Positions 1 to 64,000 of a DNA stretch of 64,000 nt are shown in pieces. Source of the stretch: an uncultured Planctomycetaceae bacterium (GTDB lineage: Bacteria > Planctomycetota > UBA8742 > UBA2392); NCBI GenBank assembly GCA_964652605.1, contig CAZZBH010000001.1:12670-76669 (forward strand), given 5' to 3'. The position numbers were made by a program, and so were the translations under genes. The notes under the pieces were generated by a model. The model did not search any database. It worked only from the letters and a program-made list of their open reading frames with translations, and was not told where the DNA came from. Each line of letters opens with the position of its first letter. The stretch's first letter is position 1.

Positions 1-198
1 TGTGCGGCTTGGCCTGGAATACCAAGGGCAACGTCTGCCGCCGTGCAATCAAGCCGGTCCGACGACGCAACCCACTGCACATCCCCAAGCGGGTCGTGCG
101 GTGGTTTGCATCCAGGCAGACATACGACACGAAGCATCTTGGACCCAAGTGAGCCAATCAATCAAAATCATATAATACATCAAGATGCTTGTCAAACT

Positions 199-1038
199 TC
201 AAACCTCAGGAAAAAGCAGCACGTAGGTCACCCCAAGGCCGGGGCCGGCGGATGCCACCTGGAAACGAACCTGGTAAAGGCCCGCGTCGCGGGCGATGCG
301 GTGCGAGCGCCGGTGAACGCCGTTATGGGTGAAGCGCACAGCCACACCACCGGGTTCAGCGACGACGTGCACACGCAGTACGCGCGGGTGAGGTCGCAAG
401 GCCAGCTCGGCCAGACAATGATCCAGCAGATCCGCGACCAACCGCGGGCCGTGAAAACCGGGCAAACTGCATTCATCAAAAGTTGTTGTGATCTGTACGC
501 CGTCTTCCGCAACGTCTGCCGCGCGGGCGGCCGTGGCGTCGTTGATGGCGCGCATGGCAGGCACCTTCAGGGCCGCGCCTTCAGTTTCCGCAACTGGCAG
601 CTTCCTGATGATTTCGTCGATCGCCGCGACGAGGCTTGAGTCCTGAGTGGTTGTCGCGCGCAGGCTGTTCAAGGCTGCGCGAACCCGTTGGGCGTCATCG
701 GTCTGGATGGGCTCATCGGGCCAGTGGCTTGCGATGCCGAAGCCGTTGCGAAGCCGGAAAGACTCCAGCATCTGCACGCGTCCGCTGGGCGGCACCCAGC
801 GTTGTGGCGAGGCTGGCGCTCTTCTAAGCGCCTCAAGTACGGTTTTGGACAGCAGGTCTGCAGCTGCCTGACCAACCAGTTGGTTTCTGCTGGGCATGAA
901 GTGGCTGGCAAAGGCCTCGTTGACGTACACTACGCGGCCGCGAGATGACACGACGGTCAGCGGCATCGGTGCCGCCATTGCGAGCTCTGCGGCGATGTCG
1001 GCGGTTCTGGTCCTGGTTCTTCTGGTGCGCTTCTTCAT
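199..1038 (-). CDS. PAS-domain sensor-like protein with a degenerate kinase-ATPase-like C-terminal region
   Basis: 279-aa ORF with an Arg/Thr-rich N-terminus followed by a PAS-like segment (SSRGRVVYVNEAFASHFMPSRNQLVGQAAADLL). The call rests on motif resemblance only. Confidence 0.5.
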   Translation of the reverse strand: MKKRTRRTRTRTADIAAELAMAAPMPLTVVSSRGRVVYVNEAFASHFMPSRNQLVGQAAADLLSKTVLEALRRAPASPQRWVPPSGRVQMLESFRLRNGFGIASHWPDEPIQTDDAQRVRAALNSLRATTTQDSSLVAAIDEIIRKLPVAETEGAALKVPAMRAINDATAARAADVAEDGVQITTTFDECSLPGFHGPRLVADLLDHCLAELALRPHPRVLRVHVVAEPGGVAVRFTHNGVHRRSHRIARDAGLYQVRFQVASAGPGLGVTYVLLFPEV

Positions 1039-1074
1039 CGATCTTGCATTTCCGCAAATACGTCAATTACGCAC

Positions 1075-1103
1075 ATCATTGTGCGATTCAATGCTCCTGT
1101 CAA
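1075..1103 (-). promoter_or_regulatory. sigma70-like promoter candidate for the 199..1038 gene
   Basis: Minus strand reads TTGACA (1098-1103), 17 nt, AATGAT (1075-1080), about 37 nt upstream of the start at 1038. It lies inside an unusually AT-rich stretch (about 1040-1135). Confidence 0.3.
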
Positions 1104-1354
1104 GATTGTAGATAATTGATATTTATTGGAACGTTGGTGGACGTTGTCAGACGTTGTTGTACGACTTTCATTTCCCGTAACCGGCAGAGTTCAGGCTGGG
1201 CGTGGCACCGCTGTGACGACCTACGAGTCTGCAAGAACGTCGCGATGCCAGTCCGTGCACAGCTTGCGATGCCGCCCCGCAAGCTGCCCCCTTTACAGCC
1301 TTAGGCGCCGGAATATCATTCCCGGCCCAAACGGGCGGCAGACCCGCCCGTAAG

Positions 1355-1384
1355 GCGGGTGTAGCTCAGGCGGGTGTAGCTCAG
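1355..1384 (+). repeat. 15-nt tandem duplication of the tRNA-Gly 5' end
   Basis: GCGGGTGTAGCTCAG occurs at 1355-1369 and again at 1370-1384. The second copy is the functional tRNA 5' end. Confidence 0.85.
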
Positions 1385-1444
1385 TGGTAGAGCATCACGT
1401 TGCCAACGTGATGGTCGTGGGTTCGAGTCCCATCACCCGCTCCA
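1370..1444 (+). tRNA. tRNA-Gly (anticodon GCC)
   Basis: 75-nt cloverleaf. Acceptor stem GCGGGTG/CACCCGC, D-arm AGCTCAGTGGTAGAGC, anticodon stem TCACG/CGTGA with loop TTGCCAA, T-arm GTGGG-TTCGAGT-CCCAT, and an encoded CCA end. Confidence 0.9.
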
Positions 1445-1507
1445 GCCTTTTTCGCGGTCGCGTTGCCCTTGCCGGCGGCGCGACCGCGTTGCTTTGGCAG
1501 GCCTGCA

Positions 1508-2356
1508 CTACCGGCTGATCAGTTCGCGGATTTCGTCCAGGCGTGCTTCGGGTGTGCGGCCGGTGCGCTCCGCCAGCCCGATTACGCTGCGAATCACCGA
1601 CTTGTATGCCGTCCGCGCCTCGCCTTCCAGAACCGCCAGGTGGCGCTGGATGGTGCCTACGTCGCCGCGCACCACGGGGCCGGTCAATGCCGTTGCCAGG
1701 TCGTGCTCCTGCACATTTTTCAGCGTTCCCATCACCAGAGGCAGCAGCATCTTGCCGGCGTCATCCTCGGCGATGCCCGCGTCCTTCAGGATCGAGCGGC
1801 CCGTGTCCAGCAGACCCAGCAGCGCGTTGCTGGCGAGCACCGCAGCGGCGTGGTAGGGCACCCACTGCTGATCCGCAAGTTCAACCGGGTGCAGTTCAAG
1901 CCGCGACGCCAGTTTACGCAACGCCGGCAGCAGACCCGGGGTTCCGGTGATCGCAGCGTAGCTGCCGGCGATGTGGCGCCGTCCGGACGCAGGCGGCAAT
2001 GACTGCAGGATGTGGAACACGCCGGTCTGCGCGCCGGCGTCGGCCAGCGGCTTTAGTGCCGCGGGGCCGCTGGCGCCGCTGGTGTGCACGAACATGCGCT
2101 GCTCGCCACCCGGAAGCCCGGCAAACCTTGCCGCAACTTCAGCGATCGCATCATCGCGCACGGACAGGATTACCAGACCGCCAACCGGCACCTGCGACAG
2201 GAAGTCGGCCGGACCTTTGTGCAAATTCAGAGTGCTGCCCCGGCTGGGACTGCCGCGACCGCCAATGCAGACGGGGATGCGCAGCCGCTGAAGCTCATCG
2301 GCCAGCGTGCGGCCCATCCGCCCCATACCGAAGATGCCGACAAAATCGAGGCTCAC
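1508..2356 (-). CDS. Rossmann-like NAD(P)-binding protein of the DUF2520 type
   Basis: Dinucleotide-binding IFGMGRMG lies near the N-terminus. PYHAAAVLASN and TGPVVRGD motifs are typical of Rossmann plus DUF2520 proteins. The start is placed at GTG 2356 because the longer ORF runs into the upstream HTH gene. Confidence 0.6.
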   Translation of the reverse strand: MSLDFVGIFGMGRMGRTLADELQRLRIPVCIGGRGSPSRGSTLNLHKGPADFLSQVPVGGLVILSVRDDAIAEVAARFAGLPGGEQRMFVHTSGASGPAALKPLADAGAQTGVFHILQSLPPASGRRHIAGSYAAITGTPGLLPALRKLASRLELHPVELADQQWVPYHAAAVLASNALLGLLDTGRSILKDAGIAEDDAGKMLLPLVMGTLKNVQEHDLATALTGPVVRGDVGTIQRHLAVLEGEARTAYKSVIRSVIGLAERTGRTPEARLDEIRELISR

Positions 2357-2382
2357 GCCGTGATTGTAGCTTGCACGCCGGA

Positions 2383-2625
2383 TCAGCGCATGCCGGCGAG
2401 CTTGCCGATATGCGCGTGCACGTCGTAGCTCAGAACTTCGTTGCCGAATGCGTTCTTCCACTGTCGTACGCGCTCGCGCGATACGCCGTATTCCTGCGCA
2501 ATCTTCTGGCCGGACTCACCGGCTTGCAGCATCTTGAGGAAGCGCTTGAAGCGGCCCTTGCCATACTGACGGATGAAGTTGCGGGCCACGGTGACGGACT
2601 CAGCTGACGGTTGCGCGGCGGACAC
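2383..2625 (-). CDS. small helix-turn-helix protein
   Basis: 80-aa ORF. The segment QKIAQEYGVSRERVRQWKNAF resembles an HTH. It lies 27 nt upstream of the DUF2520 gene on the same strand. Confidence 0.45.
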   Translation of the reverse strand: MSAAQPSAESVTVARNFIRQYGKGRFKRFLKMLQAGESGQKIAQEYGVSRERVRQWKNAFGNEVLSYDVHAHIGKLAGMR

Positions 2626-2771
2626 GTGGCCTCTCCCGGGTCATTGGTGGTGCATCAGCATCCCGCGCATCTCTTGCCGTGTCAAGGGCGGTATCCTGCC
2701 CGATGTCCGTTGAAACTCTTTGCGTTTTCGCATACTCTTGTCGCGGCCGGTTGCGAGCAGGGGGCAACAAC

Positions 2772-4031
2772 ATGGCAGGACAGGCGGTTTCTGTCGGGCT
2801 GGGTGCGGATCGTGCAACCCGCGCCGAATCTGCATCGGGATGGATTTTCAGCCCGGGATGGGACAAACGCTGGATCATCTTCCCGGCTTTGCTGGCGCCG
2901 GTGCCGCCGCTCGTTTATTACCTTTCGATCTACCTGCTTGGCCGCTTCACGGCGCTGGATGCCGCCACACGCGTCGGCGCTGCCGAAGACATTGTCAGCC
3001 TGTTTGTCATGGTGCTGGTGGGCGGCCCGCACGTCTGGGTTACTTTCACGCGCACCTGGCTTCACCCGGAGTTTCGGCAGCGCGAGCGAATCTGGTTCTA
3101 TGCCAGTTTTGCGGTCGTGCCGACCGTGGCGGTGATGGCACTTTCCAGCGAGTTCACGCGCAAGCTGCTGCTGACCGGGTTTTTCTTCATCGCCAGCCTG
3201 CACATCATTCACCAGCTTTCGTACGTCATCCGTTTCTACCAAGACCGCGATGCGGCAAAGCCCAGCCTGAAGTCGCGGCTGATTGACATCGGCGCGGTCG
3301 TCTTTCCGCTTTATCCGCTAAGCACCTTCCGCATGGTGATGGTGAATGAAGGCAGCATGGCGTTTGCGTGGGCGACGCAGATATTCGGCATTGACCAGGC
3401 ACGCGCGCTGAAATTCAACATCGGCCGCGCGCACCCGATTCTGCCGGAGTTCATCCTGTCGGACTGGTTCTGGATGCTGAACCTGGCGGGCTTCATTGTC
3501 TGCATGAGCTTGTGGGCCGCAAAGTCATTCCGTGAACACGCCGATGGCATTCTGCACAAGCCCAAGTTCATGCTGATCTGCTGCGCGATCGGCGTGGGGT
3601 TGTTCTGCCCGCTGCTGCCCAACCTGGATTCCGCCTTCCAGGGCTTCAACCTCTGGCACAGCCTGCAGTACATCGCGTTGACCTGGTTCATCATGCGCAC
3701 GCAGGTCAAGGGCGGCAATCGGTTGAACCCGTTCGTCCGCTGGCTTAGCGCCGACGACAACAGCGGGCGGCGCTACTACGGCGTTGCGTTTGCCATCGTG
3801 CTTGGGTTGATCGCAGTCATCCTTGGCGTGGCGCTGATCATCAGCAACGTACAGGGTGTGGGCATGCTGGGCGGCGCGGGCGAAGTCGGCTCACTGGGCT
3901 ATCGGCCCGGTGCAATTCTGCAGGCTTACTACCTGTTCGGGTTCGGTTTGCTGCTGACGCACTACTTCCATGATGCGTTCTTCTTCAACATGCACACGTT
4001 CAGCAAGTCTTCCATCAATACCCGGCTGTAA
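2772..4031 (+). CDS. polytopic membrane protein of unknown function with His-rich motifs
   Basis: About 10 hydrophobic segments. Motifs are GGPHVWVTFTRTW, LHIIHQLSY, NLWHSLQY and THYFHDAFFF. The ATG at 2772 was chosen; the ORF is open from 2679. Confidence 0.55.
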   Translation: MAGQAVSVGLGADRATRAESASGWIFSPGWDKRWIIFPALLAPVPPLVYYLSIYLLGRFTALDAATRVGAAEDIVSLFVMVLVGGPHVWVTFTRTWLHPEFRQRERIWFYASFAVVPTVAVMALSSEFTRKLLLTGFFFIASLHIIHQLSYVIRFYQDRDAAKPSLKSRLIDIGAVVFPLYPLSTFRMVMVNEGSMAFAWATQIFGIDQARALKFNIGRAHPILPEFILSDWFWMLNLAGFIVCMSLWAAKSFREHADGILHKPKFMLICCAIGVGLFCPLLPNLDSAFQGFNLWHSLQYIALTWFIMRTQVKGGNRLNPFVRWLSADDNSGRRYYGVAFAIVLGLIAVILGVALIISNVQGVGMLGGAGEVGSLGYRPGAILQAYYLFGFGLLLTHYFHDAFFFNMHTFSKSSINTRL

Positions 4032-4034
4032 GCT

Positions 4035-5471
4035 TCAGTTATCGCGCGGCTGCGTGTCTTCCGGCGCCGGCAGCACGGCGGCAAGCCGGCCCGCGAACTC
4101 GATCAGGGCGTCGGCCGTTGCTTCGCGCTGGGCAGTCAAAGCCAGGCTGATCTCGCTGGTTTCTGCACCGCCCACTTTGTGCAGGCCCGGTGAATAGGTG
4201 TAAAGCACGTTGCCGCTGTCCATGTCCACCAGGTCGATGCGCCCGGAAGTGTGCGCGATCGGAACGTCCCCGGACTTGCTGACGTTCAGCACCAGGGTTC
4301 CGGTCAGTTTCAAAACATAGGGTTGTGCGCCCGACGGCGCGCCACGCGTCACTTTCAGCCCGCGCAGGGCGGCCCATGACGTCAGCTCTTTGATGAAGTG
4401 CGTAGGCGATTCCGCGGCCGCACCGGTGCCTGTTTCGGTCACGTCGAGGATGACTTCTCCCTGGTCGCGCGACGGCAGCATGATGGTCCAGTGCCACATC
4501 GGCATCAGGATGCCCGTGCGGCGTCCCAGCGCTGTGTCGATATCCAGCATGGCAAACACCTGGCCGGAGTTTTCGCCGTTCGGCGCGACCTGCAGCACGC
4601 GGCAGGCCGCATTGCCCTCGACGCTGAAGACCTCGTCGCCGCGCAGCGCGCCGCGCAGGTTGGGCGCAAGCTGCCATGCCACCGGCACGCCGCGCGGAGA
4701 CTCGCCGCGATAGCGCGCGAAAAGCCCCAGTTCTTCGTGCACACCGCCCCGGATCAGCGCCCGCGAGCCTGAACCCGACTGCGAGACGCGCATCAGGTTG
4801 GGTAATTCCCACAACCGCTGGGCCGTGTCTTCGGCGGCCCCAAAGGCGATGCGGTCGATGCTGCCGTCCACGATCAGTTGCAACGCCACGACCCGCGCGG
4901 CTTTGAGGAAGAAGGCACCGGTAAGCTCAATGCGCGATTGCAGGGTGCCGGCTGAAGGCGGCGAGGGCGTTTCGTTAAGTTCACGTCGTGCCTGCGGCAG
5001 CAGGCCTGTGGCCCAAAGGCGCAAGTCATCGCGGCGGATCGCGCAAAGTGCAACGTTGTCGAAGCCCGTGGTGGCGTACTCGCGGCGGACACTGTCGCCC
5101 AACTCCTCGAGACGAATCCAGGCTGCGGGCGCGCGCACGATCTGCATCAGCTGGGTCCCGCGCAGCAGATCGGCGTATTCTTTGAGCGGCCAGGCGGTTA
5201 TCTCGGTTTCCAGCTTGGACTGTGCCAGCGCGACAGCCTCCGAGCGTGAGCGGGCCATGCCATAGGCTGTAATAAACCGCTCCGGGGGGTAATCCGGGTG
5301 CACGCCTGTCAGGGCCCATTCCGGCAGTCTGACGTGGCGCATAGGCACGCCGCCACGGGGTTCAGGCGTTGACGGGCATGCTGACACCGCAAGCGCCAGC
5401 CCCGCCAGCAGGAGAAGTGAAAGTCGATTCACGGTTGATTTCAGGGGACAACACGGGGACGCCATCGTCAT
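4035..5471 (-). CDS. hypothetical lipoprotein
   Basis: 478-aa ORF. The N-terminal signal LSLLLLAGLALAVSAC contains a lipobox. No catalytic motif was recognised. Confidence 0.55.
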   Translation of the reverse strand: MTMASPCCPLKSTVNRLSLLLLAGLALAVSACPSTPEPRGGVPMRHVRLPEWALTGVHPDYPPERFITAYGMARSRSEAVALAQSKLETEITAWPLKEYADLLRGTQLMQIVRAPAAWIRLEELGDSVRREYATTGFDNVALCAIRRDDLRLWATGLLPQARRELNETPSPPSAGTLQSRIELTGAFFLKAARVVALQLIVDGSIDRIAFGAAEDTAQRLWELPNLMRVSQSGSGSRALIRGGVHEELGLFARYRGESPRGVPVAWQLAPNLRGALRGDEVFSVEGNAACRVLQVAPNGENSGQVFAMLDIDTALGRRTGILMPMWHWTIMLPSRDQGEVILDVTETGTGAAAESPTHFIKELTSWAALRGLKVTRGAPSGAQPYVLKLTGTLVLNVSKSGDVPIAHTSGRIDLVDMDSGNVLYTYSPGLHKVGGAETSEISLALTAQREATADALIEFAGRLAAVLPAPEDTQPRDN

Positions 5472-5527
5472 AATGTCCACAATCGTAAAGTAAGCAACCG
5501 AGAACTCACTGCCTGCAGGAGCATGCC

Positions 5528-7207
5528 ATGCAGATGAAGCGTTGGATTGTCGCGCTGGCCGCCGTCATCGTCGTCGTGACAATCGCCGTCGCCGAAGCCG
5601 ACCCACCGGTCGCGCCCAACATGGACAGCATAAGCCTTGACGACCTCAAGCGCGACGTGTTCTTTCTCGCCGACGACGACATGCGCGGCCGCGAGACCTG
5701 CCACCCCGAAATCGACATCGCTGCGGGCTACATCCGCAAGCGCATGCAGCGCGCCGGGGTGCAGCCCGCAGGCGAGGCCAACGGCTACTACCAGACCGTG
5801 AAGTTCGTGCACCGCGAATGGGTCGAGAGGCCCGAGCTTTCCATCACGCGTGGCGAAACGCGCACCAGCCTCGCCTATAAAAAGGACTTCGTCGCCACCA
5901 GCGGCCCAAGCACCGACGCCGAGATCAGCAACGCAGGGGTCGTCTTTGCCGGCTACGCAATCAAGGACGAAGAGCAATCTTACGACGACGTGGCGGGTCT
6001 TGACCTCAAGGGCAAGGTTGCGCTGATCCTGCGCTTTGCGCCATCGACCTGGAATCGCGACGGCCGCGGCCGTCGCTTTCGGCGCAGCAGCTTTCTGCAG
6101 TCGAAAGAGCGCCTGTTGCGTGAGGCAGGCGCAGTCGGGATTCTGATGGTCACCGGCCCCGATTCGCAGGACGGCAACGACAACCAGCGCGATCTGCCGT
6201 CGCCGGAGGCCGCGGAGAAGTCGCCGCCGTTGCGGCTTGCCGGGCCAACGCGCGAGGCTGGTGACGTGCCTTTCCTGCACATCACGCTGGGCGCCGCGGA
6301 TTCACTGCTGGGCGGCAGCGGCCGGCTGCTGGCGGCGCAGCGCGCCTTCGACAAGGGTGATTTCAGCCAGCGGCCTGACCTTGCGAGCGTGAGCGTGACC
6401 ATCAAGACGCGCTCGCGCGAGGTGCACCGCGAGTGCCGGAATGTTGTTGGCAAGATTGAGGGCGAGCTGGATGAGTGGATCGTCTTCGGCGCGCACCATG
6501 ACCATCTGGGCGTCGGGTACTTCGGCTCGCGCGACCGGCCACCAAAGTACGGCGAGGTCTATAACGGCGCAGATGACAACGCCACCGGCGTCGCATGCGT
6601 GCTTGAGATTGCCGAGGCGCTCGCACAAAGCGGCGTCAAGCCGCGGCGCGGCTTTTTGTTCATTACGTTCACCGGCGAGGAAAAGGGCCTGCTTGGCGCG
6701 CGCTGGTATGTGCGCAACCCGATCGTGCCGAACGAAAAGGTCGTGGCCATGATCAACATCGACATGATCGGCCGCATCGCGGACAAGAAAATGACACTGC
6801 AGGGTGCCGCCTACAGCCCGCTGCTCCAGCGTCTATGCCAGCAGTCCACGGTGCTCTATCCCTCGCTGGAGTGGACGCTGTCTGACCGCCCGCCGATGCC
6901 GGCGTCGGATCACTGGGCATTTTATGGCGAGGCCGGGGTGCCGATCATCTTCCCGTGGGGCGGCAGCAACAACCTGTACCACACGACGCAGGACGACCCG
7001 GAGACGATCAACTACGAAGACATGCTGACGGTCGTGAAGATGCTGTACACGTTCAGCTGGCAGTTGAGCAACGACCCGGGCAAGCCCGGCTACAAGGGCC
7101 CCAGACGCGAAGCCCATCGCGAAGACACGGGCGCGCCGGAGTCACCCAAGGAGCCCGCACCGCGGCCACCGGCGCCGAAAGAAGAAGAGTTCAGCGGCGG
7201 AGAGTAG
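5528..7207 (+). CDS. M28-family aminopeptidase with PA-domain insert
   Basis: Motifs HHDHLG, GADDNATGVACVLE, FTGEEKGLLGARWY and NIDMIGR. An N-terminal signal anchor is present and an AGGAG sits upstream of the ATG. Confidence 0.85.
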   Translation: MQMKRWIVALAAVIVVVTIAVAEADPPVAPNMDSISLDDLKRDVFFLADDDMRGRETCHPEIDIAAGYIRKRMQRAGVQPAGEANGYYQTVKFVHREWVERPELSITRGETRTSLAYKKDFVATSGPSTDAEISNAGVVFAGYAIKDEEQSYDDVAGLDLKGKVALILRFAPSTWNRDGRGRRFRRSSFLQSKERLLREAGAVGILMVTGPDSQDGNDNQRDLPSPEAAEKSPPLRLAGPTREAGDVPFLHITLGAADSLLGGSGRLLAAQRAFDKGDFSQRPDLASVSVTIKTRSREVHRECRNVVGKIEGELDEWIVFGAHHDHLGVGYFGSRDRPPKYGEVYNGADDNATGVACVLEIAEALAQSGVKPRRGFLFITFTGEEKGLLGARWYVRNPIVPNEKVVAMINIDMIGRIADKKMTLQGAAYSPLLQRLCQQSTVLYPSLEWTLSDRPPMPASDHWAFYGEAGVPIIFPWGGSNNLYHTTQDDPETINYEDMLTVVKMLYTFSWQLSNDPGKPGYKGPRREAHREDTGAPESPKEPAPRPPAPKEEEFSGGE

Positions 7208-7257
7208 TTGCGGAGTGAAGTGCAGGTTGCCGCGACTCGAGGCCAGGTGCTCCGCGG

Positions 7258-7794
7258 CTACCCCCGGATGCCGCTGTCGCGCGGTGTCGGCCGGTAATCG
7301 CGGCTTTTACCGCGCGCGATGCTGAGGGTGCTCCATGACTTGCCGACCTGCTGCCGGGCCAGCGTGACCATCTGGCCGACGTGGTAGCCATAGTGCCCGA
7401 CCTGGCGCACGAGCGCGTCCAGCACCGCCATCTTCTCGCCGCGAATCGTCACGTCGCGCATGACGTCGCCCGGCTTGAGCGCCTCGAGCGTGTCGAGGGT
7501 CAGCTTCCAGCCGTCTTCCCAAAGCTGCCGGACGCGGTCGGGTGAATCGGTTGCCGGTTCGAACTCGGCGTCGCGCTTGCGCCAGGGCTTCTCGCCGTCG
7601 CTTGCCAGGAAGTCAGTCCAGCGGGACAGCATGTTGCCGTGCATGTGCTGCACGATGATGGCGATGCTGTTGGCTTCGTCGTCAGTGCGATGGAACAGAT
7701 GCGACGCGCTGACCTGTGCCAGCACGCCGTCGCCCAACGACTTGATCTGCCTCATGCGCGCGATGGTTGCGCGAAGGAACGCGTGTTCACTCAC
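7258..7794 (-). CDS. DinB-like (DUF1572-type) protein
   Basis: Four-helix DinB-like pattern with conserved His residues (IIVQHMHGN ... GHYGYHVGQ). The GTG start at 7794 overlaps the stop of the upstream gene as GTGA. Confidence 0.65.
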   Translation of the reverse strand: MSEHAFLRATIARMRQIKSLGDGVLAQVSASHLFHRTDDEANSIAIIVQHMHGNMLSRWTDFLASDGEKPWRKRDAEFEPATDSPDRVRQLWEDGWKLTLDTLEALKPGDVMRDVTIRGEKMAVLDALVRQVGHYGYHVGQMVTLARQQVGKSWSTLSIARGKSRDYRPTPRDSGIRG

Positions 7795-8333
7795 GCCGCC
7801 CTCCGCCTGCGTCGCGCCCACAGCACGCCCGCCGCGAGCAGCAACGGCAACGCGCTGGTGCCGGTGGCGGTGGCAATGCACCCGTGTTCGCGGTCTTCCG
7901 GGCGGTGATAGTCGAAGTAGTAGCGATCGAAGCTGATCACGCCATCGGCGTCGGCCTCGGCGTCCAGTTGCAGAGTCACGTCGATGTGGCCGCTGCGAGG
8001 TGCGTACTTGTGCGTCACGTCGATGAAAAACGTGTCGTCGCGCGACGCGCGAGCGGTGTAGTGGAAATCCAGGACATGGTCGGCACCGTTGTCGCGCCGG
8101 TTGGTCAGGATGCGCCGGCGCGAGTCGAGCACCCGCACACGCGGCGCGTTGTCCAAGCCGCGCGCGATGATGTTGATGCGGATTTCAGCGGCTTCGCCGT
8201 ACTCAAGGTCAACACGATAGCGGACGGTTTCGTAGTCGCGCAGGAACTGGCCGTCGCTGTACTCAAGGAATACGGCAGCATTGGCTGAGGCGGCCCCGAC
8301 GACCGCGAGCAGGATCAACAGGAAACGTCCCAT
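7791..8333 (-). CDS. secreted protein with a Cys-containing C-terminal sorting signal
   Basis: Signal peptide MGRFLLILLAVVGAASANA. The C-terminus is HGCIATATGTSALPLLLAAGVLWARRRRRAA, i.e. Cys, Gly/Thr linker, hydrophobic helix and Arg cluster. Confidence 0.65.
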   Translation of the reverse strand: MGRFLLILLAVVGAASANAAVFLEYSDGQFLRDYETVRYRVDLEYGEAAEIRINIIARGLDNAPRVRVLDSRRRILTNRRDNGADHVLDFHYTARASRDDTFFIDVTHKYAPRSGHIDVTLQLDAEADADGVISFDRYYFDYHRPEDREHGCIATATGTSALPLLLAAGVLWARRRRRAA

Positions 8334-8393
8334 GGCACACTCCGTTGCGAAATGAGCGACCCCTGCGTGCGCGATTGTAGTGCAACGCAGTGG

Positions 8394-8552
8394 GAAGTTG
8401 AAGTTGGAAGCACTGCATTTGGTCCACGAAGGACACGAAGTTCACGAAGTTCACGAAGTACGGCAACTGCAGTTGCAGTTAACTTGGTGCTGCTTCGTTT
8501 CCTTCGTGGATAACCGCAGTTGCAGTTGCCTGTAACTTCCAACTTCAACTGA
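8394..8552. repeat. compound intergenic hairpin built from tandem short words
   Basis: A perfect 15-bp inverted repeat lies at 8396-8410 / 8536-8550. An inner inverted pair CCACGAAGGACACGAAG (8424-8440) / CTTCGTTTCCTTCGTGG (8493-8509) has one mismatch. CACGAAG occurs four times at 9-nt period (8425-8458), and GCAGTTGCAGTT occurs twice. Confidence 0.85.
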
Positions 8553-8888
8553 CTACTTTTTCGCGGGCTTCAGGCCTTCCGCGTGGGCGTAGCTGGCTTC
8601 TACCCAGCGGGAGAGCTGCTTGGCGGTTTTTAGCGCTTCCATGTTTACAAGCACCCACCCGCTTTGCGACTTGCCGTTGTGCGCGAACTGGGTGCAGTGC
8701 TTGAGCTCGAGGTGCTTTTTCAGCGAGTCCTTGTCGCACAGCGCGATCAGCCCGCCTTCGACCGCGCCTATGAACGGCCGGCCATTGAGCACGTAGACGC
8801 GGCCGCCGAACTGGTTCTTCTCGGTCCACCCGGACTTGCGTTCCAGCACGTCCCGGATGCGTTCGAACAACCGCTCGTCATAGGCCAT
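8553..8888 (-). CDS. TfoX N-terminal domain protein
   Basis: 111 aa from the ATG at 8888. The pattern ERIRDVLE...EKNQFGGRVYVLNGRPFIGAV is typical of TfoX_N. Confidence 0.65.
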   Translation of the reverse strand: MAYDERLFERIRDVLERKSGWTEKNQFGGRVYVLNGRPFIGAVEGGLIALCDKDSLKKHLELKHCTQFAHNGKSQSGWVLVNMEALKTAKQLSRWVEASYAHAEGLKPAKK

Positions 8889-8940
8889 TGTCGTCTCCGC
8901 GCGCATTATCCGTGGTTGGGTTCGCCGCACAAGTGGCGCT

Positions 8941-9017
8941 TGGGTGTTGGGTCTTGGGTGTTGGGTCCAACGACACTGCGCAGTTGACCCAAGACCCAAC
9001 ACCCATCACCCAACACC
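8941..9017. repeat. intergenic hairpin with heptamer-periodic arms
   Basis: TGGGTGT TGGGTCT TGGGTGT TGGGTCC forms the left arm. A 19-bp perfect inverted repeat lies at 8941-8959 / 8987-9005. It sits just downstream of the stop (9022) of the minus-strand 9022..9831 gene. Confidence 0.85.
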
Positions 9018-9021
9018 TGCC

Positions 9022-9831
9022 CTACGGCTTGTACTCCCAGGGCGGCACGTCGGTGTCCGGCTTGGGGCCGGGCGAGTCGCGCGTGACAGCCCACGGCGGC
9101 TGTACGGTGGCTTTGGGCGTCTCGGGTTCAGGCTCCGGCGGCGGCTCGGGTTCAGGCTCAGGGGCCTGCGCTTCGGGCGGGTTGGGTTTGCGCGCGTTCA
9201 GCCAGTTGAGCAGCACCCACGCGCCGAACCCCGACGCACCCAGCAGCAGCACGAACACGAGAATGGTGGCGGCGGTGGGGCCGGGTTTTTCTTCGGGGTT
9301 GGGTGAGTCGATGGAAGTTTCCTCGAGGGGCAGCTTGCGCGCAACTTCGCCCGTGAACGACGAAACGAAATCGCGCAGGTGGCGACGCGCGGTCTGCTCC
9401 GCTAGAAGCGGGCCGAACACGCCGACGCGCACGGGCTGTGGCGAAAGCGGAAGATCGACCCAGATCATGACCTGCTGGTTGGCGCCGGCGCCAAAGGTGC
9501 TGCGTGCGCCGTAGACGTGGGTCTCCTGCCAGCGCTCGCGGATGAGCGCGGCTTCGGGGTCGCTGGGGAAGTCGGGCACTTCGTCGGCAACAACGGGAGG
9601 CTCGCGGTACGCCACGCCGATCAGGAACTGCGGCGCGCTGCCCGGAGAATGCGCGGAGGCGTAAACGTAAGCGGTTGTGATGCGAGGATCGGGCAGCGAG
9701 CCCTGCCAAGGCGCGAACCCGCTCGGCACTGTGAACGAGAACCCCGCGGGGTCAGCTATCACCTCGGCAGACAGGCAGGCGCTTCCCGTGAGAAGCAATG
9801 CAACGGCAAGATAGTTGATTCGCTTGCGCAT
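9022..9831 (-). CDS. secreted/membrane-anchored hypothetical protein with Pro/Glu-rich tail
   Basis: Signal MRKRINYLAVALLLTGSACLSA. A late TM helix (ILVFVLLLGASGFGAWVLL) is followed by a PEPEPEPPPEPEPE tail. Confidence 0.55.
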   Translation of the reverse strand: MRKRINYLAVALLLTGSACLSAEVIADPAGFSFTVPSGFAPWQGSLPDPRITTAYVYASAHSPGSAPQFLIGVAYREPPVVADEVPDFPSDPEAALIRERWQETHVYGARSTFGAGANQQVMIWVDLPLSPQPVRVGVFGPLLAEQTARRHLRDFVSSFTGEVARKLPLEETSIDSPNPEEKPGPTAATILVFVLLLGASGFGAWVLLNWLNARKPNPPEAQAPEPEPEPPPEPEPETPKATVQPPWAVTRDSPGPKPDTDVPPWEYKP

Positions 9832-9845
9832 CGGGAAACTCGGAG

Positions 9846-10856
9846 TCAGGGCCGTGTGACGGACTTGAGGGTCCACGTTTCCGTGCCGTTATTTCCCCAC
9901 AGTTCTCGCTCTATCTTTGCGTACACGAGGGGCATGTCCTTGACGGCCCATAGGGTCTGCTGCCTGGCGCCGGTGTAATGGGTATTCGACGCCGACTTGA
10001 ACCGTTTGCAGACGTATTCGGAGCCGTTGGCTGTGACTTGCTTCGACTCAACGTCCGTGGACTCTCTGTTCAGCTGGATCCAGCGAGTGCCTTCCTTCCA
10101 GTGACGTGCAACTGTTTCGGTTTTTTCGCCGTCCACGGTTTGCACCGTGAACGTGTTTTCGTCGGTGCTCGTGACGCTGCACGTGACGGTGCGCGCAAAC
10201 TTGCCTTCGACATCGTAGACCCATGATGTTCCGGGCTTCAGAAACCGCTTGGCTTCGGACTCGGTCCAAGGCGAGCGGCACCACTCGGAATCACGCTTTC
10301 GATTGGCCTCCTTGGCGGACAGCAAGTTGGTCAATGTTTGCTGCCAGTGGCGCACGGGCACCTGAACCTCGGCGAGTTTTTCCTCTTCAACCAGGATCAG
10401 CCCCGGGTAGTCGGGGGAGAGCACAAGGGACTGCATGGCTTTGCCGTCCTGGTACTCCCAGATTCGCGCGGTCATCTCGCGGCCGTCTGCGGTGATGCGG
10501 GTGTCCCTGTCGGTGAGTTTGTCGGTGTCGAAAGCAGCGATTCGGTCCGCGATGGCGTCCCAGCGGACATAGCGCCGAACGGGCGCTTGGTGAAAGTATC
10601 GCCACTCCTCCAGCGTATATCCGTTTTCGTCAGTGTTGATGACATCGGCAACCGGGCAACGGATGAACGGGCCGCTGCCGGTATACACCACGGGGTACCA
10701 GAAGTAGTTCAGCCGCATACCCGGTTGAATGAACTTCTTCGCCTCTTCGGCGCTCCAAGGCAGTTTGGGTGGCGCTTCGTCCGTTGCAACGCTGATGTTA
10801 GGTGACGCCACGCAGGCGGCACCAAGAATCACCAACGCAACGAGCCATCGATGCAT
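9846..10856 (-). CDS. secreted hypothetical protein with an internal two-fold repeat
   Basis: Start at ATG 10856 (MHRWLVALVILGAACVA). Two similar modules begin WSAEEAKKFIQPG and WTESEAKRFLKPG. The longer ORF in the track runs through a pseudogene fragment. Confidence 0.55.
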   Translation of the reverse strand: MHRWLVALVILGAACVASPNISVATDEAPPKLPWSAEEAKKFIQPGMRLNYFWYPVVYTGSGPFIRCPVADVINTDENGYTLEEWRYFHQAPVRRYVRWDAIADRIAAFDTDKLTDRDTRITADGREMTARIWEYQDGKAMQSLVLSPDYPGLILVEEEKLAEVQVPVRHWQQTLTNLLSAKEANRKRDSEWCRSPWTESEAKRFLKPGTSWVYDVEGKFARTVTCSVTSTDENTFTVQTVDGEKTETVARHWKEGTRWIQLNRESTDVESKQVTANGSEYVCKRFKSASNTHYTGARQQTLWAVKDMPLVYAKIERELWGNNGTETWTLKSVTRP

Positions 10857-10877
10857 GGACGCATTGTATCCACAGCG

Positions 10878-11001
10878 GCCTATGTTTGCAGCACGCCGGT
10901 GCGTTACTCGGGCAGGTCGGGGTTGTTGGCGGACATGGCTATGGCCTGGATCAATGCTTCGCGGGTTTCTTCCGGCTCGATGATCGCGTCCAGCCACAAC
11001 C
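10878..11001 (-). pseudogene. displaced duplicate of the carboxyltransferase 3' end
   Basis: The 124 bp match 11747-11870 with 5 mismatches, all in the last 30 nt of the coding frame. In frame it reads PE*RTGVLQT* versus PEYRTGVLQT* in the intact gene. Confidence 0.8.
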
Positions 11002-11032
11002 GGGCGCAGTACGCGGGCGCTAGCACGACGGC

Positions 11033-11383
11033 TCAGTACGGCAAATAGATGACGCGACCGTCCCAATCTGTTGGCGAACTTGCGCCGTCGGCAAGCGAGA
11101 TTTCTTCGATCGCCGTGGCGAACAAGAGCCGCTTACGCAGCACTGCCACGCCAGGCATAGGCAACCCGTCGGCTACGCGCGCATACGCCGCGTCGCGAAT
11201 CGTCGCTCGGTCTGCTGTAATCAGCACCCGGCTGTTTTGCGCCGCCCACGCCAGCACCGCGTCGTCGGAGCGCGTTCGCAACCCAACGTCTTGAGCACGA
11301 ACCAAGTCCAAATGCGGCCGAACAAGTCGAAGTCCCTTCACAAGCCGACCGTCCAGGTTTTCGTCAGTCAACCAGCGGATCAC
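11033..11383 (-). CDS. DUF5615-type PIN-like putative toxin
   Basis: 116 aa beginning MIRWLTDENLDGRLVKGL, with ...VLITADRATIRDAAY, as in the DUF5615 (Mut7-C-like) family. Its GTG start overlaps the antitoxin stop as GTGA. Confidence 0.7.
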   Translation of the reverse strand: MIRWLTDENLDGRLVKGLRLVRPHLDLVRAQDVGLRTRSDDAVLAWAAQNSRVLITADRATIRDAAYARVADGLPMPGVAVLRKRLLFATAIEEISLADGASSPTDWDGRVIYLPY

Positions 11384-11724
11384 GGCGCGGCCTTACGGCG
11401 GGCCGCGAGGCGGGCGCGCAGATCATCGAGATCCGCATTGCGCGCGTCGGAGTCACGCTCGGCGATATCGCCAAGCTTCTCGCGTTCGGCGACGTACTTG
11501 TCCACTGCTTCCCGGTGGCGAAGGTAATAGGCGATTACAGCGTAAACGTCCGCAAGCGCGAGCGTGTCGTAACGCTCCACGATCTGTTCCGGCGTCGCGC
11601 CTTGATGGTACGCGTCGATGACCAGTTCCAGCAGAATCCTGCTTTTGCCGACACGGAACACGCCCGCGGGCTCCTCGCGGAGCGGCGGCGCTTCTGGTTT
11701 CGCAACGATCAACGTGGCGGTCAT
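11380..11724 (-). CDS. DUF433-type putative antitoxin
   Basis: 114 aa. RVGKSRILLELVIDAYHQGATPEQIVERYDTLALADVYAVIAYY is typical of DUF433, the usual partner of DUF5615. Confidence 0.7.
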   Translation of the reverse strand: MTATLIVAKPEAPPLREEPAGVFRVGKSRILLELVIDAYHQGATPEQIVERYDTLALADVYAVIAYYLRHREAVDKYVAEREKLGDIAERDSDARNADLDDLRARLAARRKAAP

Positions 11725-11748
11725 GACGCAATTGTACCATCTATGAGC

Positions 11749-13458
11749 CTATGTCTGTAAGACGCCGGTGCGGTACTCGGGCAGGTCGGGGTTGTTGGCG
11801 GACATGGCTATGGCCTGGATCAATGCTTCGCGGGTTTCTTCCGGCTCGATGATCGCGTCCAGCCACAACCTGGCTGCGCCGTAGGCCGGGGCCATGGCGT
11901 CGGTGTAGCGCTTCTTGATGTCGGCTAGCAGTTTGCCCTTGTCTTCGTCGCTGACTTCTTTGCCCTGCGCCTTCAGCTTGCTGATTTGCAGGGTGAGCAG
12001 CGTGTTCGCCGCCGCGTCGCCGCCCATCACCGCGTAGCGCGCGCTGGGCCATGCTGCGATATAGCGCGGGCGGTACGCGCGGCCGCACATGGCGTAGTGG
12101 CCTGCGCCGAAGCTGCCGCCGACGATGATGCTGAACTTGGGCACCACGCTGTTCGCCATCGCGTTCACCATCTTGGCGCCCTTGCGGATGATGCCGTTGT
12201 GCTCGCTTTCCGGCCCCACCATGAACCCGTTTACATCGTGCAGAAACACCAGCGGCACGCCGAGCTGGTTGCAGTCCATGATAAACCGCGCGGCTTTATC
12301 GGCGGCGTCGTGGTAGATCACGCCGCCGGTTTCCCAGGGCTTATCCTTGTGGCGGATCGTTTCTTTCTGGTTCGCGACAATGCCGACGGCCCAACCGCCG
12401 ATGCGCGCATAGCCGCAGATCAGCGTCTTGCCGTAATCAGGCTTGTATTCATGGAACTCGCTGGCATCGACAATGCGGGCGATCACGTCGAGCATTTCGT
12501 AGCCCGCGTTGGCGTTCGCCGGAATAATCCCCCGCAGCTCTTTGGGGTCATACACCGGCTCGCGCGGTGCCTCGAAGTTGAACGGCGCTTTCGGCCGCGC
12601 AGCCATCATGCCGACCAACGAACGAATCTTGTCGATGCACTCTTCATCTGTTTTGAGCACGTAGTCCGCAGTGCCGGACTTCTCGGCGTGCACGCGGGCG
12701 CCCCCTATCTCCTCGTTAGTAACATCAGCCGCCGTGGTCTTGGCTGCGCGCGCCAGTGCAGCCGCCGCGAGGTACATGCCGCTGCCTTCGGTCATCAGGA
12801 CGTGGTCGCACAGCACCGGCAGGTACGCGCCGCCGGCGACACACAGGCCCATGACTGCGGCGATCTGCGGAATGCCGGAAGCGGTGATGCGCGCGGCGTA
12901 ATCGAACACTTTGCCGAAGTCGTCTTTGTCCGGAAAAACCTCATCCTGTAGAGGAAGAAACACGCCGGCTGAATCCACGAGGTAGATCAGCGGCAGGTGA
13001 TTTTCCATCGCCACGCGCTGCGCGCGCAGCACCTTCTTGCTGGTCATGGGGCAGAACGCGCCGGCTTTGATCGTGCTGTCGTTGACCACCACCATGACGT
13101 CGCGGCCCTGCACCTTGCCGACGCCGGTGATGACGTTGGCGCTGGGGATGCCCCATTCGTCGTACATGCCCAAGCCGCCGTACAGGCCGTACTCGAGAAA
13201 CGGCGTGCCGGCATCCAACAGCCGCACCACGCGCTCGCGCGGCGGCAGCAGCCCTGCATCCTGTTTCTTGGCAATCGCCTTCGGGCCGCCCCCCTGGCGC
13301 AGCTTGTCGGCGAGCTTGCGGTGACCGTCACATAACGCGTTCATGGCTTCGACGTTCTTCTTCCAACCGTCGGAGTCCATTCGTGCCTTGCTGACCTTGT
13401 TGGGGATACGGTCAGCGGGCACCTGAAAAGCGGCTCTTGTTGCTGATTTCACGCTCAT
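11749..13458 (-). CDS. acyl-CoA carboxylase carboxyltransferase (beta) subunit, methylcrotonyl/propionyl-CoA type
   Basis: About 569 aa with two crotonase-like halves. Conserved stretches are LPLIYLVDSAGVFLP, GGAYLPVLCDHVLM, VPLVFLHDVNGFMVG and GGSFGAGHYAMCG. Confidence 0.85.
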   Translation of the reverse strand: MSVKSATRAAFQVPADRIPNKVSKARMDSDGWKKNVEAMNALCDGHRKLADKLRQGGGPKAIAKKQDAGLLPPRERVVRLLDAGTPFLEYGLYGGLGMYDEWGIPSANVITGVGKVQGRDVMVVVNDSTIKAGAFCPMTSKKVLRAQRVAMENHLPLIYLVDSAGVFLPLQDEVFPDKDDFGKVFDYAARITASGIPQIAAVMGLCVAGGAYLPVLCDHVLMTEGSGMYLAAAALARAAKTTAADVTNEEIGGARVHAEKSGTADYVLKTDEECIDKIRSLVGMMAARPKAPFNFEAPREPVYDPKELRGIIPANANAGYEMLDVIARIVDASEFHEYKPDYGKTLICGYARIGGWAVGIVANQKETIRHKDKPWETGGVIYHDAADKAARFIMDCNQLGVPLVFLHDVNGFMVGPESEHNGIIRKGAKMVNAMANSVVPKFSIIVGGSFGAGHYAMCGRAYRPRYIAAWPSARYAVMGGDAAANTLLTLQISKLKAQGKEVSDEDKGKLLADIKKRYTDAMAPAYGAARLWLDAIIEPEETREALIQAIAMSANNPDLPEYRTGVLQT

Positions 13459-13559
13459 GTCGCCCTGACTTTGCAAGGGCGGGATTGTATCGCGTGCTTT
13501 GGCCGCCGCAACGCGGATCATACTTGCGCCGTGTGAATGGCGCGGTCATCTTGCCGGGC

Positions 13560-16226
13560 ATGGATGGGCACAGACAGGCTTGGCATTGCATCGGCCCGCA
13601 ACAGGTGCTGGCTGCGCAGGCTGTGACTGATTCCGGCCTTGCAACAGCCGACGCCGCTGACCGGCTGGCGCGGTACGGACCCAACGAACTGCCCCATAAA
13701 AAGCCGCCACCGTTCTGGCTGGTCTTTATCCGCCAGTTCAACAGCCCGCTGATCTACATTCTGGCCGCCGCGGCTGTGTTCTCGATCGTGGCAACCGAAT
13801 ACGCCGACGCCGGGTTTATAGCGGCGGTGCTGATGGTGAACGCTGTCATCGGCAGCATTCAGGAGTGGCGGGCTGAGAAAGCCAGTCAGGCATTGCAGAA
13901 GCTGATCGTCACCCGTGCCACCGTGATTCGTGACGGCGAAAGCCTTGAACTGCCGGCCCGCGAGATCGTGCCCGGCGACATCGTCATGCTCGAAAGCGGC
14001 AACCGCGTACCTGCAGACTTGCGGCTGCTGGGCGCCCACGGGCTTGAAACAGACGAGTCGCTGCTGACCGGCGAATCCCTGCCGGTCCTGAAGGATCCCG
14101 CCTGGGTGGGGCATGAGCGATCGACCCTGGGCGACAGGCGCAACATGTGCCACGCGGGCAGCGTCGTCGTGCGCGGGAGGGGCCGGGGTGTGGTGGTCGC
14201 CACCGGCGCGGATACCTCAGTAGGAGAGCTGGCGCTGGACGTCAGTGCGCCGGGTGCCGGCAAGCCGCCGCTGCTGGTGCGCCTTGAGCGGTTCACGAAA
14301 CTGATCGGCATCCTGGTGCTGGGCGCGGCGCTGATCGTCGCGCTGCTGGGTGTGCTGGTCCAGAACAAGCCGGCAGGCGAGATGTTCATGGCAGCGGTCG
14401 CGCTGGCGGTCAGCGCCATCCCGGAAGGCCTGCCGGTCACATTGACCGTAGTGCTGGCGATTGCGACAGCGCGCATGGCGCGGCGCGGCGTGGTGGTGCG
14501 CAAGCTGGCAGCAGTGGAAGGGCTGGGCAGTTGCACCCTGATCGCCAGCGACAAGACCGGAACCCTGACTTGCAACGAGTTGACCGTCCAGCGCGTGATG
14601 CTGCCCGACGAGCACGAGCTTGAAGTAACCGGCGTAGGCTACACGCCCAGGGGCACAGTCGAGGGCGAGGGCGGCGAGCCGCTGGCTGCCCTGGCGCGCG
14701 CCTGCGCCTTGTGCAACGAGGGAAGCCTGCACCGCTCCGGCGATGAGTGGCACTGGCGCGGCGACCCGACCGACATCGCATTGCTGGCGTTCGGCATCAA
14801 GGCCGGTGTCAGCCATGAGACACTCGAGGTTTCTCTGCCGCAGGTCAACCAGATCCCGTTTGAGCCTGAGCGCAAGTATGCCGCCACCTTCCACCGCGAC
14901 GGCCCTCGCACCCTGTGCTGCATAAAGGGCGCGCCGGAGCGCGTGCTGGAAATGTGCGCGTGGAAAGACCGCAACGCAGAATCGGCCTTGGCCGAAGCGG
15001 CTTCGCGCCTTGCGGCCCGGGGTTACCGCGTACTGGGTGTGGCGCAGGCGCACGTGGCTACGGTGGATGAAAGCCAGGCACCGCCCGAGCCTGGCGGGCT
15101 GAGCTTTCTCGGCTTCGTCTGCATGATCGACCCCTTGCGCGAAGGCGTGAAGCAGGCCGTCGCAGACTGCCGCAAAGCGGGCATCACGGTCGCGATGGTT
15201 ACAGGAGACCACCCGGTGACGGCGCTCGCGATCGCCAGGGACCTGGGGATGGCCACCGAGACGTCGCAGGTGCTGACCGGCGGCGAGATTGAGGACATGG
15301 CGGAAGTAGAGCTGCGCGAGCGCATGAAACTCACGCGCGTGTTCGCCCGCACGAGCCCGCAGCAGAAGCTGCGCATCGTGACGGCAGCGCGACAGGCCGG
15401 GCACTTCGTGGCTGTCACCGGCGACGGCGTCAACGACGCGCCCGCCATGCGCAACGCCAACATCGGCGTGGCGATGGGCAAGTCAGGCACGGACGTTGCC
15501 CGCGAAGCCGCAGAGCTGGTGATCAGCGACGATAACTTCGCGACCATCGTTGGCGGGGTAGAGGAAGGGCGTGTCGCCTACGACAACCTGCGCAAGGTGA
15601 TCTTCCTGCTGGTAAGCACCGGCGCGGCCGAAGTCGTGCTGGTAATGCTGGCTGTTGGCACCGGCTACCCGCTGCCGCTGCTGCCGGTGCAGTTGCTGTG
15701 GCTGAATCTGGTCACGAACGGGATTCAGGACAAGGCACTGGCCTTTGAACCCAAAGAAGGCGACGTGCTGGACCGACCGCCGAAACCGCCCAACGAGAGA
15801 ATATTTAACCGCATCATGATTGAGCGCCTCCTGCTGTCGGCTGCCGTCATGGGCGTTGCCGGGTTTGTCCTGTTTGCCTGGTTGCTGAACGCCGGGTGGG
15901 AGGAAGCGGCGGCGCGAAACGTGGTGCTGCTGCTGTTTGTGCTGTTCGAGAACGTACACATCGGCAACGCTCGAAGTGAAACGCGAAGCCTGTTCACCTT
16001 GTCGCCCTTTAAGAATCGCTTCCTGCTGTTGTGTGCAGCTGGCGCGTTCGGCCTGCATTTCGCGTGCTTGTACCTGCCGCCGATGCAGAAGCTGTTGGGC
16101 ACGCAGCCCGTCGATCTGGGCACCTGGATGCTGCTGGGCTGCATCGCACTGTTGCTGCCAGCCGCCATGGAACTTCACAAACTGGCCCGGCGCCGCGCGC
16201 GTGTGGCTGCATCGGCCCGGGGGTAA
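13560..16226 (+). CDS. cation-transporting P-type ATPase (type II, Ca2+/Mg2+-like)
   Basis: Motifs TGES, PEGLPVTLTV, DKTGTLT, MVTGDHPVTA and TGDGVNDAPAM, with 10 predicted TM segments. ATG 13560 was chosen as the start. Confidence 0.9.
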   Translation: MDGHRQAWHCIGPQQVLAAQAVTDSGLATADAADRLARYGPNELPHKKPPPFWLVFIRQFNSPLIYILAAAAVFSIVATEYADAGFIAAVLMVNAVIGSIQEWRAEKASQALQKLIVTRATVIRDGESLELPAREIVPGDIVMLESGNRVPADLRLLGAHGLETDESLLTGESLPVLKDPAWVGHERSTLGDRRNMCHAGSVVVRGRGRGVVVATGADTSVGELALDVSAPGAGKPPLLVRLERFTKLIGILVLGAALIVALLGVLVQNKPAGEMFMAAVALAVSAIPEGLPVTLTVVLAIATARMARRGVVVRKLAAVEGLGSCTLIASDKTGTLTCNELTVQRVMLPDEHELEVTGVGYTPRGTVEGEGGEPLAALARACALCNEGSLHRSGDEWHWRGDPTDIALLAFGIKAGVSHETLEVSLPQVNQIPFEPERKYAATFHRDGPRTLCCIKGAPERVLEMCAWKDRNAESALAEAASRLAARGYRVLGVAQAHVATVDESQAPPEPGGLSFLGFVCMIDPLREGVKQAVADCRKAGITVAMVTGDHPVTALAIARDLGMATETSQVLTGGEIEDMAEVELRERMKLTRVFARTSPQQKLRIVTAARQAGHFVAVTGDGVNDAPAMRNANIGVAMGKSGTDVAREAAELVISDDNFATIVGGVEEGRVAYDNLRKVIFLLVSTGAAEVVLVMLAVGTGYPLPLLPVQLLWLNLVTNGIQDKALAFEPKEGDVLDRPPKPPNERIFNRIMIERLLLSAAVMGVAGFVLFAWLLNAGWEEAAARNVVLLLFVLFENVHIGNARSETRSLFTLSPFKNRFLLLCAAGAFGLHFACLYLPPMQKLLGTQPVDLGTWMLLGCIALLLPAAMELHKLARRRARVAASARG

Positions 16227-16430
16227 ATTCACCCGGTGACTTGAATGCCGCCCCGTGCAGGCGCGTAGCCGGATCCTAACGGCTGGGCAAGCGCGCCACT
16301 CGGCGACATTCTGCGACTATCGGTGTTGGTGCGCACGACACGGTGTTGGCGTGAACCGCGTCACTTCGTATCGTGCTATGGGGGTTCGGGCTTGGCAGAC
16401 TTCGACAACCCGGGGCAGGCAGGTGGTCGC

Positions 16431-18557
16431 GTGGGATTGCGGGCACGAGGTCTTTTCAGGCGCGGATCGCCGCTGCTACTGATGCTGCTTTTCCTCGCAG
16501 CGAGCGCGGCGTGGATTCTCATAACAGACGGCATCGTGGAAGCGATGGCCGAAGGCAACGGCGTCGCCGAGGCCTCGCGCTGGCAGACCGCCAAGGGCAT
16601 GGCCTATGTGTTCGGGGCCGGCGCGATCCTGTTTGTGCTGTTGATGCTGCGCGAGCGCAGTGTCAGGGCAGCCGAGGCAGCCGAAGCCAGAGAGGCATTG
16701 CGTACCGCGCTGCTCGCGGATTCCGGCTTGATTGGCATCTACACCTGGCATCCGGGTGGCACCATCCATGATCCGAACGACAAGTTCCTTGAAATCACCG
16801 GCTACACGCGCGAAGACTACGCCAGCGGGCGCTTGATCTGGCGCAGCATGCTTCCGGAGCAGGAAGTACAAAGATTCAAGGCACTCGTTGAGCAGATCGA
16901 CAAACACGGAAGCATCGACCCGACCGAGCTGCAAATTTGCCGCAAGGACGAAACCGTCGGCCACATCGTGATCTGGGGTGCGCGACTTTCTGACGGCACG
17001 GGCTTTGCCGCTGCCATTGATGTCACGCCGATCCGCCAGGCGCAGGAAGCCGCCCGTGTCGCCGAGCATCGCTACCGGTTGGTCGTCGAGTATTCAAGCG
17101 ATGCCGTGGTGCTGTGCGACGGCAACGGCCGGGCGAGCTTCGCCAGCCCCGCCATCGCCAAACTGACCGGTTACACGCCCGAGGAATTCGGCCAGGTTGA
17201 CTATAGCACCTGTATCCACCCCGCAGATCTGGACAAGTTCCTGGCGTCGCACGCGCGTGCAATGGCATCGCGCGGTGGCACCAGCAGCGTGACACACCGC
17301 TTTCGGCGCAAAGATGGCGAGTGGGTGTGGCTGGAAACCACCAACATCAACTGGATGGATGAGCCGGGAATCAATGCACTGGTGGGCAACGTCCGCGACA
17401 TCACCGAGCGCGTCAACCTTCAGCACCAGTTGAACCACGCCTCGCGCATGGAAGGCATCGGGCGGCTGGCGGGCGGCGTCGCGCACGACTTTAACAACCT
17501 GCTGACGGCGATCACGGGCTACGCGCAGTTGCTTGAGGCGCGACTTGAGCATGACTCGGTCGCCAGTTCACAGGCGCAGCGCATTCTGGACGCGGCGGGG
17601 CGCGCGACTGAGCTGACCCGGCAACTGCTGGCGTTTTCGCGCAAGCAGATTCTTCAACCCGTAGTCATGGACCTCAATACGCGCGTAGAGGGCATGCAGT
17701 CGCTGCTTCGCCACATCATTGGCGAAGACATCGAGCTCAAGATCAGCGCCCACAAAGACTTGAAGATGGTCCATGCCGATCCCGCACAGCTTGACCAGGT
17801 GATCATGAACCTTGCCGTAAACGCGCGAGATGCCATGCCCAAGGGGGGCAGACTGACAGTCGAGACGCAGAACGTGTTGCTCGATGAAAGCTACTGCAAG
17901 CTGCACCCCGACGTCCTGGCAGGCGAATACGTCATGCTGACGGTGACCGACACCGGTGTCGGCATGGACGCAGCCACCCGCAGCCGAGTGTTTGAGCCGT
18001 TCTTCACCACCAAGGGCCCCGGCAAAGGCACGGGGCTTGGCCTTTCGACAGTGTACGGCATCGTGCGGCAGTCGCGCGGCCACGTCTGGCTTTACAGCGA
18101 GCCCGGCAAGGGAACGGTCTTCAAGGTTTACCTGCCGGCGACGGAAGGCAAAGACCAGACCAGTCCTGAGCCAATGCCGGAAATGCCTGTCGCCGGTAGC
18201 GAAACCGTGCTGGTTGCCGAGGATGAGGATGCGGTAAGGACGCTCGTGACCGAGGTGCTGTCCATGGCGGGCTATAACGTGCTGCCCGCCGAGAACGGCC
18301 AGAAGGCACTGGAAATGCTGGACGGGGATACGCCGTCGCTGCTGCTGACCGACGTTGTCATGCCCGGGATGAGCGGCGCCGAGCTTGCCAACCGCGTGCA
18401 GGCAAGCCACCCCGACATCAAGGTGATCTATATGTCCGGCTACACCGACGAAGCCATCGTCGATCAGGGCATGCTTGCGGAAGGGGTTGAGTTTATCCAG
18501 AAGCCGTTCAGCCCGAACAACCTGCTGCGCCGTGTGCGCAGTGTGCTCGACCCGTAA
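16431..18557 (+). CDS. hybrid sensor histidine kinase (2 TM, PAS x2-3, HisKA, HATPase, receiver)
   Basis: H-box GGVAHDFNNLL, N/G boxes NLAVNARDAM and DTGVGMD / GTGLGLS, and a C-terminal receiver (VLVAEDED...LLLTDVVMPGMSG...K). The start is uncertain; the ORF is open from 16323. Confidence 0.85.
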   Translation: MGLRARGLFRRGSPLLLMLLFLAASAAWILITDGIVEAMAEGNGVAEASRWQTAKGMAYVFGAGAILFVLLMLRERSVRAAEAAEAREALRTALLADSGLIGIYTWHPGGTIHDPNDKFLEITGYTREDYASGRLIWRSMLPEQEVQRFKALVEQIDKHGSIDPTELQICRKDETVGHIVIWGARLSDGTGFAAAIDVTPIRQAQEAARVAEHRYRLVVEYSSDAVVLCDGNGRASFASPAIAKLTGYTPEEFGQVDYSTCIHPADLDKFLASHARAMASRGGTSSVTHRFRRKDGEWVWLETTNINWMDEPGINALVGNVRDITERVNLQHQLNHASRMEGIGRLAGGVAHDFNNLLTAITGYAQLLEARLEHDSVASSQAQRILDAAGRATELTRQLLAFSRKQILQPVVMDLNTRVEGMQSLLRHIIGEDIELKISAHKDLKMVHADPAQLDQVIMNLAVNARDAMPKGGRLTVETQNVLLDESYCKLHPDVLAGEYVMLTVTDTGVGMDAATRSRVFEPFFTTKGPGKGTGLGLSTVYGIVRQSRGHVWLYSEPGKGTVFKVYLPATEGKDQTSPEPMPEMPVAGSETVLVAEDEDAVRTLVTEVLSMAGYNVLPAENGQKALEMLDGDTPSLLLTDVVMPGMSGAELANRVQASHPDIKVIYMSGYTDEAIVDQGMLAEGVEFIQKPFSPNNLLRRVRSVLDP

Positions 18558-18579
18558 CGCAACTAATTTGCATTACCAG

Positions 18580-18608
18580 TTGACGCTAACGCAAGCAGCT
18601 TGCATAAA
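18580..18608 (+). promoter_or_regulatory. sigma70-like promoter candidate
   Basis: TTGACG (18580-18585), 17 nt, CATAAA (18603-18608), then an AGGAGG RBS and the ATG at 18632. Confidence 0.3.
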
Positions 18609-18631
18609 CCTCGCCTCAATCAGGAGGGTTC

Positions 18632-19912
18632 ATGCAACGTCTGCTTGTCTGTTTCACCATCATTGCCGCGTTGCCGCTGGCGGCGCAGGACACCGATCAA
18701 GAAGCCCGCATCGCCGAGCTTGAGCGCAAGGTCGAGCACCTCTACGAGGACCATAACCACGACGACCAGCCCAGGGCGCGTCTGCTTGACCTGTCATTCA
18801 ACCTGATGGCAGCGGGCGGCACCTCAACTTCAACCGACGCCGAGATTCGCAGGTTGCAGGCCGGAAATCACGACCCCCGCCGTCGCGGCTTCACACTGCA
18901 ACAGGCTGAGCTTGCGTTTGCCGGCGCAATCGAGCCGTGGTTCGCGGGCGAGGCCTACCTGGTTGCGCGCGAAGACACTGTTGAGCTGGAAGAGGCGTTC
19001 CTGCGCTCGCTAAGCCTGCCGTGGCTTGAGCTCAAAGCCGGCTACTACTTCACCGAGTTCGGTCGCATCAACCGGCTGCACCCGCACCAGTGGCGCTGGG
19101 CCGATCAGCCCGTCGTCACGGGGCGGCTGCTCAGCCCGGAAGGCATGCGCGGCGCGGGTTTGCGTGTTGCGCTGGAGCCGCCATTGCCGTTGCGATGGAT
19201 CGTGTCCGTACAGAACGCGAGTGATGCGTCCATGATCAGCTTTCTCGGCCAAGGCCACGACCACGGCGCAGAGCACGAGTCAGAAGAGGAACACGACGAA
19301 CACGGCGAACACGAAGAAGGAACCATCGGCGGATGGCCGCGGCATGAACGACCCGTGCGCGCGCTTGGTGATCTGCTGTATTCAACGCGCCTTGAACTGG
19401 GCGCGGCAACGGAGGCCTGGGACTTTCAGTTCGGCCTGTCCGGCGCCTATGGCCCGAACGCCACGGGCGACACCGGCAAGACCTGGCTTGCAGGCGCGGA
19501 CCTGCTGGTTCGTTGGGGCAACGAGGATCTGTTCGCCCAAGTCGAGGGAGAGCTGATTTACCGCTACTTCCAAGCCGATCGCGCGGCACACGAAGATGAA
19601 GTGCTGGACTCAAACGTACTTAGCGACTGGGGCACGTGGGTTGAGTTCTATGCAGGCTTCGGCGCGTGGCGCGCGGGCCTGCGACTTGAACACGCGGCAG
19701 GCTTTCGCTCCGGCGAGTTGCAACGCAGCGAAGACGCCATGCGGGACAATCGCTACCGCATGAGCCCGATGGTAGGGTGGCAGCCAATCGAGATGGTGCA
19801 CGTGACTCTGCAGTACAATTTCGACTACGCGCAGCACATCGGTGGCGACACAAGCCACAGTGTGTGGCTTGGCATTCGCCTGCTGTTCGGCATCCACAAG
19901 CATCTGCACTAA
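18632..19912 (+). CDS. predicted outer-membrane beta-barrel protein with His/Glu-rich loop
   Basis: Signal peptide, a short coiled-coil segment, alternating beta-strand-like pattern, and the acidic His-rich stretch GHDHGAEHESEEEHDEHGEHEEG. An AGGAGG RBS is present. Confidence 0.55.
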   Translation: MQRLLVCFTIIAALPLAAQDTDQEARIAELERKVEHLYEDHNHDDQPRARLLDLSFNLMAAGGTSTSTDAEIRRLQAGNHDPRRRGFTLQQAELAFAGAIEPWFAGEAYLVAREDTVELEEAFLRSLSLPWLELKAGYYFTEFGRINRLHPHQWRWADQPVVTGRLLSPEGMRGAGLRVALEPPLPLRWIVSVQNASDASMISFLGQGHDHGAEHESEEEHDEHGEHEEGTIGGWPRHERPVRALGDLLYSTRLELGAATEAWDFQFGLSGAYGPNATGDTGKTWLAGADLLVRWGNEDLFAQVEGELIYRYFQADRAAHEDEVLDSNVLSDWGTWVEFYAGFGAWRAGLRLEHAAGFRSGELQRSEDAMRDNRYRMSPMVGWQPIEMVHVTLQYNFDYAQHIGGDTSHSVWLGIRLLFGIHKHLH

Positions 19913-21993
19913 CACGCGCGGCGTGCGTCGTATCGTGCCGCTGCCAGGAATGCAAGCAGAGCGAGCAGCGCGTACCACGGATCGGCTGGACCGCTGCTGC
20001 ACGAGCCGCCATCGTTGGCGCTTTGCGTGGCGTCTGGCGAGCGGCCGACGATGATCATGAATGTCTGCACACCGTCGGGCGCCACACTGTTCGAGGCTGT
20101 CAACGTTACGCTGACGGTGGTCTTGGCATCGCCGTTGGTCGGTGTGCCGCTCAGCTCTCCAGTAATTGCGTCGAAGTTCAGCCACGCCGGAAGCGTGCTG
20201 GTTACACTCAGCGAAGGCGTCGGCGTGCCCGTGGCCACCGCGGTGTAGGAGTACAGAGATTTCGGCGTCGCGGACGTGACCGGAATGCTCGTGAACGCAG
20301 GAGCCACGCCGAACACATCAATGGTGAAGGTCTGCGTGGCATCAGGCGCCCAGCCGTTGCTGAGCGTTACCGTGATGGCAGGCGTGGGCCCCACGTCTGC
20401 TCCGTCGGGCGTTCCGCTCAGCACATTGCCGTTCAGCGTCAGCCAGGCCGGATTACCGGCGACGCCGACCGTCGGCACGGGCTCGCCTGTGCCGGTAATG
20501 GTGTAGGTGTACAGCTCGCCGACAGTCACGGTAGTGCCCGGTGTGCTGGTGATCGCCGGCGGCACGCCCACGACGCTGATGCTGAAGCTTTGCAACGCGT
20601 CGGGGGCCCAGCCGTTTGTCGCACTGATGTCAATCTGGGGGGTGCTGCCGGCATCCGCGCCGGTCGGGGTGCCGCTCAACTCACCCGTCGTTGCGTTGAA
20701 CGCCAGCCACCCGGGCAGCGTGCCGACTGACAGCGTTGCAGCAGGCTGGCCGCTGGCGGTCACGACGTATGACCAGGGCACGCCGGCGGTCGCCGTCAGC
20801 GGCGGCGTGCTAGTGATCTGCGGCGGAACGCCCTGCACGTCAATCTGGAAGGCCTGCGTGTCCACGCCGCTGGTGTTTGTAGCAGTCACGGTGATCACCG
20901 GGCTCAAACCGATATCCCCGACCGCCGGCGCGCCCGTAAGTGTGTCGCCGGTGCGCGTCAACCACGCCGGCAGGCCCGAAACCGCAACCACAGGCGCCGG
21001 GTAGCCCGATGCGACAATGTCGTACGTGTAGGTAGCACCAACCGCGGCTGTCAGCCCGGGCGTGCTGCTGATCAGTGGCGGGCCCTCGTAGGACCACACG
21101 TCAGCCACGTTGGCCGCGCCGTTGTAGCCGGTCATGATCCAGATCTTGTTGTCCATGACCGCGCACGTGCCGTAGCGGCGGCCTACCCACCCAGCCGCCG
21201 GGGACTCTTCTGTCCAGCTCACTCCGTCGCTGCTCGTCCACACGTCGCTGTAGCTTGTGCTGCTCCAGCTTCCGCCCATGACCCAAATCCGGTCGTCGAA
21301 CACCTCCACCATGTGACCGTAACGCGTCGGCCACATGGGTGCCGCCGGCGCGGGGATCACCTGCGTCCAGTTGTTGCCATCGGTGGACCACCAGATGTCG
21401 TTGCCACCTCCCAGGCCGCCGAAGATCCACATCTTGCCGTCAAACACCGCGGCTTGGTGGTGGTAGCGCGCGGGCCATGGCGGCGTCTGCGACTGCACCC
21501 AGGAGACTCCGTCAGTGGACGACCACACATCTGCCATGCCGGCGCCATTGTATCCGCCGAAGATCCACAGCTTGTTGTCGTACACCACTGTTGCGTGCGC
21601 GCCGCGCGGCGGAAATGCCGCACTGGGCTGGTCCTGCGTCCAGTTGATGCCGTCCGGCGATGACCAGACCTGGTTCAGGTTCGTGCCGTCAGCGCCGCCT
21701 ATCACCCACAGCCGGTTGTTGAACACCGCAACGGTGTGCGAGCGTCGCGGTCCCCACATCGGCGTGCCGGTCTGCACCTGCACCCAGTTGATGCCGTCGG
21801 ATGAGCGCCAGATGTCGTTCAGGAAGGTGCTGGTGTACCCGCCCAACATCCACAGTTCGCCGTTGAACGTGATGGTCTTCTGCATGTGACGCCCCGTCCA
21901 GGGCGGCGACGGGTTTTCCTGTGTCCAGACCCCGGGCTGAGCCAACAGCAAAGAAGGAAGGAGCAGCAGCACCGCAAGTGGCAACGCGCGCAT
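19909..21993 (-). CDS. surface protein: Kelch/Asp-box beta-propeller, four putative Ig (He_PIG-like) modules and a Cys-CTERM sorting signal
   Basis: Signal peptide. Repeats of LW(V/I)xGG ... (D/Q)VWSSxDGxxWTQ. Four modules of about 85 aa of the form ITSTPxxTAxxGxxYxY ... LPxWLxF ... GxLSGTP. The C-terminus is GGSCSSGPADPWYALLALLAFLAAARYDARRAC. Confidence 0.8.
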   Translation of the reverse strand: MRALPLAVLLLLPSLLLAQPGVWTQENPSPPWTGRHMQKTITFNGELWMLGGYTSTFLNDIWRSSDGINWVQVQTGTPMWGPRRSHTVAVFNNRLWVIGGADGTNLNQVWSSPDGINWTQDQPSAAFPPRGAHATVVYDNKLWIFGGYNGAGMADVWSSTDGVSWVQSQTPPWPARYHHQAAVFDGKMWIFGGLGGGNDIWWSTDGNNWTQVIPAPAAPMWPTRYGHMVEVFDDRIWVMGGSWSSTSYSDVWTSSDGVSWTEESPAAGWVGRRYGTCAVMDNKIWIMTGYNGAANVADVWSYEGPPLISSTPGLTAAVGATYTYDIVASGYPAPVVAVSGLPAWLTRTGDTLTGAPAVGDIGLSPVITVTATNTSGVDTQAFQIDVQGVPPQITSTPPLTATAGVPWSYVVTASGQPAATLSVGTLPGWLAFNATTGELSGTPTGADAGSTPQIDISATNGWAPDALQSFSISVVGVPPAITSTPGTTVTVGELYTYTITGTGEPVPTVGVAGNPAWLTLNGNVLSGTPDGADVGPTPAITVTLSNGWAPDATQTFTIDVFGVAPAFTSIPVTSATPKSLYSYTAVATGTPTPSLSVTSTLPAWLNFDAITGELSGTPTNGDAKTTVSVTLTASNSVAPDGVQTFMIIVGRSPDATQSANDGGSCSSGPADPWYALLALLAFLAAARYDARRAC

Positions 21994-22047
21994 GATCGAC
22001 CTCCGACTGTGAATTGAGGCTCAGGCTAGTACGCGCGAGGCCCGCGC

Positions 22048-24198
22048 TCAACTCTCATCAAACGCCAATTTGCGTCGGCAGATCCAAGCTGCACCCAATG
22101 CAGCCAGCAAAGCCACTATGAGAATCGATCGGCCCTGCGTGCCGGTGCACCCGTTGCCGTCGCTGTCGCTTTGCTTGGCGTCCGGCGAGCGTGCCACCTC
22201 AATGTCAAACGACTGCACGCCGTCCGGTGCGACGCCGTTGGTGGCTGTGAGCGTGACGCTGACCGTCGTCTTGGCGTCGCTGTTGGTCGGAGTACCACTC
22301 AGTTCTCCCGTCGTGGCGTTGAAGTTGAGCCAGGCCGGAAGTGTGCTGGTCACGGCGATTGACGGCGTCGGCGTGCCGGTGGCGGCTGCAGTGTAGGTGT
22401 AGAAGGTGCCCGGGGTTGCCGTCAGCACCGGTGTGGTGGTGAATGTCGGTGCCAAGCCGTTGACGGTGATTGTGAAGCTCTGCACGTCGTCGGGTGCGAC
22501 GGTGTTGGTGGCAGTGATATCGATCTGCGGCGACACACCGATATCGCTGCCGGACGGCGTGCCGCTCAGCTCGCCAGTGCCGGGGTTGAAGCTCAGCCAA
22601 CCGGGGAGTGTCCCCGCCGACAGCGTTGGTGCAGGGATGCCGTCTGCCGTGACGGTATAACTGTACAGGCTGCCCACTGTCGCCGTGGTGAGCGGCGTGC
22701 TGGTGATGGTCGGCGCCAGGCCGGTTACGTTGATGGTGAACGATTGCACGTCATCGGGTGCCCATCCGTTGGCGGCTGTGATGTCGATGACGGGCGCGGT
22801 CCCCACGTCGGCGGCGCCAGGCGTGCCGGACAGCTCGCCGGTGGTCGGGTTGAAGTTCAGCCATGCAGGCAGCGTGCCGGTTGAAAGTGTCGGCGCGGGC
22901 TCGCCGGTCGCCGTCACATTGTAGGTGTACAGCGATGTTGCCGCGGCGCTGGTTGGTGGCGTGCTGGTGATCAGCGGCGCCACGCCCTGCACGTCAATCT
23001 GAAACTGCTGCTGGTCAAATGCAATCGCGTTGCCGGCGGTGACGGTAATCTGCGGCGTAAGGCCGATATCGGCGGCGCCGGGCGTGCCGCTGAGCGTGTC
23101 GATGTTGTCGAACATCAGCCATGCGGGAAGGCCGGTGGCCGTGATGGTGGGTGTGGGGTTGCCCGTCGCGACGACGGTGTAGCTGTACGCGACGCCGGCC
23201 GTGGCGACGATCGGCGGCGTACTCGTAATCTGCGGCTGACCCAGGCTGAACGACCAGACGTCGTTAAGCGTGACCGCGGGCGAGCCGGTGTTGTCGTGCC
23301 CCCCGAGGATGAAGAGCCTGTTGTTCATCACCACGGAAGCATGCTGAACGCGCACGCCCCAGGGCGCTGCCGCGGTTTCTTGCGTCCAGGCCACGCCATC
23401 GGCCGAGGAGTACACGTCGTTTTTGTAGGTGCCGTCCGTGCCACCCATTACCCACAGCCTTCCGTCCAGGACACTGAGCGTGAACCCGTGTCGGGCGGTC
23501 CATAGCGCCGACGCTGTCGCCTGCGTCCAGGTCTGGCCGTCTGTCGAATACCACACGTCGTTGCCGAGGATGTTTCCCAGCAGAATGCCGCCCATTACCC
23601 ACATCTGGTTGTTGAAGACCTCCGCTCGAAATGCGCGGCGCGCGGTCCAGTTGGCGGCGGCGGTAACCAGCGTCCAGGTGGACCCGTTGGTTGAAGTCCA
23701 GACATCGGCGACATTGCCGCTGACAGATCCACCCATCAAAAACATTGCATTGTTATGAACCAGCACCTGTGCGGCGGTCCTGCCAGACCAATTGGCAGCG
23801 GCTGTCACCTGCGTCCAGTTGATGCCGTCAGGTGAGGACCAGACATCGTTTTTGTTAGCGCCGTCGTTGCCGCCCATCACCCACATCAAGCTGTTGTAAA
23901 CCACGGCGACGTGCTGCTGGCGGGCGGTCCACATCGGACCTGTTGTCGTGACCGACGTCCAGGTCACTCCATCAGACGACCGCCAGATGTCGTTGCTGGG
24001 CACAGCGGGTGCCGCGGCCGAAGTGTTGCCTCCCAGAACCCAAAGTTCGTTGTTGAAATGCACAACGTCGAACAACCGCCTGGCAGGCCAGCCCGCTGCG
24101 GCTGTCTCCTGCGTCCATGTTCCGGTCTGTGCCGGGAGGATGGTCCCGCCCATCAGCAACGCGAACAGCGCAAACGACAGCAACGTTCTCCGTTTCAT
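22048..24198 (-). CDS. paralogous surface protein: Kelch/Asp-box propeller, four He_PIG-like modules and a Cys-CTERM signal
   Basis: Same architecture as 19909..21993. Start at ATG 24198 (MKRRTLLSFALFALLMGG). The C-terminus is GNGCTGTQGRSILIVALLAALGAAWICRRK. Confidence 0.8.
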   Translation of the reverse strand: MKRRTLLSFALFALLMGGTILPAQTGTWTQETAAAGWPARRLFDVVHFNNELWVLGGNTSAAAPAVPSNDIWRSSDGVTWTSVTTTGPMWTARQQHVAVVYNSLMWVMGGNDGANKNDVWSSPDGINWTQVTAAANWSGRTAAQVLVHNNAMFLMGGSVSGNVADVWTSTNGSTWTLVTAAANWTARRAFRAEVFNNQMWVMGGILLGNILGNDVWYSTDGQTWTQATASALWTARHGFTLSVLDGRLWVMGGTDGTYKNDVYSSADGVAWTQETAAAPWGVRVQHASVVMNNRLFILGGHDNTGSPAVTLNDVWSFSLGQPQITSTPPIVATAGVAYSYTVVATGNPTPTITATGLPAWLMFDNIDTLSGTPGAADIGLTPQITVTAGNAIAFDQQQFQIDVQGVAPLITSTPPTSAAATSLYTYNVTATGEPAPTLSTGTLPAWLNFNPTTGELSGTPGAADVGTAPVIDITAANGWAPDDVQSFTINVTGLAPTITSTPLTTATVGSLYSYTVTADGIPAPTLSAGTLPGWLSFNPGTGELSGTPSGSDIGVSPQIDITATNTVAPDDVQSFTITVNGLAPTFTTTPVLTATPGTFYTYTAAATGTPTPSIAVTSTLPAWLNFNATTGELSGTPTNSDAKTTVSVTLTATNGVAPDGVQSFDIEVARSPDAKQSDSDGNGCTGTQGRSILIVALLAALGAAWICRRKLAFDES

Positions 24199-24338
24199 CG
24201 CAAACCCCTTGTGCCCGGCACCTGAACTGTGATCCGAAACCACTGTAAATAATGTGTGCCATGCACTGGACAACTTTCCCTGATTGCTGTCCCCTATCTG
24301 TGACGCCACGCCCTCTGTCACATATCCGAAGGCAACCA

Positions 24339-25808
24339 ATGCCTGCGACTTCCGACCTCGCAACCCTTTCCGACCGGCTTCGACAGATTGCCGACCACTT
24401 CGGCCAGGCCGAGATGGCACGCCGCACCGGCGTCTCGCGACAGAACGTCAACCGCTACCTCAGGGGCACGCAGCCGTCACTGGCCTACGGCACCGAGCTG
24501 GTCAACGGCCTGGGCGTCAACCCCGCCTGGCTGCTCACCGGCGAGGGCGTCCCCATGCTGGCCGACATGGCTGCCGGCGCGGGCAACCTTGCCGGCGACC
24601 TGCTGGATGTGGTCAACGCGCTCAACGCGGTCACGCGCATGCGCATTGGCTCGCTCGGCGGCAAGCACCACCTCAAGACACTGCGAGAGCTCGGCGATGC
24701 CATGGCACGCTACGACGAACTGCGGTCACGGCTGAACCGTCACAGCGTGCCCATCCTGCGCAGCATGCTCGAGGAGCTGCGCCGCGCTCTCGAGCAACCC
24801 GACATCGAACTCGCCAAGTCGCTGCGAAACACCGCCGAGCAGCTAAGCCGCTTCTGCGACGACGAAGACCTGGCGCTGGAGTTCACACTGCTCAACAGCC
24901 GCCTGGAATTGCTCGAAGAAAACGCCCCGCGCGCGCTTGAGCTTACACGCAAGGCAATCGTGCTGATGTTCCACCAGGGCGGTCTTCTGGGCGAGCGCGA
25001 GTTTGAGGTCGTCGTCGAATCCGTCACCGCGCTGCACAAATGGGTGCGCTTCGGCGAAGCCTTGCGCGTCGCCCAGGCCGCCTTCGCGCTGGCGGCGCCG
25101 GAAACACGCCGCAGCCAGGCCGCGCTGTGGCTTGAGGCGTTGATGGCAAGCATGCAGGTACACACCGGTGAGCTGAACAATGGCCTGGCTGCATTGTCGC
25201 GCGTGCGCGCCGGGCTGACCGGCCTCAACGGCCTGCGCACCGACGGCATGATGGCGCAGGCGTTGTTGTATTCGGGCGCGATCGACGTGGACGCGGCAGT
25301 CGCATTTGGCGGCGATCTGCCCGAAAAAGCCGAGAGAATTCTGGGCTTTGCCGCCTCAATGGAAAGCCTGCGGTCACTTGAACGCTCAGCCGCTTACTGG
25401 GACCGCCTGCACCACGCGCACGGTGAGTTCTCTTTCTGGATTCATCCTGTCAAACTGATGCTGCGCGCCCTGCGGGGTGATTCGCGGCGGCTTGACCAGG
25501 ACGTCCGCGAGTTTGTCGAGTCTGCGCCGGGGCTTGATTTCCTGCGCCCGTTCACGCCGACGCCGATTGTCGGTGCGCAGATCTACCGCCTGAAGGGTGA
25601 TCGCGCCAACGCCCGCAGGTTATTCCTCCAGGCGTGCAAGATCATCGACACCCTTCCCGACTGGTTCAGCATGACCGTAATGTGGAGCGCACGCCACATG
25701 CGCAACGCGCTCGATCTCGGCAACAACACCCAGAAAGCACAAGCCCGCCAGTTCTTCGCACAGCACGTAGAGCAAGGCTACCGCTGCTTCAGTCCATTAG
25801 CCCAGTAA
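24339..25808 (+). CDS. XRE-type HTH regulator with a large helical-repeat (TPR-like) C-terminal domain
   Basis: The N-terminus LSDRLRQIADHFGQAEMARRTGVSRQNVNRYLRGTQPSLAYGTELVNGLGVNPAWLLTGEG is a classic Cro/C1 HTH. The remaining roughly 400 aa is helical and Leu/Ala-rich. Confidence 0.65.
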   Translation: MPATSDLATLSDRLRQIADHFGQAEMARRTGVSRQNVNRYLRGTQPSLAYGTELVNGLGVNPAWLLTGEGVPMLADMAAGAGNLAGDLLDVVNALNAVTRMRIGSLGGKHHLKTLRELGDAMARYDELRSRLNRHSVPILRSMLEELRRALEQPDIELAKSLRNTAEQLSRFCDDEDLALEFTLLNSRLELLEENAPRALELTRKAIVLMFHQGGLLGEREFEVVVESVTALHKWVRFGEALRVAQAAFALAAPETRRSQAALWLEALMASMQVHTGELNNGLAALSRVRAGLTGLNGLRTDGMMAQALLYSGAIDVDAAVAFGGDLPEKAERILGFAASMESLRSLERSAAYWDRLHHAHGEFSFWIHPVKLMLRALRGDSRRLDQDVREFVESAPGLDFLRPFTPTPIVGAQIYRLKGDRANARRLFLQACKIIDTLPDWFSMTVMWSARHMRNALDLGNNTQKAQARQFFAQHVEQGYRCFSPLAQ

Positions 25809-25990
25809 TTCCGTGCCATCGAAAGTGGCATCGGCGTCCCGCCGATGTAGTGCCATCGGCCTCTGGCCGATGCGCGCCCCGCAGGGGCCGTAGCAACAGG
25901 CCCCGCAGGGGCCGGCAGAGCTTAGCCCGGCCCGTGAGGGCCGGGTCCGGAACGCCTCATCCCCTCTGAGGCCCGTCAGGGCCGACAGAA
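25809..25990. repeat. chain of short GC-rich hairpins in a convergent intergenic region
   Basis: Stems include GCCGATG..CATCGGC, CATCGGCC-TCT-GGCCGATG and CCCGGCCC-GTGA-GGGCCGGG. CCCCGCAGGGGCC occurs twice (25877-25889, 25901-25913). Confidence 0.75.
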
Positions 25991-28530
25991 TTGCCACGTT
26001 GTCCAACACCCCAGCGGCGGCGGGCTGCCAGTGCGGCGGGGATCAGCAGTAGCCACCAGATTGCTGGGCCTGTGCTTGTGGCTGTGCAGTTGCTGCTGCT
26101 TGTGCCCGGGTTGGTGTCTATTGGCGGTGGGGTTGGGGCTGGGTTTATGGTCAGCGTCAGTTGCTGGGTGGCTGTGGTGGCTGTGTCTGTGGCCTGGACG
26201 GTGAAGGTCTCGGTGGTGGCTGTGATGGGGATGCCTGTGATCTGGCCTGCGGCGCTGAGTGTCAACCCCTGCGGCAGGCTGCCCGCGATCACACTGAATG
26301 TGTAGCCGCCCAAGCCGCCGGTGGCTTGCAGGGCCTGATTGTAGCTCTGGCCGACTTCGCCGTCGGGCAGCGTGGTCGTGGTGATCAGCAAGGGCGGCGG
26401 CAGCGCGGCGACAGCCAGTGTCACGTGCACATCGACGACGTTGGTGCCATCGGTGATCTGCACGAGGTAAGTGTGCGTGCCCGCGTCGGCGGCCGTCAGT
26501 GTCCCGGCAGGAGCGACAGTGAGAGTGCTGCCGGCAGTGAACGCGAAGCCTGCGCCGCCGGCTGGGTTGCCCATACCCGGAAACACCGTGCCCAGGCTGA
26601 CCGCTTGCCCGGTGTTAGGATCAGCCAATGCAGCCAGGTCAATGCTGTGGCTGCCATCGTCGCCTTCGGTAAAGCCCGCGGTGTAAGGATTGCCCGGCGT
26701 GCCGTTGCCGCCTGCGGCGCCGGCGATGGTGTGCGTGGGCGGGAGGTCGTTGTTGCTGATGTAGAGTGTGACCATGACCGGCGTGCCATTCACCGCATCA
26801 TGGAACTCGACACGGAATTCATACAAGCCGAGCGGATTGACGGCATCCATCATGCCGGTCCAGGCAAGTGTGATCGGCTGTCCGGGCGGGGGTATGACAG
26901 GCGTGTTCACGCCAACGAGCGGGGTGAACTGGGCGATGCCAGTGACGGTGATCTGGTTTCCCTCAGGATCGGAGAGTTCAAGCTCAGCGTTAACCAGAGG
27001 ATCGCCGGGGTCCACCGCATAGTAATAGGGACCGCCGGCAACGCCGGTGAAGCCGGAGCCGGGCGCAGGGGCCGCTACCGCCGGTGCGTTAACGATGCCG
27101 TTGCCATTGACGGTAAACGTGTAGGGGTGGTTGTTGACGTCGTTGTTATCTATGGATATCTGCAGGTCAAAGGGCCCCGGTGCCGCGGGCTCAATGTAAA
27201 TGGTGAAGGTTGTGCTGCCGTTGAAGGGGATTGAGGTCAGCCCCGGCTGCGACTGCACGCTTGCCGCTGCCAGATTTGCGCCGGGAGTCAAGATAACGGG
27301 CGGGTTGCCTGAAAGTAGAAGATCCGCGGCGTGAGTATTGCGGATGGTGAAGTCCCGGGTGCCGCCGTGCACAAGCACGTCGCCGACTTGCGCCGCCCCG
27401 GCATTGGCCACGGGCGCGGCGCCGGAATCAACACGCATGCTGGGCTCAGGAAACTCATGCGCCCCGGCGTCATAGCGAAAACCCATGGGACGAGGGTTGC
27501 CGAAGATGTCAACGGCAACGCTGCCGAGGGTTACAAAATCCCTCGCCGGCGAGCCTGGCTGCAAGCGCAGATCCTCAAATCCCGGCGTGGTGTTCATCAA
27601 CAGCGGATCAGCATTCAAGCCGTTCAAGTCCCGCCCCGACGCCTGCCACTGCGCCCAGGTTTCGTGATAACTGCTTACCCAAGCAGGCGGAGTCAAGTGA
27701 AAAATATTTCCATCCACACTCTGCGGAAGGGCGGTCGTTGCGATGGCGGCATCCATGCCGTTCAGCTGACAGACAATGTTGTTTTCGAATGTACCCCACG
27801 CATTCTGGCCGATATGTTGAATGCAGCGACCAACGTGGGCGACAATTGTATTGTGTCGCACAATCCATTCCAACCCGGGGTTATTGTTGTAGATGCCATA
27901 GTGATTCACCCCGTATATCCAGTTGTTTTCAATGATCACGTTGTGCATATTTGGATCGGGGCTGTGAATAGACAGCCCTTGCGTTCTGTGACCGAATATC
28001 CGGCACCGGGAAATGCGTATGAATTGCGCCCCTCCACCATAAGCATCAGTTGACCACAATAGGCCGCTGTTGCCCCAGCTAGGCCCGGGACCGATTGTCA
28101 GACCCTCAAGAGTCGTAAACGATATGTTGTGGAAGCTCAGAGGTGCACTACTCCCGAAGCCGCCATAAATATGCTGCAAGGTGGACGCGCCGGTAATCTG
28201 CGGAAACTCTCCCAAGGCGGCCCGAATGGTCAGCGTATTTGTGGCGCTCAGTCCCGGCACCGTCATCGGCGAACCCAAGTTGTCCCGCCCCAGCGCGTAG
28301 GAAGGCTTATTCAGAGCATCGAACGGACCCCCGTCATCGTATACGTCCATGACAACGGGTCCGCTGATGCCAACCGCTTCGAGATCATCAAAGAAGTCGC
28401 CGATATCGCCGTAGTCGAATGCATTGCCAGGGTTGCCGTTGGCACAGGTGTAGGTGCCGCTCAGCTGGGCATGCGCTACTGCGGTGCATGCCGCAGCCGT
28501 CAACACCCAAAGCAAGAAGCAACGAGTCAT
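25957..28530 (-). CDS. surface protein: right-handed parallel beta-helix, Ig-like modules and a Cys-CTERM signal
   Basis: Signal MTRCFLLWVLTAAACTAVAHA. PbH1-like repeats (RISRCRIFGH..., VIIENNWIYG..., VRHNTIVAH..., FENNIVCQ). A late He_PIG-like module (LPDGEVGQSYNQALQATGGLGGYTFSVIAGSLPQGLTL). The C-terminus is SSSNCTATSTGPAIWWLLLIPAALAARRRW. Confidence 0.7.
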   Translation of the reverse strand: MTRCFLLWVLTAAACTAVAHAQLSGTYTCANGNPGNAFDYGDIGDFFDDLEAVGISGPVVMDVYDDGGPFDALNKPSYALGRDNLGSPMTVPGLSATNTLTIRAALGEFPQITGASTLQHIYGGFGSSAPLSFHNISFTTLEGLTIGPGPSWGNSGLLWSTDAYGGGAQFIRISRCRIFGHRTQGLSIHSPDPNMHNVIIENNWIYGVNHYGIYNNNPGLEWIVRHNTIVAHVGRCIQHIGQNAWGTFENNIVCQLNGMDAAIATTALPQSVDGNIFHLTPPAWVSSYHETWAQWQASGRDLNGLNADPLLMNTTPGFEDLRLQPGSPARDFVTLGSVAVDIFGNPRPMGFRYDAGAHEFPEPSMRVDSGAAPVANAGAAQVGDVLVHGGTRDFTIRNTHAADLLLSGNPPVILTPGANLAAASVQSQPGLTSIPFNGSTTFTIYIEPAAPGPFDLQISIDNNDVNNHPYTFTVNGNGIVNAPAVAAPAPGSGFTGVAGGPYYYAVDPGDPLVNAELELSDPEGNQITVTGIAQFTPLVGVNTPVIPPPGQPITLAWTGMMDAVNPLGLYEFRVEFHDAVNGTPVMVTLYISNNDLPPTHTIAGAAGGNGTPGNPYTAGFTEGDDGSHSIDLAALADPNTGQAVSLGTVFPGMGNPAGGAGFAFTAGSTLTVAPAGTLTAADAGTHTYLVQITDGTNVVDVHVTLAVAALPPPLLITTTTLPDGEVGQSYNQALQATGGLGGYTFSVIAGSLPQGLTLSAAGQITGIPITATTETFTVQATDTATTATQQLTLTINPAPTPPPIDTNPGTSSSNCTATSTGPAIWWLLLIPAALAARRRWGVGQRGNSVGPDGPQRG

Positions 28531-28801
28531 GGTTGACCTTTGGTTGCCTTCGAACGCCGAAGGCAACTCACGACACCAAGTCACCAGGTGCCCCGCCGCT
28601 TGAATCCGGCACTTCCGAACACCCTGGTCGAACCAGCCGCACGCCGATGCGTCGAGAGAAGAGCGACACTGTTACTTTAGTCGGAGGCTGCTTCGGCGCA
28701 AGCGAATTTCCGCACTTCTCGCCGAGTTTTCGGTGTGCGAGACTTCGCGCTCTTGCGGCGGGACAGTGTCACGAGGGCAGGCCGACAGGCTTGCCGGTGG
28801 G

Positions 28802-31018
28802 CTAGTCGCGGGTCAGCAGGTTTACGCGGTAGGCGTTTTCGATGCTTAGTGCGGCGAAGGCTGTGGCGTACACGTTGCCGAACAGGGCGCCGTAGGTGTC
28901 GTTGGGCTTGTAGCCGCCCCGGTGCTGGTCGTCGCGCTGGTGTTCGATCAGTGTGTTGGCCAGCGCGTTGTTCCAGCCGGTGGCCCTTTCGCCGCCTTGC
29001 TGGTGGTGCAGCGCCATGGCGAGACTGCCAAAGAACAGATAGCGCGCGTCGGCGTTATCGCGGCCGGCCTGGCTCAGGTCCGGCAATTCGCGTCCTACAC
29101 GGGCCACGTAGCCGGCAAAGCGTGAATCCAGCTCATAGGCGGCGTTCGGGTCACGGGCGAACAGGCACAACGCGGCGCCGGCGGCTGTCGGCAGCATGTC
29201 GCCGGCCAGCACTTCTTCTTGATCTTGCAGGATGTTGGTTGTGCGGGGCGCCATCTCAAACCAGCGCATGAAATCATCGACGCGCTGCCGGGGCACGTCG
29301 GCGGGCGGCACGTTCACGTTCACCGCGGTCTTCAGCGCCATGTAGGCCCATACACTGGTCGTCAGGCTGGCCTCGCCGCCTAGCTTGAACGGAAAGCCGT
29401 CACTGCCGCGCGCGCGCACGCCGCTAAGCCATGCGCAGGCCTTGCGCAGAGGGGTGCGAATCGCGTTCGAGCGCGTCAGCCCGTATTCCTCGGCCAGCAC
29501 CAGGGTTGCCATGGCGTGCACATACACGTTGTCGTTGCCGGATGGGCCGATCTGGCCGTTGTCGCGCTGTGCGCTGACCAGCCATTCCAGGCCGCGCCGG
29601 ACGTTGGCGTTGTAGCCGATCGGCGAGTAACGGCTTGAGTGCCCGTCGCCGAGGTAGGCGAGCAAGGCGGCGCTGGTGAGTTCAATGCGCTGGATCTCGC
29701 GCAGGTCGGGGTCGCGGTAGATCTCGCGGGGGTCCACATCAACGACCCACCAGTAGCCATCGGGGTGCTGGTGCATCTGCAGGTAGCGCAGGGCGCGATC
29801 CAGAACATCGAACAGGTCTTCGCGGCCGAGATAGCTGATCTTTTCGTCGCGCGGGCCGGTGCGCAGTCGGAAGAAGCTGGGCACGCCCTCGCGGCGCGCC
29901 TCGGGCGAATCGAACTCGACGCCCAGCGACGATTCTGCGGGTGCGTCGTCTTCGATCGGTGCCAGGTCATGCTCGGGGTTCGGGATTTCGTCGTGCGTGG
30001 TCAGGACGGGCTCTTCGCCGGCTGGCGACCAGGTTTCGGCTTGGGTAAGTGCACCGTCCTCACTGCCGGTGATGCCGTGGTCGTCGATGCTGCGCTCGCC
30101 GGGGAGCTCTGCCCCGACGTTGGCGCGGCCGCTGCCCAGGCCGATGGTCACGACCTCTTCGCCGACAATGGCTGGTCGCGCAAAGACGAAAAGCATGATT
30201 GCAATCGCCAGCGCGTGCACTGAAAGCGTGACGGCCATGCTTTTGCGGCTTTGTTGCAGCCCGCGCCCCAGCTCGCGTCCCCACTGGTACTCGCGGGCGT
30301 CCACGCGGCGTGGTGTCTCGCGCACGCGGCGGCGGCTGCTGAGCAATATGCGCTTGAACAGCCGGCGCCGAAACGGGTCAGCGGGCTGCACCTGCGGCAG
30401 CACCGGCGCTGCGGGCTGCTGTTGTGCAGTCTCGAACAGCGCGACCTGCAGGCGCCGGCGGAACTCGTCGCGTACCGGCACCATGGGCAGTGTCGCAGCC
30501 GCGACGCGGCTTGCCGCCGCTGCAAGCGCGGGCGAAGGCTCGAGCATGGGCAGGCTGGCGGCTGTGGCCCGGGTGCGGAACTCGACGCGCAGTGCGCGCA
30601 CCCACTCGGGGCGTACCGTCAGCTCGGGCAGTGCACGAGTGCAGAACGCGGCCCGCAATGCGCGCACGAAGCTGACGGACGGCTCAAGCCGCGGGATGCT
30701 TGCGACAATGCCGCGGACGGTAAACTCTGTGCGCAGGCCGCGCATGAAGGACTCGCTGCCGTCAACCAGCGGCAGCAGGCTAAGCCAGTCGCGGGCCTCA
30801 AACTCGCGGCGCACGGCGACGATGAAGTCTTCGCGGGCCGGCGTGGCGTGGTCAGCCGTCATGCCGGGAAAGCTGCGCAGTACGGCGTACGTGCGCTTGA
30901 GGCGCTGGAACTGGTCGAAGTACGCGGCGTCTTCCTGCAGGCGCGCGCGCACACTCGCGGCGGCGGAGGGCTCAAGCTCGCCGCGAATGAAATCCACCAG
31001 TTTTCCAAAGTCTTGCAT
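28802..31018 (-). CDS. anti-sigma-like membrane protein with a C-terminal prenyltransferase/squalene-oxidase-repeat (alpha/alpha toroid) domain
   Basis: The N-terminus MQDFGKLVDFIRGELEPSAAASVRARLQED resembles a zf-HC2 anti-sigma. One TM helix (MAVTLSVHALAIAIMLFVF). The C-terminal repeats (LRYLQMHQHPDGYWW, LEWLVSAQRDNGQIG, ...) resemble terpene-cyclase-type repeats. Confidence 0.55.
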   Translation of the reverse strand: MQDFGKLVDFIRGELEPSAAASVRARLQEDAAYFDQFQRLKRTYAVLRSFPGMTADHATPAREDFIVAVRREFEARDWLSLLPLVDGSESFMRGLRTEFTVRGIVASIPRLEPSVSFVRALRAAFCTRALPELTVRPEWVRALRVEFRTRATAASLPMLEPSPALAAAASRVAAATLPMVPVRDEFRRRLQVALFETAQQQPAAPVLPQVQPADPFRRRLFKRILLSSRRRVRETPRRVDAREYQWGRELGRGLQQSRKSMAVTLSVHALAIAIMLFVFARPAIVGEEVVTIGLGSGRANVGAELPGERSIDDHGITGSEDGALTQAETWSPAGEEPVLTTHDEIPNPEHDLAPIEDDAPAESSLGVEFDSPEARREGVPSFFRLRTGPRDEKISYLGREDLFDVLDRALRYLQMHQHPDGYWWVVDVDPREIYRDPDLREIQRIELTSAALLAYLGDGHSSRYSPIGYNANVRRGLEWLVSAQRDNGQIGPSGNDNVYVHAMATLVLAEEYGLTRSNAIRTPLRKACAWLSGVRARGSDGFPFKLGGEASLTTSVWAYMALKTAVNVNVPPADVPRQRVDDFMRWFEMAPRTTNILQDQEEVLAGDMLPTAAGAALCLFARDPNAAYELDSRFAGYVARVGRELPDLSQAGRDNADARYLFFGSLAMALHHQQGGERATGWNNALANTLIEHQRDDQHRGGYKPNDTYGALFGNVYATAFAALSIENAYRVNLLTRD

Positions 31019-31222
31019 GGTTGAACCCGAAGGCCCGTGGATACAGCGCGGCCATCGCCGAGCGCACCCGGAGCCACCCCATAGAACGGCATTCTGTGGC
31101 ACAGGTTCAACGCAAACGCCATCAATCGGTGACAATTCGGGGACGTTCTAACCGGTCGGTTGGCAGGTTCGACGCGCACGGCGTAAGCTATGGCAGGATA
31201 ATGAGATAGAACGAGCCCCGGA

Positions 31223-32827
31223 TTAGAGCTTCTTGGCTACCGGGATGCGCCGACCTGCGCCGAAGGCACGCTTGCCGATGCGCAGCACGATCGGCGACTG
31301 GCGGCGTTTATGCTCGGAGCGCTCGACCAGCTGCACGATTCGGTGCACCAGCTCGCTGTCTTCGCCGCGCTGGATGATGCTTTCGGCAGACAGGTGATCG
31401 TCCAGGTACAGCTCCAGGATGCGGTCAAGCACGTCGTAGGGCGGCAGCGAGTCCTGGTCGGTCTGGTCGGGGCGTAGCTCGGCGCTGGGCGCTTTGGTCA
31501 GGGTTGCTTGCGGGATTTCAGCGAATCTCCGCGCCATCTCATACACCCGGGTCTTGGCCACGTCGCCGATCACCTCAAGCGAGCCGCACATGTCGCCGTA
31601 CAGCGTGCTGTAGCCTACCGCCAGCTCGCTGCGGTTGCCGGTTGCCAGCACAAGGCTGCCTTCGGCGTTGCTGCGCGTCATCAACAGCAGTCCGCGAAGG
31701 CGCGCCTGGGCGTTCTCCTCAGCCAAGCCACCGGGAAAGCCGCTGAGTTTGCGCTGCAGCTCGAAGGCTTCGTCGATGTTTACCAATTCAAAGCGAATGC
31801 CGAGTTTGTCCGCCAGATCGCGGCTGTCCTCGACGCTGCCGCGGCTTGAAAAGCGGGTGGGCATGCTGATGCCGGTGACGTTCTGCGGGCCGAGTGCTCT
31901 GGCGGCGATGCAGGCGACCAGCGCGCTGTCCACGCCGCCGGAAAGCCCGAGCAGGGCCTTGCTGAAGCCGGTCTTGCGGAAGTAGTCGCGCACGCCCAGC
32001 ACGAGCGCGTCGATTTCGTCGGCGATGTCGTCTTCGTGCCACGGCTCGGGCCCGCCGGATTCAGGGTCAGCAATGAAGACGGTGGGTGCAAACAGCGGCA
32101 GGCGTGCAACAGTTTTTCCGTTGCGGTCGCAGGCGATACTGCCGCCGTCAAAGATCAAGTCGTCCTGTGCTCCGACCTGGTTGACCAGCAGGCACGGCAG
32201 CCCGGTGCGCCTGGCTGTGGCCGCCACAAGTTTTTCGCGCAGGCGGTGCTTGCCGGTACCCCAGGGCGACGCGCTGACGTTGATCAGCATCTGCGCGCCG
32301 GCACGGGCGCAGTCGGCTGCGGGATCGCCCTCATAGTCTATGCGGCCGAGCAGGGTAGCGTCGGTCCAGATGTCTTCGCAGACAAGCAAGCCAATTTTCG
32401 TGCCGCGGAAGTCAGCGACGACGGGCGCCGCGTCAGGCTCAAAGTATCGGCGTTCATCGAACACGTCATAGGTCGGCAGCAGCGCCTTGTGCTTGACGGC
32501 CAACAGCTTGCCGTTGTCGCAAAGCACGGCTGCGTTTCGCAGCGGCTTGCCGTGCGGGTTGTCGTTGGCAAGCGCGATTCCAAACAGGATGCCGATGTTG
32601 AGCTCGCGCGAGAGCGCAAGCAGGCGGTCGCGCGCCTTGAGGTTGCGGGCGACAAAGTCGTCGTAAAGCGCAAGATCGTGCGGCGGGTAGCCTGACAGCG
32701 CAAGCTCGGGCGCGACGCAAAGGTCGGCGTCGTGGTCGCGGGCGATGCGCACGGCGTCTTCAATGCGGCGCGTGTTGCCGTCAAAGTCGGCGACAACCGG
32801 GTTGAGCTGAAGCAGCGCGACTTTCAT
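31223..32827 (-). CDS. nadE: glutamine-dependent NAD+ synthetase
   Basis: An N-terminal CN-hydrolase domain (MKVALLQLNP..., ELALSGYPP, LVCEDIW) is followed by an NAD-synthase domain with the SGGVDSA P-loop. Confidence 0.9.
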   Translation of the reverse strand: MKVALLQLNPVVADFDGNTRRIEDAVRIARDHDADLCVAPELALSGYPPHDLALYDDFVARNLKARDRLLALSRELNIGILFGIALANDNPHGKPLRNAAVLCDNGKLLAVKHKALLPTYDVFDERRYFEPDAAPVVADFRGTKIGLLVCEDIWTDATLLGRIDYEGDPAADCARAGAQMLINVSASPWGTGKHRLREKLVAATARRTGLPCLLVNQVGAQDDLIFDGGSIACDRNGKTVARLPLFAPTVFIADPESGGPEPWHEDDIADEIDALVLGVRDYFRKTGFSKALLGLSGGVDSALVACIAARALGPQNVTGISMPTRFSSRGSVEDSRDLADKLGIRFELVNIDEAFELQRKLSGFPGGLAEENAQARLRGLLLMTRSNAEGSLVLATGNRSELAVGYSTLYGDMCGSLEVIGDVAKTRVYEMARRFAEIPQATLTKAPSAELRPDQTDQDSLPPYDVLDRILELYLDDHLSAESIIQRGEDSELVHRIVQLVERSEHKRRQSPIVLRIGKRAFGAGRRIPVAKKL

Positions 32828-32955
32828 TCGGCACCTGGACGGCAGCACTAAAGCACGAAAGCGCAAAACATGAAGGGCGGGCAGACCTCGGGTGAATGGT
32901 TGTCTTTCATTGCGAGTTCGTGGTTCAATGCGGCCCAGGACATTCAGGAGCAGGC

Positions 32956-33375
32956 ATGATCGGATACTACCCCATCAACCCGGCTGGCAATCCGTCAGAG
33001 GACGCGTTTGGTGCGCGGTTTTTTCGCACGCAGTTCTATGACCGCATGGCGCAGGTGTGCTCGATCGACGACACGACGCCGGTGCTTGAGGTAGTGCTGA
33101 CATCGGGCCAGGTGCTGGATGTTTCGCACATTGTTGAGTTGAAGGACGACTACATGCTGGTGTGCGCGTTTGTGGACGCGCATGACTGCGAGAACACCTA
33201 CCAGGCCTACGTTCGCTACATGACCATCTACCGCATCAACGTGCTGACACGGCCTTCCAACGAGCGATCCATCGGGTTCAGCAATCGCGAAGTAAGCGGC
33301 GACCCGGGCGACACGCCGGTCATGCCGCGCCACGTGACGGAAAACTCGCGCGATGGCAAGTCACCGAAGGCCTAA
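32956..33375 (+). CDS. hypothetical protein
   Basis: 139-aa ORF from the ATG at 32956, with AGGAG six nt upstream. No recognisable domain. Confidence 0.45.
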   Translation: MIGYYPINPAGNPSEDAFGARFFRTQFYDRMAQVCSIDDTTPVLEVVLTSGQVLDVSHIVELKDDYMLVCAFVDAHDCENTYQAYVRYMTIYRINVLTRPSNERSIGFSNREVSGDPGDTPVMPRHVTENSRDGKSPKA

Positions 33376-34253
33376 TCACTGAAGTCGAGCCAGCCTTGCA
33401 GCGGCGCGCGTCGCACGCGCAGTTCCACATCGCTGCTTATCGCATCGGCGCCCAGGCGTCCGCCGTCGAGATCCACACGTGTTACCATGCGCAGCGGGCG
33501 TGAATAAACCAGCGTGCCGGTAAAGCGCAGCACCGCGGGGCGCCCTGCGTGATCGGCAGTAACGCGCCAGTCCAGGCTGATGCGAACTTCGCGGTCATCC
33601 AGATGAGTAACGGCGCAGGTCAGCGAGTTGCGCTGCAGCTTGAAGCCCATGGCTTCGATCAGGGCGTTCAGCCCTGCCAGTTGCGGGCCCTCTAATGCCC
33701 AGGACTGTCCGCGCGTCACCGGCTCAATCGGCAGCAGGGCTGCGTCGAAGCCCTCGATCAGGAACTTGCGGCCGCCGGGGTTGAGGTCACCTACCAGCAC
33801 GCGTGCATCCACCGATGCGCTGCGCTGCGTCAGCTCCAGCGTGCAACCCTCAAGCTCGCCCGACTGGCGCTGCGGTTGGCCGCCGTTGGCGACTACGGTT
33901 GTCGTGCTTGCCTCCCAACTGCGTTGCACCGCTAACTGTCGCCCGGAAGCATCGACCGACAGCACGCGGGTCAGGGTGACTTCCTCTGAGTTGATCACCA
34001 GCTCGTCGCTGGCGGTCTTTTCCTGCACGCGCAGCGTGCGGGTCGTGCGATAGCGCTGCCCTGCCTCGTGCGGGGTGGCCAGCCTGACAGTTTCTTCGCG
34101 TGTTTCACCGCCGTTTTGCGTGGCTGTCGGCGGCGCCTGGTTGCCGCCTGGGTTCGTGCGGGGGTTGGAGCAGCCGGCGCCGACCGTAAACAGCAGACAC
34201 GCGGCGAGCCAGCCCACGTTGCCGCGCCAGCTTGAAATCTGCTTGTTGGTCAT
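33372..34253 (-). CDS. hypothetical lipoprotein
   Basis: Start at ATG 34253. Signal with lipobox LLFTVGAGCSNP. Its stop overlaps the convergent 32956..33375 gene by 4 nt. Confidence 0.5.
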   Translation of the reverse strand: MTNKQISSWRGNVGWLAACLLFTVGAGCSNPRTNPGGNQAPPTATQNGGETREETVRLATPHEAGQRYRTTRTLRVQEKTASDELVINSEEVTLTRVLSVDASGRQLAVQRSWEASTTTVVANGGQPQRQSGELEGCTLELTQRSASVDARVLVGDLNPGGRKFLIEGFDAALLPIEPVTRGQSWALEGPQLAGLNALIEAMGFKLQRNSLTCAVTHLDDREVRISLDWRVTADHAGRPAVLRFTGTLVYSRPLRMVTRVDLDGGRLGADAISSDVELRVRRAPLQGWLDFSD

Positions 34254-34306
34254 TTCGCGTACGACTCCGAACTTGCATCGCGGGGCACGACTTGCGCTTT
34301 GACCGA

Positions 34307-35614
34307 CTACCGTGCGCTGATGCCGACGCCCTCCACCAGCACCCACGGAAGGTACTGGCTGCCGACCCATTCGCGCTGCTTGCTGATGCTGACAATCTGC
34401 GACTTCAGCAGGTCAAACGCGTTGACGTTCAATGCGCAGTTCTTGACGCGGCCAACATTGCGGCCTTCCTGCACCCGGAAACCCAGCGAAACGTTGCCGC
34501 TGACCTGGCCAGCCAGAAAGTTGCTGGTAAATGTGCCGAGCATGTTGCGCACGTGAATTCCGCCGTTTGCGTCAGCCAGCATCTGCTCAAGTTCGGCTTC
34601 ACCGGGCGCCATTACGATGCTGTGCAAGCCGGGCGACGGCTGACTTGAAACGGCGCGCTGAGCGTTTCCGGTTGGCGCATGGCCGCATTTGTGCGCGGTG
34701 CTGAGTGTGTGAACGAAGCCTTTAAGCACGCCTGCTTCAACAATCGGGCGTTTCTGCGTGACGACACCTTCGCCGTCGTACAAGCCGCCGGCGGGGCTGT
34801 CGGGGCGGTGGGGGTCGTCCTCGATCGTCAGGCGTTTGTCGAACAGTTCTTCGCCCATCGACTCCACGAATCGGCTTGTCTTTCGGGCGATGTTCTGGCC
34901 ATTGACCGATACAGCGATGGGCATCAGCAGGTCGCACACCGCAGTGGGTGCAAACAGGACGCGGTAGCTGCCCTTCTCAACGGGCACGACTTTCCGCGCG
35001 ACGTTGTAGTCTTCGGCCGCTTGTCGGGCGTTGCTGAGTATTTCTGCCTCGGCGATCAGTGCGCTGCTTGAACGCCCTCGATACACCTGCAGAAAGTTGC
35101 CTTCCTCGGCGATGCGCGCGCCGACGTAATAGCCGAAGCTGCTGGAGTTTTCGCCGCATTCCTGGCCGCGGCTTGTCGCCAGGCGCGACTCGGCTGTGCC
35201 GCCACCGATGCTGCAATCCACTGTGGCGTCGGGCGCGATGCCCTTGATTGTCCGCTTGATGGAGTCGCACAGCTTGACGAGTTGCTCGACATTGAGGTCG
35301 CCGCAAGCCGGATCGTAGGGCACGCTGGCCTTGCTTTGCTGCCGCGCGGCGAACTCATAGTCGTAGGGCTTGCCCCAGGGCGCCAGGCGCACGGCGCTTT
35401 CGGCCACATTGGCCACGTCGCCGGGCTTGCTGCTGTAGGAAAAGCCGATTTTTCCCTGCTTGACTGCGCGGATGCCCACGCCGGAGCTTTCGCCGCGGCT
35501 GATCTCGTTGAGGCGGTCGTTTTCAAAGCTCACGCTGATGTTGCGTGAATCCGCGCTGTACAGTTCGTAAGCCTCAGCCATTGACCCAAGGCGCTCCGTA
35601 ATTCGCTTGGACAT
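34307..35614 (-). CDS. pmbA: TldE/PmbA-family metalloprotease subunit
   Basis: 435 aa of the TldD/PmbA family pattern (GVGIRAVKQGKIGFSYS ..., C-terminal GNVSLGF ... VPWVLVEGVGISA). It is the last gene of an operon headed by tldD. Confidence 0.8.
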   Translation of the reverse strand: MSKRITERLGSMAEAYELYSADSRNISVSFENDRLNEISRGESSGVGIRAVKQGKIGFSYSSKPGDVANVAESAVRLAPWGKPYDYEFAARQQSKASVPYDPACGDLNVEQLVKLCDSIKRTIKGIAPDATVDCSIGGGTAESRLATSRGQECGENSSSFGYYVGARIAEEGNFLQVYRGRSSSALIAEAEILSNARQAAEDYNVARKVVPVEKGSYRVLFAPTAVCDLLMPIAVSVNGQNIARKTSRFVESMGEELFDKRLTIEDDPHRPDSPAGGLYDGEGVVTQKRPIVEAGVLKGFVHTLSTAHKCGHAPTGNAQRAVSSQPSPGLHSIVMAPGEAELEQMLADANGGIHVRNMLGTFTSNFLAGQVSGNVSLGFRVQEGRNVGRVKNCALNVNAFDLLKSQIVSISKQREWVGSQYLPWVLVEGVGISAR

Positions 35615-35623
35615 GTCGCTCCG

Positions 35624-35839
35624 TTAGTCTTCGCTGTTCTGCTCTTCCCGCTTGCGTTGTTCCAGCCGCTGCCGCCAGGATCGCACGTGCTCTGCGTATT
35701 CTTCGGGCGGCCGCAGTGGGCCCGCCTTACTGGGTTTCGTTTCGATCCAAGTGTTGCCGTCCCGATCAGTCCAGCGAATGGTAACGGTGTCCGATTCCAC
35801 CCACTCCGGTTTTTCATTGGGTTTGACCATGCGCTTCAT
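35624..35839 (-). CDS. small hypothetical protein (71 aa) embedded in the tldD-pmbA operon
   Basis: ATGA overlap with the upstream ORF. The stop lies 9 nt before the pmbA start, with a GGAG inside the gap. Highly charged C-terminal tail. No known domain. Confidence 0.5.
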   Translation of the reverse strand: MKRMVKPNEKPEWVESDTVTIRWTDRDGNTWIETKPSKAGPLRPPEEYAEHVRSWRQRLEQRKREEQNSED

Positions 35840-36201
35840 CGGTCACCTTCCGTGCACTCAACTTCTCTGGTCGCGATCGTGCGTCCGTTGATTCTCAGCA
35901 CCAGTTCCCATTGCCCGGCTTCCAGGGTAGGCCGCCAGAGCACTTGTGTTTGGCTTCGTAGTCTTTCGGCGAACTTAGGAATGCGTTCGCTTCCGATGCC
36001 AATCCACCAGCCGTGCTTCGAGCCGTCCAGTCTTCGGGCCTCACACTCAAGCATGGCGCCCGTGCTGAATTCCTCATCGTCGAGGTCAACATAGTCTACA
36101 ACTTCGGCATACACTGCGAACCGGCGGGTGTGGGCGAATCCGACCTGATCGAGCGACATCGTATTGTTGGCACCGCTGTGCGCGGTAATCAGGCTGGCCA
36201 T
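35836..36201 (-). CDS. small hypothetical protein (121 aa) embedded in the tldD-pmbA operon
   Basis: Starts 17 nt after the tldD stop and overlaps the next ORF by 4 nt. No known domain. Confidence 0.5.
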   Translation of the reverse strand: MASLITAHSGANNTMSLDQVGFAHTRRFAVYAEVVDYVDLDDEEFSTGAMLECEARRLDGSKHGWWIGIGSERIPKFAERLRSQTQVLWRPTLEAGQWELVLRINGRTIATREVECTEGDR

Positions 36202-36218
36202 GATCCGCCCCGCGTTGT

Positions 36219-37589
36219 CTAGCGCCCACCGATCACAACATCCTTGATGCGGATGTGCGGGCTGCCGTGGCTTACCGGCAGCGGGCTTTGGCCCGCCTTG
36301 CCGCAGCCGCCGGCGCTGTCATGCACCGCGTAGTCGCCGGCGATGCCGGTAATGTTTCGCAGCGTGTCAAATACGTTTCCTCCGATGGTCACGTCACGTA
36401 CGCGCTCGGCCAGCTTGCCATCGCGGATCATAAACGCCTGGCCCGCCGTGAACGTGAACAGCTCGCCGTTAGTCTGCCCGCCGTGGGCGTCAATCGCGTA
36501 GATGCCCAGCTTGACGTCCTTGACCAGGTCCTCCAGCGTGCCGTGGGGGCCCTTGTCGATGCACGTGTTGCGCATGCGCGGAATCGGCGGAAACTTGTAG
36601 CTGATCGCGCGTGCGTTGCCCGTCGGCTTTTCGTTCATGCGCCCGGCGGTCTCGCGGCTGTGCAGCCGTCCTGTCAACTCGCCATTTCGGATCAGCCAGG
36701 TCTTTTCGGTCGGCACGCCCTCGTCGTCGTAGGGCAGGTAGCCGCGCAGGCCGACATCCAGGCCGGTGTCATAGATATTGAGGTAATCTTCACCAAAGCG
36801 CCTGCCCAACTTAAGGATTTCCTGCATGCGCGGGTCTTCGGCGATGTTGTCGCCTTCACTGAGGTGCCCGAACGCCTCGTGCACAAACACGCCGGCAAGG
36901 TTTGGGTCACAGATCACGGTGTAGCTCCCGCCCTCAACCACGGGCGCGTCGGCGCTTTCAATGGCGGCCTGGGCCGCCTTGTCGATTTCAGCTTCCAGAC
37001 CGCGGAAGATCTCATAGTCGTTGCGTCCGCCCTGGCTGGCTGTACCGCGGGCCGTGGTGCCGTTCTTGCGGGCGAGTGCCGCTGCACCCATGCCCATGTC
37101 GATTTCTTCACGGTCAATCCACGTGCCTTCGGAGCTTGCGTAGCGGATGCGCGAGTACTTGTCGAAGTAGCGCGTGTTGGTGCTGGTCACGCCAGGCTTA
37201 TCCAGCATGCGCTGGTTGTAGCCGCCGAAAAGCCGGATCTTTTCCTCCAGCGGCACTTCGCGCGGGTCGGCCTTGAGTTCAAGCTTGACCTCGGCCTGGA
37301 CCGGCTCAATGCCGGCGAGCACGCTCTTCTGCCCGGACTGGCGGGCGGCACGGGCGTTGGCCACGGCTTCGCCCACGCGGCGCTCAAGCTCGTCGGCGTT
37401 GTTGAAGGTCACGAACCCCCAGCAGCCATCGACGCAGGCGCGCACGTTGCCGCCGTAAATGCGGGATTCCTGGACGTTCTCAAGCTCGGGGCCCTGGAAG
37501 GTCAGGCTGGTCTGCGCGCTGTCTTCAATGCGGATTTCACAGAAGTCGGCGCCGGACTTCCTGGCCAGCGCAATCATCTCTTCCTTCAT
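36219..37589 (-). CDS. tldD: TldD metalloprotease
   Basis: 456 aa with the HEAFGHLSEGD zinc motif (HExxxH), GNARA, and the C-terminal GGCGKAGQ motif typical of TldD. Confidence 0.9.
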   Translation of the reverse strand: MKEEMIALARKSGADFCEIRIEDSAQTSLTFQGPELENVQESRIYGGNVRACVDGCWGFVTFNNADELERRVGEAVANARAARQSGQKSVLAGIEPVQAEVKLELKADPREVPLEEKIRLFGGYNQRMLDKPGVTSTNTRYFDKYSRIRYASSEGTWIDREEIDMGMGAAALARKNGTTARGTASQGGRNDYEIFRGLEAEIDKAAQAAIESADAPVVEGGSYTVICDPNLAGVFVHEAFGHLSEGDNIAEDPRMQEILKLGRRFGEDYLNIYDTGLDVGLRGYLPYDDEGVPTEKTWLIRNGELTGRLHSRETAGRMNEKPTGNARAISYKFPPIPRMRNTCIDKGPHGTLEDLVKDVKLGIYAIDAHGGQTNGELFTFTAGQAFMIRDGKLAERVRDVTIGGNVFDTLRNITGIAGDYAVHDSAGGCGKAGQSPLPVSHGSPHIRIKDVVIGGR

Positions 37590-37847
37590 CGCTTCTCCCC
37601 GGGGGCATCGTTGCCCTTTGTTTCGTGAACATGCTTACACCGTGAACAACGTTTGCAACCGCCGGAGATTTCCCGCCGATGGCCAGGATCGCGATGATTC
37701 TGGCCGGAGCGCCGCCAAGCCGCAGTTGTGGGCACTCGCTGCGGCCAAGCGCAATGTCAGCCAGCGGCGGACGGGGAACGAATTCAAGCCGAATCACACT
37801 AAGCATCGCCCGGGTGCCTGTCAGACTGCCGCCGGGCGCGGGGGGCC

Positions 37848-40800
37848 TCACTCGGCGATGAATGTCAGTTCCATCTCAATCTTCTTGCCCGGCGCGAACT
37901 GCACCGGCACCGAAAGCTCCGCGTAACCCGCCAGCTTGATGCGCAGCTCGGTCACGCTCTCGCCAATATATCCGGCTGCCAGCGTTGGCCGCTCAGCCGG
38001 TGCGCCGGTGCCCCAGGCGTCCATCAAGCCCTTGGTGACGGGCACTACCCTGCCCTGTGCGTCCATGTAGCGCACGACGGCTTTGTCCAGCATGGCTTGC
38101 GTGATCTCGACGTTGCTGCAGGTGGCTTGAAGCTCGGCGGCGGCCGTGAGTTCGACTTCAACTTCCGCGCGCGCGCCCTTGGTGACTTGCACGCCGGATC
38201 GCGTCACCGGCAGAAAGCCCGAGGCGCTGATCTCGACCGTGTAAGTCCCTGGTAGCAGGTTCGAGACAGTCGTGCCGCCGGCCTCCTGCGCCATGAACCA
38301 GCCGCCATTTTGCTCAGTCTGCACCACGAGCGCGCCGTCAGCGTCCTTCAACTGCACCATGCCGAACCCGTTGCCGCTGACCGCGGTGCCGGTGATTTTG
38401 CTGATACGTACCCGCAGCGCGCCGGCGTTTTCTTCTATGGCCAGGCTCAACCCTTCCAGATTCGCGTTGGAGACCTGGATCGTGCGGCGGGCCGTGCCCA
38501 CGCCGTCAAGCACGGCGGTGATAGTGAACTTGCCATCACAGATGCCTTCCAGGCGGAATGCGCCCGCGGCGTCACAGGTCGTGCGCGACGCCATGTAGTG
38601 GCCGAAGTTATCGTCGGTGTCGGCGCGCTGCAGTGTGATGTTGACCGCGGCGTTCTGCAGCGCCGAGTTTTCGGGCGTAGTCACCGTGCCGCTGACGGCA
38701 AAGGCCGCGAAGTCGCGCGTGACCTCAACCTCGCCCGGCTCGGTCAAATCCAGCGAGACCATGCCGCCCAGCGACATGCTGTCGGGGCTGGCGTACAGGT
38801 TGTAGCGCCCGGGAGTGATGTTCGAGAATTCGTAGTGGCCCTCGCTGCACCTGGCGGTCTTGACGACACCGGACTGCTCGCCTTTGCCGATCAGTATGAC
38901 TTCCTTGAGCGTCGCCTTGCCGCCGACGGTCATACGCCCGTGCAGATAAACGTTGTCGCCCTCGCGCAGCTCGAGGCGGAACTCGACGTTCTGGGCCGGC
39001 TTGATTGTCACTGCTCGTCTGGTCATCAGGTCGGTGTCAAAGCTGCCCGTGTCGCGGGCGGTGCGGACAATCCACGTGCCTGAGGGCACGTCGCGGATTT
39101 CGGCGATTCCCAGTGAATCGGTGGTCGCAGAGTGGTCCCCCATCCGCATGTCGAACCCCCGGTTCAAGCCTACCCGCAGGTTGGCCACGGGACGGCCGTG
39201 CTCCGTGACTGTGATCTTGACGCTGCCGTTGGCCCCGAGCTGGATGTCGCCGGCGTCGAAAGCCGATTCATTTTCGACTGCAATGTTGTCCTTGAACCCG
39301 CCGTTTTCGCCACCGACTGAGCACAGCACAACGTAGGTGCCCGGCGCCACATTGCGAAGCGTAAAACGGCCGTCTTCGCCCGATCTGGCTCCTTCCATGG
39401 CCATGGACCACCCCGCCTGGCCGGGCATCATTTTCCACCAGGAGTATTGCTGCGTGCCGTGGGCGATGACAGCGGCGTTCGCGTTTGCTACCGGCTTGCC
39501 ATCGATGTCCACCACTCGGCCGAATATCGTTCCGCCCCGCAGCAGCTTGAGCGTCAAAGGCGCGCACGGAAACTTGAACGAGTGCTGAAGCGCCGAAAAG
39601 CCATCGGCCGTTACATCGGCAACCAGGTCGCCTTCCGGTACGACCGCTATCGCAAATCCGCCATTCTTGTCCGTGGTCGCGGTGCCCAGCGGGTCGCCCC
39701 GCGCACCAACTATGAACCCGGGATCGGCCGACTGGCGATCGATCCTTACCCTGGCGCCGGCAATGCCGTTGCCGCCTGCATCCACTACGCGGCCCGTCAA
39801 CGGATCGCCCAACTCCAGGCGAATCGTGCCGACATCAATCGTCTTGCCGCTTTCAACCGCTACATCCTTGAGTGTGGCAAGTCCATGCTCTTCGGAACGA
39901 ACGGTCAGGTCGTACGAGCCGGGCTGAATGCTGCTGATCCTGAAGCGACCATCCTCGCCACTTGTGGTTCCGTTGCTGCGCTCGCCCCATCCCTGCCGGT
40001 GCTGCGCAAGCTGAACTCTTGCGCTGGCGACCGGCTTGCCTTCGGCGCTGACAACACTTCCAACAATGCCTGCGCTTCGCGACAAGGGGATATCGCCGAG
40101 GTTGGTTTCGCCGCCCTTGCGGACGTCCGCCTGGCGGTTGCCGGTCCAGCCTTCGGGCTGTGCGTATCCTTCCGCCCTGACCTGCACCATGTAATTGCTG
40201 GCAGGCAGATCATTGACCGAGAAGTAGCCTTGGTCGTCGGTGAATGCAGTGCGGCTGATGCCGGCTGCCCCTTCGAAGTCCCAGAACGTCACTGTTGCGC
40301 CTGCGATACCGGCCCGCGTTGCCCCGTCAATCACGCGCCCCGACACAGCGGCAGGCACAGCCAGCAGCAACTCGACTTTCTGCTCTCCTTGCGCTCCCGG
40401 CCAGATCGGCTCGGATTCGGCAGCGGCATATCCGTTCAGGCGAGCCACCACGACAAACGTTGTGACGTCGAACGGGTCCTGATCCTGCTCGTCGTGGGCA
40501 GCAGGCACGTGCCAGGTTACCTTGACACGCAGGGTGAATTCGCCGTTGCCGTCCGAGGTCGTTTCGCCCGCAAAGGCAGGAGCAGGCCGGTTTCGCGCGG
40601 CCGGCTGTGTGTCGGACTCATCCAGCATGTACTTGAAGCTGCTCTCCCGCGCGCTGATCGCTGCGCCGGCGGCTGGTCGGTTGTCCTCGCGGTAGCGCAC
40701 CGTGCCGCTGATGGTGAAATCCCTGGTCGTGGCAACCCAGTCGGTGGCGGACTCTGCGGTCTCGGCGGCCGTTGCTTCTGCGTCCGGTGTTGCGCCGGTC

Positions 40801-41060
40801 TCGGGGTCCGCGGCTTTGACCTTGGCGGCTGTGGTTTCGTCGGTTGTGGTGTCCGGGGTTGTCTCTGTGGTCGCGGGCGTGCCTGCCTCGCCGACTGTCG
40901 GGTCGTCGGAGGGATCAGACGGATCGTCCTGCTCGACTTGGGCGATAGCTCCAGGCCGGTCTGGTGCGGGGTCGTCGCCCAGCAACCACCAGGCACCCAG
41001 GCCAAGGCCCCCCACGAGCAGCACAATCAGCAGAACAAGCGGCAGCTTTGAGTCGCGCAT
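37848..41060 (-). CDS. giant N-terminally anchored protein with many carboxypeptidase-regulatory-like (CarboxypepD_reg / Cna-B-like) beta-sandwich repeats
   Basis: N-terminal TM (LPLVLLIVLLVGGLGLGAWWLL), an acidic Thr/Pro-rich linker, then at least 8 repeats of the form (S/T)G(R/T)V(V/I)D..G.P(V/I)A.A.V. Confidence 0.65.
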   Translation of the reverse strand: MRDSKLPLVLLIVLLVGGLGLGAWWLLGDDPAPDRPGAIAQVEQDDPSDPSDDPTVGEAGTPATTETTPDTTTDETTAAKVKAADPETGATPDAEATAAETAESATDWVATTRDFTISGTVRYREDNRPAAGAAISARESSFKYMLDESDTQPAARNRPAPAFAGETTSDGNGEFTLRVKVTWHVPAAHDEQDQDPFDVTTFVVVARLNGYAAAESEPIWPGAQGEQKVELLLAVPAAVSGRVIDGATRAGIAGATVTFWDFEGAAGISRTAFTDDQGYFSVNDLPASNYMVQVRAEGYAQPEGWTGNRQADVRKGGETNLGDIPLSRSAGIVGSVVSAEGKPVASARVQLAQHRQGWGERSNGTTSGEDGRFRISSIQPGSYDLTVRSEEHGLATLKDVAVESGKTIDVGTIRLELGDPLTGRVVDAGGNGIAGARVRIDRQSADPGFIVGARGDPLGTATTDKNGGFAIAVVPEGDLVADVTADGFSALQHSFKFPCAPLTLKLLRGGTIFGRVVDIDGKPVANANAAVIAHGTQQYSWWKMMPGQAGWSMAMEGARSGEDGRFTLRNVAPGTYVVLCSVGGENGGFKDNIAVENESAFDAGDIQLGANGSVKITVTEHGRPVANLRVGLNRGFDMRMGDHSATTDSLGIAEIRDVPSGTWIVRTARDTGSFDTDLMTRRAVTIKPAQNVEFRLELREGDNVYLHGRMTVGGKATLKEVILIGKGEQSGVVKTARCSEGHYEFSNITPGRYNLYASPDSMSLGGMVSLDLTEPGEVEVTRDFAAFAVSGTVTTPENSALQNAAVNITLQRADTDDNFGHYMASRTTCDAAGAFRLEGICDGKFTITAVLDGVGTARRTIQVSNANLEGLSLAIEENAGALRVRISKITGTAVSGNGFGMVQLKDADGALVVQTEQNGGWFMAQEAGGTTVSNLLPGTYTVEISASGFLPVTRSGVQVTKGARAEVEVELTAAAELQATCSNVEITQAMLDKAVVRYMDAQGRVVPVTKGLMDAWGTGAPAERPTLAAGYIGESVTELRIKLAGYAELSVPVQFAPGKKIEMELTFIAE

Positions 41061-41147
41061 GACTCTCCCCCAATGCGTGAATCAGGACACACCGTCAGAC
41101 TGTAATACGGAAAATGCGCGCGGCTGTTGCAAACCGAGTGAGAATTT

Positions 41148-42383
41148 CTAACCGCGCGGGTTCAGGCGGTAAAAGTGCCGCTTGCCGACCTTGAGCACGC
41201 GCCCCGCCAGGGAGGCGGACAACAATTGCTCGTTGGGGTCAGCCAGTGGGGTTTCCGCGCCCGCGTCGCCGATCAGGCGCGCGCCGCCCTGCTGCACGAT
41301 GCGCCGGGCCTCGCTGCCTGAGACGCCATGGGCCTGCTTCACCAGCGCCCAAGCCGCCGTGCTGCCGTCCTTCAACTCAATCACGGCCTCAGGGATGTCA
41401 TCCGGCAGCTCGCCCTTGCTGAATGTGCCGAGAAACGCCTGCTTCGCGGCCTGCGCGGCTTCAGCGCCGTGCATTTCCTGCGTAATCAGCTGCGCCAGCG
41501 CCAGCTTGGCGTCGCGGGGGTGGGTGTTGTCCGGGTTGCACAGGGTGGCTACACGCTCAGGCATTTCGCGTGTGAGGTGTGTGTACCAGCTCTCCATCAG
41601 CGCGTCGGGGATGCTCATCACCTTGCCGAACATGTCGTTCGGCTCAAGCGTTACGCCGATCGCGTTGCCGAGGCTCTTGGACATCTTCTGCTCGCCGTCG
41701 AGGCCGGCAATGATCGGGCCGGTGATGCAGATCTGTGGCGGCTGACCCTCCTGCTCCTGCAACCTGCGGCCCACCAGCAGGTTGAACAGCTGGTCGGTGC
41801 CGCCGAGTTCGACGTCGGCGCGCACCATCACGCTGTCCCAGCCCTGCATCAGCGGGTACAGAAACTCGTGGATGCTGATCGGGACCTCGTCGCGAAAGCG
41901 CTTGGTGAAGTCGTCGCGCTCCAGCATTCGTGCCACAGTGCTGCGCGAGCACAGCTTGAGCACGTCCAGAAACGACATCTGCGAAAACCACTGGCCGTTG
42001 CGCACAATCTCGGCTTTGTCGAGGTCGAGTACCTTGCCCGCCTGCTGCATGTAGGTCCGGGCGTTGTGATCGACCTGCTCGGGCGACAACTGCGGGCGCG
42101 TCTTGTTGCGGCCGCTGGGGTCGCCGACCATGGCGGTATAGTCGCCGATGATCAGCACAGCCGTATGCCCGTGCCGTTGAAATGCCCGAAGGCGTCGCAG
42201 CGGGACGGTGAAGCCCAGGTGAATATCGGGGCTGCTGGGGTCAATGCCAAGCTTCACGCGCAAAGGCTGTCCGGTTGTGGCCGATTTGCGCAGCCGCTCA
42301 CGCAGCTCCTGCTCGTGGATGACATCCACCGCCCCGCGCAGCAGGTCTTTGAGCTGATCGTCAATCGGCGCGAAGTGGGCCAT
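41148..42383 (-). CDS. tyrS: tyrosyl-tRNA synthetase
   Basis: HIGH-like DIHLGF, the GDYTAMVGDPSG pattern, the KMSKSLGN loop and a C-terminal S4-like domain. It is intact even though its 5' 447 nt lie inside the tandem duplication. Confidence 0.92.
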   Translation of the reverse strand: MAHFAPIDDQLKDLLRGAVDVIHEQELRERLRKSATTGQPLRVKLGIDPSSPDIHLGFTVPLRRLRAFQRHGHTAVLIIGDYTAMVGDPSGRNKTRPQLSPEQVDHNARTYMQQAGKVLDLDKAEIVRNGQWFSQMSFLDVLKLCSRSTVARMLERDDFTKRFRDEVPISIHEFLYPLMQGWDSVMVRADVELGGTDQLFNLLVGRRLQEQEGQPPQICITGPIIAGLDGEQKMSKSLGNAIGVTLEPNDMFGKVMSIPDALMESWYTHLTREMPERVATLCNPDNTHPRDAKLALAQLITQEMHGAEAAQAAKQAFLGTFSKGELPDDIPEAVIELKDGSTAAWALVKQAHGVSGSEARRIVQQGGARLIGDAGAETPLADPNEQLLSASLAGRVLKVGKRHFYRLNPRG

Positions 42384-42386
42384 GCT

Positions 42387-42460
42387 GTTCGGTGTTCCGG
42401 GTTCGGTGTTCGGAGTTTTGTGGCGTCGCAGTTAACACCGAACGTCGAGCACCGAACAAC
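42387..42460. repeat. intergenic hairpin with heptamer-periodic arms (second copy at 43891-43964)
   Basis: Left arm TTCGGTG TTCCGGG TTCGGTG TTCGGAG. Right arm CACCGAAC..GCACCGAAC. It lies between the H1-like gene stop and the tyrS start. Confidence 0.8.
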
Positions 42461-42463
42461 GCA

Positions 42464-43156
42464 CTACTCGTCGCCTTCTTCGCCGACTTCGTCGAACAGC
42501 GGGTCGTAGTCTTCCAGCTCATCTTCGTCATCGAACAGGCGGCCCGCGGTGCTGGGCTTGGGCGCGTCGCCTGTGCGCTTGAAGGGCTCAACGGCCGCCT
42601 GGCGCATGGTTTCATAGTCGTCCACGTCCACGGGCTCGTTGTCGAATGTGCCTGTGGCGGGCTTGGCGGTTGCCGCCACGGCCTGTTGCTTTTCGGCGGG
42701 CTTGTCAGCCGATTTCTTTGCGGTTGTCTTGCTGGGCACTGGATTCTTCTTCCCTGATGCGCGAGAGGTCTGCTTTGCGGGTTTGGCCGCCTTGCCAGCC
42801 GGCTTCTTTGCTGCCTTGCGTGCGTCCTTGTTTGCGGTCTTGCTGGATTTCTTGCCGGCAGCCCCGGAGCGGCTTGGCTTGGGCGATTTGCGGGCTGCCT
42901 TCCTGGCCGTCTTGCCGGATGGTTTGCTTGCCACCCTTTTCGTGGTCTTTTTCAGTGCCTTTTTCGGTGCCTTTTTCGCAGATTTTGCAGCGGACTTCTT
43001 CACGGCGGCCTGCTTGCCAGCTTTCTTGGCAGCTTTCTTGGCAGCTTTCTTGCCAGCTTTCTTGGCAGCTTTCTTCACGACCTTCTTCGTGACCTTCCTT
43101 GCTGATTTGCCGCGGGTGCCCGCCCGGGCCTTCTTTGCCTTCGTCTTGCCCGCCAT
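42464..43156 (-). CDS. histone-H1-like Lys/Ala-rich basic protein with an acidic C-terminal tail (copy 1)
   Basis: 230 aa from the ATG at 43156. A long (A/K)KKA(A/G)KK tract is followed by the acidic end DDEDELEDYDPLFDEVGEEGDE. Confidence 0.7.
   Translation of the reverse strand: MAGKTKAKKARAGTRGKSARKVTKKVVKKAAKKAGKKAAKKAAKKAGKQAAVKKSAAKSAKKAPKKALKKTTKRVASKPSGKTARKAARKSPKPSRSGAAGKKSSKTANKDARKAAKKPAGKAAKPAKQTSRASGKKNPVPSKTTAKKSADKPAEKQQAVAATAKPATGTFDNEPVDVDDYETMRQAAVEPFKRTGDAPKPSTAGRLFDDEDELEDYDPLFDEVGEEGDE
43017..43076. repeat. 5 x 12-bp tandem repeat inside the H1-like gene (also at 44521-44580)
   Basis: (C/G)CAGCTTTCTTG occurs five times, encoding KKAAKKAGKKAAKKAAKKAGK. Confidence 0.9.
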
Positions 43157-43339
43157 CGAGACCTCCGTGGAAACTGCACCCACTCGCCCGCACCACGCCA
43201 ATACAAACCCGCAGGTCTGTGTCAAGCCGGATGTTCCATTCGGGCAGACGGCACCGCCTGCCGCCGGTCAATTCTCCACGCTCTCTAACATCCGCTCGAC
43301 ACGCGTTGTTGTTGTCGCGGTTGCGCCTACACTCGACCC

Positions 43340-43440
43340 ATGCCGATCCGCCTGCTGCCGCCTGAAATCGCCAACAAAATCGCCGCCGGCGAGGTGGTTG
43401 AGCGGCCAGCCAGCGTGGTCAAAGAGCTGGTAGAAAACGC
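43340..43440 (+). pseudogene. truncated mutL 5' fragment (first 33 codons) at the duplication junction
   Basis: [33 protein letters not shown] is identical to the start of intact mutL at 44844. It then reads into antisense tyrS sequence. Confidence 0.85.
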
Positions 43441-43887
43441 AGTGCTGCGCGAGCACAGCTTGAGCACGTCCAGAAACGACATCTGCGAAAACCACTGGCC
43501 GTTGCGCACAATCTCGGCTTTGTCGAGGTCGAGTACCTTGCCCGCCTGCTGCATGTAGGTCCGGGCGTTGTGATCGACCTGCTCGGGCGACAACTGCGGG
43601 CGCGTCTTGTTGCGGCCGCTGGGGTCGCCGACCATGGCGGTATAGTCGCCGATGATCAGCACAGCCGTATGCCCGTGCCGTTGAAATGCCCGAAGGCGTC
43701 GCAGCGGGACGGTGAAGCCCAGGTGAATATCGGGGCTGCTGGGGTCAATGCCAAGCTTCACGCGCAAAGGCTGTCCGGTTGTGGCCGATTTGCGCAGCCG
43801 CTCACGCAGCTCCTGCTCGTGGATGACATCCACCGCCCCGCGCAGCAGGTCTTTGAGCTGATCGTCAATCGGCGCGAAGTGGGCCAT
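43441..43887 (-). pseudogene. truncated tyrS 5' fragment (first about 148 codons) at the duplication junction
   Basis: ORF 43327..43887 is identical to TyrRS residues 1-148, then continues out of context through antisense mutL. Confidence 0.85.
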
Positions 43888-43967
43888 GCTGTTCGGTGTT
43901 CCGGGTTCGGTGTTCGGAGTTTTGTGGCGTCGCAGTTAACACCGAACGTCGAGCACCGAACAACGCA

Positions 43968-44660
43968 CTACTCGTCGCCTTCTTCGCCGACTTCGTCGAA
44001 CAGCGGGTCGTAGTCTTCCAGCTCATCTTCGTCATCGAACAGGCGGCCCGCGGTGCTGGGCTTGGGCGCGTCGCCTGTGCGCTTGAAGGGCTCAACGGCC
44101 GCCTGGCGCATGGTTTCATAGTCGTCCACGTCCACGGGCTCGTTGTCGAATGTGCCTGTGGCGGGCTTGGCGGTTGCCGCCACGGCCTGTTGCTTTTCGG
44201 CGGGCTTGTCAGCCGATTTCTTTGCGGTTGTCTTGCTGGGCACTGGATTCTTCTTCCCTGATGCGCGAGAGGTCTGCTTTGCGGGTTTGGCCGCCTTGCC
44301 AGCCGGCTTCTTTGCTGCCTTGCGTGCGTCCTTGTTTGCGGTCTTGCTGGATTTCTTGCCGGCAGCCCCGGAGCGGCTTGGCTTGGGCGATTTGCGGGCT
44401 GCCTTCCTGGCCGTCTTGCCGGATGGTTTGCTTGCCACCCTTTTCGTGGTCTTTTTCAGTGCCTTTTTCGGTGCCTTTTTCGCAGATTTTGCAGCGGACT
44501 TCTTCACGGCGGCCTGCTTGCCAGCTTTCTTGGCAGCTTTCTTGGCAGCTTTCTTGCCAGCTTTCTTGGCAGCTTTCTTCACGACCTTCTTCGTGACCTT
44601 CCTTGCTGATTTGCCGCGGGTGCCCGCCCGGGCCTTCTTTGCCTTCGTCTTGCCCGCCAT
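43968..44660 (-). CDS. histone-H1-like Lys/Ala-rich basic protein (copy 2, identical)
   Basis: Translation identical to 42464..43156, lying inside the second duplication unit. Confidence 0.7.
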   Translation of the reverse strand: MAGKTKAKKARAGTRGKSARKVTKKVVKKAAKKAGKKAAKKAAKKAGKQAAVKKSAAKSAKKAPKKALKKTTKRVASKPSGKTARKAARKSPKPSRSGAAGKKSSKTANKDARKAAKKPAGKAAKPAKQTSRASGKKNPVPSKTTAKKSADKPAEKQQAVAATAKPATGTFDNEPVDVDDYETMRQAAVEPFKRTGDAPKPSTAGRLFDDEDELEDYDPLFDEVGEEGDE

Positions 44661-44843
44661 CGAGACCTCCGTGGAAACTGCACCCACTCGCCCGCACCAC
44701 GCCAATACAAACCCGCAGGTCTGTGTCAAGCCGGATGTTCCATTCGGGCAGACGGCACCGCCTGCCGCCGGTCAATTCTCCACGCTCTCTAACATCCGCT
44801 CGACACGCGTTGTTGTTGTCGCGGTTGCGCCTACACTCGACCC

Positions 44844-46751
44844 ATGCCGATCCGCCTGCTGCCGCCTGAAATCGCCAACAAAATCGCCGCCGGCGAGGTG
44901 GTTGAGCGGCCAGCCAGCGTGGTCAAAGAGCTGGTAGAAAACGCACTGGATGCCGGTGCCACCCGCATTGACGTGCAGCTTGTGGACGCGGGAAAAACCC
45001 TGATACGCGTAGCCGACGACGGCATCGGCATGGACCGCCAGGACCTGCTGCTGGCATTCGAGCCGCACGCCACCAGCAAGATCACCGACGTCGAGGACCT
45101 GTTTCAGGTTTCCACCCACGGCTTTCGCGGCGAGGCGCTGGCCAGCATCCAGAGCGTTTCGCGCGCCAGCATCACTACCCGCACGCGCGCCGCGGCGGCT
45201 GCGCTGACGCTGGAATGCGCCGGCGGGCGCGTCGGCGAGGTGCGCGAAGCCGCCGGCGATTACGGCACCATCATCGAGGTGCGCGACCTGTTCTTCAACG
45301 TTCCCGCGCGCAGGCGCTGGCTTAAGGGCGACGGCACCGAGTTCAGCCATGTCGTCGAGTGGCTGACCGGCTTGGCCGCCGCCAACCCTGAAGTCGGGTT
45401 CACGCTGCGCCACGGCGAGCGCAAGGCGCTGGAAGTCCCGCCGCGGCAAGAAGCCGCTGAGCGTGTGCGGACGCTGTTCGCCGACCGCTTTCCCGAGGGA
45501 CTGCTGGAGGTGCATGAGTACGAGGGCTACGGGCGACTTGATGGCTACATCGCGCCGCCGGCGACGCACCGCCCCAACAGCAAGGGCCTGCTGCTGTACG
45601 TGAACCGGAGGTTGATCCGTGACCGCTCGTTGATGCAGGCGGCACTGCTGGCCTATCGCGAGTTTCTTCCGCCCGGGCGCTACCCGGTGGCGGTGCTGTT
45701 CTTGACGATTCCGCCCGACACTGTGGACGTCAACGTGCATCCCGCCAAGACCGAAGTGCGGCTGCTGGAGCAGAACCGCATCTTTGCCCTGATCAAGTCC
45801 AGCCTGACCGAAAAACTGCTCAACGCCGGCGTGCTGCCCACCTTCAAGCCGACGGGTGCGTGGGGCCCGCAGGCCCGGCCCGACACGCAGCACGAGCCGC
45901 GCTTTGACCTGGATCAGCCCAGGCTGTTCGACGCCGACGCGGAATCCCGCGCCCGGCAAGCCGAACAGCGCTGGAGCGAAGCACGGCGCGTGCTAGAGGA
46001 TGTGGTGGGGCCGAGTGTCTCACGCTTCGAGGTGCGACAGCCGGGTGAGCGCGGATCGGAAATCGGGCACCGGGAATCGCATGAGCGGCAGCCGGCAGGC
46101 GGCAGTTGGCAACCGGACACCGCTGGGGGGCCTTTGCCAGGTCCCCAATCGCCGGTCCCCAGCCCCCAAACCCTGATCACCCGGGCCCGCGCGCTGTTCC
46201 AGGTGGGCGCGACATTCATTGTTGTCGAAACGGAAACCGGCATGGTTCTGATCGATCAGCATGCCTACCACGAGCGCATCCTGTACTGGCTGCTGGAAAA
46301 CCGCATCCAGAGCAACCCGCCCGAGCGCCAGCGCCTGCTGGTGCCGCAGCCGCTTAATCTGTCGCCCGCGGCGTCGGCGCTGGTGGAGGCGCACCGCGAG
46401 ACACTGCGAGAGTTCGGGTTTGAACTGGCACCCCATCCGCCGGGGTGGGCGTTGACCGCGATCCCCAAGTACAGTGTCAGCGGCAAGCACCAGGAGGTCG
46501 TGCAGGAGATCGTCGAGGAGCTGGCCAACGACCGCGCGCCACAAACACCCGAGGCTCTGCGCAAAAGCATGGTCGAAATGGTCGCCTGCAAAGCCGCAAT
46601 CAAAGCCGGCGACACGCTTGAGCCCCGGCAGATTCTGGACCTGCTCAAGCTCGGCGAGACGGTGCCGCACACGTTCTCATGCCCGCACGGCCGGCCAACC
46701 ACCTATCAGCTCAGCTTCACAGACCTCGAGAAGCTATTCCATCGTCGGTAA
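44844..46751 (+). CDS. mutL: DNA mismatch repair protein MutL
   Basis: GHKL ATPase N-terminus ([40 protein letters not shown]) and a C-terminal dimerisation/endonuclease domain (ACKAAIKAGD, CPHGRP). Confidence 0.9.
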   Translation: MPIRLLPPEIANKIAAGEVVERPASVVKELVENALDAGATRIDVQLVDAGKTLIRVADDGIGMDRQDLLLAFEPHATSKITDVEDLFQVSTHGFRGEALASIQSVSRASITTRTRAAAAALTLECAGGRVGEVREAAGDYGTIIEVRDLFFNVPARRRWLKGDGTEFSHVVEWLTGLAAANPEVGFTLRHGERKALEVPPRQEAAERVRTLFADRFPEGLLEVHEYEGYGRLDGYIAPPATHRPNSKGLLLYVNRRLIRDRSLMQAALLAYREFLPPGRYPVAVLFLTIPPDTVDVNVHPAKTEVRLLEQNRIFALIKSSLTEKLLNAGVLPTFKPTGAWGPQARPDTQHEPRFDLDQPRLFDADAESRARQAEQRWSEARRVLEDVVGPSVSRFEVRQPGERGSEIGHRESHERQPAGGSWQPDTAGGPLPGPQSPVPSPQTLITRARALFQVGATFIVVETETGMVLIDQHAYHERILYWLLENRIQSNPPERQRLLVPQPLNLSPAASALVEAHRETLREFGFELAPHPPGWALTAIPKYSVSGKHQEVVQEIVEELANDRAPQTPEALRKSMVEMVACKAAIKAGDTLEPRQILDLLKLGETVPHTFSCPHGRPTTYQLSFTDLEKLFHRR

Positions 46752-46795
46752 GGCGTTTTCTCGCAGAGGCGCGGAGACGCAGAGAACTGCTGACA

Positions 46796-46854
46796 GTCAG
46801 GATTTTCAGGATGGATCAGGAAGAAAGCTTCCTGATCATCCTGTGAATCCTGAC
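46796..46854. repeat. imperfect 27-28-bp inverted repeat (word-periodic arms) between convergent mutL and tatD
   Basis: GTCAGGATTTTCAGGATGGATCAGGAAG (46796-46823) pairs with CTTCCTGATCATCCTGTGAATCCTGAC (46828-46854). The left arm contains TCAGGA three times. Confidence 0.8.
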
Positions 46855-46951
46855 CGCTGTCTTTGCCCATATGGCGTGATGCGGCGAGGGGCTTGCTCCT
46901 TTGTTTCACGCTGTGCAGTTCTTCGTGGCTCAGTATCTTTGTGTGAGACCC

Positions 46952-47725
46952 TCAAATCTTCAGCACCGCGCGGGCGTTGGCTGTCGTGCGGGCGAAGACT
47001 TCTTCCGGTGTGATGCCCCAGATCTCGGCTAACTTTTCGGCTGTGTGTCGCACGAAGCCTGGCTCGTTGCGCTTGCCTCTCTGGGCCTGCGGCGCGAGAA
47101 AGGGCGCGTCAGTTTCGACCACCGCATCGTCGGGCGTCAGCGCCGCCGCGGCTTGGCGGATCACGTCGCAGGACTTGTTCTTGAACGTGATCTGCCCGGC
47201 GAAGCTGATCTTGAACCCCAGCTCTTTCCAGCCCAGCGCTTCTTCGGGACCGTCTGAAAAGCAGTGCGCAAAGCCCTTCCAGCCGCGCGGGTGCACCTTG
47301 CGGATGATTCTCTCGCAGATCTTGAACGCATCGCGCGAGTGGATGCACACCGGCTTTCCCAGCTCGCCCGCGAGCTCAAGCTGCTTTTCGAACGCGCGCT
47401 CCTGCTCGGGCATGGGCGAGGGGGATTTGACGGTGTCGATGCCCATCTCGCCGAACAGCACGACCTCGGGCTGAGAAAGCAGCTCGCGGAACTCGCGCTC
47501 GACTTCGGGCGTATAGTGAACGGCGTCGTAGGGGTGGCAGCCGACACTGGCGTAGATGCGGCCGGGATGCGCGCGTGCCAGCGCAAGCGCCTCTCGCCCC
47601 CCCTGCGGCAACATGCCGATGCACACCATGCGCGAGACACCGGCTTCGGATGCACGCGCCAGCATCGCGTCAAAGTCGGCGCGGTAATCCTCGAAATTGA
47701 TGTGACAGTGCGTGTCGATCAGCAT
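46952..47725 (-). CDS. TatD-family metal-dependent hydrolase
   Basis: MLIDTHCHINFEDY start motif, with EMGID, HSRDA and ETDAPFL motifs. An alternative upstream start at 47758 is possible. Confidence 0.85.
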   Translation of the reverse strand: MLIDTHCHINFEDYRADFDAMLARASEAGVSRMVCIGMLPQGGREALALARAHPGRIYASVGCHPYDAVHYTPEVEREFRELLSQPEVVLFGEMGIDTVKSPSPMPEQERAFEKQLELAGELGKPVCIHSRDAFKICERIIRKVHPRGWKGFAHCFSDGPEEALGWKELGFKISFAGQITFKNKSCDVIRQAAAALTPDDAVVETDAPFLAPQAQRGKRNEPGFVRHTAEKLAEIWGITPEEVFARTTANARAVLKI

Positions 47726-47790
47726 GAGCGTCGGGTTTGGACCTTGAGTGTTCTGCATCCGGTAGCCGAGAGGGAGTTGCCCGCGAAGAT

Positions 47791-47856
47791 ACACGAAGTA
47801 ACACGAAGGGGTTCAAATCGGTTTGCCTGCTTGGTGTTCCTTCGTGTGCCTTCGTG
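47791..47856. repeat. intergenic hairpin sharing the CACGAAG word with the 8394-8552 element
   Basis: ACACGAAGTAACACGAAGG (47791-47809) pairs with CCTTCGTGTGCCTTCGTG (47839-47856). Confidence 0.8.
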
Positions 47857-47867
47857 GGCCATTGCCG

Positions 47868-48659
47868 TTACTCATTGTCCGCCAGCAGCTTACGCGCGCG
47901 CTGTTGCCATACGCCAAACTCGTACGCTGCGCCGGCTGGCACGGTGGCGTCGGGGCCCAGCAGGTGCTTGCTCAATCGCTCGCGGGCCTGTTGCGCGAAA
48001 TCGGGGTTGTCCTTGTCGTCGGCCCAGGCGAGCTCCCACTCGGCAAGGTAAAGCTGGTTTTCCGGCCACTCGGGCGCGATTTCGACCGCCGCTTCCAGTT
48101 GCTTGCGTGCGTTCCGCAGGCTGCCGATGCTGGCCGGCGGGCCCGGCGCGCGCAGCAGCAGCACACCGTACACGCGCTGCGGCCCGCCGTGGGCGATATC
48201 CGCGCCCTGCTCGATCAATCCCGTCATGCGCGATTCGATCTGCCTGACCGCATCCAGGCCGTAGCGGTTGTCCAGGTCACCCAGCAATCCGCCCAGCACG
48301 CCATGGTAGAAGCGCGCCTCAACCCCCTCCGGCTGAAGCTTCAGCGCCGTATTCACGTACGTAATTCCGTTGCGCACGTGCCTTTCGCGCTCGGTGCTGC
48401 CGTACTCGCCAAGCCATGCAGTGACACGCGCGGCTTGCCACAGTGTGCCGTAGTCGTCACTGCGATGACTCAACGCGGCGGCAAAGGCTGCGGCGCTTTC
48501 TTCAACGCCTTCGATCGTGCGCGGGTCGCGCTCAAAAGCCTGCCGTGCCTGCGCGACAAGCTGGTCGTACTGCTCGCCGCCGCCGCTGCGCTGCTCCAGT
48601 GTGTCCTGCGGAAGCTGGCTGCACGCAATCAGCGTCCCAGCCACCAGGAACAGACCCAT
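47868..48659 (-). CDS. TPR-like lipoprotein (possibly TatT-like)
   Basis: Lipobox LVAGTLIACSQ. The helical-repeat body resembles TatT-type TPR proteins. This assignment is weak. Confidence 0.45.
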   Translation of the reverse strand: MGLFLVAGTLIACSQLPQDTLEQRSGGGEQYDQLVAQARQAFERDPRTIEGVEESAAAFAAALSHRSDDYGTLWQAARVTAWLGEYGSTERERHVRNGITYVNTALKLQPEGVEARFYHGVLGGLLGDLDNRYGLDAVRQIESRMTGLIEQGADIAHGGPQRVYGVLLLRAPGPPASIGSLRNARKQLEAAVEIAPEWPENQLYLAEWELAWADDKDNPDFAQQARERLSKHLLGPDATVPAGAAYEFGVWQQRARKLLADNE

Positions 48660-48679
48660 GCCAACCCACTTTGACCTGT

Positions 48680-49606
48680 TCACTTCGCAGCCCATTTCTC
48701 TTGCGCCTTGTTCAGCCTGGCATTGTCCGGTTCGCGGAAGGTCGGGGACTGGATCAGCTCGCCGATCTTCTTGCCCGCGGCGTCTTTATCCAGCCCGGTC
48801 AGCGCCTTGATCAGCGCGTCGCGCACGCCTTCAAGGCGACCGTCCACCTCGACAACCAGGTCCTGTGGCAGCAGCGCGCTTTGCAGGCCCTGTTGCAGCG
48901 TCTTCAGGTCTGCGTCTTTCTGCATCGCCGCCAGGGTCACCCGATCTACCAGCACGAAATCCGGCGCGTCTTTTTCGCTGTCGATGATGGCATAGCCGGC
49001 GTCGGCGAGATTATCACGCTGCACCCACTCGATCGCCGCTGCCCCCTCAGGTGCCGGGAGCACCACCTTGTTCAGCCAGTCCTTGTCGGCAGTCAATGTC
49101 GTCGCCACGCGCTTGCCGGCTGGATACTTGTCGGCTTTGGTCTTGCCGACCAGCGTGAACTGCTCGCCGTCGTTGTTGCCGCGCTTGGCCTCAGCCAGCG
49201 GGGTGAGCTTCAGCTTTTCCTTGTGCTGAAAGTAGAACGCCGGGCTGACAATCGCCACGGCGACCGGCGCCTTGTCGTCTTCAAACAGCTTCAGCGCCTC
49301 GGCTGGCTGGTTGCGCACGCCCCGCCGCTTGAAGGCAACTTCGGGCTCGGTGATGGCTTTACCCAGGTGGTGCGCGAAGCTGTCGATCGCATCGCCGGCT
49401 TGCTTGTCGTTGGCGTAGCGCTCGCCAAGCTTATAGACCGCGAGGCCAAGCTCTTTGGGTTTCTCCGCTGCGGGTGTTTCCTGCGTGTTCGCCGCCACCG
49501 GGCTGAGAACGAAGGCGCAGGCGGCAACGAACCACAATGACCAAAGCCGGAGGGGACGCTTCACCGGTAGCTGGTAGCCTTGCTTCTGCTCGTGGTTACA
49601 GATCAT
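48680..49606 (-). CDS. secreted hypothetical protein
   Basis: Signal-like LRLWSLWFVAACAFVLSPVAA. It lies immediately downstream of the RND gene on the same strand. The start may be ATG 49606 or GTG 49618. Confidence 0.5.
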   Translation of the reverse strand: MICNHEQKQGYQLPVKRPLRLWSLWFVAACAFVLSPVAANTQETPAAEKPKELGLAVYKLGERYANDKQAGDAIDSFAHHLGKAITEPEVAFKRRGVRNQPAEALKLFEDDKAPVAVAIVSPAFYFQHKEKLKLTPLAEAKRGNNDGEQFTLVGKTKADKYPAGKRVATTLTADKDWLNKVVLPAPEGAAAIEWVQRDNLADAGYAIIDSEKDAPDFVLVDRVTLAAMQKDADLKTLQQGLQSALLPQDLVVEVDGRLEGVRDALIKALTGLDKDAAGKKIGELIQSPTFREPDNARLNKAQEKWAAK

Positions 49607-49638
49607 TTCGCCTTGCACCCTTGCCCCAAGCCAAACGC

Positions 49639-52365
49639 TTAAACACGCCTTCCTCTTTCATTGAACCATGCGAGCAGCGCCGGCACGACTACCACGCTGG
49701 CCATCAATCCAGCCACGCTGCCCACGATCAGTACCAGGCCCAGCGAAACGATGCCCTGGTGGCTTGCCAGCGCCAGCGCCCCGAACCCGAACATGGTGGT
49801 CAATCCGCACAGCAGGCACGCGCCGCGTGTCTGCCGCAGCGTGCGGCGCGGGTCGCCGTGGCGCTGCGAATGCACAAGGTACACCCCGGCATCGACGGTG
49901 GTGCCGATAAGGATCGGCACGCCGAAAAAGTTGGCGAAGTTGAACGAAAGGTTCGTCATCGTCATCACCGCCAACAGCACAGACAGGCTGGCCAGCAGCG
50001 GCAGCAGCGCGATCAGCAGCGCCAGCGGGCGGCGCAGATCAATCAGCAGCAACGCAAAAATCGCGACCAGCGCGTACACAACGCTGGCGGCAAAGCCGGC
50101 GGCGATCAGCGTGCCGCTGTCATGGATCTGGATCGTCACGCCGGTGGCCTGCGGGTCAATCGCCAGCACCGCCTCGTTGAACGCCCGCGAGTTTTCGCGC
50201 ACCCAGGTGTCGGCCGTCGGATAGAGATACAGCGCGTACAGCGCCTCGCCGCCGGGGCCCGTGCCGACGTAGCGGTGGCGCAGCACCTCCGGCAGCGTTG
50301 CAGCGCTGACCGGCGGCGGGGCGCAATCGCGCTTCAGCTCAATCAGCCGCCGCGCGAATCCGCCGAAGTACGCCGGCTCCACCTCTGTCAGGCGCGCCTG
50401 CACGTGATCGGGGCGCTGGCGGGTCAGCTCAATCAGCGACGCCGCCGCGGCAGATGCCTGCTGGAACGCCTCATCAAAGCCGGGCCCGCGCGCGCGCAGC
50501 TCAAGCAGCGCCGCCTGGACGCCACGCACCGCCGCGCGCAATTCCGGCACGTCTGTAACGCTGGTTGGCTCAGCAATGGTCTGCGGCAGCGCATTGCCGA
50601 TGCGTGCCAGAACGGCCCGGCTTTCGGCTTCGTGCTCGGGCAACATGCTTTCCGTGCCGCGCACGATGCCCGCGTCGATCAATGGCTGGTACTCGCGCCG
50701 CAGTTCGCGCAGCTCGGCCAGACTGTCGCGGATGCTGACGGCATAGCTCGCGCGCTGGTCGTGCCGGATCAGCAGGTTTTCCCAGTGCACGCCGGCGCTG
50801 GAGGGGTCATTCAACTCAAGCAGGTTGTAGTCAAACGGCACCCACCCGCGCGCAAAGTTCACAACCGTCACCGCCCCAGCCGCCAGTACCAGCAGCAACA
50901 CGCACAGCGCCGCCCCCCGCGCCAGGCGACCCACCGCCGGTCGGGACACAGGCGCGCTGTCGGCGTCGCGCATTGCGGCGCGCAAAGCCGGGTTGCCCTC
51001 GCCCACGCGCCGCTGGTCGTGCAGCACGAGCGCGGCTGGAAAAACGACCAGCATCGCCAGCAGGCAGAACCCGATGCCCATGCCGCAGATCAGCCCCAGC
51101 TCGGCCAGGCCCAGAAAGTCGGTCAGCACGGCCGTCGAAAGCGCTGCGGCGGTGGTTACCGCGCCAAGCACCGTGCCCATGCCGATCTCGGCGTAGGTCT
51201 CGGTCAAGGCCTCCTGCACCGTCAGCCCGTGCGCCAAGCCTGTCCGGTAATGACTCAGCAGGTGGATGCCGAAGTCGATCCCCAAGCCGACAAGCACCAC
51301 GGCAAACACCATCGCAAAGATGTTCAGGTGCCCGATGAACAGCGTCGTCGCCCCGAATGTCCAGCAAAGCGCCAGCACCAGGCACAGCACCGCGATCAGC
51401 GGCCGCGACACACTGCGAAACGCAAACACAAACAGCAGCCCAACGGCCAGTACCGCAAACGCCGTGGCAATGCTCATGTCGCGGCTGCTGGCTGCCATCT
51501 CGTCGCTGTAGATCACCGGGCGCCCGGTCAGTCCGATCGAAAGGCCAGGGTAGTCGCTTTCGACCGCCGCGACTGACTCGCGCGCAAACTGCAGCGGGGC
51601 CGCTACCTGGTTCAGCGCGCCCGGGTTGCGCGTCGGCAGAATCGCCACGTACAACAGCCGCGCGTCCCACAGAAACAGATAGCCGTCGCTGTCCAGCCCG
51701 GGGTCGCTGCTGCGGAACTCGAGCATGGCACTCGGCGGCGGCGCACCCGAGGGCGCGCTTAAGCCGGCGTGCACATCGCGCAGCAGGGCATCAAGCTGAT
51801 CACCGGCTTGTTGCAGCGCAGCCGCGTCGGCGCTGCCCGCGCCCTGCTCAAGGGCGTTGCGCAGGCCGGCAAACAGGCCGGGAAAAGACGGCTGCTGCGC
51901 CACGCTGTTCAGCACGGGTTTCGATTGCTCGACCTGCCGGGCAATGGCTTCGAGGTCGGCTTGCGGCAGGTACAGCATCCGGGTCGCGCCGAAATCCTCG
52001 GCTGGCACGCGGTCGATGATGCGCGGGAACAGGTCCGGCCGCGTCTGCAGCCGCTCCACCACACGAGAAGCCGCCTGTTTCATGCGTTCGCGCGTTTCAG
52101 GCCCGGGTACAGGCGGGTTGTAGCCGGGGTTGCCGACCGGGCCCGGCGCCTCGCCGATCACAAGCAGCATCAACTCCTGGTCGCCGAAAGCATCCAGGAA
52201 GCGCAGAAAGCGGCGGTTGTACTCAGCGTCCGAGTTCACCAGTGCGTTGCGGTCGGTGACAAACTCCAGCTGCGTCACCGAGTAAAGCACAGAGCCAGCC
52301 GCACCCGCCACCGCCGCCAGCACAATCCATAGCGCGCGGCGGCATACAAAGCGGGCCAACGCCAT
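49639..52365 (-). CDS. MMPL/RND-superfamily transporter (HpnN-like, inferred from context)
   Basis: About 908 aa with two blocks of 6 TM helices, each preceded by a large soluble loop. It is divergently paired with an HpnA-like epimerase. Confidence 0.75.
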   Translation of the reverse strand: MALARFVCRRALWIVLAAVAGAAGSVLYSVTQLEFVTDRNALVNSDAEYNRRFLRFLDAFGDQELMLLVIGEAPGPVGNPGYNPPVPGPETRERMKQAASRVVERLQTRPDLFPRIIDRVPAEDFGATRMLYLPQADLEAIARQVEQSKPVLNSVAQQPSFPGLFAGLRNALEQGAGSADAAALQQAGDQLDALLRDVHAGLSAPSGAPPPSAMLEFRSSDPGLDSDGYLFLWDARLLYVAILPTRNPGALNQVAAPLQFARESVAAVESDYPGLSIGLTGRPVIYSDEMAASSRDMSIATAFAVLAVGLLFVFAFRSVSRPLIAVLCLVLALCWTFGATTLFIGHLNIFAMVFAVVLVGLGIDFGIHLLSHYRTGLAHGLTVQEALTETYAEIGMGTVLGAVTTAAALSTAVLTDFLGLAELGLICGMGIGFCLLAMLVVFPAALVLHDQRRVGEGNPALRAAMRDADSAPVSRPAVGRLARGAALCVLLLVLAAGAVTVVNFARGWVPFDYNLLELNDPSSAGVHWENLLIRHDQRASYAVSIRDSLAELRELRREYQPLIDAGIVRGTESMLPEHEAESRAVLARIGNALPQTIAEPTSVTDVPELRAAVRGVQAALLELRARGPGFDEAFQQASAAAASLIELTRQRPDHVQARLTEVEPAYFGGFARRLIELKRDCAPPPVSAATLPEVLRHRYVGTGPGGEALYALYLYPTADTWVRENSRAFNEAVLAIDPQATGVTIQIHDSGTLIAAGFAASVVYALVAIFALLLIDLRRPLALLIALLPLLASLSVLLAVMTMTNLSFNFANFFGVPILIGTTVDAGVYLVHSQRHGDPRRTLRQTRGACLLCGLTTMFGFGALALASHQGIVSLGLVLIVGSVAGLMASVVVVPALLAWFNERGRRV

Positions 52366-52491
52366 CAGCGCCTGCTGCCTGCGTCCATGTATCGGGGCTT
52401 CACTCACCGGCGCAATGTAGTGGCGCGGCGGACTTCTAACCACTGTGGGGACACAGCCTGCCAAGCGCGCACGCCATTGTATGCTTCCGCC

Positions 52492-53526
52492 ATGAAGCAG
52501 GCTTTCGTCACCGGGGCATCAGGGTTCATCGGCGGGGCCGTCGCGCGCGAGCTTGTCGCCGACGGCGTGCACGTGCGCGTGCTGTTGCGAAAGGGTGCGT
52601 CGCGGGTGGCGCTGGACGGCCTTGACGTTGAGGTCATCGACGGCGACCTTCTCGACGCCGCCGCGCTCGCACGCGGCTTGGTGGGTTGCGACGCCTGCTT
52701 TCACGTGGCGGGCATCAGCCGCCTTGACCTGCGCGGCCGCGGCGACATCCGCCGCATGTACGACGCCAACGATCGCGGCGCCGGCATGGTCCTGCGCACA
52801 GCCGCCGAGGCCGGATGCGACCGCATCGTGCACACCAGCACCGTCGCGATCATCGGCCAGGCCAACGGCCGCCCCAGCAACGAGGACGACATTGCCGCCG
52901 AGGCAGACCTGGCCGTGCACTACCAGCGCAGCAAACACGCCGGCGAGCAGCGCGCACTGAAGCTCGCCGCGGAAGGTGCCCCCGTGGTCGTGGTCAACCC
53001 CAGCGCCCCGATGGGGCCCTTCGACGTTAAGCCGACGCCCACCGGCCGCGTGGTGCTGGACTTTCTGCTGCGCCGCATGCCGGGGTACATGGAGACCGGC
53101 TTGAACGTGATCGACGTGCAGGACTGCGCGCGCGGGCATATCCTGGCGGCACAGAAGGGGGCGTCCGGGCGGCGGTATATCCTGGGGCACGAAAACCTGT
53201 CGATTCTCGAAATTTTCACCATGCTGTCAGAGCTGACAGGCATCCCCGCGCCGCGCTTCAGGGTCCCGAAGTTCGTGGGCATTCTCACCGGCGCCGCCAG
53301 CGAGTTGAAAGCACGCTTCACGGGCAAACCCGCGCGCGTGCCGCTGGCCGGCGTGCGCATGGCGCTCAAACCCATGTTCTACGACAACACACGCGCACGC
53401 ACCGAGTTGGGAATGCCAACAAGAGACGTGCGCGAGACGCTAAGCCGAGCAGCCGCCTGGTTCATAGAGCACAACTACGCACCCAAGCCACCCAAGCAAA
53501 TCGGCCACGGCAAAGACTCAGCTTGA
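52492..53526 (+). CDS. NAD-dependent epimerase/dehydratase (hopanoid-associated HpnA-like)
   Basis: Starts MKQAFVTGASGFIGGAVARELV (GxxGxxG). The YxxxK site is YQRSK. Extended-SDR, dihydroflavonol-reductase-like layout. Confidence 0.75.
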   Translation: MKQAFVTGASGFIGGAVARELVADGVHVRVLLRKGASRVALDGLDVEVIDGDLLDAAALARGLVGCDACFHVAGISRLDLRGRGDIRRMYDANDRGAGMVLRTAAEAGCDRIVHTSTVAIIGQANGRPSNEDDIAAEADLAVHYQRSKHAGEQRALKLAAEGAPVVVVNPSAPMGPFDVKPTPTGRVVLDFLLRRMPGYMETGLNVIDVQDCARGHILAAQKGASGRRYILGHENLSILEIFTMLSELTGIPAPRFRVPKFVGILTGAASELKARFTGKPARVPLAGVRMALKPMFYDNTRARTELGMPTRDVRETLSRAAAWFIEHNYAPKPPKQIGHGKDSA

Positions 53527-53819
53527 CCCAAAGAACCAACAAGCAGCCAAGCCCGCTGACCTCCAGCTGGGCGGCATGACAGCGAGGCCTTTGAAGCCCG
53601 CCGCAAACGCGCGCCCAGTTCTTCGGTTCACTGACAGCAAATCCGACGTCGGCAGCAAATCAGCCGAACTACCACAAATCTGGAGACCGCGCGCCCAGAC
53701 CATTACCCTGCTTTTACGCAATCATGACGAAATTGCAGTAGGATAAGGCTTTCCTTGAGCTCAATTCGAAATAGACTCTTGGCACACGCAGGGAACCGAA
53801 CCCGTACGAAAGGGAAACC

Positions 53820-61994: not shown

Positions 61995-64000
61995 CTACGC
62001 CCTGCGGCGACGCCAGGCTGTTGCTGCCCCCAGCATTACCAGGGCGATCGCAGCCGGCAGCCACGGGCCGCTGCCCGCCGAGCAGGAACCGTTGCTGTCC
62101 GATGAGCTGTCGCCGGTGCTGTACTTGAACGTCTGCGTCAAGGTCTGCGGCGGCAAGGTGCCGCTGGTGACCACAATCTGCAGGCCCGAGCCCGTCCCCG
62201 GGGGAACAGTCAACCCGGTTACCTGCGTGCCGCCGGAGATCACGGCTGTACCCGGGCAGATCACGCCGTCAATCGTCACACTGAACGGCTGCATGAACCC
62301 GCTTCCCTGGATGTTGATGGCTTTGCCGCCCTTGGGCAGGTCACTCGCCGGTGCAAACAGGGACACGTTGAACTCGATGGCACCCAGCGTGACGCACGTA
62401 GGCGCAGGCGTGCCAAGCAGGACACCCGATGTCGCGGACACATCTCCGCTACCCGCGATCGACAGTACGAACGTTTCGGGCGTGGCTGCGATGCCCATGC
62501 CGGCGTTCGAGGAAAGCCCGATGCGCACCCAGATGTCTGCTGTTGAGGCGCCGGGCACGGCCACTGCGGGGCTTAGCGTGGCCGTCACCAGCGCAGCGCC
62601 GCCACCCTGGAACACCGGCGTATCCAGCCCGGCGTCAAACACGCCGTCGCCATCGTCCAGGAAAAGCTGCACGCCGCTGGTGCTGTCAATATCTGAGCCC
62701 CAGTCGCCGGTGCCCGTGCCCGTCAAATTGATGCTGTTGACCGTCGCCGGGCCGTTCAGCGCATGAAGCCGGAACTGGCCGACGAGATAGTTCGCCGCCG
62801 TGCCGCCACGGTGCGTTGTTGCCGTCGGCTGGTTGGGGCCGTTGCTTACCGTCAGCACAGCCACGTCGATGATCAACGCGGTGCTGTCAGCCGTCGGGAT
62901 GCCCGTCGTGGAGCCTCCTGGCGGCGGCGTCGCTGCAATGCTCTCAAGGTTTGCATTGAAGGTCTGACCCGCCAGAGCGCTGCCGTTCAGCTTGCCGGTC
63001 AGGAAGAACCGCCGGCTTGTCGCGGCGGCAAGGGTTGAGTTCGTCAGGTTGAAGCTTACGGCGCCGCCTGCAAAGGAAGTCGTCGTGCCCGAAGCAAGCG
63101 AAGCCGTGGCTGATCCTGCCCACCCGCCGCCGCCCGAAGACTCCCACAGTGCCAGCTCAGAGAACGCGTTGTTCGCGTCGCCGGTGCCTGCGGCATTGAA
63201 GGTCATGCTGGATACCGTCCATGCGCCGCCCGGCGCGGCGGCCAGCGTGACGTCACACAGCAGCTCGCCGTCGCCGGTGGAGCCCTGCGAGTCACTGTCA
63301 ATCGTCAGGGCAGCGCCCGGGCCATTCAAGGTCGCAATCAGCACACTGGCGCTGATCTCAAGGCCCGGCGCGCCATTGGTGTTCGGCGCCGGCAGGCCCA
63401 TCACGTTCGGCGCAAGCCCGCCCACCGCCGCTGCCGAGACGTAGCATTGAAGCGTCTCGCCGTCGCCCGCGTTGTTGTTGAGATTGTGCACGACAAAGAA
63501 TGTACGTGTCTGGCCAGCCTGCATGTTCGACATCGACGACAGGTCGAAGGTGGCTGTGCCGTTGTCGGCTGAGAACGACTGGGTATCCAGCAGTGTGTCG
63601 CCGCCGCTCAAGTCGCCGGAGGTGTCGGAGTCAAGCCACAACTGCGTGTTGACCAGGTCGTCCACCTCGTGCGCGGTGCCAAGGCCGGTTACAGTCACCG
63701 ATGTGGGCTTGTCGTCCGGGCCGTCCGGATAGGCAATGGTGAAAATCTGGCATACGTTGTCGCTTGAGCCAAGGTACACGGTGCTGGGCAGGGCGGGGCT
63801 TGCGTCAGTGAACACGAAGGCAGGCGTGGCGATGATCAGCCCCAGCATCTCGGCGGTAGGAAAGCCGACGGCGGAACCGGACCCGACAGTGAGCCCGGAA
63901 ACAATGTAGTTGAAGGTTTGCCCTGCCGAGGCTGTGCCAGCCAGCTTGACCACAACGAAGTAGGTCCGGGTGTCATTGACCAGAAAGCCTTGGTAGGCAG
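61995..64000 (-). CDS. large surface protein (5' end outside the window) with an IPT/TIG-like module and a Cys-CTERM signal
   Basis: The frame stays open to the window edge. Repetitive Gly/Thr/Ser-rich beta modules are present, plus an IPT-like GGKAINIQGSGFMQPFSVTIDGVICPG. The C-terminus is NGSCSAGSGPWLPAAIALVMLGAATAWRRRRA. Confidence 0.65.
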   Translation of the reverse strand, partial: AYQGFLVNDTRTYFVVVKLAGTASAGQTFNYIVSGLTVGSGSAVGFPTAEMLGLIIATPAFVFTDASPALPSTVYLGSSDNVCQIFTIAYPDGPDDKPTSVTVTGLGTAHEVDDLVNTQLWLDSDTSGDLSGGDTLLDTQSFSADNGTATFDLSSMSNMQAGQTRTFFVVHNLNNNAGDGETLQCYVSAAAVGGLAPNVMGLPAPNTNGAPGLEISASVLIATLNGPGAALTIDSDSQGSTGDGELLCDVTLAAAPGGAWTVSSMTFNAAGTGDANNAFSELALWESSGGGGWAGSATASLASGTTTSFAGGAVSFNLTNSTLAAATSRRFFLTGKLNGSALAGQTFNANLESIAATPPPGGSTTGIPTADSTALIIDVAVLTVSNGPNQPTATTHRGGTAANYLVGQFRLHALNGPATVNSINLTGTGTGDWGSDIDSTSGVQLFLDDGDGVFDAGLDTPVFQGGGAALVTATLSPAVAVPGASTADIWVRIGLSSNAGMGIAATPETFVLSIAGSGDVSATSGVLLGTPAPTCVTLGAIEFNVSLFAPASDLPKGGKAINIQGSGFMQPFSVTIDGVICPGTAVISGGTQVTGLTVPPGTGSGLQIVVTSGTLPPQTLTQTFKYSTGDSSSDSNGSCSAGSGPWLPAAIALVMLGAATAWRRRRA

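Follow-up and report, generated by a model that had tools for sequence, protein, structure and literature searches.

An exact 1.5-kb tandem duplication carrying an H1-like gene between tyrS and mutL in a planctomycete draft genome, possibly a young mutation that is not fixed

The window, a 64,000-nucleotide stretch of one contig from an uncultured Planctomycetaceae bacterium, contains a 1504-bp unit that is repeated exactly, head-to-tail, in direct orientation and in adjacent positions. We give roughly even odds (a probability of about 0.5) to the reading that this repeat is a very young tandem mutation that some members of the sampled planctomycete population carry and that is not fixed there. 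A mutation of this type would be an ordinary one.

Window positions 41936-43441 equal positions 43440-44945, forming a 1506-base identity run at an offset of 1504 with 100% identity in both an offset comparison and self-BLAST, which corresponds to the 1504-bp unit and two further overlapping nucleotides, CA. An exact repeat of 1.5 kb cannot be chance. The unit comprises tyrS codons 1-149, a strong hairpin, the gene for a Lys/Ala-rich "H1-like" protein, the divergent intergenic region, and mutL codons 1-34. The two copies meet at a single clean joint, and there are 0 Ns in the window. The exact 1504-bp tandem duplication described in the original prediction was therefore borne out base for base, as was the recurrence of all ORFs of the unit at +1504. 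The features of the locus are listed below.

41148..42383, minus strand: intact tyrS (TyrRS, 411 aa), matching Pfam PF00579 (tRNA-synt_1b) with E 1.4e-71 over model positions 3-291 of 292
41937..43440: unit copy 1 (identity run itself 41936-43441; 100% at offset 1504)
42387..42460, minus strand: hairpin, copy 1, between the stop of the H1-like gene and the start of tyrS
42464..43156, minus strand: Lys/Ala-rich basic "H1-like" protein with an acidic tail, 230 aa from ATG, copy 1
43327..43887, minus strand: 186-aa chimeric ORF in which TyrRS residues 1-149 are followed by 37 aa of antisense mutL
43340..43558, plus strand: mutL 5' fragment, a 72-aa ORF in which MutL residues 1-34 run on into 38 aa of antisense tyrS
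43439..43442: novel junction ...GAAAACG-CA-GTGCTG..., from mutL codon 34 (sense) into the tyrS interior (antisense), with CA common to both parental sites
43441..44944: unit copy 2 (identity run 43440-44945)
43891-43964: hairpin, copy 2, the second copy of the hairpin at 42387..42460
43968..44660, minus strand: H1-like gene, copy 2, identical to copy 1
44844..46751, plus strand: intact mutL (635 aa), matching Pfam HATPase_c_3, DNA_mis_repair, and MutL_C

tyrS and mutL each survive in one intact copy, as had been claimed and as the Pfam matches of both confirm, and the H1-like gene and its hairpin are indeed present twice, the second copies lying at +1504 and being identical to the first. The hairpin folds as RNA with -34.1 kcal/mol (z -3.0), and its stem ends 4 nt ahead of the tyrS AUG. 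Because both flanking essential genes are intact and keep their native upstream DNA, carriers gain only an extra, fully equipped gene for the basic protein and two junk ORFs, and the event would probably be neutral or nearly so. The predicted chimeric 186-aa ORF exists, with a TyrRS share of 149 residues rather than 148; it retains the HIGH region and is without KMSKS.

The product of the duplicated gene consists of 23% K and 20% A, with K+R making up 36% of residues 1-170 and D+E making up 37% of the last 60 residues. It resembles histone H1, Hc1, and AlgP-type basic nucleoid proteins in composition only: no Pfam family matched at E<=0.01, and NCBIfam returned insignificant matches only (E about 0.3). 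The label "histone-H1-like" thus holds for the basic composition and not for membership in a curated family. Relatives carry a syntenic homologue of the protein with 36-50% identity.

For the junction, we defined a word across the novel joint (GGTAGAAAACGCAGTGCTGCGCGAG) and one word for each of the two parental sites (TTCGTGCCACAGTGCTGCG and GAAAACGCACTGGATGCC). Both breakpoints lie in unique sequence. Identity ends 2 nt past the unit, the flanks have scattered matches only, and no extended direct repeat (>=35 bp) was found at the outer boundaries of the unit. Microhomology-mediated tandem duplication or end joining (MMEJ) would likewise leave two direct, adjacent copies that meet at a few bases common to both ends, but the overlap is usually 5-25 bp in MMEJ (bioRxiv 10.64898/2026.05.22.727201) and 2 nt here. 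Among 200,000 random joins within the window, 18% had an overlap of at least 2 nt, so that the overlap falls within chance (P 0.18). The CA overlap at the breakpoint was thus correctly predicted, with mutL codon 34 rather than 33 at the joint, whereas its description as microhomology-mediated did not stand, and we rejected MMEJ. Ku-dependent end joining was likewise set aside as a supported mechanism since no Ku was found in the genome, which is 88% complete. An excised 1.5-kb circle would yield an identical joint, but the unit is without any hint of a mobile element, and we rejected this origin too.

'Short-junction' duplications have been described in Salmonella and E. coli. Near-blunt junctions (0-4 bp) without a signature of homologous recombination also define a known class of bacterial tandem duplications, as detected with the 'Tandem' tool in lines of Pseudomonas fluorescens SBW25 (bioRxiv 10.64898/2026.05.22.727201). 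The locus described here shares with these cases the head-to-tail arrangement, the absence of a flanking repeat, a short junction (a 2-nt overlap here), and perfectly identical copies, and the instability expected of them where RecA is present may apply as well, since RecA is present in this genome. The known cases differ in that they were shown with reads, were usually under selection, and span tens to hundreds of kb, whereas the present one is 1.5 kb long and is seen in one draft assembly only, from an uncultivated population.

The comparison with related genomes that the original prediction had proposed showed that the mutL, H1-like, and tyrS arrangement is single-copy in all relatives examined (6/6, from the same genus or family). 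Together with the 100% identity of the copies, this rules out an ancient or conserved duplication. The same population occurs at 100% identity in three runs (SRR9016294, SRR9016295, and SRR31189351). A 3118-bp Logan contig from SRR9016294, L001, has the collapsed single-copy arrangement, spans both breakpoints without a break, and carries the exact 230-aa H1-like product. It differs from the draft by 2 SNPs, one of which causes L193I in TyrRS; judging from these differences, there are at least two haplotypes in the sampled population. The haplotypes read G/G or A/T at 41789/41807, sites located 130-148 bp from the left breakpoint and so within reach of read pairs. Logan builds its contigs from paths without branches in a simplified k=31 graph, and the collapsed contig therefore indicates that the single-copy allele dominates in SRR9016294 and that the junction is either absent from this run or rare enough to be pruned. 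The duplication, if real, is therefore not fixed or not in every sample, and the predicted doubling of dosage would apply to a subpopulation at most.

These observations also bear on a rival reading, in which a real duplication is kept at high frequency because cells with more of the basic DNA-binding protein are favored, making it an adaptive amplification of gene dosage with perhaps more than two copies. Bacteria are well known to adapt through dosage amplification. The unit takes in the complete H1-like gene together with the non-coding DNA on either side of it and leaves the neighbours intact, and the "2" reported by the assembler is a lower bound on copy number. However, the allele assembled in SRR9016294 is single-copy, 0/6 relatives have two copies, the function of the protein rests on its composition, and a duplication of this size necessarily includes some whole gene, so that the gene content is no mark of selection. 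We therefore consider selected amplification unlikely. A shade more improbable still, in our view, is a real duplication, perhaps with more than two copies, that one strain retains because the extra Lys/Ala-rich nucleoid-type protein is advantageous; if true, a gene amplification would be segregating in the wild beside a sister haplotype that has one copy of the unit and, in addition, the TyrRS L193I difference.

Searches beyond these assemblies returned the junction nowhere else. The junction word had 0 matches in genome_contigs and 0 in the JGI metagenome contigs, where the wild-type mutL word also had 0 matches; the organism is thus absent from the JGI collection, which makes the zero for the junction word there uninformative. 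A homology search with the chimeric ORF found only the draft's own contig, and in no other recorded assembly does this ORF occur or a contig stop at one of the breakpoints. Searching the literature with the run identifiers turned up no relevant publication. In the exact-product look-up, no match was obtained for the 253-aa H1 ORF, the 186-aa chimera, TyrRS (411 aa), MutL (635 aa), TldD, or a 1070-aa protein, nor for TyrRS 1-149, the product expected if a contig stopped at the left breakpoint. The look-up with MutL 1-34 retrieved only the contig of a different organism, which has other neighbour genes and shows 83% DNA identity over 102 bases (84% over the 106-base alignment of BLAST), indicating that such cut products are indexed. 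Several observations count against a segregating duplication: the sole independent assembly is without it, the chimeric ORF, the junction, and contigs that stop at a breakpoint are missing from every other record, and indexed cut products exist, yet the look-up gave only the contig of another organism.

The genome itself is a 3.84-Mb scaffolded draft of 222 contigs with 88% completeness, 3% contamination, and N runs of 10 and 100, and we asked whether the two copies exist in no cell at all. Such an artefact could come from a chimeric molecule formed in library preparation or whole-genome amplification and present at assembly depth, or from a post-assembly step (scaffolding, contig merging, or bin reassembly) that abutted two contigs sharing a 1.5-kb stretch. 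Several points agree with this explanation: the independent Logan assembly of a run with this population at 100% identity is single-copy across both breakpoints, the duplication is private to one record, the draft is fragmented, scaffolded, and contaminated at 3%, and a 2-nt overlap is what random joining yields. A 1.5-kb unit also exceeds the span of ordinary read pairs. On the other hand, graph assemblers require real junction k-mers and prune rare chimeras, and overlap-merging needs a long overlap or leaves Ns, whereas the joint here has 2 shared bases and no N. The duplication is the only exact tandem repeat longer than 150 bp in the 3.84 Mb, and thus does not point to a recurrent fault of the assembler. 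In addition, L001 is unbroken at both breakpoints, so the local sequence offers no reason for contig ends there. We regard an artefact as quite possible, and both readings named in the original prediction, that the duplication is very recent or that it arose in assembly, are still live.

Loop traversal at unresolved tandem repeats, known from de Bruijn-graph assemblies of short reads, gives the same exact A-junction-A form as seen here, longer than a read pair and in a scaffolded draft, and the k=31 assembly of the sister run gives the collapsed form. The draft's other long exact repeat, on C37, has an A-B-A loop form too. The loop still needs junction k-mers, so that traversal accounts for the printing of two copies and not for the source of the joint. 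Since neither k-mer merging nor overlap merging can produce a joint with only 2 shared bases, reads across the junction most likely existed.

For the young, unfixed duplication that we favor, the following course may be proposed. The joint from mutL codon 34 back into tyrS codon 149 would have formed by template switching during replication or by illegitimate joining, with no homology at the ends of the duplicated unit. A graph-based short-read assembler has no means of counting copies of a 1.5-kb unit and would, on meeting the junction, make one trip round the loop (unit, junction, unit) and print two copies. RecA recombination between the perfect 1.5-kb copies should then keep removing the duplication, and the locus would stay polymorphic.

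If the duplication is an artefact, the public record holds one gene too many and a spurious 186-aa 'tyrosine-tRNA ligase fragment'. Either way, annotation should not count a second H1-like gene or a shortened tyrS paralogue in this genome unless the reads have been checked. If the duplication is real, it would be one more case of the commonest bacterial structural mutation, in an uncultivated population, with a possible mild dosage effect on a basic DNA-binding protein.

Comparison of the window with itself showed that 41936-43441 is identical to 43440-44945 in a single unbroken run of 1506 bases at an offset of 1504. The same repeat was recovered by a repeat finder and by whole-genome self-BLAST, and the predicted 1504-bp tandem duplication is thus borne out by all three comparisons. 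The structure is a head-to-tail duplication of a 1504-bp unit (copy 1, 41937-43440; copy 2, 43441-44944) plus two bases, CA, common to both parental sites, and every ORF is repeated at +1504. The features of the unit and its flanks are as follows.

Features of the duplicated unit and the flanking genes
Within the unit, minus strand: tyrS codons 1-149 (ORF and residue comparison)
Within the unit, minus strand: strong hairpin ending 4 nt before the tyrS AUG (-34.1 kcal/mol, z -3.0)
Within the unit, minus strand: H1-like protein, 230 aa (23% Lys, 20% Ala, acidic tail)
Within the unit: divergent intergenic region
Within the unit, plus strand: mutL codons 1-34 (residue comparison)
41148-42383, flanking the array: complete tyrS (full-length Pfam match)
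44844-46751, flanking the array: complete mutL (full-length Pfam match)

The full-length Pfam matches agree with the original prediction of a single intact tyrS and a single intact mutL. The join creates two junk ORFs, one of 186 aa (TyrRS 1-149 plus antisense mutL) and one of 72 aa (MutL 1-34 plus antisense tyrS). The former was predicted and exists, but with 149 rather than 148 TyrRS residues, and the mutL breakpoint, placed at codon 33, falls at codon 34; apart from these two off-by-one counts, the remaining description was correct. The TyrRS fragment retains the HIGH region without the KMSKS and anticodon-binding parts, and the MutL fragment ends within ATPase motif I. Presumably neither fragment is functional. 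The gene between tyrS and mutL, described as histone-H1-like, has the expected Lys/Ala-rich composition, but its product matched no family in Pfam and gave only insignificant matches in NCBIfam (E about 0.3), so the label reflects composition alone. Inside this gene, a 12-bp periodicity of AAG AAA GCN GCN words (42925-43109 and 44429-44613) is shared unchanged by the two copies and the Logan contig described below, with no variation in repeat number seen among them.

No further homology was found beside either breakpoint. Because 18% of 200,000 random joins drawn from the window reach an overlap of at least 2 nt, the shared CA is no evidence for a microhomology-driven mechanism, and the proposed microhomology-mediated origin is not supported. 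In a published classification, joins with 0-4 bp are near-blunt and fit template switching or end joining, and the term MMEJ is kept for about 5-25 bp (bioRxiv 10.64898/2026.05.22.727201). Ku was not found in the draft genome, itself 88% complete, and RecA is present. RecA was matched at full length twice (429 and 424 bits), on the separate contigs C41:9298-10080(-) and C53:15966-16751(+); the genome could have a genuine second recA, or the bin (3% estimated contamination) could include another strain or organism.

The draft totals 3.84 Mb across 222 contigs, with 87.7% completeness and 3% contamination. Its N runs are exactly 10 or 100 long, indicating that the assembly was scaffolded, and it was most likely built from short reads. 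A graph assembler can print A-B-A forms by one trip round a loop, and the copy number of a 1.5-kb unit is not countable by such an assembler from ordinary read pairs. Self-BLAST identified the 1504-bp duplication as the assembly's sole exact tandem repeat >150 bp. An exact repeat of 790 bp (C37:2852-3641 and 4806-5595, 1954 bp apart) ranks next in length and is the identical 3' end and terminator (AAAAAGGGCCGGTTTCCCGGCCCTTTT) of two tandem paralogous genes of ~700 aa whose 5' parts differ; it has the same A-B-A form and could reflect gene conversion or another assembler loop. Among dispersed repeats, ~300 bp at 25825-26122 of the window (C1:38494-38791) shares 95-98% identity with pieces of contigs C67, C74 and C93, and a separate family of 250-310 bp joins C2, C11, C14, C71, C123 and C150.

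The tyrS and mutL DNA was found in 22 of 22 further genomes from this family, with a tyrS-mutL spacing of 0.6-0.9 kb where both share a contig. Each of six loci examined has a single set of mutL, Lys/Ala-rich gene and tyrS in this order, and its middle protein is 36-50% identical to that of the window. Hence the duplication is very recent and confined to this record.

Outside the draft, the exact 230-aa product was found on one contig, SRR9016294_169710 (L001, 3118 bp), from Logan (assemblies of public sequencing runs). L001 has the single-copy arrangement, with window 41671-43440 joined to 44945-46292, and reaches 266 bases beyond the left breakpoint and 1348 beyond the right. Over 3.1 kb it is identical to the draft except at two positions, 18 bp apart and <150 bp from the left breakpoint.

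Differences of L001 from the draft
41789: G>A, synonymous in tyrS
41807: G>T, TyrRS L193I

These SNPs show that at least two haplotypes of the population exist, and Logan contigs matching the window at 100% identity in SRR9016294 (L010, L012), SRR9016295 (L011) and SRR31189351 (L013) place the same population in three runs. Logan contigs are non-branching paths of a simplified k=31 de Bruijn graph in which every 31-mer is distinct (Logan paper); since L001 passes both breakpoints, the junction branch in SRR9016294 must be absent or weak enough for pruning. No other record was found with the 186-aa chimera, a contig truncated at the left breakpoint (product TyrRS 1-149) or the junction word. 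Such cut products are indexed, as a look-up of MutL 1-34 returned one on ERR15113708_211826 (L015, 8477 bp, 2 samples), which belongs to another organism with different neighbouring genes and is 83% identical in DNA to the mutL 5' end over 102 bases compared directly (84% over BLAST's 106-base alignment). L015 ends exactly after MutL codon 34 (L015:3001-3102), and its 34 residues are the same as in the draft. Metagenome assembly graphs may often branch at the conserved ELVENA motif, and the match to the right breakpoint is probably a coincidence.

Both predicted options, a very recent duplication or an artefact, still stand. We favour a real but unfixed duplication, at roughly even odds (about 0.5), which would be polymorphic and carried by part of the population. 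An N-free join with two shared bases is hard to make without junction-bearing reads, and the event is the sole one of its type in 3.84 Mb. L001 is unbroken at both positions, with no other local cause for contig ends, and the two SNPs establish the coexistence of at least two haplotypes. RecA-proficient cells are expected both to delete and to regenerate a perfect tandem repeat of 1.5 kb, so that it would be polymorphic, which also favours this reading. An artefact is somewhat less likely: the join could stem from a chimeric molecule that was amplified or from contigs concatenated after assembly, and the sole independent assembly lacks the duplication, which has no other support. Amplification under selection for a higher dose of the basic protein is improbable. 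The complete H1-like gene and both its flanks do lie in the unit, but any duplication of 1.5 kb at this locus would include a complete gene of some sort, and at least one run is dominated by the single-copy allele. The event either belongs to a class that is ordinary and already known or did not take place. If the duplication is real, the Lys/Ala-rich gene would be present in two complete copies, and this would be the sole functional change, because both essential neighbours retain their native upstream DNA.
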